64,000 bases of DNA from Asterias rubens (taxonomy: Eukaryota). The DNA is taken from contig NC_047082.1 of assembly GCF_902459465.1 (NCBI RefSeq), positions 1,922,001 to 1,986,000 on the forward strand. Direction: 5' to 3'. Positions 1-64,000 of this stretch are shown piece after piece (the stretch's first letter is position 1; every line of letters begins with the position of its first letter). The translations under genes and the position numbers were made by a program. The notes beneath the pieces were generated by a model. It did not search any database. It was not told where the DNA came from and worked only from the letters and a program-made list of their open reading frames with translations.

Positions 1-107
1 TTTCTTACTTTTCTTATGCTTTTATACTTCTCAAATTCTGCCTTGGGTATTTATCTCGATTTAGTCAAGTTGTTTAAATTTCAGTTTATTTTTATTTGTA
101 TCCTTAC

Positions 108-3100
108 CTCACATTCTTCCATTGTTGCTGTTCCCTTGGCAATCTTCGCACCAATACCCTCATTGAAGCTGCTGTAACGATTCTGTAAGAAAAAGTTTGT
201 TTGCTTTAAACCACAAAGAAATTAAGCAAAGTTCTGAGTTGAGAATGTCAAGAAAGTAAAGTCCGGGATAGAGTAAAAGATAACTGATGTGTGTATTCTT
301 ACCTGCACCATCTTGGCCATAGCTCCTTCAGCAACCAGCTTGGCAGCACAGCGCAGACCTCTTGCAAAACAGTCCATAGCACCAACATGGGAAATAAACA
401 TGTCTTTAAGGTTGGTTGATTCTCGGCGTACCTTGGCATCGAAGTTCAACCCGCCAGGAGCAATGCCATTCTGCTCAATCACAGCCTAGGAAAATATCAA
501 GAAGATTCTATACAATGAATTTCCTTACTAGGAGGAAAGAATGCCCTTATAATGACTAGACGGGGCGTTTCCCTGTAACACCCAAAGTCTCCACCATGTG
601 TGGCTGGAAATGCTACACCTCCATTTGTCTCGGAAGATTTAAAAGTAGGAACGAACAAACGACGAAACTAAATGTAATTATTTGCTTGGAAGTTTTTGAT
701 CAAACCAAAATATGGACAACCCAAAAAATACCAATGGAAATCTGAAATACAATATACTGAGGGAGATTTGTTAATACTTTTTTGGGAAAAGCAAATGTGT
801 GTTTTTATGGAATGGACATTGAGTTGAGGATTAAGGAGTTGTGAGTTCACTTCTGTGGAATAATAAAGATTGAAAGATACCTTCATGACCAGAGTGGTAT
901 CCCTGACATCCATTGGAAACTGGTCAGTATCCCACCCTAGATCAGGGGACCCAGTGTTGGAGTCAATGGACCCAAGCATACCGAACCTAGAATGAAAAAG
1001 GAAGTCAGATTTCAGGGCCCTCATAAAACAAATGTTTATATCCCCAAATCTTAATATAACATAGAAACAGGTTATGTATCGATGTGAGGCTTTACACGAG
1101 TCACAATATTGTTGTGCTTCTGTGTCTTTCAAAGATGTAAAATTAATATTGCTGCCATTAAATGACCAAATGAATAATATGTATCAAGGGCTGTAGCAAA
1201 GTGGTATTTGAGCCATTGCACATAGGTTCAAATACCGTCCACACTAGATGCAGTGTTTGTTTCTTTCAGCAAGACTTTACACTAATTGCTGCATTAAACT
1301 TTATTATTGGCAACTGCCTAGTGGAACACAAAACTTTGTGAAGTTTCTAGTTTTCTATGACACCAAAAATATAAAACGAGGAAATCATGGACAACAGAGG
1401 GTCGAGATTGTATGAGACTTACCCGGAAGCCATGACGATGTCATGCTCATAGGAGTGTCCTGCTAGCATTGTGTGGTTAGGTTCTACGTTGATTTTGAAA
1501 TCATCGGCCAACCCAAAGTGCTTGAGAAACCCGATCACAGTCATTGCATCTGGGTGAAAAATATAAGTAAAGTGTAAAATATTACTCCCTTCACCCCTGC
1601 AGACAATAGTGAACAGCGGTTATTCTCCCTCAGGTTTTTCCTAAGAATCACATCTTTCTCTCAGTGTTGCATGGATGCGCAACTGGGCAAAGTAACAAAC
1701 ACAACCTGCTTCTTTTCAGAAACACTAAGTTTGAAGATGTGAGAATACTTTCAAGGGTTTCTGTATACATGTACTGTACCTACCATAATCATACTGATGT
1801 CTGGTTGGCTCCTTAGGTTTAGGCTCAATCAACAACTGACCTCCAAACCCAATCTGCTTCTTGTAATCTGTAAAAGAAAATCACCAGTTCAATTAAGTTT
1901 TCATAATCACAATTGGTTTAAGAAATTCAACATTTTCCTAATTCCAGCGAACAAACTTACCAACGGCCATCTTGAAGAAGTTTGCTGCATGGGAGAGCTC
2001 AGCCATAACGTCGGTGTTAAGAAGGCTGTTGTATCCTTCACGGCCGCCCCAAAACACTGTAATTAATAAGAAGAAAAGTATGACAAACTTTCATGTCTTT
2101 ACCTCAAAATAGAAATGTTGCTTTTCTACAATTTTGGTCGTGAAGTCAGATACTAGTTGCGCGCCATGGTCAACAGTCTCCTATATTCTCCTGCTGGATG
2201 GTGTTACATGTTAAGTATAATTTGACACGGTGCACTGATAAGATAATCGTAAGGGTCTTTACCGGACAGATTTCAAAGAAATATAAACTAAATCAACTTT
2301 TCTTACCAAAGTTTTCAGCATCCAGTTTCTTGCCGATTTCAAGTCCCTTCTTGACTTGTGCAGCTGCATACGCAACAACATGAGCATCTGGGTTCGTGGC
2401 AGCACCATTCATGTACCTAAAACAAAACAGGGTCAAATACTCTGGTCAAGCATCACCGTGGTGACAATTAACAAACAAAACATGACCAAATAAAATCTAT
2501 TACGATTTAACCTTTTACTTTATGTCTTATTGCCATCATAATCTCATAGGAAACTTTCTAAGTAGGAGACCAATTTTATTAAGTCTCTAAGCAGATAATT
2601 TCTGGTTAAGAAGCGGCCATTTTTACTTGAGTTTCTTTTTCCTTAGCACCCCTAACCGCAAGCAAGGCAAACTGCACACTAGCTTGCCGACAGTTCTTCA
2701 AGCAGAGAGCGTCTTTTTCCTTAGCACCCCTAACCGCAAGCAAGGCAAACTGCACACTAGCTTGCCGACAGTTCTTCAAGCAGAGAGCGATGTAACAAAG
2801 CAAATCCATTGTAATCACAGTATCAAATTTGTTTTGTGCTATATTTTAAGACATTTTACCAGAACCAAAGTAATTTAAAAGACACTTAAGTTCCCTAATA
2901 ACCTTGGATTGGCAAAGAGATTGCAGGTATTCCACAGAAGTTTGACACCTGTCTTTGCCATCAGTTCCTTAGCTAGGTCTGTTATCTCGTCAAGGTTACG
3001 GTTAGTCTCTTCCAGTGTTGCACCTTCAGGAGCTACATCCCTGTCAAACAAATCCAAACATTTGGTTAGTGATTATCCGTCTTTAGGCTTTTCATTTAAT

Positions 3101-6100
3101 GAGTTTGGAAAACTTCAACCTCAAAACAGAGATGACAAAGCAACTGTACAAATGTGCTTCAAAGCTAGATTAGACTGAGAGGTAGAACGGCCCCATTTTG
3201 TGTGTGTAAACCACTCGATGCTTTTGAAAAAATGCTCTTCCTATGTTTCAGTTCTAGATAATTTGTAATTTTCTTTTGCACTCAGCAATAACTGTTTCAT
3301 TGATCTTTTTTTTAACTACTTGTTAAGGTTAAAGTTTAAGTTGTTGGTAAATAACTTCAACAAACCTGTCATGGAAGGTCCAGTACTTGACTCCAAGTTT
3401 ACTGAAAAATTCAAAGGCAACTCGGAGACGTCTCTTTGCATTGTCCATGCTCTCGGTACCTAAAATATTAAACAAGTGGCTAAAAGTTATTGCAATTTTG
3501 TTCATTTTCGACTAAAGTAAAAGTAGATTGTTTACAGATTTCCAACATGTGATAATTAACAGTTTAGAGTTTAATTCAACTAACCCCTTGTAAAACACTC
3601 TTAGTTTGATTGTTCAATGTATGAGGTCATGCTGAATGTTCACATCAAAGCTCATGATATGTTTAAGAAGTTTTAGAAATAAATTTCAACATGAGTTTAT
3701 TTTCACTAGATATTACACAGGCATCTCATAGAACTTGTTACAACAATATTTCACTTAAAAAGTGAAGAAATTATCTGGGCCAGATTTCATGAGGCATAAA
3801 AGCACAAAAACTTGCTAAGCACAGACAATTCTTGCTTAGCATATGAAGTCGCTAAGCATAAGTTTCTGCTAAATAGCTTTGAGAGATTAGGTCCTTATCA
3901 GTCGACAAGTTGCTTGCTTGATTTCATGAATAGAACGCCAACAACTCATCTTTGTCCATGACTAGAAACAAACCTACCATCATCCCATGGTCTCTTTATG
4001 GTTGGCATTCCAAAGGGATCCAATCCAACTCCTCTAAAAGTATGCCAGTAGCAGGCTGAGAAACGCAGCCATGCCTCCATTGAATGACCATTAATCACCT
4101 GAAAACAAGAAGACAATACAGGACTACATTATATGTTTAAGTTAACCCATTTGATTAAAGAATAATTAAAAGAATTCAGAATGTACAAATCTGAAAGTTA
4201 CAGCTTTTTGTAACACTATTTCGCCCAATTGTAACATTTTATGATTAGATTTCATGCAAACAGCGTTGAAACATTCCGAAACAAAAGGTACAATCTGAAC
4301 TACCTCAGCTAAATTTTGTACAAAAATTATGGTTTTTGCATTTCAAGAGTCTTCTAACTCAACCAGGCCATGAACTATGAACACAACTTGAGGTGGTTTT
4401 TAATCTGAAAAGCTCTTCATCACTTTGTAAAAAAAAGATCATCAGGTTAATCCTTTGTACAGGAATAAAGTGATCATTTGAAGACACAGCAAAGTGATTT
4501 CTCAACACATTCTTACCTCCTTTGCATTGTAATGTTTAAAGCACAACACTTCAGTCGGCCCAGCCCCAGGTTTGTATTCTATCTTCCCAATCCCTGTAGC
4601 ATGAGAAGGGAAAATTATTCAAATATTGAAAATTACTGATTGGACAGACCTTTATTTACACAAAGAGTGACCTTGTAAATGTACATTCCAGGGCCTTTTT
4701 GGCAGGCAAACTACTGCACTTGTCATCTTTATCATTGGGGAAATGTTTTCATTTTGTGTGAAAAGTTTCACATTAATACAAGTTCTGAGATGTGCCATCT
4801 TTCTTCACTTCAAAAGGGTGATACAAATCATACAGTGCAATCTCTGCAAAATATAAGAACTAGTTTTTTCTTCCATTGAGCTGTGTACAAACTATGCCAA
4901 CAGGAATTTCAGGCTCTAAATCTCTTCAAAATTTAAACTGCAACTTCTTTATTCTAAACAGGCATATCAATTAATTACCAATCCACCTGTTCATCCACCT
5001 GTTCGAAAATAATATACCATAATGTCAAAGGAATGTTTAGGGCCTATCTTATTTTAACAATAATATCATATGGTGCATACAACGATCCAATGATGCCACA
5101 TATCTGGGAACCAAGAAAGCAGACCCCTACTTAACTCTACATGCCTCATCTGTGTTCTGTTTTAACACCAATTATTGTTTTCTTCAACCGTTGCATATAT
5201 GCGACCAGTATATACCCCAAGATATGTTTGTGTCATGCTAAATGGGGGGGGGGGGGGGGGGGGGACAAAAACAATTATGAGTCTAAGCATGGTCTAAGGC
5301 CTATCAATTGTGAACTTTATTGCCCTGATAATGAATGACCAACTCATTGTATAGACCATGTGAACCTTGTTTACAATAAGTGTGACCTTGTACATTCTTT
5401 GAGTATTCTGGCAGTCAAGATACTACACTGGTCCTATGGGAAAGTTGACATTTTGTGTCATAATTTCCACATAAAACCAAGAGTTGTGAAGTAAAAGCTG
5501 GTCAAGTTTTGAGATGTTCCCCTTTTCATCATATCAAAAGTTGATAAGAATTAGACAGTGCAATCTCCATAAAATATAAGATTTTATGTTTTCTTCCATT
5601 GAGCTGTACACAAAGCATGCCTGCAGGAAGTCCAGGCTCTGTGTCCCTTTTGTAAACATGTGATGTCACAGGTCACATCTTCTATATATGGAGACTAATA
5701 ACATTCTACCACTACCAGGACTTATGTAATTAGGTAAACAAACTTTACACCTGTTACACCCAGGTCTCTTATCTGAAAGCATGTTTGACTTGTTCTTATA
5801 TTTTGCAATAACCACACAAACTGGCTTGCTTGTCCTACCCACCCTCCTGTCCTAGTCAGCATTGGATTAAATCAAGGCATGAACACTGAGCAAATAACCT
5901 CACTGAAAGTAGTAGAACCCAAAGCTTTTATGTAAAAACTGCTAATACAGTGCTAAAAATTAGTACAAAACCACAGTTACTGAGCTCATCTGAGTCCAAA
6001 TGGTCCAATAAGCCACCCAAACTTTTGTACATAGATGAACCCCAGATAAGGCCTGGCCGTGCAAAATAGTTCGTTGCTGATAAATTAGCGTCAGGAACTT

Positions 6101-6706
6101 GCAAGAAGGAAAATAGGAGGGTTTTTAATGTTTGTATATTTTTTATTATGCACGCAAAATTTTTACCTGCCACAATCAACCGATTTAAAGAGCAAAATCA
6201 ATTCTACCTACCTCCATGCTTTGACTTGGTAGGTGTGGCAGAGACTACACCTACTTATTATGGTACATCATCATAAGTGCATCGATGATCGTGGTGGACC
6301 AAAAGTGCAGACTGTATTTTTAGACTGAAACAAATTTGGCCATGCCATTCAATCAAGCTACAACGGCTATTTAGCCTAATAAAGGTACTACCATAGAAAT
6401 AGAGCAAGTTCTATTCCTTACTCTAATGGCACAACGGGACAGTTCGTCGAGTCTATACAAGCGGGTCTATTCATACTGTGGTATGTGGGTGCATGGAGGA
6501 ATAAAATGAATAAATTACATGGTGGTAACAACATCGATCAATCATGGAGGAGGAAGAACAACATTATCTGAATACACCTGTGCCCGCTACACCTGTAAAC
6601 CCACAAACCACAAACTAAGTCACCTACCCGGGAAAAATTCAGCAGCACTTCCATTGGGAGAGTCCCCAGACAAACGGGCTCTTTTTGATTTCGATTCTTG
6701 TGACAT
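108..6706 (-). CDS. xylA: Class II xylose isomerase, spliced; 3' end runs off the left edge of the window
   Basis: Coding exons (minus): 6706-6628, 4593-4517, 4098-3978, 3459-3366, 3040-2903, 2416-2307, 2056-1961, 1867-1784, 1549-1423, 986-881, 485-303, 182-108. All are GT-AG with matching phases (430 codons). Class II XI motifs are intact: [63 protein letters not shown]. Confidence 0.95.
1190..1300 (+). mobile_element. Degenerate tRNA-derived SINE fragment in xylA intron
   Basis: A-box-like TAGCAAAGTGG, B-box-like GGTTCAAATAC, then a TGTTTCTTTCAGCAAGACTTTACAC segment resembling SINE core sequences. Confidence 0.4.
2634..2789. repeat. Exact 78-bp tandem duplication in xylA intron
   Basis: TCTTTTTCCTTAGCACCCC...AAGCAGAGAGCG occurs at 2634-2711 and again at 2712-2789. 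Confidence 0.95.
3775..3895. mobile_element. Internally deleted MITE (GGGCCC-ATTTCAT / GCTAAGCA family)
   Basis: Ends and GCTAAGCA/TGCTTAGC repeats match the fuller copies at 45189-45377 and 54715-54958. Confidence 0.6.
4670..5640. repeat. Two diverged copies (~4670-4915 and ~5370-5640) of an intronic repeat
   Basis: Shared blocks GTGACCTTG...TACATTC and ACAGTGCAATCTC...AAAATATAAG...TTCTTCCATTGAGCTGT...CAGGCTCT. Confidence 0.6.
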
Positions 6707-7527
6707 GGTAACAAAATCCAATCAAAATTCCTTATCCCAAGCCAATAATTAAGAGTTAGATGTAACAACTCTGTTTAGGCCGTGTCCGAAACGGCGACTT
6801 CGGTCACTATGCGAAGAGATTTCCTATGGGTAAAGCGGTGTGCCAAGGGCGCCCCCAAATTTTCTGTGTCAGCTTGTTTGTCTTTACATAATGAGGTCAA
6901 AGATCGTTGGCTGACCGCATTGTATCCAGGGATGCACAGGGTTTCATCGACTTAATCAGTTTGAGATAATTGAACCTCCATGGTTTGAGATACCTGATTT
7001 CCACTTTAATTGTTTCGCGGACAAGTTTCAGTTAGGCCAATCGAACAATACAGTTCACAGCATGTTGTCAAACTTATAGTTATGTCTACGCAAGCAACCC
7101 TCCGCCAAAAAATAATGTTCTTTTTCCTCTTCCATAAAATACATGCCCAAAATTAGAAAAGGGGAATACTTTAGAATGAAGTTGCAAACCGCCTTTTCTG
7201 ATTGTTAATTTTGTAAATTAGTTTACCGCAAAGTGATTTCATTATTTGTAAATGATATTTTCCTCCGTATCTAAATGTCAGGGTTATCATCGCACTCATG
7301 CTGTAAATGCGGCCAGTTTACCTCTAAAAAGTATGGCCTAGTCATTGTCACTAAAAGAACACACATAAAACTTCAAACAAATGAACTGCGGCTGATCAAG
7401 TACACAACTGGTTACCAAACGACTTACTTGCTACTAACTTCAAAATTAGCAGGAAACCAGCCAAAGGCAACGCTTAGAATTGTTTTTGATAGTTATTAAT
7501 AGCTCATCATGTGACCATTGTGAGGAT

Positions 7528-7589
7528 ATTTGCATAACGCATTCTTACTTAGCCAATCAGTAGCAGGTTTGTCACAACTGTTGACCAAT
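7528..7589. promoter_or_regulatory. Putative xylA promoter: octamer plus two CCAAT boxes
   Basis: ATTTGCAT at 7528-7535; AGCCAATCAG (CCAAT 7553-7557) and GACCAATGGC (CCAAT 7585-7589), 32 bp apart. A minus-strand donor GTAAGT at 7427 suggests a non-coding first exon just downstream. Confidence 0.55.
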
Positions 7590-9339
7590 GGCGAGCCTTA
7601 AAATGGTTCCCCTAAAATTTTAGCAGACAACATTTTCTCTTTCCTCGTGGGTTGTGAAGGGGTCAGTGTATCCTTTCGCAAAGGAAAAATAGGTTTATTT
7701 GTTTCAGATTTCACACAAAATATTGAAATAAATAACAAAGTTATCCTCCTTGAGCCATATTGAGAATATTTTACAAGAATAGCAGAAGTTTTATTCAACA
7801 AAAGTTGAAATTTGAAGACATTTTAAGTGGCGCGTAAGGATATAGTTTAGAGTGAACCGCCGGCGCCCCGAAGAAAAATGCAAAAGTGACACCAAGCTCT
7901 GGTGCGCTTTTTTCAGTAGCAGTGAAATTTTAATGCAGAACTGACTTTATTAAAATTCTGTGAGAATTTTGTTCACATGAATTTCCTTTTCTCACATTAG
8001 GTGTCGTTTTTATTCTCAAACATTGACCGGAAACGTTTGCTGATGGAACCGGCGTCTTTTTCATCTCGGCGGAGGACATATTTTCCGGGAAAATTTGAAC
8101 TGAATGCAGTAATTTCTCATGGGACCAAGCTCGACCATGAAATGTTTTGTGCGTGTAGGCTCACATGAACACAGCGGAGGATTTGGGTGAGTTTTCAAAT
8201 TGTTGTAAACTGCAAGTGAATTACAGAAATGCCCGAGAGAAACCGGAGGAATTTGGGGTATGTATGCTAGTATTAGTAAATGTCAAGGGAACATTTCTAC
8301 TGAGAATTTTCTATTAACTATCATGTAAAATGAATGCGTCTGTGCTGTGCCAACTCAGCACAAAACATTCCTGACCATTTGGGTCTGTCTAGCCCACTAA
8401 AACATTTCACAAACAGTGAATTTTAAAATAGTTCAACCTGTGTCTATGAAGGTATTTGTGGTCTAGACATGTAAATAGCTTAAGCTAATTAATCCAATAA
8501 AAAAAACGGAACTTAAATGCAGCAGTAGAGGCGCACTACAATGGAAATTGTATAACTTGAACTATTGTGTGAAACATCTGTCTCGTCCGGAGTTGACAAT
8601 GAATAGGGGTCATGACCCAAGAATGCGTCAATGCATCTCATCAACAACAAGGTTGAGTTAATCCACAGTCTCCTCAATATTCCACTGATTGAGTGAAAAT
8701 AAACTGAACTGAACTGAACTCAATTAAACTGATACTAAAAATAGACTTCAGATACAAACTTTTAAGCTTGTAAACGCGGAGGAAGCTGACTGTGTGACTC
8801 TTCTTCGGAAAAAGAACCAATTCACAGCAACCGTGTTTAGAGAGTGTCCGAGAACATCTCTCCATCAAAACATTAAACAAAAATTGAAGAGTAACTCTTC
8901 TCGAGCAATGGACAATGAAATGGTGCATTATATCCAAACACAACAAACATCAACAACAGAACATCAAACATTACAGAACCAAAACAAACAACAGACATAA
9001 ACTGCTCAACAAATTAACAAAATAAGTAGGTTTTAAATTAATGGTAAAACCTTCAATATCACATTTTTTAGAGCATAATATAACATTTAGTGTAAATTTT
9101 AATTTTTTTTAAAGGAATGATAGACCTAAATGAATGAAGTGAAACTGTTTGAGTGAATGGAAGTGTGCATGAGTTTTAAAGTCTAAGAGCTGTACACTTG
9201 TGTTGAAAGTTTCTTACTATTCTGCGTGTTGTTTTCTTTTGGCATAATTGAGGATATTGGTCCTCTGTTTTGGCTGTATGCCAGTCCCATAATGTGGACA
9301 AGTGAATGTGTTGTGGTAACACTCACTGTAAAATTTGTA

Positions 9340-10590
9340 CTCTTTGTCTCGTCTCCCATTTCCTGATGGCCTTATTGAGGAATTCTTAATCCTCATAACA
9401 ATATTGGTCATTACAAATAGTCTCCACTTATAGTGGAGCTGTTGTCATGAACACTTTGTGGTCTCCCTAGAAGGTGTGTTTACTAACAGCAGGTAAAGGC
9501 TGCTGTATTGAGTAACACAAAAACTAAATTTGATATTATTGGTTTTCAGTAACACATTATGTTTATATCTATGGGTAGAAAGGTGTTCTTTTGAGAACTT
9601 ATCTTGCTAATTGCTTTATATATTCTACTCAATTAGTTGAAGTAAATTCATAGAGATGTCTAAATTGTGTAGGGTCTTGAGAATTCATGGTTGATGACTT
9701 GAATGTTTTCAAACCTTGCAGATTTTTTACTCTTTGTACCATGTGGAGAATTCCTAACCCTCAATATTGGTCAATACAAATAATACCCTCTTAAGAGCTG
9801 TCAAAGTTTTTAAAATCTTTAATATAGTCTTCATATAGAAGGTGTTTACAAGATAATCTTTAGGGTTCACATAACTCATGGTTGATGAGTTTTAATATAG
9901 GTTTTTCTTTGTGTCTAGTGTATCTGATCTCCTTCTATATTGGCTCATCTGAGGAGTCCTTAATCCTCAGAGTTTGTCAATTAATCTGGGGAAATTGAAA
10001 AAAGGTCATAAAAATATTAATCTTACTTGTGTTAGGGCTCTGAGAAATCATAATTGATGAGTACATGTAGTAGGTTTTAATCCTGTAGCATGTGTATGCT
10101 AATCTTTTCCTGCCTAACTGGCTCATCTGAGGAATCCTCAATCCTCATCATTGGTCATCACAAATAATATCCTCTCAGTTAGAGCTGTTAGTGTGTAAAA
10201 ACTTTGTGGTCTCCTCAATTAGGGTCATAGAAATATGAACTCACTTGTGTTAGGGTTCTGAGAAAATGGGTAGTGTATGTAGGATTTAATCTTTGTATCA
10301 AGTGTATCTAATCTCTTCCTGCCTATATTGGCTCATCTAAGGAATCTTTTATCCCCATCAATGGTCAATCCAAATAATCTCCTGCTATTAGATGGAGCTG
10401 TCGTCATGCATGTTAACAAACTGTTTGGTAAATTTAAGTAGGGCCATCAAAATAAAATATTACTTGTTTTAATTTATAGGGCTCTGAGAAATCATGAGTT
10501 GTAGGATTTAATCCTTGTATCACGTGTATGCTGATCTCTTTCTGCATTCGTTTGGTTCATCTGAGGACTTCTTAATCCTCACATCTGCAT
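9340..10590. repeat. Degenerate tandem array, about six units of ~190-220 bp
   Basis: Recurrent blocks TGGCTCATCTGAGGA(A/G)TCCTTAATCCTCA, ATTGGTCA-TACAAATA, GAGCTG and TTAGGGCTCTGAGAAAT. Confidence 0.8.
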
Positions 10591-10889
10591 AAGGGTTGAT
10601 GTGTCAAATTAATGATCTTAAGATGCGCATAAGATAATTAATTTGACCCATCGTTTTGTTTTTTAAAGCCTGTGGACCCATCTGTACTATAAAACCTTAT
10701 GGACTCGTGTATTTAGTAGGCATCCCAACTTTTCTATGTAAAGGCCTAGGCCTCCTTGCATATATTAAGGTTAAGGCAGTCTTTTTTAAAATCATCATTT
10801 ATTTTTATGGTGAAATAATATCATGTTTACTCTTTATCTTCTGTCTTATCTGTCTTGTTCTTTGGCTACCTGGGGACTTATTATCATCA

Positions 10890-12480
10890 GCGTTGTTGGT
10901 TGATTACCTTGGTCATTCTTGTATTCGTTACCGTGGTGATAATTTTATGCCTGGAAACTAAACTTGGTGTTAGTTTTCATCATTGTCTTTCATTCAATCG
11001 GCTTATTGAGGAATTCTTAGTCCGCAGTGCCTCAGCCGAAATCATTAACTTTTTATTGCCTTAAAAGGAGGCAACTTTTTATACCATCCCTTGAGCCATC
11101 TATTTGATGGCAGGGTACTAATTTGGTAATAGCCAAAGTCCAGTATCCTCACTTGGTATAAAAATCACTGTAAAGTAATTTTGAAGGGATGAGAGTGTGA
11201 TAGATGAATTGATGAATGAAAGTGATGATAGGGGACTTTTAGGCTTTTAAAAACAAATTATTTATAAATAAATGTAGGTTAAAAATAAGAACAATTTGTA
11301 ACAGTCATCAAACATAAACAACTTGAACAAAAACACTGCAGTCATACATATTTTGTACAAATTAATAAACAAACCGTTCAATGCACCATTTCTTAGGCAA
11401 TGAGACTTCTTCGATTTGAACCTTTTTAAGGACTACTTCTTCATTTGAACAGTGACTTCAAACTTAGCCATGCCAAGGCAATTAAAAACTTCAAGATATT
11501 TTCTCAGGAATTGGAAAATCCAAAAAGCCACCTCTGACATTCTATGGAATGTACTGCACGCGAACAAGAGTGACCAGGATTGTGCGAAATTCTTTGGAAT
11601 GTGAATCGACCAGGATTGTTTGAAACACCATGACTTTAATTCTACATGCCTAAAAACAATGTCTGCTGATTTTGGACTCTAAAAACAGTTTGATACTGTG
11701 CTATTAGTGATGTGATTTATTTTTTGCCCTTCACTGATGAACAAATGTCTGTACTTATCATTGTATTAAAATATGAAAATGTAAGGATGTATGGAAATCT
11801 GTTCCTAATTTCACATTTTTGGTCAATTCATGTAAAACCCAGTAGGCAATATGCTTTCTAGGGGACAAGCAGCTTCCAATATAACATAATGACATTTTAA
11901 GGATAAAAAGCCTCACCTCAAGTTGTCATGATTTGTACCAACTACTGACAATGTTACAGTGAAAAGATCAATTATGGAAAGTCAATGTGAACTGAGCACT
12001 TTCAAGACAGTTTAGTCACCCAAGAGGCAAACCATCATCAATATTATCAAGATATGCCAACATTTGAAATATGTCTATGGAAAAACTGTGTCTATGGAAT
12101 TGTCTATGGAATTGTCTTTGGAAATGTCTATGGAATAAGTGCTGTGTGCCAACAAACAATAAAACAGTGGAATATGTTCTGTGGATTGACAATAAATGAA
12201 CAAAGAAGTCAGGATAAACATTATCAATCACCGACTTGTGCCAAGAGCAAGAAACAATAAACTTTAAAGGAGAGAACAGTGACCGTTAAAAGAAACACAC
12301 AATGCAACATTCACAAACAATGGACACTCAGTCAAACAAAAAACACAAAACATGTCAACATCATTAAAATAGAACAATGACATGTTATTCTTAATTGTTT
12401 AATTAATCAAATGTTAAATTAATCAACTTTTTTAAACCAATTTTAAAGGAGCGATGATGAATGAAGTGATTAGTGTGGGG
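10890..12480. repeat. Segmental duplicate copy A (paralogous to ~15865-17405; partial third copy ~8590-9150)
   Basis: Colinear blocks such as AACTTGGTGTT, CCCTTGAGC, AAAAATCACTG, ACTTGAACAAAAACA-TGCAGTCATACATA, TTTTGGACTCTAAAAACA, GTCTATGGAA repeats and CAATGGACACTCAGTCAAACAAAA. Confidence 0.85.
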
Positions 12481-12739
12481 GTATTGGTACTTTCCAATAC
12501 CAAGTGTTTGAGCACTGATGAAAGTAATGGGCCATCCATTTTACTTTCTCCTCATATGTGGGTCAACCCCCCCCCCCCCACTTTGTCTTTTTTTCTTCTC
12601 TGGTGGGTCAAGTATCCCATGTGTATCTATTTCAACTGGTGGCCATCTCATATTCTTCTTGATGGGTCATTTCACTTACTTTCTTCTACATACTAACTCA
12701 TTTTCATCTTGATCACCTTTGAACTGGTGTGTGTGCGGA

Positions 12740-12945
12740 ATTGGCACAAGGACATCTTTACTATGTGTTAAGGCCCAAAGTTCTCCCAGAGGGAAACATT
12801 GCAGGAAGCAGACCCAAAGGTGTAGCTGATGAAAAGGGTGGTTCTAGGATATCAAGCACTTCTGCGAAGAGGCTGAAGAGGCAGCAGTAGGACAACAACA
12901 GGGACCTATGGAGACGCATCGTGGTTGGGAAGCCATCTCTGGGAC
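12740..12945 (+). mobile_element. 3' remnant of an RTE-clade LINE ORF (frameshifted)
   Basis: Piecewise translation GHLYYVLRPKVLPEGNIAGSRPKG / (K)RWF*DIKHFCEEA / NRDLWRRIVVG resembles the RTE C-terminal pattern G..EG.R.RGRP..RW.D.I....A.DR..WR..V. Confidence 0.6.
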
Positions 12946-13039
12946 CTACCTCGGGAGGACGGCTATAGTGAATTCTTTACTATGGCATCCATATATGGGT
13001 CTTTAATAAACATTGAAAAGAAATCTTTTCAATATTTAT

Positions 13040-15410
13040 TAAAGGCCTTTATGGACCCCTCTTTATTGTATTAGAGGACTACGGACACATCTTTACTTAC
13101 AAATAAGGCCTATGGACCCATTTTTAAAGCATATGAACCAACCTTTATTTGTATTAAGGCCTATGGACAATTTTTTAAGGCAAATGGGCCCATATGTTTA
13201 CATTTGTACTAAGGTATATAATATGGACCCTTCTTTTAAGGCATATGTACCCATCTGTAGGCATAAAGGCCTGAAGACCCATTGTTACTTGTATTAAGAC
13301 CTATATTGACCCATCTTTTAAGGCCTATCGACCCAACTATGGCATCTATAATTATAGCCCTTTAATAAACATTGAAAAGATATCTTTTCAATATTTATTA
13401 AAAGCCTATATGGACCAATCTTTACTTGTATTAGAGGCCTAGATATGGACCCATCTTTACTAGCGTATGAGTAGAGCCTATGGACCCGCCTTTACTTGTA
13501 TTATAAGGCCTATGAACCAATTTTTAAGACATATTATGGACCCATATCTTTACATATGTATCAAGGTTTATAATATGGACCCATCTTTCAAGGCACATGT
13601 ACTCATCTGTATGTATAAACCCCTATGAGCCCATTGTTGTCTATAGTATAGACCCATTTTACTCGTTTTTAGGCATAATGACCCATTTGAAGGCATATGA
13701 GACCTCACTATTAAAGCCTATCGTTGGACCCATCTTAAGGCCTATGGACCTATTTTAAGGCATATGGACCCCTTTACTTGTAGAGGCATATACGGACCCA
13801 TCGTTTAAGACCTATGGACCCATCTTTACTTGTCTTAAGGCCTATTTGGACCTATCTATATAGACCTATTGACCCATCTAATCTTTTAAGGCCTATGGAC
13901 CCATCTTAAGTATTAAGGCCTATGTACCCATCTTTTAAGGCCTATGGACCCATCTTAAGTATTAAGGCATATGGACCATCTTTAAAGGTATATGGACCCA
14001 TCTTTACTTGTATTAGGGCCTATATTGACCCATCTTTTAAGGCCTATGGACCCATCTTAAGTATTAAGGCATATAGACCATCTTTTAAGGTATATGGACC
14101 CATCTTTACTTGTATTAGGGCCTATATTGACCCATCTTGTAAGGCCTATGGACTCATCTTTTCTTATATTATAAGGCGTATACTAACCAATCTTTTAAGG
14201 CCTAAGGACCCATATTAACTATGTATTAAGGCCTATTGCACATGGCATCATTTAATGCCTATGGACCCATGTTTACTAGGTATTAAGGCCTTATATGGAC
14301 CCATCTTTACTAGCGTATGAGTAGGGCCTATGGACCCGCCTTTACTTGTATTATAAGGCCTATGAACCAATTTTTAAGACATATTATGGACCCATATCTT
14401 TACATATGTATCAAGGTTTATAATATGGACCCATCTTTCAAGGCACATGTACTCATCTGTATGTATAAACCCCTATGAGCCCATTGTTGTCTATAGTATA
14501 GACCCATTTTACTCGTTTTTAGGCATAGTGACCCATTTTAAGGCATATGAGACCTCACTATTAAAGCCTATCGTTGGACCCATCTTAAGGCCTATGGACC
14601 TATTTTAAGGCATATGGACCCCTTTACTTGTAGAGGCATATACGGACCCATCGTTTAAGACCTATGGACCCATCTTTACTTGTCTTAAGGCCTATTTGGA
14701 CCTATCTATATAGACCTATTGACCCATCTAATCTTTTAAGGCCTATGGACCCATCTTATGTATTAAGGCCTATGTACCCATCTTTTAAGGCCTATGGACC
14801 CATCTTAAGTATTAAGGCATATGGACCATCTTTAAAGGTCTATGGACCAATCTTTACTTGTATTAAGGCCTATATATTTGACCCATCTTTTAAGGCCTAT
14901 GGACCCATCTTTTAAGGCCTATGGACCCATCTTAAGTATTAAGGCATATGGACCATCTTTTAAGGTATATGGACCCATCTTTACTTGTATTAGGGCCTAT
15001 ATTGACCCATCTTGTAAGGCCTATGGACTCATCTTTTCTTATATTATAAGGCGTATACTAACCAATCTTTTAAGGCCTAAGGACCCATATTAACTATGTA
15101 TTAAGGCCTATTGCACATGGCATCATTTAAAGCCTATGGACCCATGTTTACTAGGTATTAAGGCCTTATATGGACCCATCTTTTTTTAAGGCCTAGTGAC
15201 CCACCTTTGCTATGTATTAGACCTATATGGACCCATCTGTTTAGGCCTACCCCTATGAACCCATATAATTACTAATAAGACCTGTGGACCCATCTTTAAA
15301 GGCCTTTGGACCCATCTTTAACATTAAGGTCCATACGGACCCATCCGTTAAGCCCTATGGACCCATCTTTATTTAAGGCCTATGCCTCCTTGAATAACTT
15401 TAAGTTAAGG
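13040..15410. repeat. Minisatellite (AAGGCCTATGGACCCATCTTT core, ~21-31 bp variants) with an ~850-bp higher-order duplication
   Basis: Dozens of monomers; block 13444-14293 is repeated almost identically at 14294-15168 (875 bp). A remnant of the same monomer lies at ~10660-10770. Confidence 0.95.
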
Positions 15411-15864
15411 CCATGTTTGTTACATTGTGGAGGCATTGTAATTATTTTAACCCTTCAGTCTTAACTGTTTTTCTTTGGCCCCCCTTAGGATTTCTTTACC
15501 TCATTGTTGGTAGACGAAGATATTAGGCTATGTCATTCAAAGTTTAAGTGGAGAGATGGTCGAGTAGGCTAAGTCAACATACTTTTTTTGGTCTTATTAT
15601 TTATGTTGCCTTCTTGAGGAAATCTTAGTTGACAAAAAGTCCTTAAATTCACATAACATACTTTGTTTACCTTTGTTTACCTCAAAGGTATACACGGTAT
15701 ACCGTATTGATCATACCTTGTCTATGTGATGAGTAACATAACATTCAAGGAGCAGAGCTATTTTTTTTATCCAATCTCAGCCTTTTTGTCATCTGTGGCT
15801 CAAATGAGAACTTCTTAATTCGCAGTGTTCACCACAACACCAACTTCTCCATATGTCGGTTTAA

Positions 15865-17405
15865 TATTGATCGTCCATTTGTAACCATGGTAAAAGTTTT
15901 ACTGAAAAACTAACTTGGTGTTGGTTTCCTTTTTCTTCTGTCCATTGGCTTATTTTGAGGAATTCTTAGTCTTCACTCATCAGTGTTTAAGCCAATACCG
16001 TCAACAAATAAGGCCATTTTACATACTATCCCTTGAGCTATCCCTTTAAAGGCAGGATACAATATGTTTTTGGTAATTTCCAAAGACCTGTACCCTCAGC
16101 TCACTGTGAGTAAAAATCACTGTGTGTAATTTTAAAAGGATGTGAGTGAAAGTTTAAAATGATAGCTGCATTAATGAATGAAAGTGATAGACTAGGACTT
16201 AGGACTTTTAAAAACTAGTTGTTGGTAAATAAATGTAGATTAAAAATAAAAAAACACCTTGTAACAATCATGAAACATTTTAACTTGAACAAAAACATTG
16301 CAGTCATACATATGTACAAATAAACAAACCAATCAAAGCACAATTTCTTAAGGACTGCGACTTCTTCGAATCAAACATTTTGGGCTAATTCTTCATTTGA
16401 CAGTGTCTTCAAAATTAGCGATGCCAAAGGCAACTAAAAACTTTAAGATATTTTCTCACGAGTTGGAAATCCAAGAAGCCACCTCCAAGACTTATTGAAC
16501 GCACTGCACACAAACATGGAGTGACGCAATTGTGCAAATATTCTTTTGGTGAACAATGTCTGATGATTTTGGACTCTAAAAACAATGTGATATTGTGCAT
16601 TCATAATTAATTAAGTAATAGTCATCCGATTTAATATTTGCCTTTATCATTGTATTAAAGTATGAATATGTATGGGTGTATGGAAATCAATTACTTGTTT
16701 GATATTGTGGTAGTGGACATGAAAGAGACAATCTTTCCAGGGGAAACACAACTTTTAAGGATGAATAGCCTCAATTTGTAAAGATTTGTGTAAGCAACTG
16801 ACATTGTTACAGTGACAAGTCAGGATCAATTATGGAAAATCGATGTGAACAGAACAAACTCCAGGCAGTTTTGACAAGTCACCCACGACAAACCATCATC
16901 AAGTTTATCAAGATATGTGCCAGCATTTGAAATGAGTCTATGGAAAAATGTGTCTATGGAAATGTGTCTATGGAAATGTGTCTTTGGAAATGTCTATGGA
17001 AAAAAAGAAGGATCGGCATTGAAAGTCAACATGTACTCAACTGCTTCATGAAAAACTGAACCACATTGGAGGAAAAAAAGATCATCAAACTTATCAAGTG
17101 TGCTGTTGTGCCAGCACATGATAATTTAACAGTGGAAAATGTTCTGCGGATTGACAATAAATGAACAGGATAAACATTCTCACTGACTTGTGCCGAGAGC
17201 AAGAAACAATAAACATTAAGGAGAGAACAGTGACTGATACAAAACAACACAATGCAACATTCACAAACAATGGACACTCAGTCAAACAAAACCAAACATG
17301 TAAACACTATTAAATACAACAATTACATGTTAATTAAACAAATTAATAAATTATAGTTGTAACCAATTTTGAAGGATGGATGGGGAATGAAGTGATGGAA
17401 TAGTG
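15865..17405. repeat. Segmental duplicate copy B (paralogous to ~10890-12480)
   Basis: Same colinear blocks as copy A, including the 14-bp GTGTCTATGGAAAT mini-array near 16937-17000. Confidence 0.85.
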
Positions 17406-18624
17406 TGCTGTGTTTCCTATAAAAAGTATGACAGGGTCATCTATCCAACTTTCTTCTCTTTCAACTGGCTAGTTATCATTCAACTCTTACCTTCCCTTCA
17501 GCGAATCACTGTTTGAGGAACTGGCTTCTCTTTAGCCAACAGCACCACCATCTCTATTAAACCCCACAAACTATTTTACTTGTCCAACTTTTCATATCAA
17601 AGTTGTTCTAAACAACTTTGATTTGAAAATGGTGAATGAATAGCAATAAGTATTAAGGATGCGAAAGCACAGTGAATGAATATGAAGAGGTGAAAGTGAG
17701 ATTAACAATATTAATTTAATAAAATTAATTAGGTTAAAGAAATTTAATACAAAACAAAAAACATTTATATACAAAACAAAAAAAATAATTAACACAGCAA
17801 AATTACATTCTGTCCATCAAACACTATAATTAAACAAAATGTTCATCTGTTCAGAAAACAAGAGAACTCAGTGAAACTGCTTCAGTAAGCACTGCTTATT
17901 AACTCTGAACTAAGTGCTGCAAGTTTGTTGCCAGCCAAGAACTGTTTGGGAAATATGGTCTCAACAAGTCTCAACTCACTAAGTGTGAAGGAAATTTTCT
18001 CTCTATAGCCATGGAAACGATAGACAACTGACTCTTCAAAATGACATAAATGCCTCCAAGATGTTGCTCAAAATCAAGATTGAAAATTTGCATAGGATGG
18101 ATTTATAATTTTTAAATGACAAGTGGAACATATCAAAATCTTGTGTGCATTGTTAAGAATCTGTAAATTTTCCTTGTGGTTTATAACAATTGATTATCAT
18201 TACACTGTAATATACTTGGTTGCTATTATCTTTTAAGAAAAAAGAGGATGTAACTGCATAAAGCAGTGTAACTGCATAAAGCAGTTGTTTTTTATCCTGC
18301 AACCATTTCTACCTTCCTGTGATAGGCAAGGTTCAGGTTTTACTTGGTGTATGTGGTTTACAGGCATTGATAATAATTACCTGTAATACACTTGGTGAAT
18401 ATTTTGTATTTGAAGAAAAAAAAGATGATGTAACTGCATAAAGCAGTTGTTCCCCCCCCCCCCCCCCATACTCATTTCTACCTCCCTATACTTGCTGTAT
18501 GGATGTGGTTTACATGCATTGTTGACTATTCACTCAGATTGAATAGCGCCCTCTCTAGACACAACAAACTTTTTAATGTACTGGTGGGGCAAAAGGAGTT
18601 TGGTGTCCATGAAGTTCTTTGGTT

Positions 18625-18734
18625 GTCAATTGTGTCTATTATTTTTGTCAATTGTGTCTTATTATTTTTGTCAATTTTGTCCATTATTTTTGTCAATTTT
18701 GTCCATTATTTTTGTCAATTTTGTCCATTATTTT
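18625..18734. repeat. 22-bp tandem repeat ATTTTTGTCAATTTTGTCCATT, about five copies
   Basis: Directly visible in the sequence. Confidence 0.9.
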
Positions 18735-20034
18735 AAATGAAGAGATTTTCAAAACAAAATTTAATCGACGGTGTTGAATTTGAAATCAAATAAAAAAAAA
18801 GTTTGAAATAAAAACAAATTAAAACAGTTCTACCACCAAGTTGCTGAGGATATGATGAAGAATCACCATCACACTCGTATAGGTAATTAAATTGTTTTCC
18901 TTTTTTTGAAAGACCACCATAAATTTGTTGTTTCTGCAGCAAACATATTTTTTTTTAAGACTCAATTTATGTACCTAGGCCATGTAACTTAGTTTAACCT
19001 AGATACCAGACTGTAGGCTTACCTCTAAAAAGAAATTACTTCTAATTGATTCAAGATTACACTTACTTCATTTCCGTCGGGCTACTTGGTAATTAGCTTT
19101 TAATCTGTTTTTTTAAAGAAAATAACGGTTTAATATAAGATTATTTTTCAACAGATGACAAATCTACCCCCCCCCCCCCTGCAGTTTCATGCCCTTTTCA
19201 AGTATGTCTAGGCCTACATTTAACTGTTATTAAAACAAGAAATAAGATTATTTTCCTACAGATGATAAGCTTTTCACCATAATAATTTTCTTCTAATTTA
19301 TATGATTTTGAAGTAGGCTAATGGCTATTTTTCAAATTGCCATGCTTTTTTACTTGAAGTATATGAGTTATAGGCCTACATTTAAATGTTATTCATTATT
19401 GCAAGAAATTAGAAACAAAATGAAGGCCTAAGATAAGATGGTATACCTAGATGAAAATACATTTCTTCTATAAATTAGTATAAATTTGAAGTAGATGACA
19501 AGTTTTACATGTTTTGGGATGAATTTTAAGTAGGCCTAGGCAATCACAATTGAAATAAATAAATAAATGAGTAAAATAAATAAAATGAAATTTGTTTAAA
19601 TAAAATTTGATAAGTCTAACACTTTCTTTTAGTTTATGAATTTGAGGTAGGCCTAATGACTATTTTGTAAAATTCCATTCCATGTCTTCTTTGAAGTAGG
19701 CTGATATGTAAATTTTAATCAGAATTGGCTTGGGAAAAAATGTTAGGCCTAAATTTAGATAATTTCCAATGAATGGTTTTAACACCAAATATCATTTTCC
19801 TGTAATTAATACGATAGTGATGACATTTGTTTAGGCCTAATGATGGGATTTTTATCCGACACACACAAATAAATGATCTTAATACATAAATGTTTTTAGA
19901 AGGGAATGACTTAGTATACTGGTTCAGAATAATGCAAGACAGTCAAATTAGGCCTAGAATTACCTATTGATACAAGGTTTAGAACTAGAACTTAAAGATG
20001 ACACATGCCAGTTTTCATTAAAGCTATAGGGCAG

Positions 20035-20290
20035 GCGATTTTTTTTAGATAGTGCGTTTTAATGTTTAGGCTTAATTAATTGTATTTTTATAAGGTGTTT
20101 GAAAGACATGGAAAACATGGATTATTTTTAGATAGATTACTTTTAGATAGTGTATTTGAATGTTTAGGCTTAACTAATAGTACTATTAGGTGTTTGAAAG
20201 ACATGGAAAACATGGACTCTTTTTAGATAGATTATTTGTTAGATATTTAGTATTTTAACGTTTAGGCTTAATCAATAGTATTGTTGTAAG
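20035..20290. repeat. Degenerate ~90-100 bp tandem repeat, three copies
   Basis: TTTTAGATAG...TGTTTAGGCTTAA...GGTGTTTGAAAGACATGGAAAACATGGA recurs. Confidence 0.75.
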
Positions 20291-23010
20291 GTGACTCTCC
20301 AGTCACAAAAGAAAAATACAAGTCTTCTTTATTTTCAGAACTGACCAATAACCTTTAGAAGTTTTATTCCAAAACACATTTTTAACAATGGTGAGGAAGG
20401 GCGGCTATATGGGGAAATGGAGGAGGCCGTTTAATTTTTAAGCTTTAATTGTTTTAACAATAACAACAATCCTCGATTGAGACACTGAATTTAAACAAAA
20501 AAAGTTATGCAAACTCTTAAAAAAAAAAAAAAAACTTGGTCAGTTCTGTTGATATGAAGATCATGTACATGCTTTAACTTCCACATGTTGAGACATACTT
20601 TGTTGTTTTGTACACATGTACCAACAATATCTTTTTAGAATCTAATAATTTAATCTTTTAATTTCCAGGTTCTGAATTTGTGGTTCTTCAAACAAAGTTG
20701 AAAGACTCAAACTATATAAAAGGTGAGGTAACAGACACATTTTATATTTTTTGTTGTTGTTTATTTCAAAACATAAATCTTAAATAGTAACAAAATAATG
20801 CATTTTTCACATCAAAAAAGTCACTGCAATCTATTTGTGCTGCTCATTTAAATTGTCAATATTGTTTCCTACTTAACGCACAACCAAACACAATAATTAA
20901 TTTTGAATATCGTACACTTTGGTGTAAAACTTTCCTACTTGCAAGATAATTTCAAAATAATAGTTACCAGATTTATAATATTTTATAAAAGTATTGAGTT
21001 ATTTTAAGTATTAATGCTGTCCATGATATGGTTATATGAAAGTAAAATTTTAAGTAGGACTGTCATATAATAATCTCTATTTGACATGGGAAAGAATCCC
21101 ATTTTTGAAAACAATTCTAAATTACTACACTTCAAGAACACAGCTACATTTAAAACTTGTTGCAAAATCCACTTAGCCAATTCACTTACTTATTTATTGA
21201 TCGCGATACCAATTAATGACAGAGAAAGGAAAGATTCTCAGAAAATATTCAAATAGTGTAGGAAAGGGTTAATGTTTATCGACAAAATAATTCAATTGTG
21301 TACAGCTGAATTTTAGTGGTTATACATGCCTCCCATTGGATAATTAAAAATGTCGGTTAAGAGTATGTTCAGGTAGACTCATTGTTTGAATAATACCATT
21401 GCCAAACAGTGAACTCTCTTATGTGTTCCATTCGGTTACACCCACAGACATTAATCAAAGGTCCATCTTTGTGTGTATTGTCAAACCCCACAAAGTATCA
21501 ATACATGTAAACAAAGCTTAAAAAAATTGTTCTACTGATTTGTTTGTTTTGAGATCAAAGTTCCCAAGTAACCACTTGGGTCCTTGATGGGAACCCAAAA
21601 AGTCTACTCCACATTGAGACCTTCCCCTGTCAGGTTAACAATCAGTGACCTAGTATTGAAGTGTATGAATCGTGACCTGCTGCCCCAATGTCATTTTAAT
21701 GATGAAATATGTGTTTTACCCGTAGAGACAAGCAGGGCAATTCCACTGTTAGGCCTATAGTCTTAACGATAACATCAAGTTAGTAACATTTTTGTGTGTT
21801 AATATTTCTAAAAGTTTGATAACTGCTAATGAGAACATAAAATTTCAAAATAGAAAGTCACAAGAAAATACCTGAAAAGGGATTAAAACTAAAACATCTC
21901 AACGACCCCCCCCCCCCTCCCGCTCAACCCCAATGCAACAATCCAAAACTGATTTCCATTATCAAGATGATTAATCATGTTAATGTTGTAAAACATGTAC
22001 ACCCTGTCTGCACCAACAATATATACTACTGTCCAATAAGGCACCATAATGCTTCTCTAACAGCCTCGGTCCAATTCTGAGTGGAAGCTGTGTCTGTTGC
22101 TAATGCTGGTTATTGTGGTGATCACTGCCTTCATTGATTTGATTTTAAAAAAAATTGCAGGGCGGCACCACGACTAAGTATTGTTACAAACACAGCCTAG
22201 GAAAGTATTCTAAAGCCGAATCTATTAACTATTGTAACCTTAATCGTTGCCTTTGACTACATCAACAAATTTAGGCTCTTGAGTATTCTTTATAGTACTT
22301 ACATCACCTGATCAGCAAGTAAGGAAATGACAAAGATTTTGTGCTGTTCGACAAAAAGTATCATCTGTCAAATATCACTTAAAGCAGAATGCTTGTAAAT
22401 TAAGTGCAATGTAAACACTTGTGGAGGTTAAGTTTGCTCTCAAAGGTTCCATTTTGGCATGACAAGTGACAGGTTTAATTAATATTATTAATTATTAATT
22501 GGCAGCAGATTGTGTGTGTACTAGTACAAACACTTTAAACAGGTTGAAAAATAATTACCTCAATAAGATTGTGAAATTATGAATTATTTTCAAACTTAAA
22601 GCTTGCTCAGCCTAAAACTAATTAAGAACAAAATGTTCAACACAATTAATGAAGCAGTCAAAAGTAAAATCTCTTGAAACATGCGAAAATGTTTTAAAAA
22701 CTGTATCTCAAATTTACCTAATTATGCAACAAAATCACCCTAAAAGTTTAGCACACAGGAAAGCAAAGAACAACATTCAAAATGATTAGTATTTTCATTT
22801 GGATTTTAAATTTGGATTTTAGAGCTTAATGACAATTCATCTATCTGTCATAGATGTGAACAAGCTTTTGCTAAGCAACTCGAAACCACTGACCCCATGC
22901 TATTGAATTTTCTCACTGTCGTCATATCAGGAGATAATGGCTGGGGTGAGAGTCCTTGTTGACAAAGGGACTGAAACACTGATCTAAATTTTAGGAGTTG
23001 AAATGATTGC

Positions 23011-23130
23011 CAGGCCTGGAATTCCATCTTTAAAAGGGCAAAGCCATTTCCATTCTGCAAAGAGCACTTCCATTGGAAAATCTTAAAGTCAATTGGAATC
23101 GTTTGAAGGGGCACCAAAGACCAAGGGCAT
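23011..23130. mobile_element. Dispersed short repeat family (CAGGCCTGGAATT...GGGCAAGGCCATTTTCATTTTGCAAAGGGCACTTCC...GGGGCACCAAG)
   Basis: Related copies at ~33425-33552, 34090-34148, 42165-42313, 48770-48907, 50487-50562 and 51640-51742, in both orientations. Confidence 0.75.
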
Positions 23131-23810
23131 CATAGCATTTGCGCTTTGCAGTTACTTCTGGAGTTATAATAGTTTCAAGAAGTTTTTATGAGTAATATCA
23201 CTAAGAGTCCTATTGCTGTGCACTCATTGCTCAAAATGCTCTATTTGGTAGAAAAGGATATTTGAAATGCTAGATGAACAAACAGTTAAAGATTCACAAA
23301 CCTGTTGTAATTGAAAAGTCATATTCAGCATCAGTTTTTTTGCACCCGCATAATAAAGGTAACAATGCTTCAAAATTAGAAAACATCTGCAACTCAAATA
23401 ATGTTGATTATATTAAAGTAAAGCTTTGAGGAAATTGCAGTGGAACTTTTATCTGAAGCCATAAAAAAATATGTTGCATTGGCAGGCGGATTCAAGTGAG
23501 GTACAGCTAAAAGACCAAGTACATGTATAACTCTTTTTAAAATCATATTTTAGTTTTATTATATTATTTTGGTTTTATATGTAAGGGGGTTAAAAAAGAG
23601 TAAATCTTTGGATTCTTACCTTGGTTCGTTTCACTCTCTTCAGTTTTGATAATAAGGCCATCAAATGAACTTGTATACATGTTTAGGTAAATGCTTCAAA
23701 CATATCCACATTTAGAACAGCTGCTAAAACTTTCCTAAAAAACATCAGCTTTGCTATTATATTTTGGAAATGCAGATGTCATTCTCCTTCAAATGCGGGT
23801 GAAGAGTTTC

Positions 23811-26800
23811 TTAATGCTTTGTGTTCAAAAACCTCCTTAGTCTCTCTACAAGAACATGGAAGTTTTGCTTAAAAAGTTTGTCGTTGCTGAGGTCAATGTG
23901 GTTTGTATGAGCCAGTAATTTCTTGATTGGAGATGGACCCATATCAGGCGGCCATGCCACAAAGCGTAGTAGAACAGCAATTACTGGCTTGTGTAGTGCT
24001 TCTGCCAACATCAAATCCTTCACTCCATTGTCTGACTGAAGATAACGTGGTGTAATGCAGCTCAAGACGATTGATGATGATTTCATATTACGTTGGATGT
24101 TACTCTCCAATGTCTCATGCATAGCATCGGAGTGAATCGGAGCAGTGGCATTACTGCGAGTACTTGCTCCTGAAGTGCCTCGTTGGTTCTGAGCGATTGT
24201 TGGGCTGTTGTCGATGTAGCACGAGATGCCGTTGCTTTCAAGGATGCGTTTGATCTCTTGTACCTTGTTCTGCATATCCCATTGGTAGCTCAGAAAAACC
24301 TTGGGTTGCTCGGATGAACCATTGCTCACTGTGGATCCTAATGCTGAAATTAATAAAAAATTAATAAAATAATTTTAAAGTGCATTCAACATATATTTCA
24401 TCCTGTGATCTAAATTGATGTATCTAGAAATATTGCCAAGCAAACAGAGGGCCAATTTCATAGTGCTGCTCGTCAGTAATTACACAACGATCATTGAAAA
24501 TTTATTGATAGTGTTGTTTTTCCTTGCATCTTGTTTTGAGTACACTTTAAGGACACTTGTAGCCCCCTTGATTGATTGATTATCCTATCACATCTTTTTC
24601 ATCCTCTCATAAGTTACTCACTTCAGGTCTTTTAGAGAGTCATAAACTAACAAACCAAGGAAATGTTTTCAAAGCCAGCAATTTATAACAAAAGTAACTA
24701 TAAAAGACATTGAATTGTGTTTTCTTTTATATCTTAAAAATTATTTCAGAGATGATGGAATAATCATCAAACACAACCATAACATTAGTAAGGAGATTGT
24801 GTCCTTCTCTTAGCAACATAACTACACTTTTTCAAATGTTGTTTTTCTTCTTCACAATCATGTACATTGCACGACACGCATTTACTTGTATGCACTAACC
24901 GTTCTATAGACTTTTCCATTAGCCAAGGTATGAGAAAAATAGCCAGTCTAATGGTAATTAGGTGCTGATCAAAGACTAATTAGCTGTATTGTACAACCAC
25001 TACATGCATAGCTTGAAATAAGAAGAACTCGTTACTACTCTCTATGTGGACTCAGCGTTGACAATGTCCGACATAGCAAACACTCATTAGAAACTTGTTA
25101 CAATTAAATCTATCAGGGACTTTCATTGTTGAGTTTGTTTTGTTTGATTTGGTTCAGGGGCTGCATTCATATGGTATCAAATACAAATAGGGCAGACTGA
25201 ATAGCTGTCAAACTGACCCCTGGGTGCAAAGACCACTTTAGTGAGGTATGTTAATTTCTACCTCCATGGTTAAACAGAATATGTTGTGTCCAAACAAACT
25301 CAGTGAGGATGAAAGATTTCAGGATTTGCATAGCGGGGGATCGATACTGTTTTTCCGTTTGCGATACAGTGGGCTTCGCAATGTAAATTGGCGCTGTTTA
25401 TTTAACGACATGAAATATATTCCATCGAGAATGACAGGTGTTTGGCTGTTTGTCATAACAGATCACTGAAACAGTGGTGTGTGGAGGGGCAGCGGAGAAG
25501 GGAAATAGTTTAAAACAAAAACAAAAAAATAAGAATTTGAGATTGTCGGAGGGGTGCGCTCTTGGTATGAGGATACAGAAAAAAGGTTCTCAGAGGGTCC
25601 ATGAATTACTATAATAATATGTGAACCAAACACAGAAATCCTTATAAATACCTTGAGATGCAGCTAAAACTTGAAGAGGTTTGAGTCCCTCGCTCATCCT
25701 GTTCAAGTAAGTTTGCTCCAAGACGACCCCGGCCACCTTCCGTAAGGGTTTGATTTGATGCTCAAGGATGTCCATGCTCTCACCATACATCTTAGTTTCA
25801 AAATCTATCGCCGGAAATTCACCTGATAGAGTAGGATGAAGAGAAAGAATTGTTTAGTTTGATTTTTTTTGCAGCACAGAAATGGAAACATTCAGTCAGT
25901 GACAAGTTTATTAGAGTCAAATTTTAGAGTCTAAATTTCTAAAGCTGAAGAGTACATTATGTATTTTAATATTATTTTGTCTCTAATTGTACTTTAGAGT
26001 CTAAGATTGTGTTTCTTCAATTTGAACTTCTTCTTGGAAATCTTGAAGTATTTGTTGCATAAAAAGCTATGCAAGACAAGTGAACAAGAAGATTGTTATT
26101 GCTTGAACAAGTTTTTTTAAGGATTCTTATGACGACCAAGAAAATGAAAACAAACGGTAATTAAAAAACTCAGAGAACACAACTTACCCAAAACAGATTT
26201 AAGTGATGGCCTCATCTTCTTCCAAACATTCTTAAACATGACAGTCACTAAGGACTTGCCAAGCCAATCAGCAAAGAGCACTTCATGGAAGATGAAGGGA
26301 GATGATGTCGCTGCATCAGTCAAGACAACGATGACATGTTTTGCCGAGGCGATGAGAGGACCATTGATTGACAGGAATTCGTCTTTTGATTGTCCAAGCT
26401 TTTCATGAGCTGTCACCTGTAAACATAAATCAACAAGAAATTCAACTTGATAAATAGATTAATAATTCAATAGTTTTTTCATGCACCACAGAAAATCCTG
26501 CACATAGTTTTGTTAACAAAATCACCAATACCTTTTTTGGGGGCTAAATGTCACTTTTTAAGTTGATCTCTCACAATATTCATACTTTGTAAGTAGCACC
26601 GGTTTTCGATAAATCCCGGTGCCTTTAATATTCTGAGTTTAATCTTAAAAGTATAAAATAACAACATTTTAAAACTCACTTGAAGATTTTTTCTTTTCAA
26701 ATCTTGCTTGAGGTTTTGTGCCAGTCTAACATCAGCAGGGTCATACACGACATACACACTCTCAGATCGGCTTTTCTGTGTCCTTGCTCGAAGGTGCCAA

Positions 26801-27849
26801 CTATCTGGTGCCTTATGCTCCTTCTCCAATATCCCAATAATCTGTTGAAGGATCTTCTTTCTGACAACACGGCTGTCAATGCCAAGAAAGTCTGCCATGT
26901 CTTGGTCCATAATGGACATAAGAAGAAAACCGTCCATGCCTGTCTCTGCAAAACTCTGACGGTAAAATTCTCTGATGCCAAGATGAAACAGCCAACTTTG
27001 AAGGTCATCTATACTCCACTTGCACAGTTTCTTCTTTTTGTACTCCTCTGTGAAGTTCATGTCTAGAGTCCGAGGAACATGTGGAGCAAAAATTGAAGCG
27101 TATAGTTCAACTCTCTCCACCAAAGCACCAATAACAACAGAGGCTTTCTCTGCAATACTGTATCTCTCATATTTCGCATAACACAGTGAGACAAGATCTT
27201 CAAAGAAGATGGCATACTGTCTTGGAATCTCTACATCTTCACACATGACAAGAAAGACTTTGGGTGGGTTTGCAGTGGTGGAGGGAACTTGCCTTTCAAG
27301 AAGGCAGCGAAGCTCATACAGCGATACAGGACATTGGAAGTAGCTGAAAGATAAAAAACAGATTGCAGCGCGACATTTTTCTACGGCTTCCATTCTCTGT
27401 GAAAACCAAGATGGACTGTCTGTAATTTCCTCATCTTTATCAAACCAAATGTCTTCTGTGAGATTGTTTTCCTTAAACTGTTTAACAGTTTCACACACAA
27501 GTTTTCTTTCAAGAAAACCTCCGTCGGGCGAGTAAGAGATAAATATCCCTTTCTTCATCTTCTTCATCTGATTACTTCCACCAATGTTTCCATTTTCTTG
27601 TTTCTTATTCTTAGTTCTGACTTTCTTTACAATTGGCTTTGGCAAAACTTCTTGACTTTTTGGTTGTGTCTCTCGAATTCCAGCTGGAGCATCTCCACCG
27701 CCCACCTGTCCTTGATTTAACTGACTGCTGTCATTTTGAACATCAGGGCGCTGCTCCTCTTTTCCTTCCGATAAAGGAGTATTTTTTGTTTCATCTCCTT
27801 GGCCTGCCATCTCCACATTGTTTTCTTTTCCCTCCTCACTATCGCCCAT
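23811..27849 (-). CDS. Uncharacterised TIR-SAM-TIR-TIR protein, 700 aa, spliced
   Basis: Exons 27849-26680, 26416-26188, 25822-25652 and 24343-23811; phases 0/1/1 match; 2103 nt; in-frame stop upstream of the ATG. TIR1 (IFISYS...IWFD...ICFLSFSYFQCPVSLYEL), SAM (WSIDDLQSWLFHLGI...Y...F....MDGFLL...LGI....VRKKILQQI), TIR2 (VYVVYD...VIVVLTDAATSSPFIFHEV) and TIR3 (VFLSYQWD...CYID...CITPRYLQSDNGVKDL). 5'UTR acceptor at 28084; putative non-coding first exon ending at 28615. Confidence 0.88.
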
Positions 27850-28263
27850 TATTTCTGTCTTTAGTTTTTGCTCAGTTCCTTGCTGTGATGTGGTACATTT
27901 TCAATTGATCGTCTTAATAACACAATTATTATGGGATCTCAGATTCATCAGATGTTTGTAGTCTTGTTGATTTTATTGATGCAATCTTGAACAATTCACT
28001 CTCCTGACTGACATATAGAAGAATCACCTCAGTGGAAACAATTATTCATGTTCCCAACTTAATCCAACATCCTGATAGCGATAGCTGTTGAGAAAAAATA
28101 TAGTCATAATATTCAATGAAATTGAAAAAACAAAATTACCCCATTGGAATCCCAAGGCTATATACAGTGTATACCCATATACCCCCACCCCCTCCCATGC
28201 TGGACTGTCCAGCGCCTTGTATTGCACTATATTTATGGTGCGATAATAAAATAAAAGGAAAAG

Positions 28264-28382
28264 TTTCCGTATGGCGCCACCACTTTTTCATTCGATATTA
28301 AATAATATAGTATCTAATTAACCTCAATGAGATATCCCTTTTTTGTAAAAGTGAGTGAAAAGGTGGTGGCGCCATACGGAAA
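28264..28382. mobile_element. MITE with 20-bp perfect TIR TTTCCGTATGGCGCCACCAC
   Basis: Inverted repeats at 28264-28283 and 28363-28382 around an AT-rich core. Confidence 0.85.
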
Positions 28383-30377
28383 GTTATCCAAATAAAAAAA
28401 AAAAAAAACAACAAAAACAAGTATAGACAAAGTCCTAATTACCCCTGCCTGAAAGCCCTAATTACCCCTGCCTGAAAAAAGGGCCACTTGAAATGTCTGA
28501 ATATTTGAACCATGACAACTGACTGATGTGCAAAAGATTAAGGAAGCATGCATGGATAATCTGTAGTCTTGTAAGTTGTAAGTTGTATTGTGTATTGTAC
28601 TTCTAAGTACTTACCGATGTTTTGCCCGTGGCAAAAGATAACAACATCGACACAAAGTTTAACTCATCCAGATATTGTTTATGACATAACATAAACATCA
28701 AACTACTGGTTGTCGACGATCAGATCATACATGTGCAGTTGATGCATGTACAATAATGGAGGCAGAAACAGCACTTATAAACCAGTGGTGTACACAGCAG
28801 TAGTACGTGTGCAGTCAGTAGGGCAGACAGGCTTCTGGCTGATATGGTAACCAAATACAAATTTGTCAATGTATTTCATACACGACTGTTTTATGTAAAA
28901 AAGAAACACTCATACTTTTTTCTAAGTTCTAAAATGACTTCGTTACTAAGCAAGAAACTTGATAAGTTACTTGACTGTGTAATACCTCAGTACCCAGTAC
29001 ATGTAATACGAAGGATGCATTTAATAAACTTTCATGTTGGTTAAAAATTGTGGTTTGCTTAATTAGTAAACAGTCGTCGTCTTTTCAACAACCAATACAC
29101 CTGTTGCACTTACTGCCAGTGACTTTTGAGTGAATGGCTATTCCATCTATCGGACTTACGTTCTGTTAATCGTGTTTGTTCAAGTGCGTAAGCAAAAAGT
29201 AAAATCATTTTAACTGTCTGTGAAATGTTTACTTAAATTCCACGCTATATTTGTATTTGGTCGTTTCAACTTGATTTAAGTCTTGACTAGAGCAAGACTG
29301 TCTTAACTGTTTCTCTATTATTATTATTTTAAAACTGTTTCAGTGCGGTGCTGAAACTGTTCAGTAGCTGACAAATCAATAGCCCGCTTGTTGGCGCAGA
29401 TAAGTTGGTTGTTGTAAAAAATCGATTATCTAAACTCTCTTGAATGCCTTTGATTCGGTTGTGGATGATTGAATCATGAATAGTATGGTTAATTAGTTGA
29501 GAGTCTTTATGATTTGAAAAGTCGGATTGGTGATTATTTAATCCATAGAATAGAAAGGACTTGCCTCTCTCTCACTGTCTCAGAAAAGTCAAAATTAATG
29601 TCACTTATCATAATAAAAGCAAATATGAAAGCTTGGTGAAAAAACAAGTTTGTCAAAGACATCGAGAAATTAAAAAAAGGTCACCTTGAAACAATAAATG
29701 AGTAGACAATGTCAACCTTTTTTTAATGTTAATAAAACTTGTTTTTATCATCAAGAAAAAGTAAAACACCCCCACCCCCCCAAAAAAAAAACGGCGAATC
29801 GTAATGGTATTCCCGACGAAGAGGGCGGGCTTGTCTCGGATGGTACAGAGCTATGTGATGGTACATCTGTAATAACAAAACCACAGTTGACCGAAGTTAA
29901 TCTAATTGCCCCAAATAAAAAAGTCAAAACTCTAAACAAAAACCATCCTCGGCCCATAAAAATACAAACAAACACACCCCAAAACAACCCCTCCCTCCAC
30001 TAAAACCTCAATGATTGTCTATAATCCACTTTTTGCAGATGGCCCCATCTCAGTCTCAAGCTTGAACACATTTCGAACCCCAGTTTCAAGATCAGTTTTA
30101 CTTGCTCTCGATCAATATACTTAACCAAACAAAAGCAGAACTAACCACATTGACACATTAAATGATAGGGACAAAAGACGAAACTGGTTTGTACAAAATA
30201 TAAATAATTTTTATTTCTATCTCCCACTAAAAAATCCCAAAATGATTTCCATGTCCTGCTACCAGCGAGTATTTTATAGATGCATTAAATTATTGACGCT
30301 GTATAATAAATTATACCACCTTTCGAAGACCTTTTTGTTCTTCATATTTTTTGTTTAAAACTTGAACATGTTTCACA

Positions 30378-30792
30378 AAAAGCCATTTATTTTATTTGCA
30401 CTATTTAATACCCGGAATTCAAAAGGCACAATAAAATATTATACACTTTCGGAACTGAAAATTTGTTAAAAGTTCACAGATTTACAAATAACTTACAGGG
30501 TTTACAGAAGGAAATGGTGAAAGACTTCTCTTGAAATATTATTCCATGAAATGCTTTACTTTTTGAGAAAACATTAAAACAATATCAATTCTCGATATCG
30601 AGATTTACGGATTTATTTTAAACACGGCGAAACATGCAGAAACAAGGGTGGGTTTTCCTGTTACTTTCTCCCGACTCCGATGACTGATTAAGCCTAAATT
30701 TTCACAGGTTTGTTATTTTATATATGAGTTGTGGTACACAAAGTGTGGGCCTTGGACAATACTGTTTTCCCGAAAGTGTCCAATGGCTTTAA
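30378..30792. mobile_element. MITE with TIR TTAAAGCCATTGGACACTTTC (left TIR interrupted)
   Basis: An inverted homologous copy lies at ~58760-59102. Both end in GAAAGTGTCCA(A)TGGCTTTAA and share CTCGATATCGAG and the CACCCTTGTT/AACAAGGGTG block. Confidence 0.8.
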
Positions 30793-31627
30793 TGTATTGA
30801 ATTACAGATGAGGATGATTGACAATGTGATTTAAGAAGATAACCTTTAACCTTTCAAGATTGAAAGAAAACTTTGTAGAACAAGATTCATAAATTAAAAG
30901 CAAAAAATCGTTATGGCCCAATGTTTTGACCTTAGTAGAGTCTTTCTTGAATTGACCCTAGCAGAGTCTCTCTCTCTGGCTTCGAGAAACTGCTTGGGTC
31001 AAAGATTCAATGGCATTAACTTTTTTTCTGCTTATACTTATGTATAAGTCCTTTTGGGAGGTAAGCAGTTTGCAACAGCTTACTCTATTTTCTCAAAGTA
31101 AAAAGTACACTAAATATGTGTAGGTGAGGAGATATAGATAAGAAAACAAAACCTAAACAATAGACCTGGTGCATCAGCTACATATTTCCCAGACTTATTT
31201 CACACTTTTTTGTGTGAAAGGCAAATTGAAAGAGAGGCTTTAAAGTCAAATTCAGTTTTGCCATGGACTCATTTTCTAATAGGAAAAGGCCACGTCAAAC
31301 AACAATCTTTCCAAAAACATATAAATTTAATAAAGCAGCTAGCACACTTTCTAAGGGATATATTTTTTTAAATGACCCTGTTATTTCAGATAAGATTACC
31401 CTTTGGTCATATCATATTTTAAGTCACACTTTGGTCCAATGTAACTAAATCCGAGATACAAAATTAGACATATTATAAAACTGTTCTGTGCTATTTTCTC
31501 AACATCTTAAACGGCTTTTCTTTTGAAACATTATCGGTCTCTTTCTAAGTGATGTTTCTTAAAATCAAAATAAACGTCAACAAAACCAACCCTTAGATTC
31601 CCAAGATTTTCTGTGAGCAACTCAAAA

Positions 31628-34600
31628 TTATGCCTCCATTACTTGTCTTTGTGACTTAGAGTGTTTTTGCAGGATACGTTTGACAATATTCAATACAGTG
31701 TGGTTTATTTTAGTCTGGTTCTTGCTGTAAACATTGAGAAAGATCCCAAATAGAACTAGGAGTCCTGACCAAATATATCTGAAAAACAAAGAAATAAAAG
31801 GTGATTTTAAACAACAGATTCATTGATTTAAACACATGTGGTACTTTTAAAGCACATCATTTGTATACAAAATATAGACTTTAAAGAAACATTGTTGACT
31901 CCCATAAATGGCCAACTGTGTTAGTTCGCAAAGTAAAAGGAAAACCGTGCAATTTCGAGCAAATTTGTGTGGACCACTGTATTTACTTTTAAAACATCTT
32001 TCTAACCATATGCATTTCATAACAAACGGTTACAAACGCTTTTTATAGACCAACTTGTCCGATCCAAGGCAATGTGTTCCTTTAAGGGAGAGCCACTTGA
32101 GAGGCAATCTACAGTATATGAATGTTAACACCATCTAAAAGAAAATATACTTACTGCGCAGTAAATGGCTTAGTGAAGAATAAAAACGATAAAATTATCG
32201 TGACAGCCTTGCGACATGTTGTAACTGCAAGGAAAAGAACTTTGTTTAGATATCACAAAATATAGTGTCAACTTCTCAAGGTTCTATCTATAATCTGCAA
32301 GAAAATAGAATTGTCAATGTTTATGAACAAGGAATGGGGGAAATCGCAGAAAATAATGTGTTTGTATTTACTTCATAAATTTTCAGACTGAAAAACTATA
32401 AAATAATGGTTTCAAACCAAGCTGGCTTCAAAACAAACTGTTAACACGTTTTTCGTTTTTAAGCTTGCTATAAATGCTTTTAGGGTGGAAACTTTTTTAA
32501 CTACACAGTACATCTTTAATCAGCTTGCTTTCAAACATTACAGAAAAATGCTTTATAAAACACAAGGACTCTAAGACTTAAAGAGAAAATTAGGAACGCA
32601 AACTTTACCTGTCACTGTTGTAAGGGCGCCAAATGTTCGTATCAATGACAAAACAAACATGACTCCAAGATAACCGGTTAAAGCATAGATGATCGCATAT
32701 CCGTAGGTTTTAACTGGATTCTGTTAAAAGAAAGTAAAAGGTCATCTTAATCAAGAAACTTTGAAATGGCAACAAAAATAAAAATTAAATGTAACACTTA
32801 TTGTTGTGTCATGGTGGGTTGGGATTGTGAGGTAACACATGCATTAATTTCAAGCAATGCTTCGGAACTTAAAAACATTAGATGCCAATTCCAATTAGCT
32901 CCAAAGTTTTGTTAAGGATTATGTTACCAGGGAAGATATCTTACAAGGTTTAGAAACAAAGAGGGAAAGTGTTTTCCAAGACAGTTAAATTAATGACTTT
33001 AAATTATCACTTGATTTGTTGCAAATTTTTCTGTTTAAGACAATATCTCTTTAGTATGAAGTTCGATACAATTAATGCTTAGGATCGGTGCGTTCTTTAA
33101 ATTTGAAATGATTCATTGGATTTGATTTATTATTCTTTTTACAAATCTGGTGAGTTAGCCAGTTTATTCTAGCCGGTTGAAAATAATCAAAGCTATACTT
33201 ACAGCAAAGAAAAACCAAAATCCAGTTGATAGGGTACCATTAGAGGCTAAATAGAATAAAATGTAGAAAAACCCAATTCCGTAGGAGTAAAGTACCTGCA
33301 AAAACCAAAAAAGTTCATTGAGATTTGCAACATAGTCAATCAATAAATCAAAATAATGTGTATCACTTTGCTAGAAGCCAAACTTCAGGCTTGATACTTC
33401 ATGGAATCAGAGGGCATCAGAGCAGTTTCCTCCATGCCCTGAGGGCCCATTGCCTTGGTGCCCTTAAAATGCCCCAGCAGAAATTTACAGTCTCCTCACG
33501 GGTGCCCTTTACCAAAGAGAAAGTGTCTTGGTGCCCTTGCCCTTTCAAAAACGGTTCATCTGATTTTGATGGATTTAGTTAATGCATTCTCTACAGAACA
33601 AAGCATTTCCATCAAAGTCTGAATGATTTTCTTATAATTTTGTCCCTGGATTGTTGTAAAATTATTGAAGGAGTAATTTATTCCTTGGTAACTTTTTGTA
33701 AAACACTTACCACTTCATTGTTGCTGGCTTGGTGTGCCTTCATTGCCTTCTCTTGGACATTTCCAATCACAGCATCAGCACACAATGCTGCCGAAATCAT
33801 GGCAATTCCTGGTTTAAAAAAAGGAGAAAATGCTTTCATTATGGAGATGGAATTTAGCACAACTTATAACCTTACATTCGCTTTATTAAAACATTCAATT
33901 AATGATGTTCAGGGGGTGTCCTGGTCGAGGGGTCTCTTGAAAGGTTTATCATATTGGTCAATATTTTCCAATGGAATTGCCCTTCCCCCCCCACCCCAAA
34001 AAAAAGAGGAAAACTGCCTTCCCCTCTTAAACCTGTCCTGGAAGCAATCTAAATAACAGCTTGTCATCAATAGCTCAGTTGGTGATATTAATGAAGTGTC
34101 CTTTGCAATAAATAAATAAAACAGCCTTGCCCTCTCAAACCAGGCCTGCAACACATTCTAAATAATAGCTGAAAAGGGTTACGTAGACTACAAGCACTTG
34201 GGAACAGCTTGTCATACAGAGATCAGTTTATGAAAAAACAAACAAACAAACAAACCTGTATGATTAAAGTTGGGTGACACTGTGCTGTCAGCCAGAATAA
34301 AAAATATAAGACCAATACTCATGCATAAAGCTGCACTTGCATCTATGGGGCCGTATTGTTTTCCTAGAAAGGAGTAAAAATAGAAATGGAAAACAGTTAA
34401 CTAAATCACAAATCTTTATTTCCTCAGATCCTGAACTACTGAGTTCTCTGCGAGCTGTGTAAGAAAAGAATGCTTGATGGCGCTTGCACGAGCAAAATGT
34501 CCAGTGAACTACACTTGGTAAGTAGGTTTTGTTTCTGTTGTGTTAACTTTGAGCTTAGGGTTTTAAGCCAAATCGTAACAATAAATTCCAATGTTTGAAC

Positions 34601-36111
34601 GTTCACTCAATTGTAAAAAAAAAATGTTTCTTCTACTATTTTTAAATATAAGTAATCAATACCTTGGATAAGAACGCCACCTATCATTACTGGAATGAGT
34701 TTACAGCATTTGAAGATAACTTGTGTGGGGTAGTTCAGGTATCCAACTGCTGAGTTTGAAAGGCCCATTGTGGCTACAGTCAGGAAAGCCAATAAAGCGT
34801 ATGTCCTCAGTGGAATTCTGTGAATGCAGCAAAGCAAAAAATGTTAGGAGAAATTTTCTGAAATGTGTCCACAGTTTATTATTAGAATTCTAATGTTGAG
34901 TCCTGCTTGTGAAAATGTATGCCAACAGGCCCTATAACAACGATTGGCAAACATGTGAATCACAAATATTTTTAGTAAACAAAATCATCTAGCCTAAAAT
35001 CAACTATACCAAAATATGAATATTTAATTACTTACTTTCTTTCCTGTGATCCTGTTAACTTCATTTCTGTCATGCCAAACACCGTATAACAGGCAAACTG
35101 AACTAGCGTCAGATACCAACCAAATGGCTTGAAACCTTCCAATTTGAAAATCAGTTCCTGTTAAGAAACATTGTAAGTTATCACACAAGCGCAAGTAGAA
35201 TACAAAAAAATATAGCGTTTCTGCTTCCCGGATATTAGCCGCATCAGGTCAGTGAGGTTAGGTTCTGTTTTGGTTTTGCACGCGTAAAGTTTTGAATGTA
35301 ATTTTACTCACTGAAAAAGCCAAGGGCAAGCCTTGCTTAGGGTGTATTTTCACTTGAACAACACAGCAGGCCTTTAAGTTTTGTTGTTCTTGCCTGTGAA
35401 GTTTCACCTTAAAAACCATTCATAAATACCTCAGACAGTTTCGCTATTCCTATTGGTGAAGAGCGCGTCACGTGGGTGTGTATAAACCTTTGTTTATGAC
35501 CAGTAAAAAGTGTTGAAACATGGGCATGACACAAGCGAGTATGCACCTGTGCTTATAAGACAGTTTCTTCATTCCTATTGGTCGAGAGAAACGGCCGGGA
35601 CAGTTCATAAGGAGTTGTTTACTCAATCGGGCCACGGGCCTTACCATTTCATAGCTGGAGGGGTGTTGTGTTGAAAGAAATCATTGAACAATTACAATTT
35701 TTGTATTTGTTTTACTTTTTGACCAAAAAGTGTTGATGTTTTTTGACCAAAAAGGTATTTATGAATGGGAATCAAAGTGTGTTGAATTGGTTTTCAACTA
35801 GTGGTTTAAACCCACTGAGGCCAGGTTCTTGATAATTTACCTCGACTTCGTCGCGGTAAAAATTATCAGGAACTAGGCCTCGTTCGGATTAAACCACTAG
35901 TTGAAAACCTCTTCACCACACATTGATTCCCTTATTTACAACTTACCTGGAGGTACCCGTAGATCAAATAGAAGAAAAAGACTCCACCAACTCCTATAAA
36001 GAATTGTACAGGTTCAGACCACTTTGAAGTATCCACAGACAGTTTATCAGTTGTCTTTCCGTTGGCAATGTTCACGACATGGTGACCAGAATCTTTTTTG
36101 CTGTTCATCAT
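31628..36111 (-). CDS. SLC35B3: Adenosine 3'-phospho 5'-phosphosulfate (PAPS) transporter 2, 357 aa
   Basis: Exons 36111-35947, 35157-35036, 34817-34663, 34363-34256, 33808-33711, 33295-33203, 32720-32609, 32224-32155 and 31778-31628; phases consistent. Motifs GVFFFYLIYGYLQELIF, FKPFGWYLTLVQF, YLNYPTQVIFKCCKLIPVMIGG, LCADAVIGNVQEKAMK, VTTCRKAVTIILSF, WSGLLVLFGIFLNVYSKN. Confidence 0.95.
35416..35768. mobile_element. MITE with 16-bp perfect TIR CCATTCATAAATACCT
   Basis: TIRs at 35416-35431 and 35753-35768, within a SLC35B3 intron. Confidence 0.8.
35767..35931. mobile_element. Foldback (palindromic) element
   Basis: Arms GGGAATCAA-GTGTG...GGTTTTCAACTAGTGGTTTAA...GAGGCC-GGTTC-TGATAATTT pair with the reverse complement over ~75 bp. 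Confidence 0.85.
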
Positions 36112-36495
36112 GTTGGTGTTGCAGGAATTTCTGTGTTGATTATGAACATGAGGAGTTGAGTAGAACTTGAAATCAGCTTTGCCACATCATTCAATCTGAA
36201 AAAAATAATCATATTCAACAATAGTCAATATTTAAACAGTAAAGGAATAGTTTGGAAGATTCTTTTATTGAATCCAAAACCTTAAATTTTAGGCAGAGGA
36301 TTACCAGCAAGGGTAAAATTATCTGTATTCCGAAATACTGTGTAGCTGGCATATCGTATGTGCGCTTTTAATTTAATGACTGGCTTCAGCGAACCGTAAA
36401 CAGCAACTAAAAAACTTCCTTTCTTTTCCAATTTTTCGATTCTTCACATTACGATCGAGGTGTGTTATAAATAGTGACTGGCATAATTCGGTAAC

Positions 36496-36640
36496 TAGTG
36501 TACACTATTCCCCCTCGGGCCTGTGAGGGCCCAGAAGAGGGACCTATTTCCCTCGGCCTTCACCCTTGGGGAAATAGGTTCCTCCTCTGCAAGTTCTGGT
36601 CCCTCCCCCCCCCCTTCCCCGGGGGAATAGATGTACATTA
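36496..36640. mobile_element. Foldback element
   Basis: Outer arms TAGTGTACACTATTCCCCC / GGGGGAATAGATGTACATTA; inner arms CCTATTTCCC / GGGAAATAGG. Confidence 0.7.
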
Positions 36641-37725
36641 GCATGATTAGTTACCTCATTGCCAGTCAATTATGTGTACACTGTTTAGTCACCGAATGGT
36701 TGGTTGCGAACTTGGCCAAGTCCAAGCCAAGGGGAGCCAATTTAGCGTAATGTGACTATGGTGTGAGGAGTGAGAAGTGTGTTGCTTTTTTGTAAGATAA
36801 TTTCTGTTTCCCCAGCTGAAAAATATATTCTTTTTTTTATTTTAAAATAAAATTAGACATAACGTTAAGTTTAAGGCCTATTTAAATAACATGTTGATCA
36901 ATGTAAAGTTAACTGTTGCCGGGACATACTTATAAAATATCCACTACCATTAATGCCATAATAATATTAGCAGATAATGATTACTACATGGTAATTACCA
37001 ACATTATTTACTAAGCAAAACTGTTTTTAAGTAGTACAGTTGTATAGCGCCCTCTTTTGACGACTTTCTATAATGCGTTTTTTTTCATCTCACCAACCAA
37101 TTACTTTTTAGTAAATAGGCCTACTTGATAAAAAAGGAAGTTTACCAACCTTTCCAGGTAACCGGTGTAATTGTTACTTTTTCTGTAGCATTAGTTTGAA
37201 CTTTGTCACTAAAAGTTGCATGACCGCCCTTTTTTAACCGGTTTTCTAAGAATTCTTGTAGTTAAGTTGTACCGCACGATGACCGCTTAACATACGTACG
37301 TGGCTAGGTAGTTACTGTACTTTTCTTTAGCAAGCAGAGATTTTAGGGACAAGACGTAGTTTAAGTGTAGAAAGTCTACTTATATTAGTCTGGTCACTGT
37401 CATTCTATAGTTTCCACGGTTGCCACTATTGTGTTAACCTCGTACTCATAAAACAAACACGCACACACTACATGTAGTGACAATATTGATTGAATAAAGT
37501 TGGAGAACGAGGTTATAAAATAAGTTATGCAACCAACCAACCCGTATATTCCTCCATGCCCGTACATATTCTTTTGAGAAATTATCAATCAATGACGACC
37601 GGCTTATCTGGTGAGTAAAAGAGGAATACGTAATGAAAATAATGATGTTGTAATAGTTGATAATAAGTTAGTGGAATTCCTTTTTTTTTTTTCGTTCTGC
37701 CTCTTTTACGATAATATTCGATTAT

Positions 37726-37850
37726 ATTGGGGACGCCCACCCACCACACGTCCACGGCACGGTCACCACTACATCATGGAGCTCACCCGGAATTCACATC
37801 ACCCCACCCCCACACACCATCACACCATATCACACACACAGTCACACCAC
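37726..37850 (+). promoter_or_regulatory. Cluster of SREBP-type sterol regulatory elements with an inverted CCAAT and a GC/CACCC box
   Basis: ATCACCCCAC 37798-37807 (identical to LDLR SRE-1), ATCACACCAT 37819-37828, GTCACACCAC 37841-37850; ATTGG 37726-37730; GACGCCCACCCACC directly after it. A plus-strand donor GTAAAT at 37922 suggests the first non-coding SQLE exon. Confidence 0.6.
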
Positions 37851-38434
37851 ATGTATTTTTATGTCATCCTATGCGGAATAAGGGACCTCCATGGTTTGTT
37901 TAAAGACACCGGACACTACTGGTAAATGTCAAAGACTGGTCTTCTCACTTGATGTATCTCAACATTTTATAACGCATAAAATGACAAACCTGTGAAAATT
38001 TGAGCTCAATTGGTAGTCATCATGGTCGTCAGAGTTGCGAGATAACTATTAATATTAAAAAAACACAAAAAAAAAACACCCTTCCCTTGTCACATGAAGT
38101 TGTGTGCTTTCCTTCTCAGATGCTTGATGTCGAGACCTCAAATTCTAAACTTGAGGTCTCGAAATCAAATTCGTGGAAATTTACTTCTTTCTCAAAAACT
38201 ATGTCACTTGCAGAGGGAGCCGTTTCTCACAATGCTTTAAAATATAACTATCAACCTCTCCCCATCTCGTTTTAAACAACTAAGGTTTTATGCTAATAAT
38301 TATTTTGAGTAAATACCAATGTGTGACGGTGTCCACTGCCTTTTATAATTATGAGGGTACTTGTTGAAGGCCTGTTTCATGTAGCAACATAGTTAAAATG
38401 TGTAATTATTAATATTATTATTAATAAGAGTTTA

Positions 38435-38590
38435 TAGCCCACCTTGTTGAGCTGTTATTGTTAATGGCTCTCTCCATGGTCTCATCACTGTCGGCTTGTC
38501 GCCATTGTTGTAATTGGATTGAAATTAAATGGCGACATTGTTGAGACCGATGTTAAAAGACAGCCATTTACAGCTCAACTAGGTGGGCTA
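38435..38590. mobile_element. Foldback/MITE
   Basis: TAGCCCACCT-GTTGAGCTGT...AATGGCT pairs with AGCCATT-ACAGCTCAAC-AGGTGGGCTA. Confidence 0.75.
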
Positions 38591-39000
38591 AACAAGAGTA
38601 GGCCTACATAAACAGTCAAGAGTGGTGTTATGGTATTAACTGTTAATGTCATTAATTTTTTTATTTAAAAATATTAATGTAGAATATTTATTTGATTTGA
38701 TTGAGTCAATTGTGAAATCAGCAGTGAGTAAGCTAGGTCGAATTAAACCCACAATCATTCTCCTTTTGACGAATGCATGTCCTGCAGTCTAACCACGCCT
38801 AACCACTTGAACACGGTGACAAAATGAGTAATTAATTATTAAAATATTAATAGTTAATTATTTGATGTTAACATTTGTTGTAAGCATGTGTAATGTAGCT
38901 CCACAGTGCGGACAAGTGTTAACCAAGGGGTCTCCCTCTTCAGTGGGTCAGTGGTCCAGTAGCCAAATACCAGTTAAAACAGTTTCTGATACTTTCGTAT

Positions 39001-39264
39001 ACGAAATTTGAAGTGTGATAATTATGTTTAAATAAAATGTGCAAAAAGGAATTTTTGCACCAGTCAAAAGGTCAAATTAAATGCTGGTCCTTAAACTAAA
39101 AAATGGATGCCAAACCTTGATTAAAAAAATAACCTAAACGAAATTTGAAGTGTGATAATTATGTTTACATAAAATGTGCAAAGAGGAATTTTTGCACCAG
39201 TCAAAAGGTCAAATTAAATGCTGGTCCTTAAACTATAAAATGGATGCCAAACCTTGAATAAAAA
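39001..39264. repeat. 137-bp-period tandem duplication, near-identical
   Basis: ACGAAATTTGAAGTGTG...GCCAAACCTTGA starts at 39001 and again at 39138. Confidence 0.92.
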
Positions 39265-40059
39265 TTCCATTTTTATTAACATTTTTGAAGGACCAACCAG
39301 ACCAGCTGCCAGACCGGGATTCGAACCCACACTATGTGAACAACAAATTTCAGTCCACTAGTGCTCATCTATTATAGTGTCAAGTGTAGCCATGTACATT
39401 GTATACCATTTGTGTACCAGTATATTTTCAGAAAGTAAATAATCTGAAATCTGAGCAAGAACAGTCTGTTATATCACACCACCCAGTATGGTATAGTTTC
39501 AAGGTCCAGTGACTTTTATAGCCTTCCCAAAACATAATCAATAAAAATAGATTTCTTTTATTTGGTCACACAGATAACAATCCACAGTGATTTGAAACCC
39601 CCACTTAAGTCGACAAGGCGAAGTTACACAACTTTGTAGACCAGACATCATGCTGTTAGCAATCTCTGTGGATTTATCATTTCACACTTGACAGTTATTC
39701 AGAGAGAGGTAAGCAAATCTGTTCATCGTCACATTACATTTAAAAAAAAAAGAGAATAATTCTGTGTTTTTTATTAGTTTTGGTTGAATTTTGCTTTTAA
39801 AATGAACTTCATGTACCTAGAGTTTGATGTTCTACCCCCTGATTGTTTACCAAATACTTAATTAATGTGGATTTAAATTTGTGACATTCAAAAGGAAAAA
39901 AGGCAATTTTTGAAATTTCGTTATATTCCACTTCATTCCTGAAAAGATATTGCATTGTACTAATATCGATATAGACAAATTGTCTCAACAAGTACAGAAT
40001 AAATATTTACCGTCTTGACTGTTTCATAAAACAGGTTGCAGCAAATCTGATCATCCAGC

Positions 40060-47604
<7,545 letters not shown>

Positions 47605-49163
47605 AATGTTCCTAAAGGAGTCACGGAAATCTGAAGAAGCTTTGGCATATTAAACAAACTTGTCTTCCTTGAATTTTTAAACAGGGCTCGTTAAAATTTG
47701 TATTGCTGTTTCTCTTTCAAAGTTGCAAGAAATTTTGATCTGATGTTTGTGCGAATTTTATTTTGGTTTCACACTAATAATATCAAAAAGCCCACATTAA
47801 CTTTCAAACAAAATTTTATAAATTTACGTCGAGTAAGTTTTGGTATGTTTGCAATTGGCCTATTCCTAGACGGTAATAAACTGTTCTGACTTTTAAACGG
47901 AGCTTGTCCAAATTTGTGTTGAATTTTTAAATAGGGCTTGTCCAATTTTGTATTGGTTAAGGATTCAAGCTGTTCAATTGTATCTCTTGTGGTTTATTAC
48001 TTGATATTGGAGGAATTCATTGAAGATTTTGCTTGTGCTGTAGTTAACGCTATATCTAAACTACTCACTACACAGGTTTTCAGTAGAATTATTGGAAGTG
48101 GTGGAAGCAGTTAGTTATTTAATTGATTGAATAAATAAGAGACAGGTGCAGATTGTGATGTATTGAAAATTCTTATCAGAGTTTACCAAATAAACCCATA
48201 ATGTGCTACATACTGATATATATTTATTATATAAACCTTTGTGTCATGGTGTGTCAGTTTTATTGTTGTCATCGAATCAACTTCAGTTGAGACTGATCTT
48301 TTTCAGCCGACTAATTGTAGACAAATATACACAAAGATTTTCTGTATTTCTTCTGGGGAATGGTGTTTCAAAAACATGTTTGGCAAGAACACAAGTAAAA
48401 GTACACAGAGAAGTAGACAGTGTTTATAAAGACTTACTGTTTCATTCCATGTGAATTATTTATTACATGTTAAACATTCCCTTTCGTAACTGATTAATAT
48501 GCACAAAGATAATGAAGTGAGAGATAATAGAACCCCCATGAGTGCATTTAATAAAATGACAATCGGCCTCACTTTTACAACCTGCTTTATACAATATTGG
48601 ATACACCTGTTAATCTGGTTGACGATGGACACTTGTGTTGCATGCATGCACCAAATGCAACTATCAACCAATAATGTGCCTTCTTCTTGATCTCTGTTAG
48701 GGCGCTGTTTTTTGCTCAGTATAATCATAGAAAAAGATGGTATAATGTAGGCTTGGGATTACACGCAGGCCACGTAGGCCAGTGTCTTCATTTCCCCTGG
48801 TCTTGGCCTTGGTGCCCCTTCAAAAGTTCCCATGGACTTTAAGTTTTTCCAATGGAAGTGTCCTTTGTAAAATGGCCGTGCTCTTTCAAAGATGAAATTC
48901 CACCCTGATAATAAAAGACTGGCCGTGATTAGGCAATAACACTTGAGTTTTCTGGATCTTAATATTTGTCATAATTCCATGCTTAAAAACATGATTAATA
49001 ATATCCCAAGAACCATGTAGCTCTCCGTAGGAAGATCAGTGAGAAACTGAAAAATTACTAAAACTTCCATGTACATGTACATTGTTCTTTAAGCTAAGGA
49101 TTCTGTGTGCAGTTGCACTTTGCAAATGATAACCTGTGATGATCTGCTCCCATTAATACCCCA

Positions 49164-49377
49164 CTAGCTGCCGGGCAACCTCGGTAGTCTAGTTGGTAAG
49201 ACACTGCTCTAGAATTGCAAGGGTCGTGGGTTCAAATCCCACCCGAGTAGCATGCCTGTGACATTTTTTCACAGGACTCGGGAAAGTACTGAGTATACAG
49301 TGCTAACACACATCGGTGTATGGGTAAAAACCAAAATTAATATTCTTTATCCCCGATGCAAATTTAACATCTATTAA
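49164..49377 (+). mobile_element. tRNA-derived SINE, apparently near full length
   Basis: A box GGTAGTCTAGTTGGTAAG, B box GGTTCAAATCCC, body shared with 44648-44788. Confidence 0.8.
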
Positions 49378-49549
49378 TACCCCACCCGTTCAATAAATTT
49401 GACCCAAGTGTTCAATCAAGGTAGTTTTTTATTGTGACTATTGCCTCCATTCTCACCAGTCTTGGCAATAACTTCCATCAATAATTACGTACGAGTGTAT
49501 TTTGAAATAAAACATTTTCTGTTTCAAGAAGCTTTTGGTATTCTCATCA

Positions 49550-57586
<8,037 letters not shown>

Positions 57587-58759
57587 GTTTATAAATGAAT
57601 TGTGCAACAAATTCTAATTTAAACGATCAAGAATTAGGCCGAGTGACTAGTTGCTAGTTGTACTTTCTCGATCACCTGTGTCGTGTTGATGAAATAGTTG
57701 TGAAATATTGAAGGGCGCCCTCCATAGTCAGTTTACAGCCTAGTCCCAAACAAAAGCATAGACACTGATTTCAACTTGGTCAATATGTACATGAAACATC
57801 ACATTTTGTTAATGTAAAAAAAATATATATAAAAAAATGGTTAAGCCTAGGTTTCAATAAAAAGGGGAATATTGACGCAAATATCCGAATCTTATCAGCA
57901 GAGAGTGTGATGAAGCCAAACGAAATAGTACAAAGATGACACTCTCGAATCGAAAAGACTCGCGTGCGGTTGCAAGGAATTGTCAAATTAGCGCCTTTCT
58001 GCGTCTTACTTAAGTATTTTCGTCCACGAGCTGTAATTTCTTGGAAAGCAAAACTGAGAGTAGTAATGGATTGTACCCTAGTAGTTATAGAGTTCGAAAG
58101 AATGGTTTGTTTACATAATTTTTTTCATAAACGAACACAGCGTAAGGTCACTTTCATGGGATAAAGTTGCAAAACTTGCAGTGTTTTGATCTAAAGGACT
58201 AAGTAGAATTGAAGCAACTGGGTTATTCAAGTTTCAAGTTTTAGAATGGATATCGAAGTGTATACAAGACCCTAAAACAGTTACATTTATTTGAAAGTTC
58301 ACTCTTTATTACTTCGTGTCTGCCAACCCGGATCCCATCAATTACTAAAAAAAACGTTAGAGACATAAATATCCCTGTGACGAATCCTATGTTGGGAAAA
58401 GTTCCCCCCTTAAAAAAAGAAAAAAACTGAAACCGCAGAAGTGGGGTGGCCTCATCCCATACAGGTGTAACTGCTGATAAAGAGGGGGATTACCCGCGGA
58501 TTAGTTCAGAGAACAGGTGTATAGACAACAAAACTCAAGGGTGCTGGATTGGAGGGTTGAATGGCGCCCCCTTGCCGCCCCAGGCAGTTGACTTAGGGTG
58601 ATCTTTGTGAATCAGAGGGTTGTGGGGTGGGGGAGGGGGGGGGGCAGGATTGGGGAAGATCGGAATGTTCGTGTAAGGTTTCCGAGTCAAAATGGACAGA
58701 CACTATTGTTTTTTTAGGCATGCGGGCAAGGACCTGGCACAACATCGGTAAACAATAAT

Positions 58760-59102
58760 TGATTGTCCAAAGGCCCACACGTGTATCACAACTTATATAT
58801 ACAAATATTAAACCTGCAAAAATTTAGGCTAAATCGGTCGTCGGAGTCAGTAGAAAATAACGGGAAAACCCACCCTTGTTTTCGCATGTTTCGCCGTGTC
58901 ATGACATGTGTTTAAAATAAATCCGTTATGCTCGATATCGAGAATTGATCATTGTTTTAATATTTATCAAAAAGTAAAGCATTTCGTGGTAAAATATTTT
59001 AAGCGAAGTCTTTCACCATTACCTTCTGTAAACCCCGTAAGTTATTTGTAAATCTGTGAACTTGTAATTTTTGTTTTGTTCAGAAAGTGTCCATGGCTTT
59101 AA
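58760..59102. mobile_element. MITE copy, inverted relative to 30378-30792
   Basis: Colinear reverse-complement similarity across ~340 bp. Confidence 0.8.
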
Positions 59103-62100
59103 TATCTCACCGGATTGGCAACTGCTAGAAGAATAAGTAAATTAAATACCAATAGCTTTTAGCTATTTTGTATCCTACTGTGGTTCAATAGCTGGTTTGA
59201 ATCCTACTTAGTGATTAATGCTCTGGCATACCTTTATTGGTGACTATTTTGGGAAATAAAATTCTTTATTAATATTGCTTAAGTGAGTATTAAGCTTTGC
59301 TAGTATTAAACGATGAAGTTTTGTAAAAAATATGAAAAGGGTAAGCCTATAGCAGGCTTTATTATTAGAAAGTAATACAAAACAGTGGGCTAATTTTTAC
59401 AAATATTATATTTCTAAACAATGGTTCTAACACTACACTACGTATGAAGCCTTGTGCATGGTTGTAGCATGGAGGTGGTTGTAGGTTGCTCATTAGTTGT
59501 GCATAGTTGTTACACTACCCAGTAAAAGTATAATGTGCAAATCGTGCTATTGCATTTGTGTCGAGATTTTTTTTGAAGGAAATTTAAACAAGGTTAAGGA
59601 GAACAACGGGCTCATTTGTCGAGTTATACACTTCAAGAGAAAAATTCCACAATCCCAAGTAGCTGCCAATCCAGATAATACCCCTTGATATTCTCAAGCA
59701 TGCTTGTAATTTCACTTGAGATATCATCCCTCATCCAAGTCTTCACACGACAGTCCTTGAGTGGAATTAACAAAGGTAATCACACACTTGAGAAACACTC
59801 CTATCAAACTAAGTCTTTTTGGTAAATATATCACAGCCATGGCAAACCTCTCTGTAGAAGTTGACCATACAAACTAAGGACAGGTAGAGATGAGTCTTAA
59901 GAAAGGTGCGCAGCGTCTTGGCTTTGCTCCTCCTTGGTGTACTGATCAGATCTTAAAGTGTCTGTCAATCAGAAAGAGCTTTCGTCCATGGCCAGGGGCA
60001 AGGACAGTGTTCCTCTACTCTGTTCATCCCCAAAACCAATACTTCATCAGCAAACATTAGAAACTTATGACTACCCAAAAAGATGTACTTTTTTTAGAAA
60101 GATGTTCAACTAAAAATGTTCTCCATAGCTTTGGCATGTGGCCTGGATCACACCAGATTTTGTTTGTTTCAGCCGTAGTTTGTTTAGGCATTTTACTTTT
60201 CTTTCAGCACAATGTTATTTGTGGCAACTCATGAGACAAACATCCACAAAGTGTTGGGAGGAACAGTGGTTATAATTCAATAATATACTAATTAAGCTAG
60301 CTGTAACTGAAGGACTAAATTGAAATTGAAATGAAGAGAAGAAAGTATAAGCACAGTGTACAGTAAACGTAGTTGTTGCTCAAACAAATTCAATCTAATT
60401 CATTAAGCATCTATCTCTATAATGCATGCTCAACAAACTACTTTAATGTGTTGCTTAACACCCAAACAAATAATGTTAGATTAAAGACTGCTTCTCAGTA
60501 AGCTCAAGTCTCAATAATCCCAAATTATCTTTAATTTTCAAACCAAATTTTAATTTAATCTACATCAGTTCTGATCTGAGCTTGTCAGCTTAACCACTCG
60601 TTGACATTAAACTGCAATAGTTTGTCCACTTCTCCATCCCGTATGGTCGTTAATTGCCTAATGAACATGGCGACGATGACATTCCCCCCCCCCCCCCCCC
60701 ATGTCGGCCAACCGGAAGATTATCATATCTTTCATTTTATAATTTTGATCATGCATCCGTTTTGACTGACAATATTTTGACACCTGTTTCAAGTTCCAAA
60801 GATGTATAAATCATAGTGAAAATTGAGTAGATAATTTTGACTGGATAGTTGGGATTACATTTTGAGCATAGATAACCATGATTCATTAACACCACACAAG
60901 GTTGTATGATAGGTGGCGCTGGACGAGGGTCAAAGTTTAAAGGGCAAAGATCGTCTGTTTAAAAATGTAAGACTTTAACAGTTTGCCATACGATCTATCT
61001 TAAGGTATATTACAGAGGCATTTTTGCTATAAATGCTTTTTGCGAGTAAAACTACTTAAAATAAAAATCATACAATGCCAACTGTTCATTATGTAACCAA
61101 ACACTGTGGTTTGAACATTCGATCTGAAAACAAGTTATTAAAACCAGATTTTATTTCAATATTCAGGGGCAAATTGTCTGTACTCAGAACCTTTTGAAAT
61201 CAAAAGTTCTCAACTTAACATGGATGTACTAGTCTGGTGTGTTGTAAATTTACCCATATTTTGCACGTCACATTTTGTTTGTTTGAAAATAGTTTACATT
61301 TTTGGGTGGATTTAGTTTTAAGCCGATGTGTATTTAGCCAATTGACCCATTTTTGAACCAGGTCGATCACCTGTAAAGCATATTGGACAATACACGCTAC
61401 ACACAAGAGGAGTCATCATCATCATAATGCCTCCAAGATTTTACATCATGGTTAAGAAAGGACCATTTTTAAACATGTGATTAGGAGGGATCATGGCGAG
61501 ACCGACAAGATAACACAGTCATTGTTGTGAGAAAGTTTTTACAATCTGGGATTTATCCCTCTTGTAGGGAGTCATTTGCGGGCTCATTATCCATGGATGT
61601 TTAAACTGATTACTGGTCCAGTGAGGTCATTGGTCTTTCGATCGTGAAAGTTCGAGAAAATGCGAGAAAACAAATTCTTCCGCTAGTACTGTATCGACAT
61701 TTGAGAGTTGAAGGTGTAATTAACATAAACATTTCCCGGTATTTGGTCGACAATATTCTGAATACTCACGCAATTTTTGAGAAGTAAATCTTATTTCCCA
61801 TCAGCATAGACAGTTGACGTCATAATGAGGATTGAGCCAAATTGAGACCTAAATTTGTAATTTAAATTGTGGTCTATTAAACGTTTTGAAACTGACAGAC
61901 CCGAATGACCAAAGGATGCTCAACATTTTTAACGACAAAACAGTCAATGATCAGAGATACAAAACCAAAGCTAAACATAGTAAATAAAACTCTAGATATT
62001 GCTATAAAGAGACGATTATAACTTATTAACATAAAAGGATCTTTATTTCATAAACAAGCTGAGAATCGAACGAGTAGCATTTAAAACTTATTAGCCCAGA

Positions 62101-64000
62101 CAGACACATGAGTCAACATGGTACACGCGATATTTCTTAAGTAGATTCTGAAACCTTGTCGGAGAAATGTCTTTGAAAGCAAATCCACAAGATGTGGCTC
62201 AATTTCAGTAAGACAAGTTTTCGTTCCTCGTGGAGGTCCGCGTGAATCCGAGTTCACAACCTACCTGCCTGCTCGAGCAGATCACAAATCGGTAACAATA
62301 CCCATTAAGGTTCAGTGGTATCCTTTAGATGGTGTGTATATTTTTACCCCGCCAAATTAACAAATGGAGCTGGTATTATTATGCGAATAAATCTCGTAAT
62401 AATCCAGAATCCTCCAAATTGACTGGATTAAGCACCATCAAGCCAACGACCGGGAAAGAGAAGAAGGGGTTCTCAGGTTGCCTTTCAGACGTCTTGTAAT
62501 GGTAAACTTAAAGTGACTCCTTGTCTGTGAGCAGTGGTGCGCACTGGGTGTAATGATAAGATTGAAGGGAAGAACGACCCTGGAGACCTGGCAACGAGGC
62601 ACATAGGGTGCGGATTGCCCGGCGGCTTTCACCGGGGGATGAGATTCACATTGTCGCCGCTACATCGTCCAACAATGAATGATGTGAAAACTTGTTAAGT
62701 CGAGCCCGTAATCCAGTTAGAGGAAAGGAGACCCTCGTTGCGCGAAGGAACTGGTAAAAAAACCCAGAGTTGTTTACAACAATCGTTGTTACTGCTTGAA
62801 ATGTTGACTCAAGATCATAGCCCTAGGTATAGGCCAACTACAAAATATAATTATTTCAAGAAGAATTGGAAGCTACACAATTCAAATACCTTCAAAATTA
62901 AATTTACAGCAGAAACTAATTATAAGAAGCCAATAAATCTCCCGATTTTAGGAAGGTTTTGACGGAGTCAACATATCAATCATGATCAAGAATTAATTCA
63001 GTGACATCTCTCGAGTCGTTTAGACTTAAGTATTAGGCTCCGAATTGACCCTATTCTGTAAGAGGACAAAGAGGAGGTGTTACTCGAGGCCTCGCTTGTG
63101 GTTGTCATGAGAAGGTCTCAATGATGAAGCCACAGCGGCATCTAGGTATAAGGCTATGCTCCAAAATGTAGCTTCTTATCACAGCGTATGTCAAAAATAA
63201 AGACAATTTCTTTTAATAAATTATTAGTTAATACATGTGAACCAACCTGGTTTCGTTCTTCGAGTGTTTTTTTTTTTAAATTGGAAACGACTTTCACTTC
63301 AGAATAACCAACCGGCTCTTTTTAGCGTCAACATCTCTGTGAGATTTCTTATACATCTGAAAGACTATCCTACTCTACCATTCAAAGCACATGTTTTACT
63401 TCCATTTGATTCCCTTTTCGGCGAGAATGTACATTACATGTTCTCTTTTCAAGCCTCTTTATTTTTACACGAAATCTGACTGTTCTCTCTTTGCAAAGTT
63501 TTGGAACTGCAATTTGAGAAGGAGACCTGATGGCGAGGAGGCGATAAGACGATACAAAGAGATAATTGGGGGGCTTTGGGTACCATCGGTATAATAAAAC
63601 GCATTACAAGAGGGCTTAAAAGTGCCTCCCCGACTTCATCGGGTTGACTTCAATGGTTTCCATGGATAGTTAAAGACAAGATCTTGCGCTTAAGAAATAC
63701 GATCCAAATTAAAGTTTCCCTTAATCCATAAGTTGCCTTCTGTGCACCAATGGCAACGTTGTGTTCAAAAACAAATACTACGCAGGGCTTCTCAAATTCC
63801 AATCATGTAAACACTAGCCATGATTGCTTCTCTCCACCTATATACATTTAAATTTTATCAAAAACAAGCATTTCGGACAGTGGTGCAACCAAGGGGGATT
63901 GGGGCATTCGTGGCACTTACCTTTGTTCTCCTTATACCACTAGTCCGAAATATAAAACTTTATTAAAATAATTTGTTTCTTTTTATGCAATGGAAGGTGG

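What the first reader, a model, noticed from the sequence alone, without database searches (positions are those of the whole stretch)
23811..27849. TIR-SAM-TIR-TIR protein: a SARM1-like architecture without ARM repeats, candidate enzymatic immune or cell-death effector
Seen: a 700-aa protein with a disordered N-terminus, TIR1 (~aa 101-250), one SAM (~277-341), TIR2 (~364-490) and TIR3 (~537-700); no LRR, transmembrane, death or ARM domain is evident. Known: SARM1 uses SAM oligomerisation to activate TIR NADase activity; plant NLR TIRs and bacterial Thoeris ThsB TIRs use a conserved alpha-C glutamate to cleave NAD+ and make signals such as cyclic ADPR isomers; TLR adaptor TIRs are mostly scaffolds. 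Inference: a SAM-polymerising multi-TIR NADase or second-messenger synthase in an invertebrate, an architecture I cannot match to a named, characterised family.
Basis: partly seen in the sequence, partly recalled or inferred. Interest (0 to 1): 0.8.

Follow-up and report, generated by a model that had tools for sequence, protein, structure and literature searches.

The report
Starfish TIR-SAM-TIR-TIR signalling gene
This is a real, expressed starfish gene for a cytosolic protein with three TIR domains and one SARM1-like SAM domain; it belongs to an ancient, very conserved, functionally untested animal family that may be a second NAD-cleaving TIR enzyme lineage beside SARM1.

Summary
A four-exon, GT-AG gene on the minus strand (27849-23811) encodes exactly 700 aa. 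It is identical to NCBI 'uncharacterized protein LOC117304656 [Asterias rubens]', and RNA contigs and reads show all three splice joints. Pfam, profile searches and AlphaFold/VIA-align confirm TIR1 (about 101-250), SAM (278-337), TIR2 (361-493) and TIR3 (536-697). There is no ARM, Death, LRR or membrane segment.

The SAM is specifically SARM1-SAM1-like. TIR3 aligns its Asp633 with the catalytic Glu642 of SARM1. TIR1 keeps Glu179 in every aligned sequence that covers the site. TIR2 is the most conserved domain and has F431-x3-E435.

The family is not starfish-specific or invertebrate-only. Orthologues are usually one per listed species, at 40-65% identity, from Nematostella to molluscs, annelids, amphioxus and tunicates. 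Relict copies exist in shark, reedfish, paddlefish, lungfish and a salamander, and there the TIR2 Glu is replaced by Gln or Leu.

NAD-cleaving activity is plausible but untested (about 0.45). A non-enzymatic scaffold role is the main rival. Surveys have lumped such proteins under 'TIR-SAM', 'SARM-like' or ecTIR-DC, so I rate it a new variant of a known kind. The scan previously followed up a different TIR gene of this genome (ecTIR-DC family 6), not this one.

The parts
26680..27849 (-). Coding exon 1 (aa 1-390): disordered Lys-rich N-terminus, TIR1, SAM and the start of TIR2. The ATG is at 27849-27847.
   Evidence: The donor is GTGAGT. RNA joint 26416|26680. The 5' UTR runs on to at least 28085 and then joins an upstream exon (loose ends).
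26188..26416 (-). Coding exon 2 (aa 391-466 plus the first base of codon 467): BB-loop region, strand C and helix C of TIR2.
   Evidence: AG acceptor and GTAAGT donor. Joints seen in RNA.
25652..25822 (-). Coding exon 3 (aa 467-523 plus the first base of codon 524): end of TIR2 and a conserved helical extension.
   Evidence: AG acceptor and GTATTT donor. Joints seen in RNA.
23811..24343 (-). Coding exon 4 (aa 524-700 and the TAA stop): linker and TIR3.
   Evidence: Joint 24343|25652 seen in RNA.
27565..27849 (-). Disordered N-terminal region (aa 1-95), with basic runs at aa 75-83 and 95-100.
   Evidence: pLDDT 33-37. Composition. Poorly conserved in alignment A1.
27100..27549 (-). TIR1 (aa 101-250). 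The Glu179 codon GAG is at 27313-27315. Val175 lies four residues upstream.
   Evidence: Pfam TIR_2 28.9 bits. Profile hits to TLR2 and MyD88 TIRs, with E179 on the TLR2 Glu. pLDDT above 90 with TIR strand-helix order. E179 present in 27/27 sequences.
26839..27018 (-). SAM domain (aa 278-337), SARM1-SAM1-like.
   Evidence: Pfam SAM_2 9.4e-07. The family profile hits SARM1 SAM1 at 5e-12 and C. elegans TIR-1 at 3e-11, while the next non-SARM SAM is at 4e-4.
25743..26769 (-). TIR2 (aa 361-493, spread over exons 1-3 with two introns). The Glu435 codon GAA is at 26282-26284. Phe431 lies four residues upstream.
   Evidence: Pfam TIR_2 28.2 bits. Model pLDDT 87. Foldseek and VIA-align match Hydra TRR-2, SARM1, MyD88 and ThsB TIRs at Z 13-14. 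It is the most conserved domain, with 76% mean column identity.
23823..24308 (-). TIR3 (aa 536-697). The Asp633 codon GAT is at 24015-24017. Asn629 lies four residues upstream.
   Evidence: Pfam TIR_2 8e-13. VIA-align Z 16-17 to SPARTA, Hydra TRR-2, SARM1 and plant TIRs. D633 aligns with SARM1 E642.
24120..24206 (-). Disordered Ser/Thr-rich insert at the BB-loop position of TIR3 (aa 570-598), with the conserved motif R-G-x-S-S-x-S-x-R. Candidate phospho-regulated loop (inference).
   Evidence: pLDDT 32-40. S581, S584 and R586 are at least 90% conserved. The nearest paralogous TIRs have a short Q-M-G-G-G-D loop here.

Best explanation
This gene is the Asterias rubens orthologue of an ancient animal family of cytosolic TIR-SAM-TIR-TIR proteins related to SARM1, usually one copy per listed species.

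Most likely mechanism (inferred, not shown):
- The SARM1-type SAM domain oligomerises the protein.
- Oligomerisation brings TIR domains into the head-to-tail (BE-interface) contacts that build a TIR active site across two domains.
- A glutamate-bearing TIR then cleaves NAD+ or a related nucleotide, depleting it or making an ADP-ribose-type signal.

Roles of the three TIRs (inferred):
- TIR2 is the best candidate for a cyclising activity. It has F431-x3-E435, is the most conserved domain, and its strand-C and BB-loop motifs resemble SARM1.
- TIR1 (V175-x3-E179) has the Glu kept in every aligned sequence that covers it, vertebrate relicts included.
- TIR3 (N629-x3-D633, with its BB loop replaced by a Ser-rich disordered insert) most likely acts as a non-catalytic or weakly catalytic partner and regulatory module, possibly switched by phosphorylation. 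It would take the autoinhibitory role that the ARM domain has in SARM1.

Shown here: the gene, its splicing and expression, the four domains, the SARM1 affinity of the SAM and TIR3, the residue conservation and the taxonomic spread.

Inferred: oligomerisation, catalysis, the division of labour among the TIRs, and any immune, neuronal or cell-death role.
For: Gene and transcript.

Domains.

SAM closest to SARM1 SAM1 (5e-12) and TIR-1.

TIR3 against SARM1 TIR:
- The F-I-S-Y strand A and the K-[DE]-...-I-[IV]-P-...-W-P block align, placing D633 on E642.
- TIR-1 aligns its D-D-N-C...K-E-L with the family's S-D-N-C-x-K-D-L.

Profile-profile alignments put E179, E435 and D633 in one column.

Conservation:
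- E179 is present in 27/27 sequences, E435 in 26/26, F431 in 26/26 and D633 in 25/26.
- All three are kept in Nematostella.
- Mean column identity is TIR2 76%, TIR1 65% and TIR3 51%.
- Identity across phyla is 40-65% with one protein per listed species. That indicates strong purifying selection typical of a core enzyme or signalling hub, not of a fast-evolving receptor.

Published rules (Manik et al. preprint, doi 10.1101/2022.05.07.491051, read):
- The Glu is essential, and Glu-to-Asp lowers but does not abolish AbTir activity.
- An aromatic residue four positions upstream is found in all cyclic-product TIRs.
- The active site is built by two TIRs through the BE interface.

The full-length model has pTM 0.64 despite about 135 disordered residues, which suggests packed domains.
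Against: - No activity data exist for any family member.
- A Glu at this position also occurs in TLR2, a receptor TIR, so the Glu alone is weak evidence (alignment).
- TIR1 lacks the aromatic residue and TIR3 lacks both signature residues.
- All four vertebrate orthologues that cover TIR2 have Gln or Leu in place of E435 yet keep open reading frames. Whatever function persists there does not need that Glu.
- By sequence, TIR2 finds no solved TIR at all.
- SARM1 uses a tandem SAM to build its octamer, and here there is one SAM, so the oligomer type is unknown.
- The similarities between TIR2 and the SARM1/TIR-1 strand-C and BB-loop motifs were read by eye from fragments printed. They were not scored.
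Confidence: 0.45

Rival explanations
1. It is a non-enzymatic scaffold or adaptor. The three TIRs act as docking surfaces for other TIR proteins (Toll-like or IL-1R-like receptors, MyD88, the Death-TIR-TIR family). The SAM multimerises the platform. The conserved acidic residues are structural.
For: TIR1's best sequence matches are receptor and adaptor TIRs (TLR2 1.4e-3, MyD88 6e-3). The Glu column is also Glu in TLR2. Vertebrate orthologues lose E435 but persist. TIR3 lacks the W-x3-E signature. Surveys propose adaptor or regulator roles for conserved invertebrate TIR proteins (PMC6321704).
Against: E179, E435, F431 and D633 stay unchanged across more than 25 invertebrate lineages and a cnidarian. 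That is tighter than expected for a purely structural helix-C residue. The protein's only non-TIR domain is most like the SAM of the one proven animal TIR enzyme. Adaptors in expanded invertebrate immune repertoires are usually multi-copy and fast-evolving, whereas this family shows one protein per listed species at 40-65% identity across phyla.
Confidence: 0.33
2. It is a SARM1 partner or regulator. Through its SARM1-SAM1-like SAM it co-assembles with SARM1 rings. It would add extra TIRs that promote or poison SARM1 TIR assembly, a dominant-negative or co-activator paralogue.
For: The SAM profile matches SARM1 SAM1 at 5e-12, eight orders of magnitude better than any non-SARM SAM. TIR3 is SARM1-TIR-like but has Asp for Glu. 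The family profile also matches C. elegans TIR-1.
Against: About 30% identity in the SAM does not show that the interface residues are kept. This was not tested. The presence of a canonical SARM1 in the starfish was not checked here. Such a role would not explain the extreme conservation of TIR2.
Confidence: 0.12
3. It is a TIR enzyme acting on another substrate, for example 2',3'-cyclic nucleotide production from RNA or DNA, or NADP+ base exchange, rather than NAD+ hydrolysis.
For: The TIR fold also matches nucleoside 2-deoxyribosyltransferases at Z 10-12.5. The Manik preprint notes a plant TIR bound to DNA with 2',3'-cAMP at the Trp position. The basic N-terminal runs could bind nucleic acid.
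Against: No direct evidence. The deoxyribosyltransferase resemblance is generic to TIR and flavodoxin-like folds.
Confidence: 0.07

Closest known systems
SARM1 / C. elegans TIR-1 / Drosophila dSarm (ARM-SAM-SAM-TIR NAD+ hydrolases)
   Same: Both are cytosolic SAM plus TIR proteins. The SAM is most similar to SARM1 SAM1. TIR3 aligns with the SARM1 and TIR-1 TIR, including strand A (F-I-S-Y) and the helix-C/strand-D block, with the acidic residue on E642. Structural Z is 14-17. Top whole-protein Foldseek hits are SARM1.
   Different: There is no ARM domain, one SAM instead of two, and three TIRs instead of one, with one TIR lying N-terminal to the SAM. TIR3 has Asn...Asp instead of Trp...Glu and a long disordered insert at the BB loop. 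Whole-protein TM is only 0.16-0.19.
ARM - Death - TIR - TIR proteins of invertebrates
   Same: Their TIRs are the closest non-family relatives of TIR3, at 30-35% identity. They share the F-I-S-Y-Q-W, C-W-x-D, C-[IV]-T-x-K-Y and S-x-N-C motifs and the W-P-P motif.
   Different: They carry a Death domain and helical repeats and no SAM. At the D633 column they keep Glu (S-A-N-C-R-R-E), and they have a short Q-M-G-G-G-D BB loop.
Bacterial and plant enzymatic TIRs (SPARTA TIR-APAZ, ThsB, AbTir, RUN1/RPP1)
   Same: Same fold at Z 12-17, with an acidic residue at the catalytic helix-C position. TIR2 has an aromatic residue four positions upstream, as in TIRs that make cyclic products.
   Different: Sequence similarity is below family thresholds (ThsB_TIR 13 bits against a 21.2 cut-off; weak PADLOC hits cover strand A only). 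There is no partner effector context, because this is a eukaryotic gene.
MyD88 / TLR TIR adaptors and receptors
   Same: TIR1's best sequence matches are TLR2 and MyD88 TIRs. The fold is the same.
   Different: There is no Death domain, LRR ectodomain or membrane segment. E-values are only 1e-3 to 1e-2.

Membership tests
TIR domain superfamily (Pfam TIR_2 / TIR) | Flavodoxin-like five-stranded beta-alpha fold recognised by the Pfam model at its gathering score | tested here: met
   There are three TIR_2 stretches, 93.6 bits in total. Alone, TIR1 scores 28.9, TIR2 28.2 and TIR3 49.4 bits against a cut-off of 28. Structural Z is 16-17 for TIR3 and 13-14 for TIR2.
SARM1 family | N-terminal ARM repeat autoinhibitory domain that senses NMN and NAD+ | tested here: not met
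   No ARM or HEAT Pfam match. Residues 1-95 are disordered and TIR1 follows directly.
SARM1 family | Tandem SAM1-SAM2 that forms the octameric ring | tested here: not met
   There is a single SAM at 278-337. The SARM1 SAM2 region aligns only as a second, insignificant match to the same SAM.
SARM1 family | SAM sequence of the SARM1 type | tested here: met
   The family profile scores 5e-12 against SARM1 SAM1 and 3e-11 against TIR-1. The next best, liprin-beta, scores 4e-4.
SARM1 family | C-terminal TIR with the catalytic Glu in a W-x3-E motif | tested here: not met
   TIR3 has N629 and D633 at these positions. TIR2 has F431 and E435, a partial match.
SARM1 family | NAD+ glycohydrolase / cyclase activity | not testable with these tools
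   A biochemical assay is needed.
Evolutionarily conserved cytosolic TIR-domain-containing proteins (ecTIR-DC, Gerdol et al. 2017) | Intracellular TIR protein with a fixed domain architecture conserved across several metazoan phyla | tested here: met
   The same TIR-SAM-TIR-TIR layout occurs in echinoderms, a hemichordate, amphioxus, tunicates, molluscs, annelids, a nemertean, a bryozoan and a cnidarian.
Evolutionarily conserved cytosolic TIR-domain-containing proteins (ecTIR-DC, Gerdol et al. 2017) | Assignment to a specific numbered ecTIR-DC family | not testable with these tools
   The defining paper is not held in the library. Papers that cite it name only families 6, 11, 13 and 14.
Evolutionarily conserved cytosolic TIR-domain-containing proteins (ecTIR-DC, Gerdol et al. 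2017) | Absence from vertebrates (stated for many ecTIR-DC families in PMC6321704 and PMC8662601) | tested here: not met
   Orthologues at 42-53% identity occur in Pleurodeles, Erpetoichthys, Polyodon, Protopterus and Scyliorhinus.
Thoeris ThsB | Match to ThsB_TIR or PADLOC ThsB models at threshold | tested here: not met
   ThsB_TIR scores 13.2 bits against a cut-off of 21.2. PADLOC ThsB models score E 0.005-0.04 over strand A only.
MyD88-type adaptor | Death domain N-terminal to the TIR | tested here: not met
   No Death domain in Pfam.

The most novel reading that the evidence does not exclude
The family is a second, ancient animal TIR enzyme lineage, a sister of SARM1 dating from before the cnidarian-bilaterian split. 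In this reading an intramolecular pair of TIRs (catalytic TIR2 with helper TIR3) forms a composite active site. SAM oligomerisation and phosphorylation of the Ser-rich TIR3 loop gate it, and the product is a cyclic ADP-ribose-type messenger. Vertebrates first lost the TIR2 glutamate, and amniotes and teleosts then lost the gene.
Probability: 0.2. Interest if true: 0.8.

Novelty: new variant of a known kind. Interest (0 to 1): 0.55.

Why it matters
SARM1 is the only animal TIR protein with established NAD-cleaving activity I know of, and it drives axon degeneration. A second family would show that animal TIR enzymology is broader than one gene if it proved active. This family shares SARM1's SAM type, carries glutamate-bearing TIRs, and has stayed 40-65% identical from sea anemone to amphioxus. 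It would also give tractable models (sea urchin, starfish, Ciona, Nematostella, oyster) for TIR-derived nucleotide signalling in animals.

The natural replacement of the TIR2 glutamate in the surviving vertebrate copies is a ready-made comparative experiment. Even if the protein is only a scaffold, two points correct existing annotations. The family persists in shark, ray-finned 'basal' fishes, lungfish and a salamander, which revises the published view that vertebrate TIR proteins are limited to TLRs, IL-1Rs and five adaptors. And databases mislabel several members as 'NAD(+) hydrolase SARM1'.

Tried and rejected
- Sequence searches of TIR2 against solved structures, by profile and by single sequence, found no TIR. 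The amphioxus TIR3 alone found nothing. Fold comparison was therefore needed for TIR2.
- Whole-protein Foldseek gave SARM1 first, but at TM below 0.2 and mixed with unrelated Rossmann-like multi-domain proteins. It is useful only as a pointer.
- PADLOC and NCBIfam gave nothing at threshold.
- tblastn of the protein against the window found no second copy or pseudogene. No tandem repeats of note flank the gene.
- Literature: the Gerdol 2017 ecTIR-DC paper is not held. Searches for 'three TIR domains', TIR-SAM, SARM-like, and NADase with invertebrate or oyster terms found no functional study of this family.
- I could not obtain a full SARM1 sequence as a tool reference. Residue-level comparison therefore rests on the fragments printed, and no TIR phylogeny with SARM1 as an explicit member was built.
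- Rejected readings: receptor (no signal peptide or membrane segment), MyD88-like (no Death domain), Thoeris-like (below threshold), and lineage-specific immune expansion (one protein per listed species and highly conserved).
Full report
**1. Is it there?**

The region lies in AT-rich (about 36% GC) eukaryotic DNA with short exons. On the minus strand, four open stretches join through canonical GT..AG introns: 27849-26680, 26416-26188, 25822-25652 and 24343-23811. The joined CDS is 2103 nt, which is 700 codons plus TAA.

The product is identical, residue for residue, to database protein P0001, 'uncharacterized protein LOC117304656 [Asterias rubens]'.

Public RNA data confirm it. Two transcriptome assemblies carry single contigs that skip exactly the three introns. 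Raw RNA-seq reads of the same species cover only the exons and show the same joints. Depth is low (a few reads per position in 1.9 Gb), so the gene is transcribed at a modest level in those samples. The transcript continues upstream of 28085 into another (5' UTR) exon. tblastn of the protein against the window finds no second copy.

**2. Domains**

- **Pfam.** Pfam finds three TIR_2 stretches and one SAM (278-337) in the starfish protein. It finds the same layout in the amphioxus, acorn-worm, scallop and Ciona orthologues.
- **Full-length model.** The AlphaFold model built on 27 orthologues has pLDDT above 90 over all four domains and pTM 0.64. Residues 1-95, 525-534 and 570-598 are disordered.
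- **TIR3 (536-697).** It superposes on solved TIR domains at Z 16-17: SPARTA TIR-APAZ, Hydra TRR-2, human SARM1, and plant RPV1 and RUN1.
- **TIR2.** By sequence it is only just above the Pfam cut-off and finds no solved structure. I therefore modelled it alone (pLDDT 87). Foldseek, and an independent VIA-align scan of 48,161 chains, both return TIR domains first: TRR-2 14.2, SARM1 14.1, IL-1RAcPb 13.6, MyD88 13.3 and ThsB 12.9. These cover residues 360-493. A conserved helical extension (494-524) follows.
- **TIR1.** It has the TIR strand-helix order at high confidence, reaches the Pfam cut-off, and its profile hits TLR2 and MyD88 TIRs.
- **Nothing else.** There is no ARM, Death, LRR or other family. 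No window is hydrophobic enough for a membrane segment outside TIR core strands.

**3. What family is it?**

The first database search returned 131 relatives. Orthologues with the same length and layout occur in:
- other starfish, sea urchins and crinoids;
- Saccoglossus, amphioxus, Ciona and Styela;
- many molluscs and annelids, a nemertean and a bryozoan.

They show 50-84% identity over TIR1-SAM, usually as one protein per listed species.

An exhaustive HMMER scan of 1.8 billion representatives, plus name look-ups, adds Nematostella (720 aa, 42% identity) and a lungfish fragment. Using the lungfish protein as query finds orthologues in the salamander Pleurodeles, the reedfish Erpetoichthys (646 aa) and the paddlefish. 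Two shark fragments together cover the whole protein. An AlphaFold DB cluster representative of 692 aa, at 25% identity, superposes over the full length with TM 0.58.

The family therefore predates the cnidarian-bilaterian split and survives in several early-branching vertebrate lineages. No arthropod, nematode, teleost or amniote member appeared in these lists, but I did not test absence systematically.

This contradicts the general statement that such conserved TIR proteins are absent from vertebrates (PMC6321704; PMC8662601).

In the literature I could read, the architecture appears only in passing. It is a 'TIR-SAM combination' gene model in amphioxus (PMC2575513), and TIR+SAM genes are counted as 'SARM' in Aplysia (PMC9334734). 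UniRef names several members 'NAD(+) hydrolase SARM1' or 'ADP-ribosyl cyclase', which are automatic labels. I found no functional study. The paper that defines the ecTIR-DC families is not held, so I cannot say which number, if any, this family carries.

**4. Relation to SARM1**

A profile of the whole family hits solved SARM1 SAM1-SAM2 constructs at 5e-12 and C. elegans TIR-1 at 3e-11, through the SAM. The next SAM, liprin-beta, is at 4e-4. The SAM is therefore specifically of the SARM1-SAM1 type.

The TIR3 profile aligns weakly but coherently with the SARM1 TIR. Strand A (F-I-S-Y) matches. The helix-C/strand-D block K-D-L...K-P-I-I-P...W-P lies against SARM1's K-E-I...K-N-I-V-P...W-P. This puts Asp633 on catalytic Glu642. 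TIR-1's D-D-N-C...K-E-L aligns with the family's S-D-N-C-x-K-D-L.

The closest relatives of TIR3 outside the family are the TIRs of invertebrate ARM-Death-TIR-TIR proteins. That architecture is described as ecTIR-DC family 6 (PMC6836662), and its starfish copy was followed up earlier in this scan (s1-150100). Those TIRs have Glu where TIR3 has Asp, and a short Q-M-G-G-G-D BB loop where TIR3 has a 30-residue disordered Ser/Thr-rich insert. That insert carries a conserved R-G-x-S-S-x-S-x-R motif.

TIR3 is thus a derived TIR of the SARM1 / Death-TIR-TIR kind. It has changed its catalytic acid and its assembly loop, and both changes are fixed across the family.

**5. The three candidate active sites**

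Profile-profile alignments place E179, E435 and D633 in the same helix-C column.

| Domain | Residue four upstream | Acidic residue | Acidic residue conserved in |
|---|---|---|---|
| TIR1 | Val175 | Glu179 | 27/27 |
| TIR2 | Phe431 | Glu435 | 26/26 |
| TIR3 | Asn629 | Asp633 | 25/26 |

Nematostella keeps all three acidic residues.

The published rules come from the Manik et al. preprint, read:
- The Glu is essential.
- Glu-to-Asp reduces AbTir activity.
- An aromatic residue four positions upstream is present in every TIR that makes a cyclic ADPR product, and it stacks on the substrate in SARM1.
- The active site is completed by a second TIR through the BE interface.

By these rules TIR2 is the best candidate for a SARM1-like, possibly cyclising, site. 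It is also the most conserved part of the protein (76% mean column identity, against 65% for TIR1 and 51% for TIR3). TIR1 could at most be a hydrolase type. TIR3 looks like a helper or regulator.

By eye, TIR2's A-K-H-V-I-V-V-L-T strand C and H-E-K-L after strand B resemble the TIR-1 and SARM1 fragments printed (A-K-H-F-I-L-V-L-T and V-E-K-L). This is an unscored observation.

One finding cuts both ways. In all four vertebrate sequences that cover TIR2, the E435 position is Gln or Leu, while E179 and D633 are kept. Either E435 is catalytic and vertebrates hold a decaying or repurposed pseudo-enzyme, which would fit their lower identity and later gene loss. Or the core function never needed it.

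**6. Most likely mechanism and rivals**

I favour, at about 0.45, a SAM-oligomerised TIR enzyme in which tandem TIRs supply each other's BE-interface partner, with TIR3 and its Ser-rich loop in the regulatory role that ARM plays in SARM1.

- The main rival (about 0.33) is a purely scaffolding adaptor. Its support is the TLR/MyD88-like TIR1, the Glu also seen in TLR2, and the vertebrate E435 loss.
- A SARM1-partner role through SAM co-assembly (about 0.12) remains possible.
- An alternative substrate (about 0.07) also remains possible.

Nothing here bears on immune induction or cell death.

**7. Novelty and verdict**

The gene is annotated but unnamed. The architecture has been glimpsed in surveys and mislabelled as SARM1. 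No member has been studied. Relative to SARM1 it is a distinct, ancient variant.

- the domain-by-domain assessment of the catalytic signature;
- the derived state of TIR3, with its conserved Ser-rich loop;
- the vertebrate relict copies with a substituted TIR2 glutamate.

I rate interest 0.55 and novelty as a new variant of a known kind.

Noticed in passing
window 23810/23811: Some RNA reads and one transcriptome contig carry a 3-base insertion (TTA on the plus strand, TAA on the gene strand) directly after the stop codon. This is an indel polymorphism in the 3' UTR with no effect on the protein.
   Followed up: no
window 28025-28085 and beyond: Transcript contigs leave the genome at 28085 with a consistent loose end. 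At least one further 5' UTR exon therefore lies upstream of the region given.
   Followed up: no
window 44712-45182 (+): An open stretch matches Pfam squalene epoxidase (SE) at 1.3e-25. This is an exon of the SQLE gene that first-stage notes place nearby.
   Followed up: no
P0191 (Bryopsis sp., 673 aa): A green-alga protein with two TIR_2 stretches and two SAM domains matches TIR1-SAM of the starfish protein at 30% identity (E 5e-23). The Atlas feature search also returned a Chlorophyta cluster. It could reflect convergent shuffling, old shared ancestry or contamination.
   Followed up: partly
P0106 (688 aa, MetaClust record without an organism name; its closest listed relatives are Biomphalaria proteins) in alignment A1: This gene model carries a TIR3-like segment at its N-terminus and lacks it at the C-terminus. 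That suggests a mis-assembled or circularly mis-joined prediction rather than a real permutation.
   Followed up: no
window 20043-20281: A 98-bp tandem repeat of 2.4 copies lies in the intergenic DNA downstream of the gene.
   Followed up: no
P0098, P0118, P0076, P0097 database names: [quoted passage not shown] This is propagated automatic annotation.
   Followed up: partly
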